In this document: one piece after another, positions 1 to 35,016 of the stretch
How positions within the stretch are numbered: the stretch's first letter is position 1
Layout of the letters: each line of letters opens with the position of its first letter
Source: an uncultured Candidatus Saccharibacteria bacterium
GTDB taxonomy: Bacteria; Patescibacteriota; CALEFQ01
Assembly (NCBI GenBank): GCA_965230955.1
Contig: OZ246404.1
Span: forward strand, 648,410 to 683,425
Reading direction: 5' to 3'
Length of the DNA stretch: 35,016 bases
The notes under the pieces: model-generated
What the model was told of the DNA's origin: nothing
The model's input: the letters and a program-made list of their open reading frames with translations, nothing else
Database searches by the model: none
Made by a program: the position numbers and the translations under genes

Positions 1-10
1 AAAAAGCAAT

Positions 11-586
11 GTGGGATTTCTAGAAGGAAAGCGAATTCGTCTGCGCCTACTGAATCCCGAGTCAGATGCCGCTCTTGTAGTCTGTTGGATGAACGATCCG
101 GCTACCCGCGATGTGCTCGGAGACAAAAGAGCTCTTCCGTTTTCGGAAGAAACCGAGAAACAGTGGCTAAGAAAACTTTACTGTTCCGAGCCTCCCGAAA
201 AGATTGTCTTCGGCATCGAGCTAAAGAAAACCGATCGACTAATCGGTGTCATCGGTCTACACGACATTGACTGGATCTCACGCAAAACTACTATAGGGAT
301 CAAGATCGGTTTAGCCCGTTGGCGCGGTCAAGGCTATGGAACCGAAGCCACAAAACTTCTACAAGAATACGCCTTCGAAACACTTGGGCTAAATCGTATT
401 CTGGCCGAAATCCTCATTTACAACGGCGCTTCCCTGCAATGCTTCAAAAGATGTGGCTATCATCGCGAGGGCATCCTGCGTCAGGCGATGTATAAAAATG
501 GCCAGTTCCACGACGTCGCACTCCTCTCAATCCTAAGATCGGAGTGGGTAGATACACAAAAGGAGTCCAAGAAACCCAAGCGCTAA
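11..586 (+). CDS. GNAT N-acetyltransferase, RimJ/RimL (Acetyltransf_3) type
   Basis: 191 aa ORF from GTG; motifs IGVIGL, GxxIG...WRGQGYGTEA, N.AS..CF.RCGY..EG.LR typical of RimJ/RimL/SpeG-like GNATs. Confidence 0.9.
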   Translation: MGFLEGKRIRLRLLNPESDAALVVCWMNDPATRDVLGDKRALPFSEETEKQWLRKLYCSEPPEKIVFGIELKKTDRLIGVIGLHDIDWISRKTTIGIKIGLARWRGQGYGTEATKLLQEYAFETLGLNRILAEILIYNGASLQCFKRCGYHREGILRQAMYKNGQFHDVALLSILRSEWVDTQKESKKPKR

Positions 587-591
587 AAATC

Positions 592-624
592 AAGCCTCGT
601 TCGGACTTCCGAGCGAGGCTTTGC
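592..624. terminator. Hairpin after GNAT, likely intrinsic terminator between convergent genes
   Basis: aagcctcg-ttcgg-actt-ccgag-cgaggctt, about 13 bp stem, 5 nt after the stop; T-tail is short. Confidence 0.55.
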
Positions 625-639
625 TTAAAATCAAAAAAC

Positions 640-733
640 TAAAAACATAAGATTTAAAAGAAATTTAAAGACAAAAAATTTAAATGCACTTTAGATTCTA
701 AGCTTTTTATTCCTTTTAAATTTTATGTTTTTA
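640..733. repeat. AT-rich inverted repeat with 25 bp arms (23/25 complementary)
   Basis: taaaaacataagatttaaaagaaat (640-664) versus attccttttaaattttatgttttta (709-733). Confidence 0.8.
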
Positions 734-1255
734 AGCTTTGAATTTTTGCCGGTACTGCCGCAGCACTTCATATAATACAATGCCGTATGCCGTCGCCACA
801 TTGAGCGATTCTTTCACGCCCAGCATCGGGATATGAACGACCGAGTCGCATTGCTTGAGAGTTTCCTTTGATACACCCAATATCTCATTGCCGAAAATCA
901 AACAAACAGGAAAATTAAACTTAAATTCAGTACAAGGCACGCTGGCGGCGGTCTGCTCCACCGCGACCATCTGCATATTCTTAACGTTCTTAATGCTCTT
1001 AATATCTTTTATCCCTTCCCACGGAACAAAGTCCTCTGCTCCCAGGGCGGTTTTAGATATTTCTTTCCGCGGCGGGCAAGCGGTGTAGCCCGCTAAATAC
1101 AATTTTGACACCAAACAAGCGTCAGAAGTGCGAAACGCCGAGCCAACATTGTACATACTGCGCACGTTTTCGAGGACAACATAAAAAGGATTCCGAGGTT
1201 TCCCTTTCATTTCCAGAGCGCGCTTTTTTTGCTTTTCGGTGACGTTTATTATCAT
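731..1255 (-). CDS. TrmH/SpoU family RNA 2'-O-methyltransferase
   Basis: VVLENVRSMYNVGSAFRT, LIFGNEILG and IPMLGVKESLNVA SPOUT motifs; ATG at 1255 preferred over the ORF-track start at 1279. Confidence 0.92.
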   Translation of the reverse strand: MIINVTEKQKKRALEMKGKPRNPFYVVLENVRSMYNVGSAFRTSDACLVSKLYLAGYTACPPRKEISKTALGAEDFVPWEGIKDIKSIKNVKNMQMVAVEQTAASVPCTEFKFNFPVCLIFGNEILGVSKETLKQCDSVVHIPMLGVKESLNVATAYGIVLYEVLRQYRQKFKA

Positions 1256-1269
1256 ATGTTTAAATAGCA

Positions 1270-1295
1270 GGGCGGGCACATGAGCCCGCCCCTAC
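1270..1295 (-). repeat. GTAG-type REP-like palindrome
   Basis: Minus strand GTAG-GGGCGGGC-TCATGT-GCCCGCCC. Confidence 0.75.
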
Positions 1296-1300
1296 ATTAT

Positions 1301-1335
1301 TTCTTACATCTTAATTCTTAAATCTTACATCTTAT
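1301..1335. repeat. Degenerate 7-mer tandem tract (NTCTTAN)x5
   Basis: ttcttac atcttaa ttcttaa atcttac atcttat; contains the stop codon of the CYTH gene. Confidence 0.85.
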
Positions 1336-1940
1336 TTCTGCTGTCTATACACCAGCATCACCCCGTCTTCTTTGATTTCATTGCCGCGGGCAATGCCCAA
1401 TTCGTCCATCAACTTATAAATTTCTTGTTTGGCTTTGGGGATATCGCCGGCTCGGGCCACATTCAGCTCAATTTCAATCAAATCCATATTCACCTGATCC
1501 AAGCGAAATAATTTTACTTCATAAACGCCGTAGCGATATTTCTTTTCATCCGACACCTTTACTTCCAAAAATTTAGTCAGTCTGTGATTTTCCAGAATTT
1601 TTTCAGCGTCGATGGGGGTGGTAAAATCGCGTTCCGGGAAACCCAGCTTTTCGAGCACTTTGGAATTCCGCTTGAGCGCCCCGAAAATCTCCCGGGTTTC
1701 TTCCCGTCCCTCTTTGTCCGTCTTTGGCCCTTTATAGGTCAGGTAGATTTTTTTCATCCCTTCGGGATAGTTATGTTCTACAATCCGCAACTGGGTGTCT
1801 TTTTTCTCAAATAATTCTCGGCCAAAATACCAACTGGTCGAAGACGATGAGCCTTCGAAGTAGGCGCCTTTTTCTTCCAGTTTTTGGACCAGTACTTCCG
1901 GATTGTCAATTTTGGCCCGGACTCTTACTTCGATTTGCAT
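1332..1940 (-). CDS. CYTH domain protein (class IV adenylate cyclase / triphosphate tunnel family)
   Basis: N-terminal IEVRVRA (variant of ExExK), LRI, LTYKGP and IEIE motifs. Confidence 0.8.
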   Translation of the reverse strand: MQIEVRVRAKIDNPEVLVQKLEEKGAYFEGSSSSTSWYFGRELFEKKDTQLRIVEHNYPEGMKKIYLTYKGPKTDKEGREETREIFGALKRNSKVLEKLGFPERDFTTPIDAEKILENHRLTKFLEVKVSDEKKYRYGVYEVKLFRLDQVNMDLIEIELNVARAGDIPKAKQEIYKLMDELGIARGNEIKEDGVMLVYRQQK

Positions 1941-1950
1941 ATTTTTTGGC

Positions 1951-2832
1951 TTAATAATTAATATCGGCGATATAAAATTTCACTTGGTCACCGGTTACCG
2001 CCCAGTTGCCGAATTCATCCTGCTGTCCCTGAATTTTCTGGTAAAGGATTTTTCGACCGTCAGCCGAGATGGCAAATGAACCAATGATAGAATCAGCACT
2101 GGTCAGTAATTGCGCCTGGCCTGACGAGCTTTCCATCTGGAAAACAAACAACGGCTGGGCGTCAAGAGTTTCTTTGGTAAAAAAGGAATACTTTCCGTCT
2201 GGCGTGTGTTGTTCCAAGGAAATTTCGTCTCCCCGGTTCAACTGTTCTTCCATTACTTCTTCCTGGCCGGCGCTGTCGCCCACCACTTCCGACGGTACGG
2301 TTTTTTCGTTAAATACTCCGGTTTTAAATAGATCGCTTTGGCTGACTTTCAAGATCACTTCATGAGAACCATAATCAGGTTCCCCGTAGTACTGATGCTG
2401 GGTAAAAATAATCGATTCTGGACTGGCTTCATCCCAATGCAGATTATACCCGCCGACGACCGCCTCGCGCTGTCCGCTAGCGACATTGACTATTTGAACT
2501 TGCGTGCTGGCCGCCGTCAAATTGCTCATCTGAATAGCGACATGTTGACCGTCCCGCGACCAAGTCACCGGACCGTCAAAACCAGAGGCAGCCATCCCCT
2601 CGCTCGACACCGGCAATTCCCGAATATTGGTCAGTTTGATCGAACCGGTCTCGCCCGTCCCGCCCAGACTCTCCGTTGTCACCTGATCACCCGGGGTGAT
2701 CACCGGATTCAACTGATCTCCCGCCGCCTCCCGCTTACCCCAAGTGCAACCGCCAATTAAAAAAGCTAAAACTAAAAAGAAAGCAGACAATATCAGCACT
2801 TTTGACTTTTGATCTTTGACTTTTGAATTCAT
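1951..2832 (-). CDS. Lipoprotein with TolB/PD40-like beta-propeller repeats
   Basis: Signal peptide with lipobox LIGGC; WSRDG..., ISADGRKILY repeats; ATG at 2832 overlaps the fpg stop (ATGA). Confidence 0.7.
   Translation of the reverse strand: MNSKVKDQKSKVLILSAFFLVLAFLIGGCTWGKREAAGDQLNPVITPGDQVTTESLGGTGETGSIKLTNIRELPVSSEGMAASGFDGPVTWSRDGQHVAIQMSNLTAASTQVQIVNVASGQREAVVGGYNLHWDEASPESIIFTQHQYYGEPDYGSHEVILKVSQSDLFKTGVFNEKTVPSEVVGDSAGQEEVMEEQLNRGDEISLEQHTPDGKYSFFTKETLDAQPLFVFQMESSSGQAQLLTSADSIIGSFAISADGRKILYQKIQGQQDEFGNWAVTGDQVKFYIADINY
2800..2827. repeat. 7-mer tract (TTTTGAN)x4, translated as the lipoprotein N-terminus
   Basis: ttttgac ttttgat ctttgac ttttgaa = SKVKDQKSK. Confidence 0.8.
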
Positions 2833-3653
2833 TTTTGGCAATTACGGCAATAAAACGTATCCCTTCCTTGTAATTTGGTTTCGTTTATTATTTTACCACA
2901 TCGCGGGCATGGCTGTCCCACCTTCCGGTACACTTTCATAAAAACGCGCTTTTCATCTTCTTTGACGGCTACCCCGACAGTTTTCTTGATATTTTCGATG
3001 CCCCAAGGAATGATTCGCTTAATTGACTGATACAGAGCGGCGATCTCATCTGCCCCCAATTTCTTGGCTTCACGCGCCGGATCAATCATGGCCGCAAATA
3101 AAACCTCGTCGGTATAAGCATTACCCAGTCCGGCGATAAACTCCTGTTTCATCAGCAAGGGCTTGATCCGACCACGGCTTTTTTGAATATACTTTGCGAA
3201 CCATTCTTCGGTAAAGTCGAGACTTAAAGGTTCAACTCCAAGTTTGTCGAGGTGCCCGTTACTGCCCAGCCAAAATTTGGCCCAGAAAGTATGATCAGTC
3301 AGACGCAGCTCTTGGTCACTATCAAATTCCAGCGCCAACATGACTGTACCCGGCCGCCTCGTCTGGCTCGGCTGGCGGGCGAGCCCCGGCCGAGAACTTC
3401 CAGCCGACTCAACCGTCAGGCGCCCATTGAGCATTAGATGTAAAACTAATTCCGCCTTGATATTGGCTTCGTCTCTCCCGAAAGCGAAAATAAGAAATTT
3501 CCCCCTGCGCGTGACCCCAGCCAGTTTTTGATTTTTAAGTTTTGCCGCCAGATTATCCTTGCCTTGACGCGCATAAACATCAGAGACGGTTTTTCCGCCG
3601 AAATGGCGCCAAATATTCTCTTTGAGAACCTCGAGATCAGGGAGTTCAGGCAT
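2829..3653 (-). CDS. mutM: Fpg/Nei family DNA glycosylase (MutM-like)
   Basis: N-terminal PELPD, RRGKFL, H2TH GLGNAYTDE, C-terminal C4 zinc finger CPRC...CRNC. Confidence 0.9.
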   Translation of the reverse strand: MPELPDLEVLKENIWRHFGGKTVSDVYARQGKDNLAAKLKNQKLAGVTRRGKFLIFAFGRDEANIKAELVLHLMLNGRLTVESAGSSRPGLARQPSQTRRPGTVMLALEFDSDQELRLTDHTFWAKFWLGSNGHLDKLGVEPLSLDFTEEWFAKYIQKSRGRIKPLLMKQEFIAGLGNAYTDEVLFAAMIDPAREAKKLGADEIAALYQSIKRIIPWGIENIKKTVGVAVKEDEKRVFMKVYRKVGQPCPRCGKIINETKLQGRDTFYCRNCQK

Positions 3654-3661
3654 AGAGATAA

Positions 3662-3721
3662 GTCAAAAGTCAAAACTCAAAAGTCAAAAGTGTGATTATC
3701 GGGACTTTTTACTTTTGACTT
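3662..3721. repeat. Inverted 7-mer tract
   Basis: gtcaaaa gtcaaaa ctcaaaa gtcaaaa followed by the inverted arm actttttacttttgactt. Confidence 0.8.
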
Positions 3722-3741
3722 CCTGCCTGCCGGCAGGCAGG
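3722..3741. repeat. Perfect 20 bp palindrome CCTGCCTGCCGGCAGGCAGG
   Basis: Read directly from the sequence. Confidence 0.9.
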
Positions 3742-3751
3742 TTGACTTATT

Positions 3752-4126
3752 TCAGATCCTCTCCGCCACCATATTCACCAAACTGATCGAACTGCCGGCT
3801 TGAAAAACCATGTAAAACAGCAAGATGTCAGCCAGTGCAAAAATAACGGTAAAGATATCGATAATCCAAATTATTCGCGGTGGAAAAACTTTGGCCGCGA
3901 ACAGCGTGGCAATGACACCGGCCCCGCCCAAGATTCCAAAGATTATAGCCAGCCAGTAAGTCCAGTTCATCCCATACTCCATAGCTCCTTCGACCAGCGG
4001 GTCCAAAAACCCGCCCCAAGGCGAATATTCGGTATGCGACCAAATCAACAAAGCCGCCACCGCCACGGGGATCAGCGCCAGAATAAATGAAGTCCAACCG
4101 ATAATTTTTATTATTTTCTCACGCAT
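3752..4126 (-). CDS. Hypothetical membrane protein, about 3 TM helices
   Basis: 124 aa ORF with three hydrophobic segments, collinear with neighbours. Confidence 0.7.
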   Translation of the reverse strand: MREKIIKIIGWTSFILALIPVAVAALLIWSHTEYSPWGGFLDPLVEGAMEYGMNWTYWLAIIFGILGGAGVIATLFAAKVFPPRIIWIIDIFTVIFALADILLFYMVFQAGSSISLVNMVAERI

Positions 4127-4147
4127 GAGAAAGAGATGATTTACTGA

Positions 4148-5008
4148 TTACATTTGCGCCGTGCGAATTTTTTGTTCCACGATATCAACCATTCTGATGG
4201 CCGACTCGTACACCGCCAGGATTTTTTCGTTGTTTAGCTTGTATTTGGAAAAATTAGCCCGGGCATCCATGATAATTTTCACGTGCCCGGCGGCTTCTGG
4301 ACCATAACGCGCTCGAAAAAATTTATCAAATAACGACACATCTTTAAAAAAGTCCATGTAAGCGTGATTTTGCAACTCCGCTTCGGTCATCGCCACCTCC
4401 ACGCCGATAAAAATAATCGATTTCCCCAAAACAACCGCTTCGCTCAACAACAAATCCATTTCATGCGCCCGGTATTGAACCGGCGCTTTCTCCAGCGGCA
4501 AACGATAGAACTCCAGATCGATCAAACTCCGCTCCAACAAGGCTTCCCGAGAAATCGGAGGCAATTGAGCCTGGCCCAATATATCCTCGCCATCCAACAA
4601 CCGCCGAGATTGGATATAACCTTCCAGCACCCAGCGGGTGATGCCAAATGGCAGAGACAAATCTTGTTTTTTACTATCAAGCATCACGGCGCTGACGAAA
4701 ATCTCGTAAGCCTCTTTTTTCTCAGGATAAACAAAACGCACCGGGGAAAAATAAGGGCGAATGCCGACCGTACCGGTAAACTTGGCCACCGCGTCCTGGA
4801 AAACGCGCCCCAGTAAAATATGATCCTCGGGATCAATCCCGTCGAGAATGATGACGAAATTCAGGTCGGGTCGTTCCAGGCTCATTTTGCCGAGAGCGAA
4901 AGAGCCCACCACATAAAAAGCCGCCAGCTGGCCGGAAAATTTTTGCTTTATTTCCGTTTCGAAATAGCGAAATACCTGGTCAACGTATTGTTGGCGCGGA
5001 TCGATCAT
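4148..5008 (-). CDS. Pol-beta superfamily nucleotidyltransferase-like protein
   Basis: hhhGSFALG...PDLNFVII motif (DxD appears as DxN); ATG at 5008 preferred. Confidence 0.6.
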   Translation of the reverse strand: MIDPRQQYVDQVFRYFETEIKQKFSGQLAAFYVVGSFALGKMSLERPDLNFVIILDGIDPEDHILLGRVFQDAVAKFTGTVGIRPYFSPVRFVYPEKKEAYEIFVSAVMLDSKKQDLSLPFGITRWVLEGYIQSRRLLDGEDILGQAQLPPISREALLERSLIDLEFYRLPLEKAPVQYRAHEMDLLLSEAVVLGKSIIFIGVEVAMTEAELQNHAYMDFFKDVSLFDKFFRARYGPEAAGHVKIIMDARANFSKYKLNNEKILAVYESAIRMVDIVEQKIRTAQM

Positions 5009-5014
5009 GCGGGT

Positions 5015-5023
5015 ATTATAACA
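5015..5023 (-). promoter_or_regulatory. Extended -10 promoter TGnTATAAT, likely leaderless transcript
   Basis: TGTTATAAT followed by 6 nt and then the ATG at 5008. Confidence 0.55.
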
Positions 5024-5044
5024 CAAAAACAATCTAAAGGCAGG

Positions 5045-5737
5045 TCAATTGAATTTTTTTCTCATGAAAAACAGCAGGAACTTTCGATCCTTATCAAAGC
5101 CGACTTCTTGGCCAATATTCAGAATCTCGAAATACGGACTAAAAATTCTTCTTATCTCGGCCGGGGTGAAAAAGTGGGTATAATGCTGCCCCTCGAAAAG
5201 GGTCCATGGTTTCTTTTGTCCTTGAAAATATCCCTGATAGCACTTAGTCTCACGGCTAAAACAATAGAGCTTATAATAACCGCCGGGTATCAGCATTTTC
5301 CTGATATTGGTTAGATATTTCTCTCGTTGCTTCAGCCTGAAATGATGAAAACAACCGGAGTCATTAATAATATCAAAACTGTTTTTGGGCCAAGGCAATT
5401 TCAACACATCACCAATAACGAACTTGGTATTTTTTAATGCGCGCGTCGCGGATCTGGCCAATTTAATGGCATTGCGTGAATAGTCTATTCCGGTCACGGC
5501 CAAACCATGCTCCGCGAAATATTTTGCCGCGATCCCGCGCCCGCAGCCGAGATCCAGCAAGCGTCCCTTTTTTACTCCCTGATTTTTCAAAAATTGTAAG
5601 AATTTTTTGTTTTCCGGACGTAGGTTCCGGCTCAAAAAAGTACCCAGCTCTTTTCTCGGCTGTTGCAAAGCTTTTTTCCAAGCGGATTCATAGAAATCGA
5701 GCTGTCTTTCAATCTTCGATGCTTTAATTTTGGCCAT
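5045..5737 (-). CDS. Class I SAM-dependent methyltransferase
   Basis: LLDLGCGRG motif I, GIDYS, FDIINDSGCFHH; ATG at 5737 lies just after the mutL stop. Confidence 0.9.
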   Translation of the reverse strand: MAKIKASKIERQLDFYESAWKKALQQPRKELGTFLSRNLRPENKKFLQFLKNQGVKKGRLLDLGCGRGIAAKYFAEHGLAVTGIDYSRNAIKLARSATRALKNTKFVIGDVLKLPWPKNSFDIINDSGCFHHFRLKQREKYLTNIRKMLIPGGYYKLYCFSRETKCYQGYFQGQKKPWTLFEGQHYTHFFTPAEIRRIFSPYFEILNIGQEVGFDKDRKFLLFFMRKKFN

Positions 5738-5747
5738 TTTGAAATTT

Positions 5748-7526
5748 TTACTTTCTCCTCCCAAAACTTTTCTCGAGTTGCGACCAATCCAGCTCAATCA
5801 TCACCGGCCGCCCGTGGGGGCAAGTTTTAACTTGGCCGGAAAGCACGATATCAACCACATGTTTCATTTCATCGTAGCTGATTTCATCTCCCGCTTTGAT
5901 CGCTCCCCGGCAAGCCATGGTGGCGGCAATTTTTTCGTGTGTATCGCGGATTTTCTTTATTTGCGGCGAAGTCAAAAGATCATCAACCACTTCTCTTAGA
6001 AATTGCTTAAGATCGACTTTCGTCAAATCAGCCGGCACCGCGCTTACGGAAAACATTTTCACGTTTCCGGTTCCGCCAAACTCCTCGATCTCAAATCCGA
6101 CATTCTTCAGAATCTTTAAATATTCCTTTAGAACACCTGCTTCTTTGGCACTTAATTCTAGCCTAGCTGGTGTCAGCAACTTTTGAATTTTGATTTTTAA
6201 ATTTCTTTTAGATTTTAAGCTTTGATTTTTGAATCTATCGAAAAGTTCCCTCTCATTCGCCGCGTGTTGATCTATTAATTTTAGCCCGTCTTTATCCTCC
6301 ACCACCAGATAGGTTTTATTCACCTGCCCTAAAATATTATAAGCTTCGGCCTGCACGATCGGTTCTTCCGCCAATAATTCTTTAACAAATCGCTGAGACG
6401 CCGGAGCCGATCCCCGAAATCGCGTCGGCCCAAAGTTTTGCTGAGAAATCATTCGCCCGCCCCTGAATTCGGTCTTGGGGAGCGCGCCCCCAGATTGGCG
6501 ATAAACCGGCCTTCCGCCCAGATCAACCGACGGCGTCAGTTCCACCTTTTGCAGTGCTGAGTGAATCACTTCTTTGACGGCGCTGTAAATCATATTTTGA
6601 TTGAGGAACCTGATTTCTTTTTTCTGCGGATGGACATTGACGTCAACCAGACTGGGATCGAGCGCCAGGAACAAGAAGTACACGGGATATTCCTGTTTTT
6701 GCAGCATGGTATGGTAGCCCTCAAACGCCGCTTTGGCTACCAGGCGGTTTTCCACTCTTCGATTATTAACGAATAAAAATTGATGCTCCCGAGACGCCCG
6801 AGCCACGGCCGGCTTGCCGACAAAACCGGAAATTTTAAGATACGGGCTTTGGTAATGGAGCGGGATAATATTTTTGGCCAACTCCTCGCCAAACAAAGCC
6901 TTGATCCGCTCCGGTAGTTTCTGCTTTTCCGGCAGAGCCATTGCCTGGCGCTTATTATTTAGGAGGCGAAAACCGATCGCCGGGTGTGCCAAAGCCAAAT
7001 CTGTAACCGCGGTTAAGATATGCCCGTATTCGGTTTCTTTGGACTTCAAGTATTTTCGCCGGGCCGGCGTATTGTAAAACAAGTCCGTAACTTCGATCGT
7101 CGTCCCGGTCGGCGTCCCAATATCTCTCGGTTCTTTCATTTCTCCGCCGGATATCTTGATTTCTGTCCCGGAAATCTGACGCGGCAAACGCGAACGCAAC
7201 AAGACCTTGGCGATCGAGGCGATCGACGGCAGAGCTTCCCCGCGGAAACCGAGAGTTTTTATTTTAAATAAATCATCGCTGGTCGCTATTTTACTGGTGG
7301 CATGTCGCGCGAAAGCCAGTTTTGCGTCAGAGCGATCCATACCGGAACCATTATCAACAATCCGTATTTTCTTCTGCCCGCCTTCTTCCACCTCCACCGA
7401 AATATTGATCGCGCCCGCATCGATGGAATTTTCCACCAGCTCTTTCACAACCGAAGCCGGCCGCTCGACAACTTCGCCGGCGGCAATTTGGTTCATGAGG
7501 TCTTGGGGAAGAACCTTGATTTTCAT
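5748..7526 (-). CDS. mutL: DNA mismatch repair protein MutL
   Basis: NQIAAGEVVERPASVVKELVENSIDAGA, TLGFRGEAL, DVNVHP, DQHA, ACR and CPHGRP motifs. Confidence 0.98.
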   Translation of the reverse strand: MKIKVLPQDLMNQIAAGEVVERPASVVKELVENSIDAGAINISVEVEEGGQKKIRIVDNGSGMDRSDAKLAFARHATSKIATSDDLFKIKTLGFRGEALPSIASIAKVLLRSRLPRQISGTEIKISGGEMKEPRDIGTPTGTTIEVTDLFYNTPARRKYLKSKETEYGHILTAVTDLALAHPAIGFRLLNNKRQAMALPEKQKLPERIKALFGEELAKNIIPLHYQSPYLKISGFVGKPAVARASREHQFLFVNNRRVENRLVAKAAFEGYHTMLQKQEYPVYFLFLALDPSLVDVNVHPQKKEIRFLNQNMIYSAVKEVIHSALQKVELTPSVDLGGRPVYRQSGGALPKTEFRGGRMISQQNFGPTRFRGSAPASQRFVKELLAEEPIVQAEAYNILGQVNKTYLVVEDKDGLKLIDQHAANERELFDRFKNQSLKSKRNLKIKIQKLLTPARLELSAKEAGVLKEYLKILKNVGFEIEEFGGTGNVKMFSVSAVPADLTKVDLKQFLREVVDDLLTSPQIKKIRDTHEKIAATMACRGAIKAGDEISYDEMKHVVDIVLSGQVKTCPHGRPVMIELDWSQLEKSFGRRK

Positions 7527-7543
7527 ATTTCTAATATTCCATG

Positions 7544-7589
7544 CCCGCCTTCAGGCGGGGTTTATCATTTGACCGGGGCTAAAGCCCCG
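7544..7589. repeat. Pair of short GC-rich hairpins between mutS and mutL
   Basis: cccgcc-ttca-ggcggg (7544-7559) and cggggc-taaa-gccccg (7574-7589). Confidence 0.7.
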
Positions 7590-7596
7590 AATGGGA

Positions 7597-10215
7597 TTAT
7601 TTATTCATATTTTTCTTCATCTGATCCAGGACCTTCAACGCTTCTATCGGTGTCAATTTATCAATATCCACCTGCTTCAATTCTTTTTCCACCGCACTTT
7701 CCGGGGCCGAACCGGTGAAAAGCGACGCCTGGCGCTCCGAAACTTTGTTTTTACCGATTTCTTTTTCAAATAATTGTTCGCCGGCTGTTAATTTTGACAA
7801 GACCTCCTGCGCCCGGCTGACAACGGTCGGCGGTAAACCGGCTAATTTCCCCACATAAATGCCATAGCTGCGATTCGTGCCGCCGGGAACAATTTTATAC
7901 AAGAAAGTAACTTCATCCCGACTTTCGCGCACCGCCACATTGTAATTTTTGACGCGCGGTAAAAGTTTTTCCAGTTCCAGCAATTCATGATAGTGAGTCG
8001 CGAAGAGAGTTTTGGCGCCAAGCGATTGCTTGCTGTGAACGTATTCCACCACCGCCCAGGCGATACTAATGCCGTCAAAAGTTGACGTGCCGCGGCCGAT
8101 TTCGTCGAGAATCACCAAGCTTTGGTGAGTAGCGGCATTGAGAATATTGGCGGTCTCTTGCATTTCCACCATGAAAGTACTCTGCCCGCGCACCAGATTA
8201 TCAGAAGCGCCGACACGGGTAAAAATACGATCGACAATTCCAATCCGCGCGCGTTCGGCCGGAATGAACGATCCGATTTGAGCCATAAGCACCAGCAAAG
8301 CCACCTGGCGGATATAAGTCGACTTGCCGGACATATTCGGCCCGGTAATAATCGCCACCTGCTCGCGCTTCGTGTTGAGTACGGTGTCATTTGGAACAAA
8401 TGTTCCTTCCGGGACAATCGTTTCCACCACCGGGTGGCGGCCTTCGATTATTTCCAGCGCCTCGCTGTCGTCGATTTGGGGCTGATTATATCGGCGCTCG
8501 CGGGCCAGTCGCGCGAAATTATTCAACAAATCGATATACGCCACCGCCAGCGCCGTCTTTTGCATTTCTTTTATTGATTTGGCCACTTCCGCCCGGACCG
8601 TGACAAAAATTTCGTATTCTTTTTGGATCAAACGCTCTTCGGAATTGATAATCAAATCTTCCTTCGCTTTCATTTCCGGAGTGATATAACGTTCGGCATT
8701 GACCAGAGTCTGTTTGCGGATGTAATTCGCCGGAACTTTACCGGTCTGGCCGTTGGGAACTTCGATGTAATAACCGAAAATTTTATTGTAGCGAACCTTC
8801 AGTTTGCCGATCCCCGTTCTCTTGATCTCTTGCCGCTCCAAATCTTTGATCCATTGCTGGCTATCAAGCGCGACCGCGCGAACTTCATCGAGATTTTTGT
8901 CATATCCGGGCTTGATCAAATGTCCTTCCCGAAGCAGCACCGAAGCATCATCACGAATCGATTGATCAATCAAGGCGATTACCGCCGGCAACTCACTCAA
9001 ATCGCGCGCCAGGCGCCGCAAGAGCGGAGCTTTATTGTCGCGGAGTGTTTGCCTGAGATCGCCGACCTGGCGGAAAGAATCGCGTAAAGCCAGCAAATCA
9101 CGAGCATTGGCGCTATCGTTTCCCAGTCGCCCCACCAGACGTTCAATATCAGCCACTTGCTTGAGAATTTCCACAATCGCCAATTGTTTGGCGCCATCAG
9201 CCATCAATTCGGCCACTACCTGGAGACGCTCTTTGATCCTGGCAACATCAATTAGCGGCTGCAAAATCGAACGGAACAACAAACGTGCTCCCATAGCCGT
9301 GACGCATTGATCCAAAGTATCGAGCAGAGTTCCTTTTTTGTCCCCGCCGCGAATCGTACTGACCAGCTCCAAATTTCTGATTGTCGCCTCATCCAGCAAC
9401 ATGAAATCTTCGGTGGTATATGATTTCGGCGGCCGCAAGTGTTTTAATTTTATTCGCTGAGTCTCTTGCAAATAGGCAACCAAGGCTCCGGCCGCGGCCA
9501 CGGAAATTTGATCTGCAGCCAAGCCGAAACTGTCCAACGAGGATATAGCGAATTGCTTTTTGATTGCCTCGGCCGCGGCCTCATCCTTAAAAGCCCAGTC
9601 ATCAAACGGAGTGAGATTAAGCGGCAATTGCGCCCGAAGCTGATCCAAGAATTTGTAGTCCTCGTATTTCGATCTGGGGATGAGGCATTCGCTCGGCTTA
9701 ATCCGAGCCAATTCGTCGCGCAAAGCAGTGTGTTTTTCATCATCAACCAGCTCGGTCAGTTTGAACTCGCCCGTCGTCATATCAACTACCGCCAAGCCGA
9801 TATTTTTTTTATCAAAAACCAGAGTCACCAAATAATTATTCTGCCGTTCTTCCAATAAATTATTCTCCTGGACGGTGCCGGGAGTGACAACTCGAACGAC
9901 TTCTCGCTTAACAATTCCCTTGGCCAGGGCAGGATCTTCTACCTGTTCACAAACCGCCACCTTTTTCCCGGCTTTAATCATTTTAGCCAAGTAGCTGTCC
10001 ACCGCGTGATAAGGCACGCCGCACAAAGGAACTTTGTCCTCGCCATCTTTATTTCGGCTGGTCAGAGCGATATCCAAAATCTTGGATGCCACCTTGGCAT
10101 CGTCAAAAAACATTTCATAAAAATCACCCATCCGGAAAAAGAGAATCGCATCACGATGTTGGTTTTTGATTGTTTTGTATTGCTTCAGTAAGGGGGTTTC
10201 TTTGGGCATAGCCAT
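7597..10215 (-). CDS. mutS: DNA mismatch repair protein MutS (MutS1)
   Basis: FFRMGDFYEMF, Walker A TGPNMSGKST, STFMVEM, DEIGRGTST, ATHYHEL, SYGI. Confidence 0.98.
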   Translation of the reverse strand: MAMPKETPLLKQYKTIKNQHRDAILFFRMGDFYEMFFDDAKVASKILDIALTSRNKDGEDKVPLCGVPYHAVDSYLAKMIKAGKKVAVCEQVEDPALAKGIVKREVVRVVTPGTVQENNLLEERQNNYLVTLVFDKKNIGLAVVDMTTGEFKLTELVDDEKHTALRDELARIKPSECLIPRSKYEDYKFLDQLRAQLPLNLTPFDDWAFKDEAAAEAIKKQFAISSLDSFGLAADQISVAAAGALVAYLQETQRIKLKHLRPPKSYTTEDFMLLDEATIRNLELVSTIRGGDKKGTLLDTLDQCVTAMGARLLFRSILQPLIDVARIKERLQVVAELMADGAKQLAIVEILKQVADIERLVGRLGNDSANARDLLALRDSFRQVGDLRQTLRDNKAPLLRRLARDLSELPAVIALIDQSIRDDASVLLREGHLIKPGYDKNLDEVRAVALDSQQWIKDLERQEIKRTGIGKLKVRYNKIFGYYIEVPNGQTGKVPANYIRKQTLVNAERYITPEMKAKEDLIINSEERLIQKEYEIFVTVRAEVAKSIKEMQKTALAVAYIDLLNNFARLARERRYNQPQIDDSEALEIIEGRHPVVETIVPEGTFVPNDTVLNTKREQVAIITGPNMSGKSTYIRQVALLVLMAQIGSFIPAERARIGIVDRIFTRVGASDNLVRGQSTFMVEMQETANILNAATHQSLVILDEIGRGTSTFDGISIAWAVVEYVHSKQSLGAKTLFATHYHELLELEKLLPRVKNYNVAVRESRDEVTFLYKIVPGGTNRSYGIYVGKLAGLPPTVVSRAQEVLSKLTAGEQLFEKEIGKNKVSERQASLFTGSAPESAVEKELKQVDIDKLTPIEALKVLDQMKKNMNK

Positions 10216-10328
10216 AATCCAAATTAGTTCTTTTTAGCTTATCATACACAAAAACAAGCGTCAAAAGCCTGTGGTTGACAAAAAATAATTTCGGGGCGGA
10301 TATTACCACCCCGCTGAGCTGCGCCAAT

Positions 10329-10350
10329 AAAAAACCGTCCAGGCAGACGG
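10329..10350 (-). terminator. Intrinsic terminator after the Ig-like lipoprotein gene
   Basis: CCGTC-TGCCTG-GACGG-TTTTTT on the minus strand. Confidence 0.6.
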
Positions 10351-10372
10351 CTTGATATCGGACGTTAGAATT

Positions 10373-10906
10373 TCACTGATTCGCGGAAATCACTTCAAAT
10401 TTACTGGTGTAGCAAATATTATTCAAGAACGCCTGGTCATTTTTTTCTAAGGCGATGTCATGGCGCGATTTTATGCCGCAAGTAGCAACAAATTCCACAG
10501 TTTCACCCGGCAAATAATTTTGATTTGGCACCAATTGTAATTCCTCACTGAGTGAATCCAAAGCGGTAGAAAATCCGATATTCTCCAGGTTTTCATTTAA
10601 ATCGGGATTGATATAATGCAACTTTATGTTTTCTTGACTGATCGTCGCCGGATCAACCGGCTCGCTGAACTTGATAACAACATTGGTATTAGCCGCCACC
10701 CCCGTGGCGTCGTGAGCCGGAAAAATTTCTTTGATTTTCAAATTAGGCACCGCCGGCTTTACTTCAACGTCGCTAAAAGGCAACCAGGAACTGCCATCCA
10801 GGCTGTCTCCCACTGCCGTCCCCGCTTGCTGACAGCCGGACATAACAAAAATCGCAAACAACATAACACCAACCGCCCAAATTTTGATATTTATTTTAGC
10901 CATCAT
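10373..10906 (-). CDS. Lipoprotein with SbsA/Big_5-type Ig-like domain
   Basis: Lipobox MSGC; P...ATGVA.NT.V.I.FSEPVDP.T pattern. Confidence 0.75.
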   Translation of the reverse strand: MMAKINIKIWAVGVMLFAIFVMSGCQQAGTAVGDSLDGSSWLPFSDVEVKPAVPNLKIKEIFPAHDATGVAANTNVVIKFSEPVDPATISQENIKLHYINPDLNENLENIGFSTALDSLSEELQLVPNQNYLPGETVEFVATCGIKSRHDIALEKNDQAFLNNICYTSKFEVISANQ

Positions 10907-10930
10907 GGAAATTTTAAGTTTTATGTTTTT

Positions 10931-11443
10931 TCATCCCATCCACCCGCGCCATTTTACTCTCACAATATCGGCATCTTTTGATGAAGAAATATCCAGTTCG
11001 CCATTGAACGCCCGCGTCACTTGCTTGCCCAGCGAGATCGCCAGTTGGTTTTCGGTGGTATAAACCATTATTTTTTTACCGAGATCTTCCGAAGTAAAAA
11101 TGCGATCAAGCGGGTCGCGCTCCGTCGCTCGTTCGCCGGCATTTTTCAGTAGTTTAAGAATTTCCTGTTTTTGTCCGGCAGAGACGAAACCATCCAATTC
11201 CAGCACGCCTTCCGCTTCTTCTTTTCGCATCGTCCGGCAAGCCGGGCAAACGGACTTGGCCTGGTCATCGTTTTTGTGTTCTGCCGCCAAAACTTCATTC
11301 CATTGCCAACGTTTGTTATGATATACGGCCCGGCACTTGGTACAAATCAAAAAACCTGCAGGCTCTTTACCAGCCACGTGCCGCTGACGGCCATGATCTT
11401 TTTGGATGGGGCCCTGAAATGTTTCGCCTGAATGTTTAGACAT
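10931..11443 (-). CDS. BCAM0308-family protein (Cys-rich, NMD3-like zinc site)
   Basis: CTKCRAVYHNKRWQW, CPAC, RDPLDRI, TTENQLAISLG pattern. Confidence 0.75.
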   Translation of the reverse strand: MSKHSGETFQGPIQKDHGRQRHVAGKEPAGFLICTKCRAVYHNKRWQWNEVLAAEHKNDDQAKSVCPACRTMRKEEAEGVLELDGFVSAGQKQEILKLLKNAGERATERDPLDRIFTSEDLGKKIMVYTTENQLAISLGKQVTRAFNGELDISSSKDADIVRVKWRGWMG

Positions 11444-11462
11444 ATTTTGAAGTTATAATTAA

Positions 11463-11491
11463 ACTATACCATAAATCACGGTAGTGGACAA
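11463..11491 (-). promoter_or_regulatory. Sigma70 promoter
   Basis: TTGTCC-N17-TATAGT with TG extension, upstream of the ATG at 11443. Confidence 0.6.
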
Positions 11492-11501
11492 TACCGGCGA
11501 T

Positions 11502-11612
11502 CCAATATCAAATAGAATTAGATTTCAAAGCCGGAATGACATTTTCTACATTGATATTTGAGAGTTTATTCGATATTGGTTATTTGTGATTTGATATTCT
11601 TTGTTGGATATT
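11502..11612. repeat. Imperfect AT-rich inverted repeat with gatatt-type short repeats
   Basis: ccaatatcaaatagaa (11502-11517) versus gtttattcgatattgg (11564-11579); tract runs into the methyltransferase 3' end. Confidence 0.6.
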
Positions 11613-12320
11613 CTTTTTAGCCACTGTTATAATGTTATACCCGGTGGCTTCCGTCGCGCGCTGACCTTGTTTGACATAATACTGCTCTTCCAGGCTAAAG
11701 TTTGAGCGCTGTAACAGGCCGGTCAGTTCCTCGGCGCTAAATCCATGATAGTATCGATATATGACCGGAATCGACGCCTTCCAGGGATAAAGGAAATCAC
11801 CGGCGTCAAACTTGGCCGTCCGAAACAAGCCCTGGGACTTTTGCAGATAAGGCTGAAATTTTTCCTGATGCAAAATATTCCAGTTTATCATCACCAGGCA
11901 ACCATTGGGCAACAGCAAACGATGGAAATTATTAAGTACCGCCAGACGATACTTTTCCCCGGGAATATGCTGGAAAGTGGCAATGCAAAAAATGAGACTA
12001 AAAGATTCCTCGGGAAAATTCGAGAGATCAATCAGATTGTGCCGATTAAACTTCGCACCGTAACGCTCATTGGCAATCGCCACCAGCTTTTTGCTGCCGT
12101 CGATACCCTGATAGCGGACATTTTTTTCTTTTAATAACTCGTATAAACGGCCATTACCGCAACCGGCGTCCAATATCCGATCACCGGTCTCGACATACTG
12201 GTCGACCAAAAGCCTCATTTCTTCCCAGGGGAAAGCTCGAGTCGTCGAAAAATCCGAAGCCATCTTGTCATAATCATCTTCGGTCTTACGCAACAAATAA
12301 TCGGCAAATTTATCATCCAT
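11580..12320 (-). CDS. Trm9/ALKBH8-type tRNA carboxymethyluridine methyltransferase homolog
   Basis: YDKMASDFSTTRAFPW, LDAGCGNG, CIATFQHIP, R..VL...RLLLPNG.LVMINW, LYPW and RYYHGFSAEEL match motifs remembered for Trm9/ALKBH8; start at MDDKFA (12320). Confidence 0.75.
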   Translation of the reverse strand: MDDKFADYLLRKTEDDYDKMASDFSTTRAFPWEEMRLLVDQYVETGDRILDAGCGNGRLYELLKEKNVRYQGIDGSKKLVAIANERYGAKFNRHNLIDLSNFPEESFSLIFCIATFQHIPGEKYRLAVLNNFHRLLLPNGCLVMINWNILHQEKFQPYLQKSQGLFRTAKFDAGDFLYPWKASIPVIYRYYHGFSAEELTGLLQRSNFSLEEQYYVKQGQRATEATGYNIITVAKKNIQQRISNHK

Positions 12321-13878
12321 GGAACTAGAAAGAATAATTAGAAAATTAAACTCCGAGCCGCGGCTCGATCGTTCCCGCCTGGAAAAAATCAAGCGTCAAT
12401 TGGCCGGACAATACCACCGGCCCTGCGCCACCAATATTGACTTGTTGCGCGCCTATCGTACTCTCGTCGTCCGGGATCAAATCAGTCCAAATCAGCTTTT
12501 GGAACGCCTACTGCGTATCCGAGCCGTCCGCACCCTCAGCGGGGTCGCGGTTATTTCCGTTTTGACCAAACCTTATCGCTGTCCCGGCGACTGCCTCTTT
12601 TGCCCCACCGAAAAAAATGTTCCCAAAAGTTATTCGCCGAACGAACCCGCCGTGATGCGCGCCATTCTATGCCGGTATGATCCTTACCGCCAAGTGCAAG
12701 CCCGCCTGCAGTCACTGTCACGCACAGGCCACGACACTTCCAAATGCGAGCTCATAATTATCGGCGCGACTTTCCTGGCTTATCCCCAAAAATATCAAAC
12801 CTGGTTCATCAAACGCTGTTTCGACGGTTTCAACGGACATAATTATAACACACTGGCCCGCTCCCAAAAAGCCAATGAAAAAACCAAGCATCACTGCATC
12901 GGTTTGTCGGTCGAAACCCGACCGGATACAATCAACGAAAAATCGGTGGCCCGATTGCGCGAATTGGGCGCGACCAGGATTGAACTCGGCGTCCAGCATC
13001 TGGACAACAAGGTTCTGAAATACAATCGGCGCGGCCACACCGTCGAACAAACTATTGCCGCCACTCGTCTGCTCAAAGACGCCGGTTTTAAGATTTGCTA
13101 TCACCTGATGCCGGGCTTGCCGAAATCCACCCCGGCCAAGGATCTCGACTTTTTCAAAAAGACATTTTCCGACCAGAATTTTCGTCCGGATTTATTGAAA
13201 ATATATCCTTGTGCGGTCACCAAATCCTCCCCCCTGTATCGTCTCTGGCGCAGCGGACGGTATCGACCGATGACCACCAAGCGTCTGACGGAATTACTCG
13301 TTAAAATTAAGCGGACTATCCCCCTGTACGTTCGTATCTCTCGCCTGATCCGCGACATTCCCGCCAATGAAATCATGAGTGGAAACAAAGTTACAAACCT
13401 GCGCCAGGAAGTTCAGCGACTGATGGCCACACGAAACATCAGTTGTCGCTGTATTCGGTGCCGAGAAGCTCGCGTTCAACCGGCCAAACTCGGCGACCTG
13501 AAATTATTCATCGAAAAATATTCCGCCTCCGACGGGACCGAGCATTTTTTGACTTATGAAAGCCGTGACCGCTCGATCCTGTTTGCCTTCCTGCGCTTGC
13601 GTCTGCCCGCTCAAACATATCTGCCGGAATTAGCCAATAGCGCCCTGATCCGGGAACTGCACACCTACGGCGAGGTGGTACCGGTAGGACGGCCTGGTAA
13701 AAAAGCTACCCAGCATCTGGGACTGGGACGTAAATTGATGGCTGAAGCCGAGAAAATCGCAGCACGACAAGGCTATCTCAAAATGGCCGTGATCAGCGGC
13801 ATCGGAGTGCGAGCCTACTATCGAAAAACCGGCTATAAACTGCAAGGAACATATATGATAAAAAAACTAAAACCATGA
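12319..13878 (+). CDS. elp3: Elp3 radical SAM / KAT tRNA U34 carboxymethyltransferase
   Basis: RTLSGVA, CPGDCLFC (CxxxCxxC), ETRPD, ELGVQ, LKIYP, RELHTYG, QHLGLGRKLM, ISGIGVRAYY. Confidence 0.95.
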   Translation: MELERIIRKLNSEPRLDRSRLEKIKRQLAGQYHRPCATNIDLLRAYRTLVVRDQISPNQLLERLLRIRAVRTLSGVAVISVLTKPYRCPGDCLFCPTEKNVPKSYSPNEPAVMRAILCRYDPYRQVQARLQSLSRTGHDTSKCELIIIGATFLAYPQKYQTWFIKRCFDGFNGHNYNTLARSQKANEKTKHHCIGLSVETRPDTINEKSVARLRELGATRIELGVQHLDNKVLKYNRRGHTVEQTIAATRLLKDAGFKICYHLMPGLPKSTPAKDLDFFKKTFSDQNFRPDLLKIYPCAVTKSSPLYRLWRSGRYRPMTTKRLTELLVKIKRTIPLYVRISRLIRDIPANEIMSGNKVTNLRQEVQRLMATRNISCRCIRCREARVQPAKLGDLKLFIEKYSASDGTEHFLTYESRDRSILFAFLRLRLPAQTYLPELANSALIRELHTYGEVVPVGRPGKKATQHLGLGRKLMAEAEKIAARQGYLKMAVISGIGVRAYYRKTGYKLQGTYMIKKLKP

Positions 13879-14462
13879 CCAAGCCAATAAAACTTGTGGT
13901 TTTCGACCAAGACGGCGTCCTGGTGCTTGGCGACGCCCTCGACGACATGGCGGAATTCCTCGGGTGCGGATCGGCCAGCCGCGAGCTAACCCGAAAACTT
14001 CAGGCGGGAGAAATTACCCTGCGCGACGCACTAACCGGGAAAAAAGCGCTGTTTAAAAATATGCCGACCAGTCGCGTGACCAAGGCGTTGACAGCCATAA
14101 AATACGATCCCGATACCATGGCGATACTCCAAGAATTGCGCCGCCGAGGAATCAAAACCATGCTGGTCACCGGCTCCTGGACCATCACGGCTTTTTTCAC
14201 CCAGCGCAAATTCAAGCTTGATTACACGGCCAGTTCCGATGCCAAAACAACCATGGCCGGAAATCAAAAAATAGACGCCATCGACAAAATCGCCCAACAG
14301 CTCGGAATAACAACCGACGAGATCCTCGCCGTCGGCAACACCAGCGCCGATACTCCGATGCTACGCCATGTTGGTCGCGGCTTGTGCCTCCGTCCGGTAA
14401 ACGGAATAGACAAAGATTTTCCAACAATTTCAACCCTAGCCGAAATCGTTAAGTATCTCTAA
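13875..14462 (+). CDS. HAD-superfamily hydrolase, SerB/PSP-like
   Basis: FDQDGVL motif I, LVTGS motif II, K, VGN..AD motif IV variant; ATGA overlap with elp3. Confidence 0.85.
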   Translation: MTKPIKLVVFDQDGVLVLGDALDDMAEFLGCGSASRELTRKLQAGEITLRDALTGKKALFKNMPTSRVTKALTAIKYDPDTMAILQELRRRGIKTMLVTGSWTITAFFTQRKFKLDYTASSDAKTTMAGNQKIDAIDKIAQQLGITTDEILAVGNTSADTPMLRHVGRGLCLRPVNGIDKDFPTISTLAEIVKYL

Positions 14463-14464
14463 AT

Positions 14465-14499
14465 AAAAAAACGGGGCGGCCCAGAGCGACCCGTTTTTT
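14465..14499. terminator. Bidirectional intrinsic terminator
   Basis: aaaaaaacggg...cccgtttttt between convergent genes. Confidence 0.75.
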
Positions 14500-14527
14500 A
14501 TTTTGCATTTCCCGGCCGTTTCAGAAT

Positions 14528-15190
14528 CTATTGTTTTTGAACATCGTCGGCCATAGCCTGTAATTGCAATTTCCCCATTAGATTCGCCGCGATCATCATC
14601 GCGTAGGGATAGGTGAAAAAGATCCCAACAAATATGATGAGCGACCCGGCGCCGGCAATCATACCAGCCACATAACAGAGCAACATGGTCAAAATGACGA
14701 TGTAAATATTTTTCCTGGTAAATTTCCAAAGCTCTTTGACGGAAAAAGTCTCACCGATTCTATCGGTCATGGCAAAGCGCAAGTAAATTGACGGCCAAAA
14801 GACCGAATAACAAATACTGCCGACAATCGCCAGCGCATAAAAAATAACCAGAAAAGGGATTCCCTGCCAATAAGCCGACATGATGAAAGAGAAAAACAGT
14901 AAAAAGAACGGGACCAAAACGATAATCCAAAATGGCACAAGATAGATTAAATAGCAGCCGATTAATTTCAGGCCGGTGATAAACATTTCCCCGAAATTAG
15001 TCCATTCCGGCAAGGGATAAGGCTCGCGTCGAATCACATTGCGAGTGATCCAGACCATATAGCCCAGCATAAAAGGAATCCCGACCAGAAAGAAACTCAA
15101 CAAAAGGAACAGCGCGCCCATACCAACCTTAGCCGGCCAACGCGCATCTTTGAAGACATATCCGAAGGCTTCTCCGACATTGTCAATCAT
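14528..15190 (-). CDS. DUF4013 family membrane protein
   Basis: AFGYVFKD..W..K, GIPFMLGY, PLPEW.NFGEMF..GLK pattern; multi-TM. Confidence 0.85.
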   Translation of the reverse strand: MIDNVGEAFGYVFKDARWPAKVGMGALFLLLSFFLVGIPFMLGYMVWITRNVIRREPYPLPEWTNFGEMFITGLKLIGCYLIYLVPFWIIVLVPFFLLFFSFIMSAYWQGIPFLVIFYALAIVGSICYSVFWPSIYLRFAMTDRIGETFSVKELWKFTRKNIYIVILTMLLCYVAGMIAGAGSLIIFVGIFFTYPYAMMIAANLMGKLQLQAMADDVQKQ

Positions 15191-15194
15191 AAAT

Positions 15195-15995
15195 TTATTT
15201 TAATTTTTCAACATTACTTATTTGCCATTTCGACAACGGCTTTTCCTGATTCGGGATCAAATCCACCGAAAACTCCGTCTCCGCCGTCCCGTCGGTTAAT
15301 TTCACGCGATCTCGCTCACGACCATCGGCCAAGGAGATCTCTTGCAATTCGAATTCCCGAGCCGTCACCACGGCTTCCGGCCAAGCAAATAAGTCGAACG
15401 GGGCGGACCGCCCGCGCAATTCCGGCGTCAATAATTCCGCCGCTTCATCTGATTTGCTGTTGTTGATGAAATCAATAAACTTCAAAATAGTGCTTTGCCC
15501 GGGAGTATCGCCGGCCAGCTGTTCTCGGACCGGCTGAACCGCCAAAATGGAATTGAACATTTTAAATTTTGTTTCTCGGCCGGTACTGTCACTGGCGTGC
15601 GCGGTCAATAAATATTGCCCTTCGCCCTGAGGCACGTGGATAATCGTCGCCCAGTGGCACACGTCACCGGTGTCTTCCGGACTCAACTTGCTCGCCGGCA
15701 AAAGTTCATAGGGAGATAGGTCATAAGTAGCCAGAGTCTCTCCGCCTTGAGTCGGGTCAACGCGCGGAGCCACTTCCAGCCAGACCCGTGACGCTTCGCC
15801 TTTGACAAACACACTGACCACCGGCTGGGAATTGACGGTCACGAATTTCGGCTCAACCGCTGCCGCCTTGATTCCAACCGACGGAGCCCGAGTTTCTTCA
15901 CCTCGATCGAATACTTTGGCATCAATCAAAAAACCCAGGCCGACCACCGCCAAAGTGATAAAAACAGCTAAGGTGATTTTACCGAAAGTATTCAC
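15195..15995 (-). CDS. Hypothetical membrane-anchored extracytoplasmic protein
   Basis: 266 aa from GTG; N-terminal hydrophobic anchor then soluble domain. Confidence 0.7.
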   Translation of the reverse strand: MNTFGKITLAVFITLAVVGLGFLIDAKVFDRGEETRAPSVGIKAAAVEPKFVTVNSQPVVSVFVKGEASRVWLEVAPRVDPTQGGETLATYDLSPYELLPASKLSPEDTGDVCHWATIIHVPQGEGQYLLTAHASDSTGRETKFKMFNSILAVQPVREQLAGDTPGQSTILKFIDFINNSKSDEAAELLTPELRGRSAPFDLFAWPEAVVTAREFELQEISLADGRERDRVKLTDGTAETEFSVDLIPNQEKPLSKWQISNVEKLK

Positions 15996-15998
15996 GGG

Positions 15999-16193
15999 CT
16001 ATTCCTTCTCGGTTACGATTAATTTGGCCTCGCGTAATTTATTTTGCAAAAATTGATGCAACTTTTCCGCTTCTTTTACCAAAGCCATGCCCTCTTCCAC
16101 TTCCAGATCAGCGCTTTCCAGCTTGCGCGAAATCTCCTCCATTTTTCCGAAGGCTTCTTTGAATGACATCTCTTTTTTGTATTTCTTGGTCAT
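15999..16193 (-). CDS. xseB: Exodeoxyribonuclease VII small subunit
   Basis: SFKEAFGKMEEI...LES..LEVEEGMAL.KEA..L...L; downstream of xseA; ATG at 16193. Confidence 0.9.
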   Translation of the reverse strand: MTKKYKKEMSFKEAFGKMEEISRKLESADLEVEEGMALVKEAEKLHQFLQNKLREAKLIVTEKE

Positions 16194-16230
16194 AATTTTC
16201 TGTAGGTAAAACATTTAATGTATTTTCACC

Positions 16231-16253
16231 GGACGAACGGCGTTCGCCCCTAC
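16231..16253 (-). repeat. GTAG-type REP-like palindrome
   Basis: Minus strand GTAG-GGGCGAAC-GCC-GTTCGTCC. Confidence 0.75.
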
Positions 16254-16257
16254 CGCT

Positions 16258-16331
16258 TTCTTACATCTTACATCTTAAATCTTATCTCTTATTTCTTAAC
16301 ATCTTAATACTCTTAATATCTTACTTCTTAC
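16258..16331. repeat. Degenerate 7-mer tandem tract (NTCTTAN), about 10 units
   Basis: ttcttac atcttac atcttaa atcttat ctcttat ttcttaa ...; contains the xseA stop codon. Confidence 0.85.
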
Positions 16332-17451
16332 TCTTCCCCTTCACCTCGGTGAATAATCCCCCTTCCGCCAATCTTATTTTCAGCAACTCACCAACTTTTA
16401 CTTGACCGGCTCGACTCACCACTCGATCTTTCCGATAAACGAGACTGTAACCGCGAGAAAGCACCGCCTCCGGACTCAGAGCGACAATTTTATGATAAAG
16501 CAGATCCTGCGACTGCGAGCACTCGCGGATAAAACGAGCAAATCCCGATTGTACCTGCTCCCAAACCTGCTTGATTTCTGCCGGCAGTTCTTTCCAGTGA
16601 TTTTTTACTTGAGTCAGCTTAAAAGCAAATTCATCCAATTGCCGCGCTAATTCATCGCGATGAGGGACGATTTCCTCCGCCGCATTAGATGGAGTGGACG
16701 ACCTGTGGTCAGCCACCAGATCGGCTATAGTCACGTCTTTCTCGTGACCGACGGCGGAAAGAACCGGAAGGGACGAGGCCACAATCGCCCGCGCCACGCG
16801 TTCGTCATTAAATCCCCAAAGATCTTCCAACGAACCGCCGCCCCTGGTCAGAACAATCAAGTCCACCTCATTTTCAGAATTGAATGCTTGCAGAGCCGCA
16901 ACAATTTGGCCGGGCGACTTGTCCCCTTGGACTAAAACATCCCGTAAAACAAGTTCCACGCCGCCGAAACGGTGAGACAATACTTTCTTGAAATCTTTCC
17001 AAGCCGCGCCGTCTTTGGAAGAAATGACGCCGATTCGTGCGGGAAAAGCCGGCAGCGGTTTTTTGCGCTCGTCAGCAAATAGCCCTTCGGCCTGTAATTT
17101 TTGCTTAAGCTTTTCTAGTTGCTGCTGGAGCGAACCTTGCCCGACGGTTTCTATCGTCTGTACTTTGAGCTGGTAATCGCCCCGCTTGGCATACAAGCTG
17201 ACCTGGCCAAAAACCACGATGGCCTGGCCGTCCGTCATCTCAACCGGCATTTTTTTTAGAACATCATCACGCACAATGCAGCGAATCTGGGCGGATTCAT
17301 CTTTGAGGGTAAAATAGTTATAAACCCAAGACCGTGACTGCTTAAACTCGGAAACTTCCCCGCTCACCCAGACCCAAAACTGCTCGAGCACCGCTCGCGC
17401 CTGGTCATTCAATTGAGATACCGTCAGAACTGACTTCTCGTCTTTGATCAT
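16321..17451 (-). CDS. xseA: Exodeoxyribonuclease VII large subunit (short C-terminal helical region)
   Basis: WVSGEVS, YFTLKD OB fold; GLF..ERK, RGGGSLEDLWGFN, SAVGHEKD.TIAD.VAD.R..TPS, LSRGYS. Confidence 0.96.
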   Translation of the reverse strand: MIKDEKSVLTVSQLNDQARAVLEQFWVWVSGEVSEFKQSRSWVYNYFTLKDESAQIRCIVRDDVLKKMPVEMTDGQAIVVFGQVSLYAKRGDYQLKVQTIETVGQGSLQQQLEKLKQKLQAEGLFADERKKPLPAFPARIGVISSKDGAAWKDFKKVLSHRFGGVELVLRDVLVQGDKSPGQIVAALQAFNSENEVDLIVLTRGGGSLEDLWGFNDERVARAIVASSLPVLSAVGHEKDVTIADLVADHRSSTPSNAAEEIVPHRDELARQLDEFAFKLTQVKNHWKELPAEIKQVWEQVQSGFARFIRECSQSQDLLYHKIVALSPEAVLSRGYSLVYRKDRVVSRAGQVKVGELLKIRLAEGGLFTEVKGKSKK

Positions 17452-17461
17452 TATCAAAGAG

Positions 17462-17986
17462 TTATTTGCCGATAGAATCAGACATCAAGGTAAAAGCCAC
17501 CTTTTCCCCGAATTCTTCCGCCGCGTCAGCGCCGTTAGCAGTAATAATTTTTCCCTGAGTCTCAATGCTCACGCCGGTAAACTTAGCGCCGGCTTTTTCC
17601 AGAGCGGATTTCTCGGACGAAAAAGCGGTAGCGCGAATGCCTTTTAGCAAACCGGCTTTCGCCAAAATCGTCGGCGCGATACAAATGGCGGCCACGACCT
17701 TATCCGCCGCGGCGGCTTCCTTCGCCAATTTGAGCGCCTCGGAATCTTTGAAGTAATCAGACGCACCGTCCCCGCCAATAAACACAATCCCGTCAAACTC
17801 ATCAAGCTTGACGTCCGCAAGCGCGAAATCAGGATCCACTTTCCCGCCATCCACTCCTTTGGCCGGATCTTTAGTTTTGGAAGCGGTGCTGACAGTCACA
17901 TCGTTGTCGATTAACGCCGCTTTGGTGTCGAGATACTCTTTGTCTTTGTAGCCATCTTGAGCCACAATCAATAATGCTTTGGGCAT
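17462..17986 (-). CDS. DJ-1/PfpI family protein
   Basis: GYKDKE, FIGGDG, AAICIAP nucleophile elbow, IITANG. Confidence 0.92.
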   Translation of the reverse strand: MPKALLIVAQDGYKDKEYLDTKAALIDNDVTVSTASKTKDPAKGVDGGKVDPDFALADVKLDEFDGIVFIGGDGASDYFKDSEALKLAKEAAAADKVVAAICIAPTILAKAGLLKGIRATAFSSEKSALEKAGAKFTGVSIETQGKIITANGADAAEEFGEKVAFTLMSDSIGK

Positions 17987-18049
17987 AAACGATAAAAGCT
18001 TTCTGCCGGTCCCGAAGAGAGGCAGAATAATAAAGGATTAACAAGGTCC

Positions 18050-18077
18050 AGTATAGCAAAAACAATAGACATTTCAA
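18050..18077 (-). promoter_or_regulatory. Sigma70 promoter for the pfpI-xseA-xseB unit
   Basis: TTGAAA-N16-TATACT with TG extension. Confidence 0.6.
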
Positions 18078-18117
18078 TAGTTGGTCTCTTGGGCTAAAGA
18101 CAAAAGACCAAAGACTT

Positions 18118-18144
18118 AAAAAACCTTGCTTCGCAAGGTTTTTT
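18118..18144. terminator. Intrinsic terminator (A6/T6-flanked) downstream of the ncRNA
   Basis: aaaaaa-ccttgc-ttc-gcaagg-tttttt. Confidence 0.85.
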
Positions 18145-18154
18145 AAGCCCGGAC

Positions 18155-18291
18155 AAGCCGGGCCCAGTCCCGCACTAAAGTGTTATACTTGATGCGGCGA
18201 AACTGTTCGTACAGCCGAAGCTGCATACCAGTTCTGCCTCTTTATCAAGCAGTCCCAGATTAGAGGAGACTCAAGCACCGATTGCCCAGGC
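18155..18291 (-). ncRNA. Structured non-coding RNA, 6S RNA-like candidate
   Basis: Rod-like fold by eye: apical cUUCGg hairpin UGCAGC/GCUGUA, AACUG/CAGUU, GGC/GCC, UGCUUGAU/AUCAAGUA, about 14 nt bubble on each side, AGUCUC/GGGACU, closing GCC(U)GGGC/GCCCGGC; own promoter and terminator; no ORF. Confidence 0.55.
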
Positions 18292-18297
18292 GTCAAT

Positions 18298-18326
18298 ATA
18301 GTATCAGTTTACTATGTTTTTGTCAA
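18298..18326 (-). promoter_or_regulatory. Near-consensus sigma70 promoter driving the ncRNA
   Basis: TTGACA-N17-TACTAT. Confidence 0.8.
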
Positions 18327-18327
18327 A

Positions 18328-18744
18328 TTAGGGATTGAGACTGCTCGGCATATCTAATTTATCTTTCATCTGCAAATCAGTCGTGGTGGCGTCAGCCGTG
18401 TGTTCCAATCCGTCGCTAGTTTTATACTTCAACTCATAATTACCGGTCAACAGATCCGCTTTATAATTATAATTCTCGCCGGCCATGGGACTTGAAGGTA
18501 CTTGATCCAGGTAAGCCGGGACCAAGGCGCTAAGTGAAGGAGGGAAAGTTCTTTCCTTTTGGGCATAAGAGAGCAAAGCGGAACGAATTTGCGAAATATC
18601 GCTATTGATCTGCTTGTCTTGGGCGAGATCTTCTTGGAGGTATTGCCCTGTCCCCGCTTGTTGCATATATCCCGGCGTCGTCCCGCAACCGGTAGCAACC
18701 AGCACCAAAGCAAAAAATAATACCGGAAAGAGAAGATTCAACAT
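18328..18744 (-). CDS. Lipoprotein with GspG/type IV pilin-like globular domain
   Basis: Lipobox VATGC; SDISQIRSALLSY...FP.SL..LVP.YL..VP..P...Y.Y pattern; ATG at 18744 preferred. Confidence 0.6.
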   Translation of the reverse strand: MLNLLFPVLFFALVLVATGCGTTPGYMQQAGTGQYLQEDLAQDKQINSDISQIRSALLSYAQKERTFPPSLSALVPAYLDQVPSSPMAGENYNYKADLLTGNYELKYKTSDGLEHTADATTTDLQMKDKLDMPSSLNP

Positions 18745-18751
18745 ATATTTA

Positions 18752-19891
18752 TCAAAACAATCGAATAACTTCATAAATGATAGCTAACACATAAACAAAC
18801 AAAACAATGCCCTGAATCCAGACCGGGAAGTTTATTTGAAATTCCGGTTTCCGCTGTCCGGTCACCCGAGCCCGGCGGTACATCAGAACATAAATAATGC
18901 CCGTCAAACCGCCGGTGATGCTACCGACAAAACTGATCGTGGCGACAAAACCGCTTACATCGAAAAAGAAAAAAACAATGGGGAAAATCAAAGTCAGTAA
19001 CAGAGCCAACCCGCGCTTCATTTTGTAATCAAACGTGTACATGTTGCGCAAAACGATTCCGGAAATGAAGAAAGAAGTACCGACCGCCACTAATCCGAAA
19101 ACCGCCAGCAACAAAGGAGACCACGGCGGCAAATACTGCTGGACCGTGCCGATAGAATCGGGAGTGGTCTGAGCGCCGCCCAGCCCGAGGATCGCGATAG
19201 TGAAGGCTAAGTTAATGGCCGTCGCGATCAAACCGCCCCACAAGATTGCCTTACTCAGCTTCTTCGCTTGCCCTTTGAGAATATTATTCAGCAAAGTGAT
19301 TGAGGCGGCGCCATTCAATGAAAATATAATGACTCCAAAAGGGAAAAGGATCTGGGTGAAATCAGACGTGGAGAAATTGACGGCCGCTATCCGCGGCACC
19401 GCCATGATGAAAATCACCGTCACTATCGCGATGAAAGCCGCCGTGAAAATCAGGTCAGCCTTTGAAACGATGCGCAGACCCATAATCACGAAGCAAGCGC
19501 AGATACCAAAAAAAATAACTCCCCAAACCAGCGGCGTCAGAGAAACATTTGCTCCAAAAGCACTGCGTAAAAAATCAGCTCCACCGATTATATAAATCAG
19601 CATTCCCCCGTAAATACCGGTCAAATTGGCTAAGAGCATCACTACTCGCCCGGGCTTGCCCAAATAAGTCCCGGCATAACCCGTCGCTTCATGATGGATC
19701 CCTAGCGTACGCAACATCACTTCCCCGTACATCAACATAATAACGATATTGACCATCGCCAACACCGCGAAAATAATTAGGGATGGCCAAAAACCAGCTT
19801 TCGCAAAAGCATAGGGCAATGCAAAAATACCAGCCCCAATAATGGTGCTGATAAGTGTTGCGACCGCAAAAATGAAGTTTTTGTTTTCCAT
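18752..19891 (-). CDS. Aromatic amino acid permease (Trp/Tyr, HAAAP family)
   Basis: TIIGAGIFALP, LMYGEV, GKPGR, PFGVIIFS, TSF; about 11 TM. Confidence 0.88.
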   Translation of the reverse strand: MENKNFIFAVATLISTIIGAGIFALPYAFAKAGFWPSLIIFAVLAMVNIVIMLMYGEVMLRTLGIHHEATGYAGTYLGKPGRVVMLLANLTGIYGGMLIYIIGGADFLRSAFGANVSLTPLVWGVIFFGICACFVIMGLRIVSKADLIFTAAFIAIVTVIFIMAVPRIAAVNFSTSDFTQILFPFGVIIFSLNGAASITLLNNILKGQAKKLSKAILWGGLIATAINLAFTIAILGLGGAQTTPDSIGTVQQYLPPWSPLLLAVFGLVAVGTSFFISGIVLRNMYTFDYKMKRGLALLLTLIFPIVFFFFDVSGFVATISFVGSITGGLTGIIYVLMYRRARVTGQRKPEFQINFPVWIQGIVLFVYVLAIIYEVIRLF

Positions 19892-21043
19892 TTACTTTCC
19901 ACTTTTCCGAAAAACTTGAAAGAGTTTTGCTAATTCCAAAGGAACTTCAGCCGTGGGCTTGGAAAAGGCGCAAGTTGCTAAAATACTCATCTTGGCCCGC
20001 AACATTTTCCCTGGATCGTTTTTAACCTGTCGATACAGTATTCGGATACTCTCGGGAGAATAACGCTCTAAGTGCAATTCCGAGAGAGGCAAACACTCAA
20101 ATAGATACTCAGAACCTTTGGCCTGCTCGATTTGGCCACGGCAGGCATCAATTAAAGATGTTTGTTTCATTATATTTAAAAAGCCAAAAAGACATCTTTC
20201 CTCCACCCCTCCTTCTTCAGCCAAACTTAGAACTTTTTTAGCAATACCTTGAATATCCAATTGCGGCTCCTTCTTCAGGTCATCAGCTGTCGTCTCCAAC
20301 CAATCTATCATTTCATCGACTTTGTGGCTGTCAACTCCGGGGCTGTTTTTTACAACATTAATCCATTTGTCTAATGGACGAGAAAAAAACGCTTCTTCTA
20401 CCAGCAAATATCTTTCCAGCTCACTGGGAATCGTCGCAAACTCCTGTAAAAGTTCTTTATTTCCCGTTAAAGACTTTTCTTTCATAATGCGGTAAATCTC
20501 TGCCAAAGGAGTATTAAGCTCAATACTAGGCAGCACCTTTCTAACATCCTGTATCATTTCTTGATGCGCCTGCCGGCTTCGTTCAAATAACTTATCGAAA
20601 TTAGTCCCGGTCCAGCTCTTTAGTTTTACTACGGGGACTCCATTTTCGAGGGCTTCAAAAGCAATACTGGCAGCCGTAACACCACAGAAGACTTCTCTGT
20701 ATTTTGAGTTCCACTGGATGTATTCCTGCTTTGTGAGATGCTCTTTTTGCCGATCAGGCAAATCATCATAGCCACTACTTTTTGACCATTCGCGTTCTAT
20801 TTCCAAAACTTGCCGAGCGAGTTCTGATTTTGAATCGTCAGACACCTGCCATTTATTCAGCTGGGAAATATGTTCAATTGCCTCGTGTAATTGCCTGGTT
20901 CTTTCAGATTCATAGATACCTACCGACTCCGCTTGGCGAATAATTTGCTTGGCATCGATGGGCACATATTCAAAAGATGGTTTTTCGCTGCTAACTGGTT
21001 CAATATATTCAGTTGGAGGTTCTAGTTCCTTTTTGTTTCTCAT
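19892..21043 (-). CDS. Hypothetical all-helical protein, no recognised family
   Basis: About 383 aa open frame, visibly AT-richer than the flanks; stop abuts the permease ATG (TAAATG); start 21043 or 21049 uncertain. Confidence 0.7.
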   Translation of the reverse strand: MRNKKELEPPTEYIEPVSSEKPSFEYVPIDAKQIIRQAESVGIYESERTRQLHEAIEHISQLNKWQVSDDSKSELARQVLEIEREWSKSSGYDDLPDRQKEHLTKQEYIQWNSKYREVFCGVTAASIAFEALENGVPVVKLKSWTGTNFDKLFERSRQAHQEMIQDVRKVLPSIELNTPLAEIYRIMKEKSLTGNKELLQEFATIPSELERYLLVEEAFFSRPLDKWINVVKNSPGVDSHKVDEMIDWLETTADDLKKEPQLDIQGIAKKVLSLAEEGGVEERCLFGFLNIMKQTSLIDACRGQIEQAKGSEYLFECLPLSELHLERYSPESIRILYRQVKNDPGKMLRAKMSILATCAFSKPTAEVPLELAKLFQVFRKSGK

Positions 21044-21166
21044 AAACACTGCTCTCTTTAGCGTATTTTAGAATAACAAATTTTTGATTGGCTCGTCGAT
21101 GAAATCAGGGCCAGCCTTCATCCAATTAGGATTGGATAGATGCCCAACCTTAGTTTGCCAAAGGCG

Positions 21167-21260
21167 TGGAACCGTTGGCTGGATTTGAACTTGCTTGCGC
21201 AAGCAAGCCGGCAACCACCTCCTTACCATGGAGGGACTTTACCCAAAGAGCTACATCGGC
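21167..21260 (-). pseudogene. Decayed tRNA-Thr(GGT) copy with an 18 bp palindrome inserted in the T arm
   Basis: Colinear with 21353-21428; anticodon arm identical; mismatches in acceptor, D and T stems; CTTGCTTGCGCAAGCAAG inserted between G53 and T54. Confidence 0.85.
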
Positions 21261-21352
21261 GCCCAGCGACTGGCGGGCAAGTCTGTCTACTGCCTGCTCT
21301 CCGTAGGCTGATATGGAGAAGGAGGGAGCTTATAACGCAAATTTTATTTATC

Positions 21353-21428
21353 TGGAGCCGTTGGCCGGATTTGAACCGGCGACCACCTCCTTACCATGGA
21401 GGTGCTCTACCAACTGAGCTACAACGGC
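21353..21428 (-). tRNA. tRNA-Thr(GGT)
   Basis: 76 nt cloverleaf GCCGTTG/CAACGGC, CCTCC-ATGGTAA-GGAGG, TTCAAAT, encoded CCA. Confidence 0.97.
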
Positions 21429-21453
21429 CCGCCTACGCCAAGGCTTCGGCGGG
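21428..21453. repeat. Hairpin element type A abutting the tRNA-Thr(GGT) 5' end
   Basis: cccgcctacgccaaggcttcggcggg; 24/26 identical to 21623-21648. Confidence 0.85.
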
Positions 21454-21507
21454 CAGGCCCGAAGGTTGACGCAAAACGATTAACTTCAAAATAACTCACG
21501 ACGCTTA

Positions 21508-21547
21508 CTGGCTTGCCAGACGAAGCTCGGCCAAGCCGAGCGTAGTC
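21508..21547. repeat. Hairpin element type B abutting the tRNA-Thr(CGT) 3' CCA
   Basis: 40 nt, 38/40 identical to 21737-21776. Confidence 0.9.
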
Positions 21548-21623
21548 TGGAGCCGAGGGCGGGATTTGAACCCGCGACCTGCGCGTTACGAATGCGCTGC
21601 TCTACCAACTGAGCTACCTCGGC
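21548..21623 (-). tRNA. tRNA-Thr(CGT)
   Basis: 76 nt cloverleaf GCCGAGG/CCTCGGC, loop TTCGTAA, TTCAAAT, encoded CCA; A31-C39 mismatch. Confidence 0.93.
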
Positions 21624-21648
21624 CCGCCTACGCTAAAGCTTCGGCGGG
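21623..21648. repeat. Hairpin element type A abutting the tRNA-Thr(CGT) 5' end
   Basis: cccgcctacgctaaagcttcggcggg. Confidence 0.85.
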
Positions 21649-21736
21649 TAAACTCGCGAAGCACTAGCGCAGAAAGACCAACTGCCCTTCGGCAAATCCA
21701 GCTTGGTGCTGAAATCCAGCCTGAGCTTGCTAACGT

Positions 21737-21776
21737 CTGGCCTGCCAGACGAAGCTCGGCGAAGCCGAGCGTAGTC
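21737..21776. repeat. Hairpin element type B abutting the tRNA-Gly 3' CCA
   Basis: ctggcctgccagacgaagctcggcgaagccgagcgtagtc. Confidence 0.9.
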
Positions 21777-21850
21777 TGGAGCGGGATACCAGAATCGAAC
21801 TGGCGTCTTCGCCTTGGGAAGGCGGTATACTACCACTGTACTAATCCCGC
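21777..21850 (-). tRNA. tRNA-Gly(CCC)
   Basis: 74 nt cloverleaf GCGGGAT/ATCCCGC, loop TTCCCAA, TTCGATT, U73, encoded CCA. Confidence 0.95.
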
Positions 21851-21896
21851 ATTCTCTAGTTCCTCGCCTAAAAACGAAGAAATCCAACCAGAACGT

Positions 21897-21962
21897 TTCT
21901 TGGTTCATTTGATCTCGGTTCCGTGAAATCCCGCTCAGAACCGAGATCTATTGAACTAAGAA
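21897..21962. repeat. Long hairpin between the prsA-like gene and the tRNA cluster
   Basis: gatctcggttc/gaaccgagatc perfect 11 bp plus outer 10/11 bp arms. Confidence 0.75.
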
Positions 21963-21968
21963 CCGGTT

Positions 21969-22979
21969 TTATAACCACTGAGAGACTTTAGCACCTTTCT
22001 CTTTTTCTTTCAACCAAGAATCAAAATAGGCGAAAAGAATGTGGGAAGCATCAACCTGTTCAACAGTTTCTCCGCTTTCATTCGGCTTATTCTCTTTGGC
22101 ATTCACTTTGATTATATGGTAGCCATATTCCGTCTCTACGACGCCGCTGACAGCACCGGGTTGCAGTGAAAAAGCAGCTTCTTCAAATGAAGGAATCATC
22201 ATTCCGCGACCAAAAAAACCCAATTCCCCGCCCAGCTCAGCCGATTGGGCATCGTCGCTGTATTGCTTGGCTAATTCGGCAAATTTATCGGGATTTTCCT
22301 GAGCCTGCTTCGAAACTTCTTCGGCGCGCTGACGTGCGATTGTTTTGTATTCCTCAGTGTCTTTGATTTTTTCTTCCAATTTCTTGCGCTCCACAAAAGG
22401 TCGGATGGCCAAATCCATAATCATTTTTTTGTCATTCCAGCCGAATTGCTGATCAAAAGCTTTGAGCGCTTCGTCTTCTTTTCCGCCCATCTGAGCAACA
22501 TAACTTTGGAATTCGGCATCGACATCGCTATCGGAAACCTTGACGCCCATTTGCTGGCACAAAGAAGAGATCAAGGCTTCTTTTTTGAGCTTTTCTTTGA
22601 CGTTAGTTTCAATTTCTTCCACCATGGCCTTACCTTCTTCCGTCGAAAAATCCGTTTGCAACTGACTCGAGAAAAAGTGCTTCATGGCTTCCACGTGCTG
22701 GCGAAAACGATTCATGGTAACGGTCTGTGAATCCACCGACATCAAGGGGTAAGGAACAATCTTTATGAGAGAATTAAACGCCTGATTTCCGGAAAATTCT
22801 CGATCCCAGCGTTTTTTGTAAATGCCGAGCCCGAAAATAACGACAAAAGCGACAATCGCAATCACGACTACCGCCACGATCACCCCAATAAGCTTAAACC
22901 AGCTTTTTTTTGAACGGGGCGCTTTCTTGACCGGAGTACTAGCCTTTGTCTCCAGTTCTTTCTTTGGTGCTGTTTCCAT
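21969..22979 (-). CDS. Parvulin-type peptidyl-prolyl isomerase, PrsA/SurA-like foldase
   Basis: N-terminal TM, SurA_N-like helices, FAELAKQYSDD..S...GGELG, FEEAAF, ETEYGYHIIKV. Confidence 0.92.
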   Translation of the reverse strand: METAPKKELETKASTPVKKAPRSKKSWFKLIGVIVAVVVIAIVAFVVIFGLGIYKKRWDREFSGNQAFNSLIKIVPYPLMSVDSQTVTMNRFRQHVEAMKHFFSSQLQTDFSTEEGKAMVEEIETNVKEKLKKEALISSLCQQMGVKVSDSDVDAEFQSYVAQMGGKEDEALKAFDQQFGWNDKKMIMDLAIRPFVERKKLEEKIKDTEEYKTIARQRAEEVSKQAQENPDKFAELAKQYSDDAQSAELGGELGFFGRGMMIPSFEEAAFSLQPGAVSGVVETEYGYHIIKVNAKENKPNESGETVEQVDASHILFAYFDSWLKEKEKGAKVSQWL

Positions 22980-23004
22980 AAAAAGTTTTGTTAATAATTA
23001 TTGA

Positions 23005-23436
23005 TTAGTCTTGACTGGCAAAAAAGTAATTATACCATTTTTTGAAAATCGGTAGATAGGCGGTGGCTTTAGCATCCTCCGGAGCCGGCGCGAATTCTTC
23101 CGCCGTCCGCACGACCGCCGCATCTTTTTCTTCGATAGCCACGACAGTTTCCCCCGGTTTCTGCAATCCCAGATTTTCTCGCGCCACCTTTTCCTGATAC
23201 GAATCGGTTTTCAGGTAAGACAGCATATCCTGGAGGCGCTGGTTTTCTTTTACCAGTGTTTCCCGTCGCTCTTTTATCGACTTTATCTCCTGCGACACTT
23301 CGTATTTTTTATGAATCACGCGGCTCAGGAAATAAGCCATGACCACAAATACTAATACCGCTACAATCACAAAAACTTTCGAGCGCAGAACTCGCTTGAC
23401 CAGCGAACCTTCAGGTTGGCTTTGATCCATCGCCAT
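23005..23436 (-). CDS. Septum formation initiator, FtsB/DivIC family
   Basis: Single TM, coiled coil, Y.EKVARENLGL.KPGE. Confidence 0.88.
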   Translation of the reverse strand: MAMDQSQPEGSLVKRVLRSKVFVIVAVLVFVVMAYFLSRVIHKKYEVSQEIKSIKERRETLVKENQRLQDMLSYLKTDSYQEKVARENLGLQKPGETVVAIEEKDAAVVRTAEEFAPAPEDAKATAYLPIFKKWYNYFFASQD

Positions 23437-24040
23437 TAATTTTGACCTTAATCTCCGCCGTCTTAGAAGCAGGGGCGGCAGCGGTTTCGTTTTTCACCTT
23501 CTGGATATAATCGACGAGCTCTTTGGCCGACAACCCCGACTGGGGATTCTGCCGTTGGGCAAATTCCTGGACCTTGCTCAACTTGTCTTTAACGATTTCT
23601 GGAGTTTCCACGGCCTCGATACAGATCGGCTTTTTGTCACCCCCCAGATTAACATAAACATTGCCATAACCAAAGAGAGTTGCCATTAATCCCTTGATTT
23701 CAAAAGTCACTTCCATGATCCAAGCATGCGGGGCTTCCCGCACCCGGCGCAAAAACATTCCGCGTTGTTCGATATCGATTATCCGCTGACTTGTCACCAG
23801 GGTCAAATTGAAGTACCATGTAAACCAGGAAATCAACAACCAGACGATACTGACCGCCCACCAGGCAATGACCAGGATAGTCAACCAAGAATAGGTGAAA
23901 ATGTAGGATAAGAACGGCATGGTCACCCCGACAAAGACTATCGTCCGGATCACCGGCCACAGAAAAGAGGCCCAGTGCTGGCGCAACAACAAAACCGGCT
24001 CTTCCCCTTCCCGTAAATTTTGTTTAAAATAAGAACCCAT
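23411..24040 (-). CDS. Bacterial PH-domain (bPH_2) membrane protein
   Basis: RQHW, two TM, VTSQRIIDIEQRG.F.R, GL.ATLFGYG.V. Confidence 0.85.
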   Translation of the reverse strand: MGSYFKQNLREGEEPVLLLRQHWASFLWPVIRTIVFVGVTMPFLSYIFTYSWLTILVIAWWAVSIVWLLISWFTWYFNLTLVTSQRIIDIEQRGMFLRRVREAPHAWIMEVTFEIKGLMATLFGYGNVYVNLGGDKKPICIEAVETPEIVKDKLSKVQEFAQRQNPQSGLSAKELVDYIQKVKNETAAAPASKTAEIKVKINGDGSKPT

Positions 24041-24042
24041 TT

Positions 24043-24135
24043 ATGAAAACTTCTACGCGAATTGTTTGGTGGATCTTGACGATTCTAGTCGTCGGCGGCA
24101 TGATTCTACTCATGGTTATGCCAGCTTTGCAATAA
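24043..24135 (+). CDS. Putative 30 aa single-pass membrane microprotein (below the ORF-track cutoff)
   Basis: MKTSTRIVWWILTILVVGGMILLMVMPALQ*; basic N-terminus plus 20 hydrophobic residues; exactly fills the intergenic gap. Confidence 0.6.
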   Translation: MKTSTRIVWWILTILVVGGMILLMVMPALQ

Positions 24136-24837
24136 TTACTCCGCCGCCTGAGCATAGCGAAAAAATATTTTATCCCGATAAGCCGGCAACGTAACGTCGG
24201 CTTTTTTGGTTACTTCGACATTGGCCTCCGGAAAAACCTGCTTTATTTGTTCCAGAATCCCGCCCTCGCGCTGGAGCGCGGTCGCCAGCAGGTCAGCTTC
24301 CCCGACCGCTTCGAATCGATACGGCGGGGCCAAGACGGTCCCGTCCAGGGCAATCTGCAATCCCTGGGGCATAATCGCCGAACGATAGACAATTCGATTC
24401 CCGTTGAGCGCCACTCCTTCGATGCCGATATTGCGCAGGGTATTCAATAAATCCAGCAACTGGACGTCCAAAATCGGACCGTCAACGAACAGAGATATGC
24501 CCGGTCCTGTCACTTGCTCCAGCCCGGAAATTTTCCGATATTGATCCAGTGAAGCTTGCAGAACATCAGTTCCCGGCAGACGATATTGAAGCGCTTCTTG
24601 ATAATCGCGCTGTTTTTGCTCGAGATTCTCCACTTCCTGACGCAAGGTCGTATTGCTGTCGGCCAAAATACTGACTTCCAAAGCCAGATTTTTTTGCTGA
24701 TCCGGATCGGTTATTTCCTTGACTTGATTAGTGGAAAAAAACTGTCCGACCAGCAAGAACCCGGCAACAATCGCAATGGCAAACGTGATCAATGAAGGAG
24801 TGGAGGGCCGTTTAATTTTACGGGGATCAAATTTCAT
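24136..24837 (-). CDS. DUF881 family protein
   Basis: N-terminal TM, coiled coil, G...VTGPGI, LLN.LRNIG.EG.ALNG.R, PPYRFEAVG. Confidence 0.9.
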   Translation of the reverse strand: MKFDPRKIKRPSTPSLITFAIAIVAGFLLVGQFFSTNQVKEITDPDQQKNLALEVSILADSNTTLRQEVENLEQKQRDYQEALQYRLPGTDVLQASLDQYRKISGLEQVTGPGISLFVDGPILDVQLLDLLNTLRNIGIEGVALNGNRIVYRSAIMPQGLQIALDGTVLAPPYRFEAVGEADLLATALQREGGILEQIKQVFPEANVEVTKKADVTLPAYRDKIFFRYAQAAE

Positions 24838-25561
24838 AAGTGCCCAAAAACTGATTAAGCGTCAGGCTATCTTTTTTTTCGACACTTAGAATGAGATTGT
24901 AGTCTCTTTTCCGCTGATGCAAATCCATTAATCGCCCCGGGTCGTCTATAAAACGTGCCAGTTCGTCTTTGTTACCGATCGCTCTAATAATCAGAGGCGT
25001 ACCGACATGCGATTCATTAACTAAAATCGTATTGACGATGCAATTAATTGAAGTGGTACCGACCACCCGTTCGTCATTAATAGTGATCGCCTCCGCCCCG
25101 GCGGCCCAAAGCATATTCACCGTATCCAAAATATCTGTTGAATGAATAATAGCGTCGTTTTTGAAATCATTGCGATCTTTCAAGCCTTCGTACTTGCCGT
25201 CGCCCAAGATCACTTCTACCCCCTCGCCCGATACCGGAGTGAGCCCCACAATCATTTTATAATCACGCAATTCGGCGGAAAGATCCTTGGAAGTGGTCCG
25301 GCGTTCCTCGACCTGTTTTTCTTTATCGCGTACTTCCTCGCGCAAATCAGCGATTGCCTGACGTAAGTCTTTTTGCTCCAAAGCCATTGCATCAACCGTG
25401 CGCTCCAGCTCCAGCGCCGGTCGAACGGAATCGGTCGAACGCGGATTAGTCCGGATAGAGATGATCTGAACCACGATAAAGCCGCCAACCACAATACCGA
25501 TCATTAGAAAAATGATCGTATAGAGTAACGCATACGAACGTTTTTGCGGCTGATTCTCCAT
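24827..25561 (-). CDS. DUF881 family protein
   Basis: GLTPVSGEGV.V.L.D, IHSTDILD.VN.LWAAGAEAI.IND.RV; ATG at 25561 preferred. Confidence 0.92.
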   Translation of the reverse strand: MENQPQKRSYALLYTIIFLMIGIVVGGFIVVQIISIRTNPRSTDSVRPALELERTVDAMALEQKDLRQAIADLREEVRDKEKQVEERRTTSKDLSAELRDYKMIVGLTPVSGEGVEVILGDGKYEGLKDRNDFKNDAIIHSTDILDTVNMLWAAGAEAITINDERVVGTTSINCIVNTILVNESHVGTPLIIRAIGNKDELARFIDDPGRLMDLHQRKRDYNLILSVEKKDSLTLNQFLGTYEI

Positions 25562-25576
25562 TGATTTACCAGTTGT

Positions 25577-25605
25577 ATTATAAAAAAAAACGCTCAAAAT
25601 AGCAA
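25577..25605 (-). promoter_or_regulatory. Sigma70 promoter of the DUF881 cluster
   Basis: TTGCTA-N17-TATAAT. Confidence 0.65.
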
Positions 25606-25663
25606 ATAGCTAAACAAGCCCTAAATCCGAAACAATATTCAATTTATAATTTCGGGCTTCTCG

Positions 25664-27487
25664 CTAGTCCCTTTTTAAAACCGCCAAAAAAACCTCTTGC
25701 GGGACCGAAACACTGCCGATGGTCTTCATCTTTTTCTTCCCTTTTTTCTGTTTTTCCAACAATTTGGCTTTGCGCGTCACATCGCCGCCGTATAAATATC
25801 CGACCACATCCTTCCGAAAAGCCGGGATGGTTTCGCGAGCCAGAATATCGCCGCCGACCGTGGCCTGAATCGGTACCGGAATCTGATGTTTGGGAATTAA
25901 ATCCTTCAGTTTTTTAACCACCGACCGCCCCAACACGGAGGCTTCCGTGCGATGCACAATTGTAGCCAGGGCATCAAATTTTTCTTTGTTGATCAAAATA
26001 TCCAGGCGAACCAAATCCGCGGCGCGATAATCCGCCAGATCGTAATTCAGTGAAGCGTAACCGGAGCTGACGCTTTTTAACTTGTCATAAAAATCGACAA
26101 TCAGGTTGAAAAGCGGAATTTCATATTTCAAAATCGCCCGATTTTCACCGAGATATTCGGTATTCTGATAAATTCCCCGGCGCCCCTCGGCCAATTCCAT
26201 CACTTTTCCCAAACATTCTTTGGGCGTGATGATCTCCACTCGCGCCCAAGGCTCCAAAATTTCCAGATATTGCGCGGGTAATTTCGCAGGAGAAGTGATT
26301 TGTTGAATTTCACCGCGGCTGTTTTTTATTCGATATACGACACTGGGTGCCGTCACCACCAAGTTTAGGCCATATTCCCGCTGTAACCTCTCTTGGAAAA
26401 TTTCCAAGTGCAATAAGCCCAAAAAACCGCAGCGATAACCGAATCCCAGCGGTCCGCCCTGATCCGGTTCATAAACGAGCGACGCATCATTTAATTTTAG
26501 TTTGCCGATCGAATCTTTCAGCAAGGGATAATCAGCCGCGTCGACCGGATACACACCCGCGTACACCACCGGGATCGGCTCTTTGTAACCCGGCAGGGGC
26601 TCAACCGGCAAGGACGCATTTTTTGTTTTGCGTTTAATATTTGTCACGGTATCGCCCACCCGCACGCCTGATAAATCCTTCAGTCCGGTGTCAATATAGC
26701 CAACCTCGCCGGAGCTGAGTTGCGCCGTCGACATCAGCTGGGGCTTGAATATTCCTAAGTCCAGAACCTCTCCTTCGCTTTTGGCCGCCAAAAAAGATAG
26801 CGGATCACCTTTTTTAATTTCGCCATCGACTATTCGGATATAAGCCTGAACCCCGCGGTAAGAATCATAACGCGAGTCAAAAATCAGAGCACGGAGAGGT
26901 TTCCGATTATCGCCCCGTGGCGGCGGCACGCGCTTAATCACCGCTTTGATAATTTCCGGGATTCCCTCACCAGTTTTCGCCGAAGCCAGAATAATTTCAT
27001 CTTCCTTGATTCCAAGCGTGGCTGTCAATTCTTTCGCCACCCGAGCTGGATCGGCGTTGGGCAAATCGATTTTATTTATGACAGGAATGATTGTCAAATT
27101 TTGTTCAATCGCCAAATAGACATTGGCCAGAGTCTGAGCTTGAATTCCCTGAGTAGCATCAACAACCAAAATCGCGCCTTCACAAGCCGCCAATGAACGA
27201 GAAACTTCATAAGTAAAATCGACATGGCCGGGAGTATCAATCAAATTCAAAAGCAAAAAGTCAAAAGTCGCAATATCGTTGCTTTTTACTTTCATGGTGA
27301 CCGGCTGCAGCTTGATCGTAATTCCACGCTCCCGCTCTAAATCCATTTGATCCAATAATTGAGCCTGCATATCCCGCTTGGCCACCGTTTCCGTGTATTC
27401 TAAAAGCCGATCGGCCAGGGTCGATTTGCCGTGGTCGATATGGGCAATGATACAAAAATTTCGGATTTGAGAAAGTTGGTATGTCAT
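25664..27487 (-). CDS. lepA: Elongation factor 4 (LepA)
   Basis: [56 protein letters not shown]. Confidence 0.98.
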
Positions 27488-27556
27488 GAATAATCCTTAA
27501 GTAATAATCAAAGCAAAAGCTAATCCGGGAAATGTATGTCTAAAGATCCTTATGAT

Positions 27557-29188
27557 TTATTGGCCGGCAGCCTTTTTTCGCCGCCAGAAGAACAGACGCC
27601 TACCCAAACCGCGAATCAATTCCATCTCCTCGGTTCGCAGTAACCAACTGGCCAAAACGTAAACCGCCGAACCGGCCAAGAAGGCCAAAACGGCTTGGAC
27701 AAAAACTCCCCAAAAGGAACGCATATCCACCCAATTTGCCACCAAACCTTTGACCCCGGGAATAATATTAAAAAGAGTGTCGCCATGATCAATCGCGATT
27801 CCCTGAACCACCAGCGCCATTATCGCCGAAGCGATGATAGTTTTGATGATTGAGGCGATAATTTTTACATCCTCCAGACCGCCCATTTTAACATGAAGGA
27901 TCAAAAGCAAAGCGATCATGTTAACAAAACTGGAAACGGAAAAAGCCAGAGCGATCCCCGCCACCCCCATCGGCTTAGTCAACCAAAGCGCCAAACCGAT
28001 ATTTATCGCCATACTGATGATACTGACAACCACCGGCACAATCGTGTTTTGAATCGCGTAAAAAGCCTTGGCCAAAAGAGGCACCAAGCTTTGGGCGAAT
28101 AAACTGATGACAAAATATCCCAAAGTGGAAGCCGTCAGGACCGTCGCTTCCCAATCGAATTGTCCCGCCCCAAGAATGATCCGGACGATCTGCGCCCTTA
28201 ATAACATCATTAAAATAGAAGCCGGAATAATCAAAAACAATATTTGCCTGATTGTCCGAGACAAAACGCTGACATATTCGCCTCGATTCTGCGCCGAAGC
28301 CGAAGCGGCCAATACCGGGAAAGCCGTGGTCGACAAAGAAATTCCAATAACGCTGTAAGGCAGACTCTGTAAATTATTCGCAAAATTATAAATAGACACC
28401 GCGCCCATGGCGACAGTGGTCGCGATGGAAGTGCTGATAAACAAATTCAATTGGTAGACGGCTAAACCCAAAGTCCGAGGCGCCATCAATTTAAGGACGT
28501 GCCTCAGTGCTTTATCTTTCAGATCGATCAAAGGACGATAGTGAAAACCCAGTTTCACGATACTGGGAACCTGAATCAGCCAATGGAACAAAGAGCCGAT
28601 AATCACGCCCACCGCCACCCCGTAAATCCCCCAATACGGAACCAAGAAAATAGTTCCGGCGATAATCGCCAAATTATAAACGATCGGGGTCAGTGAATAG
28701 ACAAAAAACTTTCGGTAAGAATTCAAAATGCCGCTGGCAATATTACTGATGCCGAAGAATATAGGACTGATTAGCATCAGACGCGTTAGATGCAGGGTCA
28801 ATTCCTGGGTGGCCGCATCCATACCCGGCCCCAGCAGAGGCATCAGCCAAGGAGCAATCAGAAAAATAATTCCGGCAATAGCGACCAACCCCAGCATCAG
28901 GACATTCATCAGATTATTGGCCAGTCGGAAAGCGCCGGCCGAATTCTTTTTGACCAGAAAATCAGTGAACAAGGGAATGAAGGCGCTGGAAACCGCCCCG
29001 ACCACGATGAGATTGAAGATTGTATCCGGAATGCGGAAGGCCGCGAAATAAGCATCCAGAGAACTGCCGGCGCCAAAAGTAGTCGAAAACAGCCGATCGC
29101 GATACACCCCCATCAAGCGGCTAATAATCGAAGTAACGCCGATAATCACGGCGCCGGAAATAATGATGCGTTTATTGGAATCGGTCAT
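27557..29188 (-). CDS. murJ: Lipid II flippase MurJ/MviN
   Basis: SRLMG..RD, DAYFAAFRIPD, TAFP.LA, AFYAIQNT..P; multi-TM. Confidence 0.95.
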   Translation of the reverse strand: MTDSNKRIIISGAVIIGVTSIISRLMGVYRDRLFSTTFGAGSSLDAYFAAFRIPDTIFNLIVVGAVSSAFIPLFTDFLVKKNSAGAFRLANNLMNVLMLGLVAIAGIIFLIAPWLMPLLGPGMDAATQELTLHLTRLMLISPIFFGISNIASGILNSYRKFFVYSLTPIVYNLAIIAGTIFLVPYWGIYGVAVGVIIGSLFHWLIQVPSIVKLGFHYRPLIDLKDKALRHVLKLMAPRTLGLAVYQLNLFISTSIATTVAMGAVSIYNFANNLQSLPYSVIGISLSTTAFPVLAASASAQNRGEYVSVLSRTIRQILFLIIPASILMMLLRAQIVRIILGAGQFDWEATVLTASTLGYFVISLFAQSLVPLLAKAFYAIQNTIVPVVVSIISMAINIGLALWLTKPMGVAGIALAFSVSSFVNMIALLLILHVKMGGLEDVKIIASIIKTIIASAIMALVVQGIAIDHGDTLFNIIPGVKGLVANWVDMRSFWGVFVQAVLAFLAGSAVYVLASWLLRTEEMELIRGLGRRLFFWRRKKAAGQ

Positions 29189-29191
29189 AAA

Positions 29192-31831
29192 TTATTTCTT
29201 TTCCCAAACGGACGAAATCACGATATCGCTTAGCGGCTGTTCCGCGACCCAACTGACCCAACCCAATTGACTGCTGACCAGCGAGTTTTTCCCCTCTTGC
29301 CAGGACAATTTTAATTCCGCCGGGAAGTACACCTGGCCATCGATTCGTCCCAGATTTTTCCCCGGCTGGACTTGGATTAATGAGGTCATCCCCGCCGCTT
29401 CGTTGAACATTCCGCCGATCGATACGACTTGGGGAACATCATACACCACTCGAGCCGTTTTTTTCGCTCCCGGCTCCAGGCTCAGCCAAAATCCGACGAT
29501 TTTTTTTCCTTCTTCTTGAGTAACCAAAACTTGTCCGTCATAGAGCATTTGGGCCGACTTTTCGATGTCCGCCACCAACGGATCGGGACGTGAAGTCGCC
29601 GGTGCCGGATGCAATAGAGGCAAAGGTTTTTCAAAACCGGAAATTTCCTTCACTTCCGCTTCCGCCGGCAACACCACCCGCATCCAGCTGATATTTTTTA
29701 TTGACGACAATTGATTTTGCGGTTTGTGCTCGCGGGTTATTTCCACCTGGTTTTTCACGGTGCCATTCATATCCAGACTGGCCGTTTGGCGAATATTCTC
29801 CGTGATATCACGGTCGGTTTTTCCGCCGCCGATATTGTAAGAATAAACAGCCAAGTAGTTATCGGCGTCTTTTAGCTCGCCGGCGGCGTTGTTCTGATAG
29901 GCGAATTCTTCCAGTTTCGGATCGGCAAAATACAGTAAAATCTTTTTCTCACTCAAGGCGGTATTGAGCACGCCGAGCATCGCCAGCCAATTATTGTCGG
30001 GCTGGGTCAGCAATTCGGACAGCAAATTATTGAAAAAAGTCTCGACAATTTTCTTTGGCTGCTGAGTCAGCCGAGCCTCAACCGATTCCACTTCGTTTTC
30101 GATCGTTTCCAAATAATTGTTCTGGTCGATCGTCAAATCATACTGAGGAAGCTTTATCGGACCGGTCAGCGCCAGTAAGTCAGGAATGATCTGGGAGCTG
30201 ATAGTGAAAACCCCGTCAACCGTCGTCCCGACATCCGATAATTGATAATACTCCATGGCCTTCTGGGCGGTGGTACGATAATCCAAAAACCAACCGGCAG
30301 CGTCCTGAATCTCGAAATTATCCGTGATCAGCTGCAATTGTTTGGGCGGAGTGACCGCCTCTTTTTTCTGACCCCGGATTTCATAAATATCATGGAATTC
30401 CAAATTTTTGATTCGACCGCCGTCGCAATCCATAATCAGATAACTGCCGGGGAAACCGCCGAGTGAGCCGCGCGCCTCATCATTATTGGCCAATAATACC
30501 AGATACCGCTTCGGCCCGTTGACACCCAGAATTCCCGCAAGTTGTTCGGAAGAATTTAGGAAGTAATCCGTCGCGCCCTGCATCACAGTCACTATTTCTT
30601 TGGCTTCACCGAAATCATCGCGGAAATTTGCCGGTAAACTGTTCAGCGCCACCAGATCCAAGTTTTTCTCGGCTCGATTCAAACTCTCCGACACAGTTTT
30701 GAAATCAGATTGGCTGGCCGACAAGGCTTTCCCTAAATTTTCCTCCCCGCCGGATGAGGCGGAAAAAATACTGCCCAGATCGCGAAAGCGGCTGATTCCG
30801 GAAGTAAAGCTTTCTCCCGCTTGGGATAAATCTTGACCGGCTTCAACCAGCGCCAAGGCCGAACGCCCTTTGGGCACCAAGCGGAAAAGCTGTGACGTCA
30901 GCGCGCCGATATTGGCAATATCAGTTTTGGCGCCCTGAAAATACTGGGCACTACGCTCAAAATCGCTGACGGCCTGAATAAACTTTTGCTGTTTTAAATT
31001 GGCCGCGGCGGTTTTGAGAGTTCCGGCCGCCGCTGAAGCCTTGGATAAAATCGGCCCCTGAGAATCGAGAGTTTTCTGGATAGCCGCCGATGTCCCGATC
31101 GATCCCGCTAGAAGAAACGCCAAGAGAGTGAAAACCACCAAAGAACGCTTTACCCGGCGCCGGCTCCGGCGCGTGGCAATAATTATTTCCTGTTGCAGCG
31201 CCCAAAAGCCCGAACGATCCTTGCTTGACGCCGATACCGAAGCAATCCGTTTCTTGTTTCCCTTGGTCGTGGCCGGCGCCAAAAAATTGATATCGCCGGA
31301 AAAACTATCGGGGAAATTATCCGAGTTTGGCCGATCCGACAGCGCCGATAATTCAGACAAAAAATTCTGTCCCTGTTTATCCGTAAAGTCTTCAGGGAAA
31401 ATATTCTCACTTTCCATCGCGCCGGATCGGGACGAACGCTCCCCCGAGCTCTCCGCGGGGAAAATGACTTCCCCGGCTTTTGCCGGCGGTTCCGCTTTCT
31501 TTGAAACAAAACCGATTTCCACAACCGGAGCCGTCTTCACCGCCGCTTTTGGCTTGGCTTGGGCGGTTCTCGGCTCGGCCGCCTGCTCGATTCGGCTCAA
31601 ATCCAGCAAATGCCTGGCCTCGCTGATCAAGCGGTCACGCTTCGCTTTATCTTTTTGCTTTTCCGCCAGACGATGTTTGGCGGTAAGTTTTTGCAGGTCC
31701 ACGATCCCAACCGACTCCGCCAAAATCTTTTGCCAGCGTTTTTCTTCAACTTCGCGCAAATTCAAACATCGCTGTCTCGCCAGAACAGACTTTTTCACTC
31801 GCACCGGAATTTTTTTAGGCGCTTGGCTCAT
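29192..31831 (-). CDS. DUF4012-domain protein with long N-terminal cytoplasmic extension
   Basis: Single TM near residue 235, then YLVLLANNDEARG..GFPGSY, VDGVF, NIGGGKTD; ATG at 31831 overlaps the upstream stop. Confidence 0.85.
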   Translation of the reverse strand: MSQAPKKIPVRVKKSVLARQRCLNLREVEEKRWQKILAESVGIVDLQKLTAKHRLAEKQKDKAKRDRLISEARHLLDLSRIEQAAEPRTAQAKPKAAVKTAPVVEIGFVSKKAEPPAKAGEVIFPAESSGERSSRSGAMESENIFPEDFTDKQGQNFLSELSALSDRPNSDNFPDSFSGDINFLAPATTKGNKKRIASVSASSKDRSGFWALQQEIIIATRRSRRRVKRSLVVFTLLAFLLAGSIGTSAAIQKTLDSQGPILSKASAAAGTLKTAAANLKQQKFIQAVSDFERSAQYFQGAKTDIANIGALTSQLFRLVPKGRSALALVEAGQDLSQAGESFTSGISRFRDLGSIFSASSGGEENLGKALSASQSDFKTVSESLNRAEKNLDLVALNSLPANFRDDFGEAKEIVTVMQGATDYFLNSSEQLAGILGVNGPKRYLVLLANNDEARGSLGGFPGSYLIMDCDGGRIKNLEFHDIYEIRGQKKEAVTPPKQLQLITDNFEIQDAAGWFLDYRTTAQKAMEYYQLSDVGTTVDGVFTISSQIIPDLLALTGPIKLPQYDLTIDQNNYLETIENEVESVEARLTQQPKKIVETFFNNLLSELLTQPDNNWLAMLGVLNTALSEKKILLYFADPKLEEFAYQNNAAGELKDADNYLAVYSYNIGGGKTDRDITENIRQTASLDMNGTVKNQVEITREHKPQNQLSSIKNISWMRVVLPAEAEVKEISGFEKPLPLLHPAPATSRPDPLVADIEKSAQMLYDGQVLVTQEEGKKIVGFWLSLEPGAKKTARVVYDVPQVVSIGGMFNEAAGMTSLIQVQPGKNLGRIDGQVYFPAELKLSWQEGKNSLVSSQLGWVSWVAEQPLSDIVISSVWEKK

Positions 31832-32963
31832 TTTTATACTGCTGATAAACCGCCAATGTTTGCTGGGCGGTACGGATCCAATTAAAACGGTTGGCGTTGG
31901 CAATCCCCCGTTCGACTAATTGCCGGCGCAAATCCGCATCTTTAACCAGGCACTCAATCTGCCGCGCCATAGCGGAGATATCGTAAGGATCGAAATAGAT
32001 TGCGCCATCTCCGCCCACTTCCGGCAACGGTGGCGCCTGAGAAGCCAGAACCGGCAAGCCGGCCATCTGCGCTTCGAGCAAGGGCAAACCGAATCCTTCC
32101 GACAAGGAGGGAAAAACATACGCGACCGCCAAGCGATAAAGCCCGGCTAAATCTTCGTCGGGCACGAAACCCGGCAAAATGACCCGCTCAGCCAATCCTT
32201 TATCTCGGGCCACGCGTGCCAAACGATCGTAAAAAACAGAACGAGCGCAGGGATTAACCAAATTTATCGGCTGCGACAAAAGTTTTAGAGCCGACAGCAG
32301 ACGATCGAGATTTTTATACGGATAAGCATTGCCGACATACAGTAGAAAAGGAAATTTCAACCTATATTTCTCAATCAATCGAGTCCGCTGTTCGGAAGTA
32401 ACTTGCAACGTGCGATAGCGGGCAAAGCGCTCATCGGCCGCCTCATAGGTAACAACCACTTTGGAGGCGGGAACATGGTACCGATCAATAATCTTTTTCC
32501 GGGAAGTACCGGAAGGTGTCAATATCCGGCGCGAATGCAAAATAGCATGACGGGAAACCCAAGAATAGGCTCGATGTTTCATGGAATAAACCAGCCGAGA
32601 ACGAGTGGTCGATTCCTGGCCTTTAAATTCATCCTTGATCAAATCGTGGATAGTGACCACAAAAGGACGCCGGTAAGCGATCGGGACATTAAAATGGCAA
32701 AAATGAACCAGGTCCGGTTTTAATCGCCGCAAAACTTTCAGCAAGCCCCACTGTTCCTGAAAAGTGTACCACTGAAAATCAGCCTCAGCTGTCGCGAAAT
32801 TTTTCGCCTGCGGATGATAATAATCCATCGCCTCACGGCGCAACAAAACAGTATAGCGGTTGACCGCGTCAATCTTTTCCAGAGCTTTCAACAGTTCTTC
32901 GGTATAACGTCCCAAGCCGGTCTGTTGCGGCCCCACAAAACGGGCATCCACCACAATGTGCAT
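31815..32963 (-). CDS. GT4 family glycosyltransferase
   Basis: TGLGRY, TIHDL, YVGNAYPYKN, PSLSEGFGLPLLEA. Confidence 0.95.
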   Translation of the reverse strand: MHIVVDARFVGPQQTGLGRYTEELLKALEKIDAVNRYTVLLRREAMDYYHPQAKNFATAEADFQWYTFQEQWGLLKVLRRLKPDLVHFCHFNVPIAYRRPFVVTIHDLIKDEFKGQESTTRSRLVYSMKHRAYSWVSRHAILHSRRILTPSGTSRKKIIDRYHVPASKVVVTYEAADERFARYRTLQVTSEQRTRLIEKYRLKFPFLLYVGNAYPYKNLDRLLSALKLLSQPINLVNPCARSVFYDRLARVARDKGLAERVILPGFVPDEDLAGLYRLAVAYVFPSLSEGFGLPLLEAQMAGLPVLASQAPPLPEVGGDGAIYFDPYDISAMARQIECLVKDADLRRQLVERGIANANRFNWIRTAQQTLAVYQQYKNEPSA

Positions 32964-32980
32964 AATATTTGTTTAAAAAC

Positions 32981-34129
32981 CTATGGTCGCCGACGAGCCG
33001 CTTCGACCAAAACCTGAAAAGTTCCGGCGGCCGAATTGTCCCAGGAAAATTCCTGTACCCGTTGCCAGCCGCGCTTAATCAAAGTGGAACGAAGAATCGC
33101 ATCGGTTTGCAACTGAGTAATCGCGGCGGCAATCTCCTCGATATTGTAAGGATTAACCAGCAAGGCGGCATCACCCACCACTTCCGGCAGAGATGAAATT
33201 GAAGATGTGATAACCGGAGTACCGACACTCATCGCCTCCAGAGGCGGAAAACCAAAACCTTCATAAAATGACGGAAATACCAGCAAATCCGCTAACGAAA
33301 ACAAGGCCAGCTTATCTGACTGTTCCACAAAACCGACTCTTTGAATCGCTTCCGAAACCGGAGATTTTTCGATCGCTTGGAGCAAACCTTTCTCCAGCCA
33401 ACCGGCCGAACCGGCGATCACCAGTGGCACTTTTATTTTACCACATTGATAGCTTTTCTCAAAGGCGCGAATGACGCCAATCACGTTTTTACGGGGTTCC
33501 TGAGTACCAAAAAAGAGGATAAATTGATCCGGCAGACGATACTTTCGCTTGACCGACGCCGCTTGTTGCACCAAATTCGCCGAGGGCAGATTGATGCCCG
33601 AGGGAACTACCCGAATGATTCCCGGCGGCACATTATATTTATCCGCCAGATCGTCCTTGGTTGACTGAGAAACGGAGATAATCAAAGTAGAACGCCGAGC
33701 GCAAGAGCGCGGACCGACCAGCCAGTGCCAGATTTTTTTCTTGAACGATAAAAATTCCGGATGGTATTCAAAAGACAGATCGTGGAAAGTCGTCACGATC
33801 GGACAAGACGCGGAAACGGCTCCAAAAATTATATTGGGATAAAAAAAGACCTCACAGCCGCTAATCATCTTGTCGATGGCGGGCCGGTGGCCGAATTTAA
33901 AAGCGAGGTTCAAAAGTTTATTGGAATACCGAAACCGCCAGACAGTCACATTGGGATAAGCTCCCAGTTCATTCAGAATTTCTGTTGCGCCATGGCGGAA
34001 ATTGGCGAACAGCTTGAAAGTATGTTCGGGAAAAAGGCGAAAAAGATGGTGCAACAAATTAAGCGCGTACTCCTCCACCCCGGTGCGCTTGCCTTCCGCC
34101 AGGAAACGAATGTCAATCCCGATGACCAT
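32981..34129 (-). CDS. GT4 family glycosyltransferase
   Basis: [34 protein letters not shown]. Confidence 0.95.
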
Positions 34130-34134
34130 CCCGG

Positions 34135-34752
34135 CTAAACCGTCTCCTTGGGCCGGGACCAGTATTCTCGGCCGGCCGACAGCGCCAGACCCAAGATTAA
34201 ACCGACAATCAATCCCACCGCGCCATTGAGGAGATAATCGCGCTCTTTCAGGATCACGATCGGCTCGGCGATAATCGTTTCAAACATAGCCTCTTCTTCC
34301 TGATTCAAATCGGAAGTTTTTTGTGCCACTTCCGCTCGAATCGCACTGAGTAATTTCGCGGCTTCATCTCGTGAAGCGGCGGTAAAATCAACTTCCACAT
34401 TTTGGGCGGCCAGCGACTCGGATTGGAATATTTTTGATAAATTGCGCAGACTGGTCGTACCCGGATCAAGCTCGGCGCGCTCAAAAATACGCTGAACCAC
34501 TTCCGGACTCTGAAACCAGCTGGCCACCGTCTCGGAAAATTTTTCACTGGCCTGAGTGCCGTAATAGCGCGAAAACTTATAATCCGGCGTGATTTGCCGG
34601 TCGGAAACATTGACCGCGACCGAAACCGAAACAGAATAGCGCTCCGGGAGCAGCCAAGTAGCCAGAAAAGCGAGCAAAGCGACAATCACGGTCACCGCCA
34701 CCACCATCGGCAAACGACGTCGGAAAACATTTTGATAAACTTCGGTGTTCAT
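34135..34752 (-). CDS. Wzz/CapA(YveK)-like polysaccharide chain-length determinant
   Basis: Two terminal TM helices flanking an extracytoplasmic domain; ATG at 34752. Confidence 0.75.
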   Translation of the reverse strand: MNTEVYQNVFRRRLPMVVAVTVIVALLAFLATWLLPERYSVSVSVAVNVSDRQITPDYKFSRYYGTQASEKFSETVASWFQSPEVVQRIFERAELDPGTTSLRNLSKIFQSESLAAQNVEVDFTAASRDEAAKLLSAIRAEVAQKTSDLNQEEEAMFETIIAEPIVILKERDYLLNGAVGLIVGLILGLALSAGREYWSRPKETV

Positions 34753-34753
34753 A

Positions 34754-35016
34754 CTATTTTCTTTTAAAATTTTGCCAAGACTGGTCAACGAAATCATTAA
34801 TTTCTTTTTTGAAACGTTCGGTGCTGAATCTGAGCGCGTGATTATGAATGATCCGGGGATCAAAATCATGCGACCAAAAACGATTCAGCGCTCCCACCAA
34901 GCTGGCGACCGTTTGCTTTTCAAAGAGTACACCGGTCTGCCCGTCAATCACGGTTTCGAGCGCTCCGCCCTGAGCATAAGCGATCACCGGACGTCCCGAA
35001 GCCATCGCTTCGACGG
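34754..35016 (-). CDS. GT4 family glycosyltransferase, C-terminal part (5' end outside the window)
   Basis: [26 protein letters not shown]. Confidence 0.9.

Follow-up and report, generated by a model that had tools for sequence, protein, structure and literature searches.

The window analysed here is a stretch of 35,016 nucleotides of contig OZ246404.1 (assembly GCA_965230955.1) from an uncultured Candidatus Saccharibacteria bacterium, and its minus strand carries the same arrangement at two loci 15 kb apart: the end of a gene, a tract of TAAGA heptamers, a hairpin headed by GTAG, and then the next gene. Direct reading confirms this order, as reported in an earlier note made from the same sequence. 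In all, 46 kb is readable for this organism, corresponding to ~4% of a genome of ~1.14 Mb.

The first locus lies between a CYTH-domain gene (1332-1940, minus strand; Pfam PF01928) and a SpoU-family RNA methyltransferase gene (731-1255, minus strand; Pfam PF00588), whose start at 1255 was picked from N-terminal conservation in an alignment with relatives. The CYTH gene ends in CAG CAG AAA TAA, and its stop, at 1334-1332 on the minus strand, belongs to the first unit of tract 1 (1296-1334, minus strand). Read from 1334 to 1296, this tract comprises five units, TAAGATG, TAAGATT, TAAGAAT, TAAGATG and TAAGAAA, followed by TAAT. Hairpin 1 (1265-1295, minus strand) follows directly on the 3' side with the composition GTAGGGGCGGGC tcatgt GCCCGCCC TGCTA, which, with the head set apart, is laid out from 1295 to 1265 as GTAG-GGGCGGGC-tcatgt-GCCCGCCC-TGCTA. 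The SpoU ATG lies 9 nt past the end of this hairpin.

The second locus separates the two subunit genes of exonuclease VII, both identified through Pfam. The large-subunit gene xseA (16321-17457, minus strand) encodes a protein with the C-terminus ...VKGKSKK and ends in AAG AGT AAG AAG TAA, with the stop at 16323-16321 being the second TAA of tract 2. This tract (16254-16330, minus strand) holds ~10 units; the proximal ones are 9-10 nt long (GATATTAAGA GTATTAAGAT), the last six are clean 7-mers, and the spacer AAGCG closes the tract before the hairpin. Hairpin 2 (16231-16253, minus strand), composed of GTAGGGGCGAACG ccg TTCGTCC, reads GTAG-GGGCGAACG-ccg-TTCGTCC from 16253 to 16231. The small-subunit gene xseB (15999-16193, minus strand; PF02609) then begins with its ATG at 16193.

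Each heptamer brings a TAA in a shifted frame, and the earlier note argued on this basis that the tracts stop translation in all three frames. Its arithmetic is correct for both: past the native stops, frames 0, +1 and +2 contain 1, 2 and 2 stops in tract 1 and 2, 2 and 4 in tract 2. Both upstream genes also end inside their tracts as it described, CYTH at the first TAA and xseA at a later one, which is the second.

The pattern TAAGANNTAAGA has ten matches in the window, all within tracts 1 and 2, against an expectation of 0.02. TRF assigns period 7 to both tracts, with 4.7 copies in tract 1 and 10.6 copies in tract 2. Among periods of seven or more, period 7 alone exceeds shuffled sequence in this organism, with three strict arrays against none in the shuffles and no strict array at periods 8-12. 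TRF reports ~9 period-7 arrays in the window, and the other units found are of the AAAAGTC/GACTTTT and GTCTTTn types. Two of these intergenic arrays also adjoin a hairpin. At 3658-3744 (minus strand), CCTGCCTGCCGGCAGGCAGG is followed by AAGTCAA-type units and then by an inverted copy, (GACTTTT)x4, while at 18094-18150 (minus strand) a canonical terminator hairpin passes directly into a GTCTTTn array. The 7.8 kb past the right end of the window holds no additional tract and no additional GTAG hairpin.

Hairpin 1 is the more stable of the two, with a stem of 10-11 bp, a folding energy of -24.3 kcal/mol and z = -3.3. Hairpin 2 is weaker, with ~8 bp including one G.U pair that works on the sense strand only, and z = -1.6 for the whole 126 nt. 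Exact copies of GTAGGGGCG occur at two sites only in the window, the heads of these hairpins. With one mismatch allowed, the 9-mer is found six times against 5.3 expected; since the 9-mer alone is at chance level, the significance of the two sites rests on the hairpin and its position. Both hairpins are extragenic and lie between co-directional genes.

The earlier note identified these hairpins as GTAG-tagged REPs, and in their anatomy they fit that class (PMC3733652). As in the REPs described by Di Nocera et al. (2013, PMC3733652) and Nunvar et al. (2010, PMC2817692), and in REPIN/RAYT systems, they carry GTAG at the 5' end and close a short loop with a GC-rich stem of 8-11 bp; they are extragenic just past ORFs, one head is combined with varied inner stems, and their G.T pairing suggests a role in RNA. 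Published GTAG-tagged REPs likewise lie mostly downstream of ORFs, often contain G.T pairs, and are occasionally found inside repair genes (PMC3733652). A relative with 61% protein identity, L006, supplies a similar case, with three hairpins that share the stem and loop family of hairpin 1, GTAGGGGCGG[GC]CC[CA][GT]GTG...CCGCCCC. In two cases the hairpin follows the stop of a convergent gene by 2-5 nt, and the third sits within mutL, recalling the REPs reported in repair genes. As to copy number, which is high in known REP families, the hairpins are present in two copies with different stems in the readable 46 kb, with no dimers of the REPIN form. No second near-identical copy of hairpin 1 was found in X1 and X2, the two assemblies of the source metagenome, which is from wastewater, although 27-nt copies with variable loops could escape the aligner. 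In this genome, the tract type is multi-copy, and the exact sequence of hairpin 1 has no further copy found, divergent copies possibly being missed. None of the genes annotated through Pfam in the visible ~46 kb (~4% of the genome) has a Y1_Tnp domain.

Like intrinsic (Rho-independent) terminators, the hairpins are GC-rich stem-loops directly 3' of a gene, but they differ in lacking a T-run, and hairpin 2 separates xseA from xseB, two genes that adjoin each other in relatives. A terminator scan of the window called neither hairpin, the tails being TGCTATTTAAAC and GGTGAAAATAC, and the same scan found canonical sites at 10353-10332 and 18150-18112. With no T-run behind either, a function as intrinsic terminators was rejected. 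No Rfam family reached threshold at either locus; matches to the L20 leader, CrcZ, RsmZ and GibS fell far under their gathering scores and were treated as chance.

Synteny is conserved among relatives, so the two junctions can be compared directly (percentages below give protein identity to the window). At the xseA-xseB junction, L006 (61%) reads ...GKSKK TAA tatt ATG, a 4-nt gap with no tract and no hairpin. In L002 (78%), the hairpin gaTAGGGGCGAAgggaTTCGCCC stands without a tract, and L005 (85%) has a period-8 AT-rich array (AATNATAA) and no hairpin. L195 (87%) carries four TAAGA units followed by a GTAG hairpin with a 46-nt loop insert, and L197 (85%) carries a 9-mer array, (ATATTAAGA)n, that is cut by the contig end. 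Across the relatives, unit counts at this junction are 0, 0, 4 and ~10, plus the 8- and 9-nt variants. At the CYTH-SpoU junction, L201 (90%) has three 9-mers (ATATTAAGA) followed by GGGGCGGACccatgtGTCCGCCC without GTAG, compared with five 7-mers in the window; L198, L199 and L200 (85-86%) have a different AT-rich palindrome of ~110 nt, and L202 (72%) has a 4-nt gap followed by a different gene.

Both junctions thus vary between relatives at orthologous sites, in keeping with the earlier note, for which invariant loci would have been a difficulty. The manner of variation is less favourable to its central proposal, that tract and hairpin form one non-autonomous element. Intermediates with a hairpin only, an array only or nothing at all show that the parts are separable, and they are found apart in L002, L005, L006 and L202. 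Within the tract, unit number and even period differ between close relatives, which points to rapid turnover typical of a slippage-prone simple sequence repeat (SSR). At xseA-xseB, the tract is younger than the hairpin.

The gene ends tell the same story of ancestry. The XseA C-terminus is ...VKGKSKK in 13 of 14 relatives and ...VKGKSRK in the other, down to 58% identity, and the CYTH protein has 202 aa with the tract or without it. The earlier note had taken xseA to read into an inserted tract and to acquire its final KSKK there; since the XseA end is conserved in relatives, the tract would instead have grown out of the last codons of xseA and would not be the supplier of its stop. In addition, two TAAGA proto-units, offset by seven bases, are already present in the native sequence AAG AGT AAG AAR TAA G. 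The proposed toleration of the repeat through its own all-frame stop fares no better, as the gene ends are ancestral and the 9-mer tract of L201 stops one frame only, so that all-frame stops are not a conserved property of the tract.

The GTAG head is present on both window hairpins, on the three L006 hairpins and on the L195 hairpin, and it is missing from the orthologous hairpins of L002 (gATAG) and L201 (GAAG). In hairpin 1, GGGC/GCCC of the window corresponds to GGAC/GTCC in L201, with both sides of the pair altered (G>A and C>T), and in hairpin 2, GCGAAC/GTTCGT of the window corresponds to GCGGA/TCCGC in L195, again with both sides altered. The stems have thus been kept through compensatory changes. 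Orthologous copies are fixed in position over 78-90% protein identity, and judged from these alignments the window hairpins look more like a maintained structure than like a recently mobile repeat.

These comparisons bear directly on the idea of a composite element moved by a RAYT/IS200-type transposase, landing at gene 3' ends and bringing its own all-frame stops. The two loci, 15 kb from each other, agree in the order, orientation and 5-6 nt spacing of the parts, and close relatives have both parts at both loci, as a jointly moving unit would predict. The two copies nevertheless differ in stems, loops, spacers (AATAAT and AAGCG) and tract lengths, tract length and period vary between loci and relatives, and neither terminal inverted repeats nor target duplications are present. 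Together with the separation of the parts at orthologous sites, the ancestral gene ends, the 9-mer variant without all-frame stops and the lack of a second copy of hairpin 1 in X1 and X2, this leaves the composite element largely contradicted and very unlikely.

A different explanation would see tract and hairpin as a functional RNA module, in which the A-rich TAAGA repeats offer multivalent sites for an S1-, CsrA- or Hfq-like protein, the hairpin provides a 3' or insulating structure, and the two together tune expression of xseB and SpoU. The location in the 5' region of the next gene, with hairpin 1 ending just before the SpoU ATG, would suit such a role, as would the retention of both parts at each locus in three related organisms even though the units turn over, and a similar idea has been proposed for TAACTGA repeats (PMC4679880). 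Relatives only a little more distant, however, have these genes and no tract, the units vary in length and number, and no Rfam family was recognised at threshold; such a module is scarcely probable.

Genome surveys show how often the two repeats occur alone. In a GTDB scan of one genome per species, using four TAAGA units as the query, TAAGA arrays were found at no fewer than 120 loci, at least, in Bacteroidales, cyanobacteria, several lineages of Patescibacteria, Chloroflexi, Acidobacteriota and others. Among the GTDB matches listed, 53 of 132 tracts (40%) contain or closely follow the end of a sense ORF, compared with 13 antisense (10%), and the tract TAA is the gene stop in 29 of the 132. 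ORF ends were counted from open frames of at least 80 codons, not from curated genes. GTAGGGG stands behind the tract in one of 132 TAAGAx4 tracts among the matches listed (L053). A strong GC hairpin lies within 60 nt downstream of 10 of 126 TAAGA tracts and upstream of 5 of 126 among the matches listed, against 1.4% of random 60-mers; this enrichment is modest and about the level expected from intergenic location alone.

The composite arrangement was sought separately in metagenomes as three TAAGA units, then 0-12 nt, then GTAGGGGCG. This pattern has 68 metagenome loci, compared with a rough random-sequence estimate well under 1. In 45 of 69 composites the tract includes, or comes shortly after, the end of a long sense ORF, and the tract TAA is the stop in 31 of 69. 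While the recurrence of the order and its position at gene ends would also suit a composite element, the 68 loci contain at least 40 different stems and hence are not copies of one element, and solo forms far outnumber composites. On viral contigs, the composite pattern and two orientation controls all gave zero matches, which is uninformative on orientation.

Within 492 kb around the composite matches, a heptamer tract precedes 2 of 80 other GTAG hairpins, and a GTAG head follows 2 of 43 other heptamer tracts. Such adjacency is near or few-fold above independent placement, with both repeat types favouring the first tens of bases past genes. The co-occurrence that the earlier note proposed to examine is mixed: tracts and hairpins are mostly solo (tracts in 131 of 132 cases, hairpins in 78 of 80), but the same order recurs at the 68 metagenome loci. 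The few unascertained adjacencies are all on the head side (3 to 0) and all involve TAAGA units, with 2 of ~10 TAAGA tracts adjacent to a GTAG head compared with 0 of 33 tracts of other units. Solo GTAG hairpins have no evident preference in how they face gene ends, with 17 sense and 13 antisense, and the proposal that they always follow genes in the sense orientation was rejected on these counts. Because they are not clearly oriented, it takes more than geometry to explain why the tract lies on the GTAG side.

Taken together, these observations favour, with moderate confidence, two known kinds of intergenic repeat that lie side by side and evolve separately, rather than one element. The tract would be a heptanucleotide SSR grown in place, generated by strand slippage from the context of the upstream stop (AAR TAA GAT), and at xseA the native AAG AGT AAG AAR TAA with its two proto-units would have been the seed. 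As each unit holds a sense-strand TAA, an array is confined to the last codons of a gene or to sequence beyond it. Past the gene end, the array would be nearly neutral and free to gain units, lose them and change its period quickly. Tract lengths are identical in two samples of one study, with no within-population variation seen, and slippage was not directly observed.

The hairpin, in turn, would be a GTAG-headed GC-rich stem-loop of REP type whose stem is maintained by selection. Most likely, it acts as a 3' stem-loop in the sense transcript, either as a barrier to 3' exonucleases or as a partial insulator between cistrons, and not as a canonical terminator. The order of gene, tract and hairpin could then follow from geometry, with the tract starting at the stop and expanding into the short spacer before a pre-existing hairpin. 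Several observations count against the reading as two separate repeats, among them that the 9-mer motif GATATTAAGAnTATTAAGA occurs at different loci in two organisms and that the close relatives B and C also carry tract and hairpin.

Part of the pattern remains unexplained by separate repeats. Both TAAGA tracts and both GTAG hairpins share two of ~18 intergenic regions in the 46 kb, a coincidence of ~1 in 150 under random placement for a case chosen after the fact. To this residue belong also the four arrays that touch hairpins and the head-adjacent adjacencies of TAAGA type. The most economical account of it is hairpin-promoted slippage, in which a stable hairpin on a single-stranded template pauses the polymerase and nucleates slippage in adjacent AT-rich sequence, with no mobile unit involved. 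Polymerase pausing at hairpins promotes slippage in vitro. Each of the four heptamer arrays in intergenic regions of the window has a GC-rich hairpin no more than ~10 nt away, on one side or the other: those at 1296-1334 and 16254-16330 adjoin GTAG hairpins, that at 3658-3744 another hairpin, and that at 18094-18150 a terminator. Arrays are missing altogether from the intergenic regions that lack such a hairpin, roughly half of the total; the greater age of the hairpin at xseA-xseB also agrees with this mechanism. On the other side stand the low counts of strong GC hairpins beside TAAGA tracts among the GTDB matches listed, 10 and 5 of 126 downstream and upstream, and the arrays without hairpins in L005 and L034. 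As an explanation of the loci as a whole, hairpin-promoted expansion is rather unlikely.

A broader version holds that TAAGA arrays and GTAG REP hairpins are linked by mechanism in many bacterial phyla. Arrays would be made at the GTAG side, by hairpin-stalled replication or by REP-acting processing of single-stranded DNA, and the order of stop, array and hairpin would be a recurrent and possibly functional 3'-end architecture. This is quite improbable. If a link of the tract to the GTAG side of hairpins were true genome-wide, it would point to a concrete process by which heptamer repeats arise.

With two separate repeats as the preferred reading, the tracts can be placed among known long SSRs (LSSRs). 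Among long SSRs of prokaryotes, heptamers form the most frequent class and have been ascribed to polymerase slippage, according to Mrazek (2007) as summarised in PMC4679880. They lie within 50 bp of stop codons, or overlap them, on the sense strand (PMC4692102), and in TAACTGA repeats the stops of the forward orientation restrict arrays to the ends of coding sequences (PMC4679880). Known examples include GGGAATC/GGGGAYT of Xanthomonas and Nostoc (PMC4692102), TAACTGA of Beggiatoaceae, cyanobacteria and Bacteroidetes (PMC4679880), and the cyanobacterial STRR. The window tracts have the features that define heptanucleotide LSSRs, namely at least three head-to-tail units, unit numbers that vary between relatives, and several arrays near stops. 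They resemble the known families in having many arrays per genome, variable copy number and stops that confine arrays to gene ends. Unlike them, they have the unit nTAAGAn, a Patescibacteria-type host of ~1.1 Mb and interconversion with 8- and 9-nt periods among close relatives, and two of them abut GTAG hairpins.

The two loci illustrate that a tandem repeat seeming to supply a stop can be an outgrowth of the gene's own last codons, and that adjoining repeats need not make one element. They also add modestly to the literature on both repeat types. Small genomes of Patescibacteria type contain GTAG hairpins that are fixed in place, with compensatory changes, over considerable divergence. Arrays of nTAAGAn occur in many phyla and show a strong tendency to begin at sense-strand stops; a limited literature search found no published account of such widespread arrays. 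The two assemblies of the source metagenome contain at least five more TAAGA tracts, on other contigs with the same depth of ~13-15x.

Short tandem repeats with a period of seven nucleotides also occur in the window outside the TAAGA tracts, the heptamer arrays in which the CYTH gene and xseA end. The spacer between a 124-aa ORF and fpg (3658-3744, minus strand) carries a perfect hairpin, CCTGCCTGCCGGCAGGCAGG, and heptamer arrays. After the hairpin come units of the AAGTCAA type, then an 11-nt spacer, and finally an inverted (GACTTTT)x4 array. Because the second array is an inverted copy of the first, both could pair into a single long hairpin. Among the matches listed, this layout of an array followed by its own inverted copy is common to many TAAGA tracts of other phyla.

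Short tandem repeats also lie within coding sequence. The fpg stop codon overlaps the start of the ORF at 1951-2841 through ATGA, and that ORF, which begins MNSKVKDQKSKV, contains (TCAAAAG)x4 at 2798-2826 on the minus strand. Since this period-7 array occupies the first codons, it is translated and yields a Lys/Ser-rich N-terminus. A second coding repeat, GATATTAAGAGCATTAAGAACGTTAAGAAT, has a 9-nt unit, lies in frame inside the SpoU gene (979-1009, minus strand), and is translated as D-IKS-IKN-VKN. Its sequence is very similar to the 9-mer arrays ATATTAAGA that lie between genes in a related organism. Compared with the window, L199, a relative at 85-86% identity, has one additional unit (VKR) at this site, indicating that copy number varies in the SpoU coding repeat too.

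At the neighboring CYTH-SpoU junction, the lineage at 85% identity carries an AT-rich palindrome of about 110 nt (AAATAACCAATATCGAATAA ... TTATTCGATATTGGTTATTT; L198 10610-10718 and L199 1514-1628) in place of the TAAGA tract and the GTAG hairpin. This palindrome could be a MITE-like insert.

In L006, a relative at 61% protein identity, a GTAGGGGCGGGCCCGTGTGCCCGCCCC hairpin (about 19265-19293, minus strand) lies within mutL (18206-19996), antisense to its coding region. Frameshifts or decay of the gene are suggested for mutS, which is present on the same contig as three separate ORFs of 225, 336, and 318 aa. Four metagenome loci from the pattern scan (L130, L141, L189, and L194), on contigs of rumen or termite type, contain 3-6 head-to-tail copies of the GTAGGGGCG hairpin at spacings of 27-46 nt, flanked on both sides by heptamer arrays with several different units.

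In the window, a tRNA cluster (Thr-GGT, Thr-CGT, and Gly-CCC) spans 21050-21968, and each Thr tRNA is followed by a repeated hairpin, CCAGACTACGCTCGGCTT.GCCGAGCTTCGTCTGG. A fourth tRNA-like sequence near 21130-21240, called by neither ARAGORN nor Rfam, holds an additional GC-rich stem inserted in its T-arm region. About 2.4-2.8 kb past the window's right end, a long structured non-coding stretch between genes (L203 5080-5480, on the contig locus extending there) looks like a candidate RNase P RNA.

Follow-up and report, generated by a model that had tools for sequence, protein, structure and literature searches.

A small non-coding RNA gene, equipped with its own promoter and intrinsic terminator, marks one subclade of Saccharibacteria, and comparison of its predicted parts among relatives makes it very probable that the gene is genuine and functional. 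The gene was analyzed in a stretch of 35,016 nucleotides from the genome of an uncultured Candidatus Saccharibacteria bacterium, hereafter the window. It is read from the minus strand, to which all the coordinates of its parts refer, and comprises a promoter, a 146-nt rod and a terminator, for a transcript of about 174 nt. The flanking genes of the window all lie on the same strand, a 148-aa hypothetical protein gene upstream, DJ-1/PfpI, and then xseA and xseB, downstream. The RNA is structured and highly constrained, and matches no catalogued family. It may work like 6S RNA, a plausible though unproven name for it.

The promoter was located by a consensus scan, and is of the sigma-70 type, near consensus (TTGACA-17-TGaTACTAT). 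The -35 hexamer TTGACA resides at 18321–18326, and is followed, after a 17-nt spacer, by an extended -10 (TGaTACTAT, 18298–18306; TACTAT at 18303–18298). The original prediction had reported the two hexamers and their spacing; both were found on the minus strand, and the TG ahead of the second makes it an extended -10. The predicted transcription start is the G at 18291, which lies 7 nt past the -10 and is the first base of the closing stem. The RNA body spans 18146–18291, as delimited by minimum free energy (MFE) folds, the consensus fold and the covariance model R1. The terminator, also predicted from the beginning, was recognized by sequence scan at 18150–18112; it consists of a 15-bp A/U-flanked stem, a GAA loop and a run of U residues, and the likely 3' end of the transcript is at about 18118. 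The scan returned 4 promoter-like matches versus 2.8 expected, and a single match is not significant alone; the feature stands above chance because the whole unit is conserved in 9 other loci.

Nine further distinct copies of the RNA were found in Saccharibacteria/Patescibacteria contigs, along with two variants of the window clade from metagenome contigs. Homologs come from loci fetched via relatives of the DJ-1 and XseA proteins, and from one DNA-pattern scan of metagenome contigs, which returned 20 loci, just 3 of them real, and 2 of these duplicates of the L002 copy. A scan of viral contigs gave 2 chance matches, and BLAST searches of phages and plasmids found no homolog. The window clade includes six sequences, from the window, loci L014, L001 and L046, and Logan DNA contigs X6 and X7; the other copies reside in L002, L016, L037, L040, L017 (identical to L018) and L015. 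The exact window sequence was found in wastewater metagenomes, and the DJ-1 and XseA proteins of the window have close relatives in metagenome-assembled genomes of Candidatus Saccharibacteria or Patescibacteria.

The -35 and -10 boxes are found at equal offset in all 10 full sequences, the -35 being changed to TTTACA in L015. A TAnnAT hexamer occupies the -10 place in all homologs, preceded by TG in 7 of the 8 compared, and in every homolog a G, corresponding to the first base of the closing stem, is found 7 nt after the -10 (8 nt in L015). Every homolog is also followed by a terminator; stem sequences differ, and still pair (CCUC/GAGG, UCCU/AGGG, UCCC/GGGG). Since promoter boxes, start G and a compensating terminator are all kept across ten sequences, comparative evidence for the predicted transcription unit is strong. 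The notion of a standalone non-coding RNA unit is thus upheld, as promoter, +1 G, rod and terminator recur in 10 distinct sequences, helices change in compensatory or wobble-only fashion, and the small ORF in the region is not conserved.

The body of the window RNA (18291–18146) folds with an MFE of -69.6 kcal/mol, and the rod with its terminator with -85.6 kcal/mol (z = -7.0 versus dinucleotide shuffles); the stability of the rod ranges from -56 to -70 kcal/mol. The opposite strand folds 26 kcal/mol worse (-43.6 versus -69.6 kcal/mol), the fold being strand-specific due to many G·U pairs. Model R1 similarly assigns the window RNA 132.8 bits on the minus strand versus 20.1 bits on the plus strand. 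The original prediction had described a rod of about 137 nt capped by a UUCG loop; rod and cap, C(UUCG)G at 18216–18219, are present, but the body measures 146 nt.

The rod can be viewed as made of successive modules. The 5' strand of the closing stem P1 (nt 1–10, GCCUGGGCAA, 18282–18291) pairs with residues 18147–18156, and P1 features two compensatory pairs (A-U/G-C and C-G/U-A) in addition to wobble-only changes. Next to it is a hypervariable segment of the 5' arm (nt 11–41, 31 nt, 18251–18281), and then the apical domain (nt 42–105, 18187–18250), in which P2, an asymmetric loop, P3, an A/C mismatch, P4, an internal loop and P5 lead to the UUCG loop. The 3' arm continues with a conserved segment (nt 106–135, 18157–18186), composed of an A/U-rich stretch and the invariant UGCGGGACUG, and ends with the 3' strand of P1. 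The consensus fold, obtained with RNAalifold on 9 sequences, reads from the ends inward as P1, a middle of about 33x30 nt to which no pairs are assigned, and the P2 to P5 series just described, ending in a variable loop; the middle holds a small hairpin of the 3' strand, CGGG(ACUGRG)CCCG. The closing stem measures just 10–16 bp. The terminator hairpin begins directly after P1 and, as we infer, could stack on it, lengthening this short arm. The sequence of the apical loop differs among homologs (UUCG, UUCU, UUAC, AUUUU), in contrast to the 3' side of the internal loop (AC.AA) and the AAUCUC bulge, which are conserved.

The rod had been thought to be interrupted by a central bubble; a large one is missing from the predicted fold of the window RNA. 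This fold has small internal loops, measuring up to about 5 nt per strand, and in the window clade the corresponding region is a helix kept by pair-preserving substitutions. The window RNA is accordingly a nearly continuous rod, rather than one with a large bubble.

Pairing in the consensus structure is supported by covariation. In the 10-sequence alignment, 97.7% of the cells of the 31 consensus pairs hold residues which pair, versus 25–43% when partners are slid by 1–3 columns. Both partners are changed in four pairs, of which P1 holds two, and P2 and P4 one each; the P2 change is a switch from U-A to C-G, found in 4 sequences. Covarying homologs, on which the reality of the RNA had been made to depend, do therefore exist, with compensatory changes in three helices, and a covariance model (R1) could be made. 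Pairing of the variable 5' segment with the 3' arm is better than in shuffled sequences in the window clade (z from -2.2 to -3.1), L015 (-3.5) and L040 (-2.0), and no better than in shuffles in L002, L016 and L017 (z from -0.4 to -0.9). Six variable columns of the 5' arm are well-kept as paired in the window clade, and all changes in them are wobble-compatible transitions. Four other variable columns, drawn as paired in the MFE fold of the window RNA, are unpaired in most relatives, and are thus probably not real pairs. A local hairpin in the variable 5' arm was sought, and does not rise above shuffles except in L017.

The two strands of the rod are conserved to very different degrees. Mean pairwise identity is 0.42 in the variable 5' segment and 0.75 in the 5' strand of P1, reaches 0.83 and 0.93 in the 5' and 3' strands of the apical domain, respectively, and is 0.81 in the 3' arm and 0.92 in the 3' strand of P1. 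Among the six sequences of the window clade there are about 25 variable columns in the 5' half versus one in the 3' half, and no substitutions in the conserved 3'-arm segment. Over the same comparisons, third codon positions of the DJ-1 gene are 46–49% identical, so that synonymous sites are near saturation. Judged from these alignments, strong sequence constraint acts on the entire 3' strand as well as on the apical arm, and the 31-nt segment of the 5' strand varies freely, mostly provided that pairing persists. The 3' strand is rich in G and U residues, which allows its 5' partner to drift by transitions. Pairing by itself, on the other hand, cannot be all that keeps the 3' strand unchanged.

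Part of this constraint may reflect a second structure. A 3' hairpin competing with the closing stem had been noticed in the window RNA; its complementary motifs, GCCCGG and CCGGGC, reside at 18163 and 18152, and the hairpin can be formed in every homolog. In the window this alternative hairpin, called H-b, corresponds to GCCCGG(CUUGU)CCGGGC at 18147–18163, its 3' strand and loop overlapping the 3' strand of P1 (18147–18156). When the 3' arm is folded in isolation, GCCCGG(N5)CCGGGC forms in all 10 sequences, the arm being arranged as a single-stranded stretch followed by H-b and by the terminator. Changes in the stem of H-b are only C to U, and preserve pairing; the two compensatory pairs of P1 fall in its loop. 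Alternative folds had also been imagined in which an AGUCUC sequence exploits duplicated motifs. The motifs GGGACU(G) and (U)GCUUGA do occur twice each, but the number of repeats is at chance level: 5 repeated 6-mers were counted in 146 nt, versus 2.3±1.9 in shuffles (P = 0.13). The repeats are moreover degenerate in the nearest relatives, L014 and L001. Being at chance level and not kept, they make the folds built on them incidental.

No known RNA family accounts for the sequence. At gathering score, Rfam models matched three tRNAs elsewhere in the window and nothing on the RNA; ARAGORN found the same number of tRNAs elsewhere in the window, and no tmRNA. When the RNAs of the window, L017 and L002 were searched at E<=10, only terminator look-alikes were retrieved, and neither RF00013 nor related 6S models gave a match. 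The likeness to 6S RNA put forward in the original prediction was hence not borne out by the 6S models; topology and size remain compatible with it, but a consistent large bubble is missing. As the covariance-model test failed and the bubble differs by clade, membership in the 6S family is not established. By Rfam 15 covariance models the RNA is likewise not an SRP RNA, a tmRNA, an RNase P RNA, a Y RNA or a known riboswitch, and in setting aside tmRNA, SRP RNA and RNase P RNA the original prediction was right; its proposal of a new class of CPR RNA is fair so far as no Rfam 15 family matches.

Other identities were considered and rejected. No ORF of at least 40 aa overlaps the unit. A 27-codon ORF of the window lacks its ATG in L001, where the codon reads ACG, and the clades are separated by a 2-nt indel which puts the invariant 3' half out of frame; together these two changes show that the RNA is not coding. 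A retron msr-msd was dismissed, as neighbouring genes encode no RT domain in the window or in any locus.

The RNA has a narrow distribution. Model R1 detected one copy and no second one in the 35-kb window, and none in L051, L052 and L039, also with filters off. The RNA is thus missing from the syntenic region of the more distant Saccharibacteria L051 (XseA 58% identical) and L052 (45%; 844-kb genome), and the family was found only where XseA is at least 61% identical to that of the window. In every locus the RNA and the gene directly after it share a strand; this gene is DJ-1 in 6 loci, and PIN_3 in L002, L016 and L040. Upstream neighbours vary among loci, and include genes for the 148-aa hypothetical protein, a Na/Ca exchanger, a Y1 transposase and a NUDIX protein. 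In four metatranscriptome runs the locus of the L001 type was found on flat contigs of low depth, running across the promoter, in which the RNA is covered as deeply as its flanks; such contigs could stem from DNA, or a loss of small RNAs could have occurred. Equal, low coverage of promoter and flanks is evidence neither for nor against a discrete, abundant transcript.

Several features of the neighbourhood deserve mention on their own. A gene for a Y1 transposase of the IS200/IS605 type lies directly upstream of the RNA promoter in a single lineage (L017, 2154–2606; L018, 99–551), and is probably an insertion beside the RNA gene, not part of it. In one clade, a PIN_3 (VapC-like) gene sits between the RNA terminator and DJ-1 (L016, 2250–2657; L040, 3442–3885; L002, approximately 3240–3650); these PIN_3 genes have no obvious protein antitoxin upstream, and L051 has a PIN gene and no RNA. 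DJ-1/PfpI features its own promoter-like site (TTGAAA-16-TATACT, 18077–18050, minus strand) and, about 15 nt before the start codon, a hairpin in the 5'UTR, UUCUGCC(N12)GGCAGAA (18001–18027, minus strand). The hairpin covaries, changing to UACUGCC/GGCAGUA in L014, UUCGCCG/CGGCGAA in L040 and L043 and AUCUGCCU/AGGCGGAAU in L002, is absent in L017 and L015, and may be a small cis-regulatory element. Just past the terminator of the RNA, a 7-nt tandem repeat (AAAGACA, 2.9 copies, 18096–18115), read as GUCUUU(U) on the RNA strand, is not conserved in L001 and L014. Three tRNA genes, Thr(GGT), Thr(CGT) and Gly(CCC), are clustered at 21353–21850 on the minus strand. The block from DJ-1 to xseA (16321–17986 in the window; loci L003–L013 and L052) shows an identity gap beyond this clade. 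DJ-1 identity falls from 68% to at most 54%, the next relatives in species genomes being found in Micrarchaeota, Elusimicrobia and Peribacteria, and XseA identity from 58% to at most 45%. The block may have had an unusual history in this lineage.

Among known systems, 6S RNA (ssrS, RF00013 and lineage-specific 6S models) offers a set of likenesses to be weighed. It is a rod of about 200 nt with a closing stem, an apical stem interrupted by loops and a relatively unstructured centre (PMC8876501). Recognition involves two regions, one "-35-like", located in the apical arm, the other "-10-like", on the 3' side of the central bubble, and synthesis of product RNA off the 5' strand unwinds the downstream helix, upon which the 3' strand refolds (PMC8876501). 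The Saccharibacteria RNA is also rod-shaped, its two ends pairing to form a closing stem and its apical arm being interrupted by internal loops. Its body of 146 nt and transcript of about 174 nt agree with the length expected for 6S RNAs (about 150–200 nt); it has a strong promoter of the housekeeping type, a loosely paired middle in some clades, and a 3' strand predicted to be able to refold into hairpins once the closing helix is opened. Its invariant parts, the 3' strand and the apical arm, match in place the recognition elements of 6S RNA (PMC8876501), and its variable part, the 5' strand, would be the one on the template side. In contrast to 6S RNA, it finds no covariance-model match, its distribution is narrow, a consistent large bubble is missing (the region is closed in the window clade), and the closing stem is limited to 10–16 bp unless the terminator hairpin stacks on it.

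Other systems offer likenesses as well. The Ms1 RNA of Actinobacteria, which binds the core of RNA polymerase, measures about 300 nt and is known only from that group. Ms1 is reported to be structured and 6S-related, to escape the 6S model and to bind RNA polymerase (PMC9130861). The Saccharibacteria RNA is also structured and unmatched by the 6S model; no similarity to Ms1 was detected in sequence or by covariance model. As in SRP RNA (4.5S; RF00169), a tetraloop caps a long hairpin, and after it come two internal loops, one of them roughly symmetric and the other asymmetric, but the tetraloop is a variable UUCG rather than GNAR, the helix-8 motif of the AGCA/GGAA type is missing, the internal loops are wrongly spaced (about 10 bp apart) and the covariance model does not match. 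The RNA also recalls a pre-miRNA, in that one arm is near-invariant, the other kept for pairing only, and the loop variable; the conserved arm, however, measures about 65 nt, not about 22 nt, and weak matches to Rfam miRNA models fall on the terminator only. We know of no pre-miRNA-like processing pathway in bacteria. ToxIN-type loci are arranged in the order RNA, terminator, toxin. The order promoter, RNA, terminator, PIN_3 in three loci resembles that of type III ToxI RNAs, from which the Saccharibacteria RNA differs as it is devoid of tandem repeats and lacks a PIN gene in most loci, and as PIN occurs without the RNA in L051.

How the RNA may function can be discussed in terms of the conservation pattern. 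Tentatively, it may act in trans as a protein-binding decoy, most plausibly as a minimal 6S-type mimic of promoter DNA on RNA polymerase holoenzyme. As such a mimic the RNA would occupy the housekeeping holoenzyme. The invariant 3' strand would be the recognized 'non-template' face and the hypervariable 5' strand the template-side partner, where short product RNAs could arise; upon displacement of the 5' strand, the 3' strand would snap into the GCCCGG/CCGGGC hairpin and the enzyme would be released. The same conservation pattern, with AC.AA and AAUCUC conserved and the apical loop not, would also suit a scaffold or decoy for another RNA-binding protein, that is a new CPR ribonucleoprotein with a mechanism unrelated to 6S, in which protein recognition would rely on the invariant 3' strand and on internal loops of the apical arm. 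This possibility, which agrees with the lack of a match in any Rfam family, is nonetheless somewhat doubtful, as no candidate partner gene recurs consistently beside the RNA, upstream neighbours vary from locus to locus, and the argument is one by exclusion. A lineage-specific antisense sRNA acting in trans is rather unlikely. Here activity would reside in the 3' strand with H-b and terminator, covered by the 5' strand as by an intramolecular lid, and unzipping of the rod, or its cleavage by an RNase specific for double strands (RNase III, for example), would free the A/U-rich stretch and UGCGGGACUG for pairing with target mRNAs. An own promoter, a Rho-independent terminator and a narrow phylogenetic range are typical of bacterial sRNAs, the layout of the isolated 3' arm is that of a classical sRNA, and the extreme one-sided conservation, with a 5' strand kept for pairing only, would be explained. 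The conserved stretch, however, is buried in a very stable rod, and the apical domain, conserved on both strands, is left unexplained. Complementary 9-mers in the 35-kb window are ten versus about 16 expected, none above chance, and an apparent match, CGGCAGAA, shared with the hairpin in the DJ-1 5'UTR, does not co-vary with the RNA across loci.

A role in cis is improbable, be it as leader or attenuator of DJ-1/PfpI or PIN_3, or as an RNA antitoxin, similar to those of type III, against the PIN toxin which follows in some genomes. The downstream gene always lies on the same strand, and the arrangement of RNA, terminator and toxin is reminiscent of ToxIN. A riboswitch or cis-leader was nevertheless rejected, as the downstream gene differs by clade, the terminator is adjacent to the conserved rod rather than interleaved with it, with no mutually exclusive overlap of the two, and DJ-1 is preceded, past the terminator, by a promoter-like site and a covarying 5'UTR hairpin of its own. 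A type III antitoxin was discarded too, as the RNA contains no tandem repeat, PIN follows in 3 of 10 loci, the RNA is kept where PIN is missing, and L051 has PIN without the RNA. It is most improbable that the element is not an RNA at all, but a DNA-level palindrome, a recombination site or a decaying hairpin devoid of function. To such readings one might ascribe the metatranscriptomes, in which no transcript is demonstrated, and the IS200-type transposase adjoining the element in L017 and L018. They are contradicted by the G·U pairs, which make the fold strand-specific, by the promoter and terminator conserved around it, by compensatory changes in the helices, and by the single substitution in the 3' half in the window clade, despite near-saturated synonymous sites in DJ-1. 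It is conceivable, though again unlikely, that the RNA falls outside both 6S RNAs and ordinary antisense sRNAs, and represents a new regulatory class specific to CPR bacteria. It would then be a nicked rod capped at both ends, by the apical and the terminator loop, whose invariant 3' strand would alternate between two forms, the rod and the GCCCGG/CCGGGC hairpin, and whose hypervariable 31-nt 5' segment would set strain-specific behaviour, such as the ease of rod opening, or recognition.

Very few regulators are known from the tiny genomes of Saccharibacteria and other CPR bacteria. Among the open-access papers searched, none connected 6S RNA with Saccharibacteria, TM7 or the candidate phyla radiation, and none dealt with sRNAs in these organisms; "6S RNA" and Patescibacteria appeared together in a single one, on mitochondrial SRP. 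By its predicted features, this is a previously uncatalogued RNA, strongly promoted, structured and highly constrained, which no Rfam model recognizes. The RNA is short enough for direct biochemical tests. Should it prove of the 6S type, it would be the missing minimal version of a near-universal regulator of RNA polymerase, and would show how little RNA the function of 6S needs; otherwise, it would be a lineage-specific RNA with some other partner. Either way a concrete gap in annotation has been exposed, and model R1, or a model rebuilt from alignment A2, can be applied to all genomes of Patescibacteria.

Follow-up and report, generated by a model that had tools for sequence, protein, structure and literature searches.

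Introduction

Repeats of the GTAG and CGTC REP super-families are hairpins that carry an unpaired tetranucleotide tag at one end (PMC3733652). REPs and their BIME and REPIN arrangements are imperfect palindromes of 20–40 nt with conserved unpaired positions, a one-sided tag and no coding capacity (PMC3733652, PMC2817692), and the element described here is like them in all these respects. It is also like them in its extragenic, dispersed copies, which occur singly, as inverted pairs (the BIME or REPIN doublets) and in arrays, and in being probably transcribed as hairpins. It differs in its tag, CARG (CYTG on the other strand) rather than GTAG or CGTC; in its range, one near-identical consensus occurring in more than 10 phyla, Patescibacteria included, whereas classical REPs are lineage-specific and co-evolve with RAYT; and in its placement, with the untagged end flush on tRNA termini in near-strict polarity and no RAYT gene seen near copies. 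Flush docking of palindromic repeats on tRNAs is described neither in PMC3733652 nor in a 2025 survey.

The ends of IS200/IS605 elements, served by HUH Y1 transposases, are imperfect hairpins as well. They are recognised as single-stranded DNA, with the target set by base pairing internal to the element; guide-target pairing in this style would explain why the inner arm of our element matches the bases on which it has landed. Unlike IS200/IS605, the element has no transposase, is a single hairpin of ~30 nt without two distinct ends, and shows no fixed target tetranucleotide on its left flank.

In placement, the nearest analogy is with the mitochondrial palindromes of Neurospora. Yin, Heckman and RajBhandary reportedly found in 1981 that GC-rich PstI palindromes flank mitochondrial tRNA genes there. 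These differ in sequence (CCCTGCAGTACTGCAGGG) and are organellar and confined to a single lineage. We know of no report that they share bases with the tRNA or carry a tag or decoy arm. Whether mitochondrial GC-rich palindromes are processing signals or mobile elements has long been debated. Our element is like both the Neurospora palindromes and the sponge mitochondrial RHE (PMC2800124) in being short and GC-rich and in flanking tRNA genes on both sides. The leader–trailer stems of rRNA and tRNA operons, which are RNase III substrates, likewise put complementary sequences directly 5′ and 3′ of stable RNAs; here, by contrast, each half forms a hairpin of its own with a conserved internal loop, and hundreds of copies lie away from stable RNA genes.

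We describe four hairpins in a tRNA cluster that are copies of a repeat whose tRNA-edge habit is previously undescribed in the literature we checked.

Results

Four copies of one element in a tRNA cluster

The window, by which we mean the whole 35,016-nt stretch of DNA analysed, is ordinary Patescibacteria (CPR) chromosome, with genes including MutS, MutL, LepA, MurJ, ExoVII, DivIC and DUF4012 and with no mobile-element gene among those of its 35 kb. DNA runs containing the locus are wastewater metagenomes. ARAGORN and Rfam place a Gly-Thr-Thr cluster on the minus strand: tRNA-Gly(ccc) at 21777–21850 (Rfam tRNA 62.6 bits), tRNA-Thr(cgt) at 21548–21623 and tRNA-Thr(ggt) at 21353–21428. A gene for a parvulin-type peptidyl-prolyl isomerase (PPIase), with homologues labelled Patescibacteria, adjoins the tRNAs.

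A first-pass annotation had proposed four hairpins of one design, in a type A and a type B, docked on the ends of these tRNAs. All four are present as the sole strong copies in the 35 kb, and types A and B are the same element turned in opposite directions, sharing a single consensus. The pattern it had suggested, GAAGC-N(3–20)-GCGTA, gave five matches in the window against 0.86 expected (five or more in 0 of 100 shuffles), amounting to four elements, all within 21434–21773. A covariance model derived from unrelated genomes and run with filters off recovered exactly these four in 35 kb, the next best match reaching 14 bits. Of the range first given for them, 21428–21776, the start holds and the end moves, since B1 extends three bases further to 21779. 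In transcript order the locus reads Gly, B1, spacer, A1, Thr(cgt), B2, spacer, A2, Thr(ggt), so that tRNA-Thr(cgt) is flanked by A1 (5′) and B2 (3′), and tRNA-Thr(ggt) by A2 (5′) only.

B1 (21736–21779, minus strand, the pyrimidine-loop strand being the tRNA sense; 39.8 bits in the covariance model) consists of the arm CCAGA (21779–21775), CTACGC, a 13-nt extension hairpin UCGGC-UUC-GCCGA, GCTTCG and the arm TCTGG (21749–21745), followed by the tag CAGG (21744–21741) and a decoy arm, CCAGA (21740–21736). In the sequence its first three bases are the 3′ CCA of tRNA-Gly(ccc) (21777–21779, minus strand). B2 (21507–21550, minus strand; 40.0 bits) is built like B1 with the apex UCGGC-UUG-GCCGA, has its CCA (21548–21550) in common with tRNA-Thr(cgt), and carries the tag CAAG (21515–21512) and a partial decoy arm, CCAGT (21511–21507). 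The type B hairpin, read on the plus strand, is CCAGACGAAGC-13 nt-GCGTAGTCTGG, at 21516–21550 and 21745–21779. On the tRNA strand it begins with the tRNA's own CCA, and the transcript runs CCA-GA-CUACGC-(UCGGC-UUC/UUG-GCCGA)-GCUUCG-UCUGG.

A1 (21623–21648, plus strand; 38.1 bits, over positions 1–26 only) reads CCCGC-CTACGC-TAAA-GCTTCG-GCGGG on its pyrimidine-loop strand and CCCGCCGAAGCTTTAGCGTAGGCGGG on the minus strand. It has no CARG tag, and the tRNA transcript carries its purine-loop version. A2 (21428–21462, plus strand), CCCGC-CTACGC-CAAG-GCTTCG-GCGGG-CAGG-CCCGA, has the full consensus form and is the best covariance model match at 59.3 bits; its hairpin, 21428–21453, reads CCCGCCGAAGCCTTGGCGTAGGCGGG on the minus strand. 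Bases 21623 in A1 and 21428 in A2 are the complements of position 1 of tRNA-Thr(cgt) and tRNA-Thr(ggt), respectively, so the proposal that type A shares its last G with tRNA position 1 is true of both copies: the transcript runs CCCGC-CGAAGC-N4-GCGUAG-GCGG and then the G that begins the tRNA. The tail beyond the hairpin, CAGG or CAAG with a repeat of the first arm (CCAGA in B1, CCAGT in B2, CCCGA in A2), is absent in A1.

Inverted B…A pairs thus bracket both inter-tRNA spacers, B1 and A1 lying 96 nt apart and B2 and A2 62 nt apart. The middle of the first spacer, between B1 and A1 (21649–21735, minus strand), is not repeated elsewhere and has been replaced or rearranged in a related strain. 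Being inverted copies, A and B are mutually complementary inside one transcript. Predicted RNA folds give local hairpins of −21.7 (B1) and −14.5 kcal/mol, together −36.2 kcal/mol, and a B:A duplex of −25.6 kcal/mol.

Consensus and structure

The consensus spans ~30 nt and reads, on the pyrimidine strand, 5′-CCNGC-CTWCGC-(YRAR or extension stem)-GCTWCG-GCN′GG-CARG-3′. It comprises a covarying 5-bp outer stem, a conserved 3x3 internal loop, a 2-bp inner stem, a variable apex and a one-sided unpaired tag, the hairpin being 26–35 nt long. The window copies fit CC(C/A)G(C/A)-CTACGC-apex-GCTTCG-(G/T)C(G/T)GG, with two compensatory changes between the A and B outer stems. Among the metagenome matches listed (see below), the free middle pair of the outer stem was Watson-Crick in 94 of 123 copies, compared with 61.8 ± 3.7 after shuffling. 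A model-fitted alignment had 94.2% of its cells paired versus 86.0% when shuffled, with double changes at seven pairs, figures to be read with the caution that the alignment was itself fitted to the model. The ends of 4-nt apices also covary around a central AA or GA (C..G in 53 and T..A in 51 of the metagenome matches listed). Longer apices form extension stems, apex length ranging from 3 to 18 nt among the genome-scan matches listed. A dimeric double-stranded-DNA operator with 11-bp spaced direct repeats was considered for the element and rejected, because the apex varies over this range and builds extension stems.

The internal loop is UWC/UWC on the pyrimidine strand, equivalent to GWA/GWA on the opposite strand. 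Among the metagenome matches listed it was TTC/TTC in 61, TTC/TAC in 40, TAC/TTC in 16 and TAC/TAC in seven, which makes the TAC/TTC loop of the window a minority form there. The two W positions vary independently, and the 3x3 internal loop is therefore genuine. A GAA/GTA loop with possible G-A pairs had been suggested from the window; the internal loop proves conserved, and the A-U in mid-loop is not under selection to pair. The candidate sheared G·A pairs would form on the purine strand only, which is the tRNA-sense strand for type A only. The asymmetry of G·U and A·C mismatches, taken as a marker of the transcribed strand, gave no signal (7 versus 8).

The left flank (positions −12 to −1, up to the first C) is near random and the right flank reads C-A-R-G-C, which defines the unit as a hairpin with an unpaired tag at a single end. 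The first-pass annotation had instead pointed to a GTAG at the junction facing the tRNA. That tag did not survive the comparison: the position in question is A or T inside the internal loop, GAAG being commoner, and the tag that is truly unpaired, CARG, closes the pyrimidine strand at its 3′ end, on the side away from the tRNA.

Copies in other genomes

Copies outside the window were sought by two independent scans. The genome scan, with one genome per species, used CTACGC-N(3–20)-GCTKCG-NCNGG-CARG-CC, a pattern free of tRNA sequence, and gave at least 120 loci with an estimated ~20 chance matches; among the 130 matches listed, the arms were complementary at 5/5 positions in 71 and at 4/5 in 30. 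The metagenome scan used CCNGC-CTWCGC-N4-GCTWCG-GCNGG, with no requirement for the tail, and also gave at least 120 loci. As a control, a loose scan of viral contigs (CTACGC-N-GCTTCG-NCNGG) returned chance matches, with 5/5 arms in one of 119, mostly zero to two of five, and none docked.

Carriers belong to more than 10 bacterial phyla and include many Patescibacteria classes, Dehalococcoidia, Bacteroidota, Alpha- and Deltaproteobacteria, Planctomycetota, Verrucomicrobiota, Acidobacteriota, Omnitrophota, Babeliales, Armatimonadota and others. Some 35-mers are identical between phyla, with flanks that are unrelated. Copy density in other genomes is 1–5 per 8-kb tile, with several such tiles per MAG; the window has four in 35 kb, at one locus. 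A strict viral scan gave six matches, none at tRNAs; blastn against plasmids gave GC-rich chance matches only, in tRNA-free surroundings; and GenBank phages gave only partial chance matches. No copy was found in 5,426 E. coli genomes. In Rfam 15, searches at gathering score and at E ≤ 10 matched nothing on the hairpins, and the gathering-score matches were tRNA only. A literature search with the literal element sequences found only an unrelated probe sharing 13 nt, and keyword searches found mitochondrial palindromes and REP papers with no description of a bacterial tRNA-docked repeat. Integron attC sites resemble the element only in layout (stem, internal loop, variable apex) and were rejected as a match, the R″/R′ cores RYYYAAC / GTTRRRY being missing from the consensus.

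Docking on tRNA ends

For docking in genomes we used 122 model matches in 100 genome tiles. Overlaps with tRNA 3′ ends numbered 22 of 122 (20 by 3 nt and two by 2 nt), and 12 of 122 overlapped 5′ ends by 4–6 nt; with 82 tRNAs in 823 kb, we estimate the chance expectation for such overlaps at well below one. In the metagenome set 14 of 124 copies lay at a tRNA end (ARAGORN), 11 of the 14 flush on the untagged side. Termini of tRNAs were thus overlapped by 28% of the genome-set and 11% of the metagenome-set copies listed. The offset is fixed. At 3′ ends the tRNA's CCA starts the first arm, and at 5′ ends the opening bases of the tRNA, 1–5, form the arm on the opposite strand, the overlap being 4–6 nt elsewhere versus 1 nt in the window; the 5′-docked tRNAs are Gly, Pro and Leu beginning GCGGG, CGGGG or GCCGG. 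On the tRNA strand, the version seen is the pyrimidine one at 3′ ends and the purine one at 5′ ends, with the untagged end facing the tRNA; one exception to this polarity was seen, in two metagenomes. The docking first noted in the window is therefore no local accident, its fixed offsets recurring across many phyla. The first-pass annotation had reasoned that genome-wide spread without enrichment at tRNA boundaries would speak against it; the spread is indeed wide, yet boundary enrichment is extreme.

B…A pairs between consecutive tRNAs are found again in Allosphingosinicella and other Patescibacteria. Not every tRNA end has an element: one in the window and many in relatives lack it. In Flavobacteriia the element comes directly after the −7 promoter box, which places it at the start of the tRNA transcript. 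RNA runs found with a Flavobacteriia locus covered the tRNA itself only, and none of the metatranscriptomes contained the window locus.

A decoy arm at docked copies

A second copy of the first arm, 3–8 nt past the hairpin, forms what we call the decoy. In the tail-unbiased metagenome matches listed it occurred in nine of 14 docked and 22 of 109 other copies (odds ratio 7, Fisher p = 0.0012). Among the genome-set matches listed, nearly all 3′-docked copies read …CARG-CCA(GC) and nearly all 5′-docked copies …CARG-CCCGC. As regards the terminal inverted repeats and target-site duplication of a MITE, the two arms of the hairpin serve as inverted repeats, and the first arm recurs after the tag (CCAGC…CARG-CCAGC) in docked copies but in only ~20% of others. 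With this repeat in place, the second arm can pair either backwards, including with the CCA, or forwards. Type B had been expected to sequester the CCA end of the precursor. The CCA does lie inside the stem; its permanent sequestration is unlikely, most docked copies carrying a second arm that can free it. We infer that the enrichment of decoys reflects selection, a spare partner for the second arm letting the acceptor end fold normally where the first arm consists of terminal bases of the tRNA itself.

Dispersal and turnover

Copies not at tRNAs make up 72–89% of the genome and metagenome matches listed. They sit between housekeeping genes, as judged by Pfam on array neighbours, some as tandem arrays with a period of 32–37 nt, and show no orientation bias relative to protein genes (on crude ORF calls). 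Inverted pairs occur also at loci L130, L139, L208 and L260. All-against-all clustering of ORFs around the 120 loci listed revealed no recurrent neighbouring protein family. Transposase, HUH, RAYT and reverse-transcriptase genes were absent from the window and did not recur beside copies, and no transposase lay beside arrays.

Relatives keep the syntenic Gly-Thr-Thr cluster while the elements turn over. Locus L002 has an A copy before tRNA-Gly, where the window has none. At L003, a B copy with compensatory changes (CCAGCC/GGCTGG) is retained on the 3′ fragment of an old tRNA-Gly, a different tRNA-Gly allele having been inserted upstream, and two 5′ fragments of tRNA-Thr, cut in the D loop, are joined to elements. 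The B…A pair of L260 has cores that changed together (TTCGA..CTCAG versus CTGAG..TCGAA). L255 has no local hairpins; each whole spacer instead folds as one long hairpin (−90.3 kcal/mol, z = −4.5) that starts 2 nt past the CCA and ends on the last base ahead of the following tRNA; CUACGC/CUUCGC lies in one of its arms and GCGAAG/GCGUAG in the opposite arm. L257 has a different trailer hairpin family. Syntenic loci in distant relatives retain structured boundaries as their sequence changes, which could reflect selection on RNA structure.

In a related strain, seen in runs X5 and X6, 21612–21687 is duplicated in tandem and joined by a new element, TCCTC-CTACGC-…-GCTCCG-GAGGA, and this new copy is joined to a 12-nt tRNA fragment. 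No clean pair of empty and filled sites was recovered, and insertion itself was not observed. Transfer of tRNA and element as one unit was considered and rejected, because tRNA-Ser genes of different phyla docked to near-identical elements differ in anticodon and variable arm. A practical observation is that the repeats break short-read assemblies at tRNA clusters.

Discussion

We put at about even chances the explanation that we prefer, in which the hairpins belong to a REP-like family of tagged palindromic repeats that has a new tag, favours tRNA edges, is transcribed together with the tRNA as leader and trailer hairpins and is tolerated by virtue of the decoy arm. The first-pass annotation had named HUH/REP-like micro-elements as one reading, and the REP-like part of it is borne out by copies far from tRNAs, arrays, inverted pairs and strain-level gain and loss. 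HUH-type single-strand transposition is our leading guess at the mobilising mechanism; with no mobility gene in the window or recurring near copies, the mobilising activity is hypothetical. The element would spread as selfish DNA in its hairpin (single-stranded) form through an enzyme supplied in trans, possibly HUH/RAYT-like, with the inner arm pairing with CC-N-GC-like target ends. A copy at a tRNA gene would form a leader or trailer hairpin of the precursor transcript, from which RNase P and 3′ trimming would remove it, and docked copies would survive selection mainly when the decoy (X′-CARG-X″) can free the tRNA's own end.

A 35-mer that is nearly identical from phylum to phylum would be unusual for classical REPs, and the fact that a mobile-DNA origin explains least well is the exact, polar docking at mature tRNA ends, which are defined by RNA. 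Strict polarity also fits a leader/trailer RNA function, and it is from this side that a serious, if unlikely, rival comes: that the hairpins work at the RNA level, as signals dedicated to the processing or insulation of pre-tRNAs. The complementary purine leader and pyrimidine trailer would fold locally or pair, closing the spacer or enclosing the tRNA, and would either present a conserved nuclease, RNase III-like or of unknown kind, with the exact mature ends or let adjacent tRNAs fold independently of one another. Exact docking at both mature ends, purine upstream and pyrimidine downstream almost without exception, is what such signals would need, and the complementarity of A and B (duplex −25.6 kcal/mol), the L255 whole-spacer helices that end at tRNA boundaries, the concerted change of the B and A cores at L260, the enrichment of the decoy arm among docked copies and the Flavobacteriia element that begins a tRNA transcript right after the −7 box all point the same way. 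Against these stand the 72–89% of copies off tRNAs, with no bias in gene orientation, and a 5′ overlap that varies from 1 nt in the window to 4–6 nt elsewhere. Moreover, one window tRNA end and many in relatives do without an element, other copies interrupt tRNA genes and leave pseudogene fragments, and the local hairpins of the window are predicted to beat the long-range duplex (−36.2 versus −25.6 kcal/mol).

It is distinctly doubtful, but worth stating, that placement is read from tRNA molecules and not from DNA, either because a reverse transcriptase joins the element to CCA or tRNA-cDNA ends or because an unknown, widespread nuclease recognises the loop. Under the nuclease version of this reading, the GWA/GWA (UWC/UWC) loop would be a recognition site that defines pre-tRNA ends in Patescibacteria, Chloroflexota, Planctomycetota, Verrucomicrobiota, Acidobacteriota and others.

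A specific form of RNA-templated docking, in which a reverse transcriptase product, an element–tRNA chimeric cDNA, recombines into the tRNA gene, we judge improbable. The Neurospora Mauriceville retroplasmid offers a parallel in its tRNA insertions. By one route the mature tRNA 3′ end would be extended, its CCA pairing with the …UGG 3′ end of the element RNA; by another, reverse transcription would switch template from the tRNA 5′ end to the element, …CCCGC cDNA pairing with …GCGGG. A single rule would then explain why the pyrimidine strand continues from a 3′ terminus that coincides with the mature tRNA end, as well as why the joints show microhomology, 3 nt (CCA) on one side and 4–6 nt on the other. 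Elements on tRNA 5′ fragments that end in the D loop or at position 12 could be explained too, and at L255 a reverse-transcriptase gene lies ~4 kb from the tRNA cluster. Set against this, reverse transcriptase is absent from the window and does not recur near copies, the majority of copies lie off tRNAs, transcripts of both element strands or several separate steps would be required, and no poly-A, non-templated bases or other retro-signature was seen. It is highly improbable that the hairpins are something ordinary, either intrinsic terminators behind tRNA genes or GC-rich palindromes that arose by chance: they are GC-rich, non-coding and beside highly expressed genes, as such features would be, but no U tract follows them (nor is there a terminator-like site at any of the four, or a T run after docked copies generally), two of the four precede their tRNAs, the sequence of the internal loop is conserved from phylum to phylum, and the shuffles and the control scan exclude chance.

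Patescibacteria are usually described as poor in mobile elements. If the REP-like reading is confirmed, the repeat would form a third super-family of tagged palindromes beside the GTAG and CGTC REPs, and one that very distant phyla, including small Patescibacteria genomes, hold in common in near-unchanged form. Such repeats can be mistaken for tRNA-linked regulatory RNAs. Their flush, polar docking together with the decoy would make them a testable case of a selfish repeat that coexists with tRNA maturation or has been co-opted by it. The element offers an entry point to tRNA precursor processing in uncultured lineages and to the way in which fragments and replaced genes build up in tRNA clusters.

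Palindromes and tRNA gene fragments around the tRNA cluster

The intact tRNA-Thr(ggt) gene is followed, after about 90 nt, by a tRNA-Thr(ggt)-like pseudogene (21170-21260, minus strand), which scored 24.7 bits, under the Rfam cut-off. Its acceptor stem has one mismatch, and its T arm carries an inserted perfect 18-nt palindrome, CTTGCTTGCGCAAGCAAG, at 21190-21207. On the other side of the cluster, between the parvulin-type peptidyl-prolyl isomerase (PPIase) gene and tRNA-Gly, a long imperfect inverted repeat (21894-21965) has 28-nt arms that are 86% complementary; this is probably the PPIase terminator. In relatives, the matching position holds a palindrome with GTAG...CTAC ends. Between the cluster and an amino-acid permease gene is a 385-aa ORF (19892-21049, minus strand) that had no Pfam match and is missing at the syntenic position in the relatives L255 and L257.

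A second palindrome family is represented in the window by the 20-mer CCTGCCTGCCGGCAGGCAGG at 3722-3741, with two overlapping matches against 0.02 expected. A tRNA-Gly remnant carries the same 20-mer in its T loop at L003 7202-7221 and L004 1690-1709, and in L257 (2985-3004) the 20-mer stands immediately 3' of the CCA-CG of a tRNA-Thr. Upstream of tRNA-Gly in the relative L002, a one-base variant, CCTGCCTACCGGCAGGCAGG, stands immediately ahead of an A-type element, the purine-loop version of the hairpin element found at tRNA 5' ends.

Rearrangement of the cluster in relatives

A related wastewater strain, present in sequencing runs X5 and X6, has a tandem duplication of the segment corresponding to window 21612-21687, comprising spacer, hairpin element A1 and nucleotides 1-12 of tRNA-Thr(cgt). 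The duplicated units are joined by a new 32-nt element, and 105 other bases replace the B1 side of the B1-to-A1 spacer (window 21688-21768).

The cluster is also altered in the relative L003, whose PPIase is 73% identical (regions 7092-7280 and 7783-8000). Here the old tRNA-Gly gene persists as a 3' fragment, and upstream of it a tRNA-Gly(ccc) gene of another allele has been inserted. There are also two tRNA-Thr 5' fragments that break off in the D loop (bases 1-20); each is joined both to a hairpin element and to a decayed anticodon arm.

Each inter-tRNA spacer of L255 folds as a single long hairpin, with repeated CUWCG and CGWAG pentamers on opposite arms; an RVT_1 (reverse-transcriptase) gene lies ~4 kb upstream of the syntenic cluster (L255 regions 1-368 and 5242-5604). 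In L257 each of the three tRNAs is followed by a distinct ~75-nt trailer element, CGTCGTAC...long hairpin...GTACTCC (2727-2906, 2983-3100 and 3525-3640), and 3' of each trailer is a second, terminator-like hairpin.

Short-read (Logan) contigs from the source organism and relatives (L001, L002, L005 and L006) terminate in or beside the tRNA/hairpin cluster, so these repeats seem to interrupt assembly.

Hairpin elements in Flavobacteriia and in a repeat array

At four Flavobacteriia loci (L136, L147, L212 and L244) the hairpin element is directly 3' of a Bacteroidota-type -7 box (TAtaTTTG), so it is probably the first structure in the primary transcripts of tRNA-Arg and tRNA-Ser. Elsewhere, L298 contains a satellite-like array (1290-2250) whose units are ~63 nt long and rich in CGAAC/TTCGAAC. 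The hairpin element is present in four of these units and absent from the units next to them, which could provide a natural comparison of filled versus empty sites.

What the first reader, a model, noticed from the sequence alone, without database searches (positions are those of the whole stretch)
24043..24135. Unannotated 30 aa membrane microprotein running antisense through an operon gap
Seen: ATG 2 nt from the divergent bPH_2 ATG (CAT-TT-ATG) and TAA directly abutting the convergent DUF881 stop (TAA-TTA), so the ORF fills the 95 nt gap almost exactly. The product MKTSTR-IVWWILTILVVGGMILLMVM-PALQ has a basic N-terminus and one clean TM helix. The layout loosely resembles Prli42/DUF4044-type microproteins (from memory, weak). 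It is the second near-zero-spacing divergent start in the window.
Basis: partly seen in the sequence, partly recalled or inferred. Interest (0 to 1): 0.62.

Follow-up and report, generated by a model that had tools for sequence, protein, structure and literature searches.

The report
Conserved 30-residue membrane microprotein gene
The tiny reading frame is a genuine gene, kept under strong selection in a subgroup of Saccharibacteria, for a 30-residue single-helix membrane protein wedged backwards into a cell-envelope/division gene cluster; it is almost absent from protein databases, and its job is still only inferred.

Summary
The ORF at 24043-24135(+) is exactly as described: 30 codons, ATG 2 nt from the divergent bPH_2 start, and a TAA abutting the DUF881 stop. 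An ORF this short is not beyond chance on its own. Its conservation is. A 30-31 aa ORF in the same place and orientation occurs in every fetched locus whose bPH_2 or DUF881 neighbour is a close relative (bPH_2 47-93% identical). That gives 13 distinct peptides from 14 distinct DNA sequences.

Substitutions are overwhelmingly synonymous or hydrophobic-for-hydrophobic:
- Window versus its nearest relative: 11 synonymous changes and one V->I.
- Five independent pairs pooled: Fisher p = 2e-27.

Only this frame is open in all relatives. M1, K2, I7, W10, V16, M20 and P27 are invariant. AlphaFold2 gives one helix (residues 3-29, pLDDT 94).

No Pfam, NCBIfam or Rfam family matches, including DUF4044/Prli42. 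A profile search of 1.84 billion proteins found only the family's own single unnamed member.

Verdict: a real microprotein of a new family, of a well-known kind. It probably lies N-in/C-out in the membrane and is probably a partner of the adjacent envelope proteins, most likely the bPH_2 protein. Its promoter, terminator, translation and function remain unproven.

The parts
24043..24135 (+). Microprotein gene (30 codons plus TAA): MKTSTRIVWWILTILVVGGMILLMVMPALQ. Basic N-terminus (K2, R6), TM helix about residues 7-26, short C-terminal P-x-(F/L)-(Y/Q).
   Evidence: Orthologous 30-31 aa ORFs in 13 further distinct DNA sequences. Synonymous versus non-synonymous test. AF2 helix over residues 3-29, pLDDT 93.6.
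24025..24030 (+). Candidate -10 element TAAAAT, 12 nt upstream of the ATG, inside codons 4-6 (Y-F-K) of the bPH_2 gene. Unresolved.
   Evidence: Kept in 12 of 14 sequences. L020, where the ORF is 154 nt from bPH_2, has its own TATAAT 14 nt upstream. Against: L052 has TGAAAT, L020's bPH_2 keeps the motif without the ORF beside it, and AT-rich 5' codons explain it equally well. The tool's promoter scan did not list it.
24180..24209 (+). Terminator-like hairpin (8-bp stem, 8-nt loop) plus a T-run, 45 nt after the stop, embedded antisense in the last codons of DUF881b (KKADVTLPAY).
   Evidence: A hairpin at the equivalent place in relatives, with a different stem sequence in L004. Synonymous-recoding control: 2/200 for the window, 0/200 for L004, 6/200 for L005, 8/200 for L003, weaker elsewhere. 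A close relative's contig changes only loop bases.
23411..24040 (-). bPH_2-like (YdbT/YdbS-like) membrane protein gene, head to head with the microprotein gene (2 nt between start codons). Best partner candidate.
   Evidence: The spacer is 2-3 nt in 13 of 14 lineages.
24136..24837 (-). DUF881 gene b, convergent with the microprotein gene (stop codons abut).
24827..25597 (-). DUF881 gene a, overlapping DUF881b.
23005..23436 (-). DivIC/FtsB-like septum formation initiator gene, overlapping the end of bPH_2.
21969..22979 (-). PrsA/SurA-like PpiC-type membrane-anchored foldase gene, last gene of the cluster.
   Evidence: The same gene order is seen in L001-L003, L020, L058 and L060.

Best explanation
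Shown by evolutionary signature (about 0.93): 24043-24135(+) is a genuine protein-coding gene for a 30-residue single-helix membrane microprotein. It defines a new small family confined, as far as could be searched, to one subgroup of Candidatus Saccharibacteria.

Inferred from sequence rules (about 0.85): the basic N-terminus (MKK/TSxR) stays in the cytoplasm, residues about 7-26 span the membrane, and only about 4 residues (P-x-F/L-Y/Q) face outside.

Inferred from context (about 0.4): the protein acts as a membrane-embedded accessory subunit or modulator of the bitopic envelope/division proteins encoded around it. These are two DUF881 proteins, bPH_2, DivIC/FtsB and a PrsA-like foldase. The most likely partner is the bPH_2 protein, because its start codon lies 2-3 nt away in 13 of 14 lineages and its close orthologues co-occur with the microprotein. 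Sequence-specific invariant residues inside the helix (I7, W10, V16, G19, M20, P27) point to helix-helix packing rather than a mere hydrophobic anchor.

Inferred (about 0.5): the gene is expressed as its own short transcript of about 150-170 nt on the strand opposite the cluster. Translation would start without a Shine-Dalgarno sequence at an unstructured AU-rich 5' end, and transcription would end at a hairpin plus T-run buried in the 3' end of DUF881b. Such an mRNA would be fully complementary to any read-through operon mRNA across the DUF881b-bPH_2 junction.
For: 1. Conservation.
- An own HMM run on six-frame ORFs finds the peptide at the same position and strand in all 25 fetched loci with a close bPH_2/DUF881 relative (14 distinct ORF sequences counting the window's): L001-L007, L018-L021, L051-L055 and L058-L062, with E values from 1e-12 to 1e-22. 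It finds it nowhere else in 62 loci.
- All copies are 30 aa (31 in one), and the ATG is invariant.

2. Coding signature.
- Window versus L051: 12 differences, 11 synonymous plus V8I.
- L001 versus L002: 3 synonymous, 0 non-synonymous.
- Five phylogenetically separate pairs pooled: Sd 72.7 over 103.8 synonymous sites against Nd 48.3 over 346.2 non-synonymous sites, Fisher p = 2e-27.
- Variable columns by codon position: 22, 9 and 25 of 30.
- This is the only one of six frames that is open in all relatives.
- A further near relative in a sediment metagenome contig has 3 synonymous changes plus L29F.

3. The ORF survives rearrangement of its flanks. The distance to the DUF881 stop is -4, 0, 5, 57, 92 or 164 nt, and to bPH_2 it is 154 nt in L020.

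4. Membrane helix. Mean Kyte-Doolittle hydropathy is 2.6-2.9 over residues 7-26. AF2 gives one helix over residues 3-29, pLDDT 93.6.

5. Lack of a Shine-Dalgarno sequence is normal here: only 4 of 32 long ORFs in the window have an SD-like motif. The first 20 nt of the modelled transcript are unpaired.

6. Terminator-like hairpin.

7. No RNA family matches the gap.
Against: - There is no direct evidence of transcription or translation. No RNA run holds the stretch.
- The promoter is unresolved. The TAAAAT motif is degraded in L052 and is equally explained by AT-rich 5' codons of bPH_2.
- The hairpin lies in coding sequence and would also form in the operon mRNA. Its recoding control is weak in some lineages (58/200 in L007, 31/200 in L002).
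- Conserved residues do not cluster significantly on one helical face (permutation p = 0.15).
- The partner assignment rests on gene linkage alone. No co-fold or interaction test could be run.
Confidence: 0.8

Rival explanations
1. Type I toxin-like peptide. The small hydrophobic peptide would be a membrane-damaging toxin whose mRNA is held in check by the fully complementary operon transcript (or an unseen antisense RNA), as in the hok/sok, fst/RNAII or tisB/istR systems.
For: The size (30 aa), the single hydrophobic helix and an obligatory overlap with transcription from the opposite strand resemble type I toxins. The features of that class are taken from the review PMC10730256.
Against: It is a single syntenic copy inside a housekeeping envelope cluster. 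It is kept intact with dN/dS about 0.05-0.3 across lineages whose neighbour protein has diverged to 47% identity. There is no second copy in the window or in any locus. It lacks the charged or polar C-terminal tail typical of Fst- or Hok-type toxins. No dedicated antitoxin RNA promoter is conserved on the minus strand: the TTGCAA-18-TAGAAT candidate is not kept in relatives, by inspection of the sequences.
Confidence: 0.06
2. Not translated. The conserved feature would be an RNA or DNA element of the operon junction, such as the 5' leader or translation-initiation region of bPH_2, an internal promoter, or an antisense RNA. The open frame would then be incidental.
For: The gap is the only non-overlapping junction of the cluster, so it must carry whatever signals bPH_2 needs. 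The invariant AAAAAA of codons 2-3 is also the U-rich stretch just upstream of the bPH_2 start. The modelled RNA folds somewhat better than shuffles (z = -2.2).
Against: Nucleotide changes concentrate at third codon positions and at first positions that swap I/L/V/M/F. Second positions are nearly fixed. Nucleotide identity is low (synonymous sites are saturated) while the peptide, its length, its start and its stop are kept. The ORF persists in L020 and L052, where its flanks differ. No Rfam family matches.
Confidence: 0.03
3. Dual function, not exclusive of the best explanation. Besides encoding the peptide, the short plus-strand mRNA would act as a cis-antisense regulator. It would pair with the operon mRNA at the DUF881b-bPH_2 junction, or interfere with transcription there, and so uncouple expression of the DUF881 pair from bPH_2-DivIC-PrsA.
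For: The geometry makes the overlap unavoidable if both strands are transcribed. The start codons are 2-3 nt apart in 13 of 14 lineages. The ORF covers the whole region upstream of the bPH_2 start. No conserved minus-strand promoter for bPH_2 was seen in the gap.
Against: It is entirely inferential, since no transcript data exist. L020 keeps the peptide but has lost the tight head-to-head geometry, so that geometry is not essential to the gene.
Confidence: 0.15

Closest known systems
Prli42 (Pfam DUF4044), the 31-aa membrane miniprotein of Listeria and other Firmicutes that tethers the stressosome protein RsbR to the membrane
   Same: The size is almost identical (30 versus 31 aa). The layout is the same: a few basic residues at the N-terminus (K2, K/T3, R/K6 here; K4, K5, R8 in Prli42 according to PMC10730256), followed by one TM helix to the C-terminus. 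It is a plausible model for how this protein works: a basic cytoplasmic stub docks a partner and the helix anchors it.
   Different: There is no sequence relationship. None of 8 members hits DUF4044 even at E <= 10. The phylum differs (Saccharibacteria versus Firmicutes). The context is an envelope/division cluster, not sigma-B/stressosome genes. The helix here has invariant W10, V16, M20 and P27.
   Same: It is a small, basic, membrane-embedded product encoded immediately next to a pair of DUF881 genes in a division/cell-wall neighbourhood.
   Different: Sbp is about 110-120 aa with several TM segments and is co-oriented with the DUF881 genes. This protein has 30 aa and one TM, lies on the opposite strand, and has no DUF1290 match. 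Analogy of position only.
Small single-TM regulators of larger membrane proteins or the divisome (for example AcrZ, MgrB, KdpF, Blr, SidA), recalled from general knowledge of bacterial small proteins
   Same: They have 25-50 residues and one TM helix, were overlooked by annotation, and act by helix-helix binding to a larger membrane protein that is often encoded nearby.
   Different: No homology to any of them was detected. The partner is untested. The antisense placement inside an operon gap is unusual for this class.
Type I toxins (Fst, TisB, Ibs, BsrG and others)
   Same: They are short hydrophobic peptides whose genes overlap transcription from the opposite strand.
   Different: This gene has a housekeeping-like, single-copy, syntenic conservation pattern under purifying selection. 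There is no polar tail and no dedicated antitoxin RNA (see the rival explanations).

Membership tests
Prli42 / DUF4044 (PF13253) | Significant match to the DUF4044 profile | tested here: not met
   hmmscan of the window peptide (E <= 1) and of 8 family members (E <= 10) gives no DUF4044 hit.
Prli42 / DUF4044 (PF13253) | About 31 aa with a basic N-terminal stub followed by a single C-terminal TM helix | tested here: met
   30 aa. K2, K/T/R3 and R/K6 are followed by a hydrophobic stretch over residues 7-26. AF2 gives a helix over residues 3-29.
Prli42 / DUF4044 (PF13253) | Stressosome partner (RsbR/RsbS/RsbT) present in the genome; Firmicutes distribution | not testable with these tools
The relatives are labelled Candidatus Saccharibacteria or Patescibacteria, not Firmicutes.
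Sbp / DUF1290 | Match to the DUF1290 profile; about 110-120 aa multi-TM protein | tested here: not met
   No DUF1290 hit. The product has 30 aa and one helix.
Sbp / DUF1290 | Encoded next to a DUF881 pair, co-oriented with it | tested here: not met
   It is adjacent to the DUF881 pair in all loci but always on the opposite strand.
Type I toxin-antitoxin toxin | Small hydrophobic membrane peptide | tested here: met
Type I toxin-antitoxin toxin | Dedicated antisense RNA antitoxin with its own conserved promoter | tested here: inconclusive
   The only minus-strand promoter-like site in the ORF (24132-24103) is not conserved in relatives (sequences). Overlap with operon read-through is possible but unshown.
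Type I toxin-antitoxin toxin | Toxicity on overexpression; patchy or multicopy distribution | tested here: not met
   The distribution is single-copy and strictly syntenic, with purifying selection. Toxicity itself is not testable here.
Bacterial small membrane proteins (<=50 aa, single TM), generic kind | ORF conserved across species with a protein-level selection signature | tested here: met
   13 distinct peptides. Pooled synonymous versus non-synonymous Fisher p = 2e-27. Codon-position variability 22/9/25.
Bacterial small membrane proteins (<=50 aa, single TM), generic kind | Demonstrated translation and membrane localisation | not testable with these tools
   No RNA-seq, Ribo-seq or proteomic data were reachable.

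The most novel reading that the evidence does not exclude
The microprotein and its mRNA together would form a lineage-specific control module of the Saccharibacteria envelope/division cluster. The peptide would be a stoichiometric membrane subunit of a bPH_2-DUF881-DivIC complex, taking the place that Sbp/DUF1290 holds beside DUF881 pairs in other phyla. Its transcript, fully antisense to the only non-overlapping junction of the operon, would set the ratio of the DUF881 pair to bPH_2/DivIC/PrsA. This would be a protein-coding gene acting as a built-in antisense switch in a minimal genome.
Probability: 0.1. Interest if true: 0.65.

Novelty: new member of a known kind. Interest (0 to 1): 0.42.

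Why it matters
Saccharibacteria and other Patescibacteria have tiny genomes, and a large share of their genes have no known function. Their cell division and envelope biology is poorly understood.

A 30-residue protein kept almost letter for letter next to DivIC/FtsB, two DUF881 proteins and a PH-domain membrane protein is a cheap, concrete handle on that machinery. It can be synthesised, tagged or used as bait.

The case also shows that standard protein catalogues miss real genes of this size. A profile search of 1.84 billion proteins returned only one unnamed entry. In addition, an "intergenic gap" in an operon can be fully occupied by a gene on the other strand, which matters for operon and promoter prediction in these genomes.

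Tried and rejected
Paralogues elsewhere in the genome and the wider Saccharibacteria distribution therefore could not be checked.
- The search for homologous proteins refuses queries under 40 aa.

**Searches that returned nothing or too little**
- Pfam, NCBIfam and Rfam gave only insignificant hits to transmembrane segments, or none.
- Two searches for RNA sequencing runs found DNA metagenomes only: wastewater, sediment and sludge.
- Literature searches on DUF881 and on small proteins in Saccharibacteria found nothing that bears on this gene.
- Earlier scan notes searched by sequence and by words returned nothing.

**Ideas tested and not upheld**
- Analogous divergent small TM ORFs were sought next to distant bPH_2 homologues (at most 33% identity) in other Patescibacteria and in Chloroflexota. 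None was found. The association is specific to the close orthologue group.
- A conserved -10 box inside the Y-F-K codons of bPH_2 remains ambiguous. It is degraded in L052, and L020's bPH_2 keeps it although the ORF has moved away. The striking CAA 14/14 at the Gln codon, against a CAA:CAG ratio of 31:76 elsewhere in these genes, fits AT-rich 5' codons just as well.
- A minus-strand promoter for bPH_2 inside the ORF is not conserved in relatives.
- Clustering of conserved residues on one helical face was not significant (p = 0.15).
- A longer ORF from an upstream TTG, as in L004, L021 and L058, was rejected because the extension is not conserved and the ATG is invariant.

Full report
**1. Observation**

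Reading the window and listing ORFs confirms every coordinate of the finding.
- The ATG is at 24043 and the TAA at 24133-24135. The product has 30 residues: MKTSTRIVWWILTILVVGGMILLMVMPALQ.
- Five genes lie on the minus strand: DUF881a (24827-25597), DUF881b (24136-24837), a bPH_2-like membrane protein (23411-24040), DivIC/FtsB (23005-23436) and a PpiC-type foldase (21969-22979). lepA lies upstream at 25664-27487.
- Pfam supports these names. The bPH_2 call is below the gathering score (E 0.005).
- Every junction of the cluster overlaps or is tight except one. That one is the 95-nt gap at 24041-24135, and the plus-strand ORF fills 93 nt of it.
- The two start codons are 2 nt apart (CAT-TT-ATG) and the two stop codons abut (TAA-TTA).
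- A 30-codon ORF by itself means nothing. One search lists 76 ORFs of at least 25 aa in this 6 kb.

**2. Is it conserved?**

I therefore went through the neighbours.

How the relatives were collected:
- The bPH_2 protein has 14 relatives in the large collection, at 93% to 30% identity.
- I fetched their contigs.
- I scanned GTDB genomes and JGI metagenomes with an alignment of these proteins.
- I later did the same through DUF881b.

What the scan of these loci showed:
- A small HMM built from the first four peptides was run over all six-frame ORFs of all loci. It finds a 30-31 aa ORF at the same place and on the same strand in every locus whose bPH_2 is at least 47% identical to the window's (or whose DUF881b is at least 55% identical). 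E values range from 1e-12 to 1e-22. It finds nothing elsewhere.
- That gives 14 distinct DNA sequences and 13 distinct peptides (alignment A3).
- The consensus is MKKSLRIITWxIVxLVVGGMxLLxIVPxFY. M1, K2, I7, W10, V16, M20 and P27 are invariant, and S4 and G19 nearly so.
- Records that carry a taxon label are labelled Candidatus Saccharibacteria or Patescibacteria group. The DNA runs that hold the window are wastewater metagenomes.
- Distant bPH_2 homologues (at most 33% identity) in other Patescibacteria and in Chloroflexia have no comparable divergent TM ORF.

**3. Is the conservation that of a protein?**

Yes, by four measures.
- Close pairs: the window and L051 differ at 12 of 90 positions. 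Eleven changes are synonymous and one is V8I. L001 and L002 differ by 3 synonymous and 0 non-synonymous changes.
- Pooled test: five phylogenetically separate pairs give 72.7 synonymous differences on 103.8 synonymous sites, against 48.3 non-synonymous differences on 346.2 sites (Fisher p = 2e-27).
- Codon positions: 22, 9 and 25 of 30 columns vary at positions 1, 2 and 3. This is the pattern of a TM helix, where first-position changes swap I/L/V/M/F and the second-position T is fixed.
- Reading frames: of the six frames, only this one is open in all sequences.

Further support:
- A near relative in a sediment metagenome contig shows four changes in the ORF. Three are synonymous and the fourth is L29F, towards the family majority.
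- The ORF also survives rearrangement of its flanks. Its stop lies -4, 0, 5, 57, 92 or 164 nt from the DUF881b stop.
- In L020 its start lies 154 nt from bPH_2 instead of 2-3 nt.
- No Rfam family matches the region on either strand.

It is clearly not met.

**4. What the product is**

- Residues 7-26 have a mean Kyte-Doolittle hydropathy of 2.6-2.9.
- AlphaFold2 with the 13-sequence alignment gives a single helix over residues 3-29 at pLDDT 93.6.
- By the positive-inside rule (established knowledge), the basic N-terminus (K2, K/T/R3, R/K6) should be cytoplasmic and the last 3-4 residues external.
- Specific residues within the helix are invariant (W10, V16, M20, P27, near-invariant G19). This argues for a sequence-specific contact rather than bare hydrophobicity.
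- However, the conserved positions do not fall significantly on one helical face (p = 0.15).

**5. Expression signals (inferred, only partly supported)**

- Shine-Dalgarno: only 4 of 32 long ORFs in the window have an SD-like motif. The absence of an SD before this ATG, and before the bPH_2 ATG, is therefore normal for the organism.
- Candidate promoter: a TAAAAT hexamer sits 12 nt upstream of the ATG, inside codons Y-F-K of bPH_2. L020 has a perfect TATAAT 14 nt upstream of its displaced copy. This would give a leader of only a few nucleotides.
- Doubts about the promoter: L052 has TGAAAT. L020's bPH_2 keeps the same motif although the ORF has moved away. The conspicuous codon choice there (Gln is CAA in 14/14, against a CAA:CAG ratio of 31:76 elsewhere in these genes) is equally explained by AT-rich 5' codons. 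I leave the promoter unresolved.
- Candidate terminator: 45 nt after the stop, an 8-bp hairpin followed by TTTTTTGGTT (24180-24209) lies antisense within the last codons of DUF881b.
- Hairpin in relatives: a hairpin plus T-run recurs at the equivalent place, with a quite different stem in L004. Against synonymous recodings of the DUF881 C-terminus, the observed hairpin is matched in 2/200 (window), 0/200 (L004), 6/200 (L005) and 8/200 (L003). The figures are 12-58/200 in other lineages. In the sediment relative only loop bases change.
- Reading of the hairpin: this is suggestive of a terminator for a short plus-strand transcript. The same hairpin would also exist in the operon mRNA.
- Transcript data: none could be found.

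**6. How it most likely works**

- Shown: it is a protein-coding gene under purifying selection, and its product is a single hydrophobic helix.
- Inferred: the product is an N-in/C-out membrane microprotein that binds a larger membrane protein.
- All five neighbours are membrane-anchored envelope or division proteins.
- The tightest and most conserved linkage is to the bPH_2 gene (a 2-3 nt spacer in 13 of 14 lineages). Its close orthologue group has exactly the same distribution as the peptide in my sample. I therefore favour bPH_2 as the partner, at about 0.4.
- If the cluster is read through as one mRNA, the small mRNA is fully complementary to the DUF881b-bPH_2 junction, including the bPH_2 initiation region. 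Mutual antisense interference is then a plausible second layer, at about 0.15. It is not essential, since L020 has lost the geometry.

**7. Rivals**

- A type I toxin is the main alternative, because the product is a small hydrophobic peptide and the gene overlaps opposite-strand transcription. Against it stand the single-copy syntenic housekeeping pattern, the strong purifying selection, the lack of a polar tail and the lack of a conserved antitoxin promoter (about 0.06).
- A purely non-coding element is excluded for practical purposes by the codon-position pattern (about 0.03).

**8. Comparison with known families**

- Prli42/DUF4044 shares size and layout: 31 aa, N-terminal K4, K5 and R8 contacting RsbR, and a C-terminal anchor (PMC10730256). 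No member hits the DUF4044 model, and both phylum and context differ. This protein may work like Prli42, but it is not a member.
- Sbp/DUF1290 shares only the position beside a DUF881 pair. Its size, number of TM segments, strand and profile match all differ.
- NCBIfam gives nothing.
- A profile search of 1.84 billion representative proteins returns only P0016, which is the L007 peptide itself, from the GEM catalogue and unnamed.
- Seven of 8 peptides are not in the 15-billion-sequence collection at all, although the gene tables of two contigs do call the 30-aa gene.

**9. Verdict**

- This is a new family of a well-known kind, the bacterial single-TM microprotein. As far as I could search, it is restricted to one Saccharibacteria subgroup.
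- It is notable for being wedged antisense into the only gap of an envelope/division operon.
- It is worth annotating and a good bait for studying this machinery, but it would not surprise a specialist. Function, promoter and translation remain to be shown.
- Interest 0.42.

Noticed in passing
window, all long ORFs (for example the starts at 24040, 24837, 22979): Only 4 of 32 long ORFs have a Shine-Dalgarno-like motif upstream. Start regions are A/T-rich instead, so this organism seems to initiate translation largely without SD pairing.
   Followed up: partly
window 24020-24031 (bPH_2 codons 4-7, Y-F-K-Q) and the same codons in 13 relatives: Gln codon 7 of bPH_2 is CAA in 14 of 14 lineages, although CAG outnumbers CAA 76:31 elsewhere in the same genes. 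TTT and TAT are also almost fixed. There is extra constraint on these synonymous sites, from the promoter of the opposite gene or from a preference for AT-rich 5' codons.
   Followed up: partly
L001 and L002 2314-2405: These relatives carry a 92-nt insert between the DUF881b stop and the microprotein stop. Its first bases (TCACTCC...) resemble the DUF881b 3' end, which looks like a partial duplication of the junction. Their DUF881b is also longer (262 and 276 aa).
   Followed up: no
L020 1090-1500: In this lower-GC relative the DUF881b-bPH_2 gap has grown to 410 nt. The microprotein gene sits in the middle with its own TATAAT box, detached from both neighbours.
   Followed up: partly
L052 1049-1105: This relative has a 57-nt spacer after the microprotein stop. 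It contains its own hairpin (-13.2 kcal/mol) followed by TTTTAC, outside any coding sequence. It is a possible independent terminator.
   Followed up: no
L056 and L057: A distant bPH_2 homologue (32% identity) sits in a different context: T4SS-pilin genes, SpoIID, bPH_2 and DUF5657. It has no microprotein, so the bPH_2 family is used in more than one envelope neighbourhood in Patescibacteria.
   Followed up: no
L003 1-892: In this relative the gene upstream of the DUF881 pair is a Bac_transf sugar transferase instead of lepA, so the cluster's upstream boundary is not fixed.
   Followed up: no
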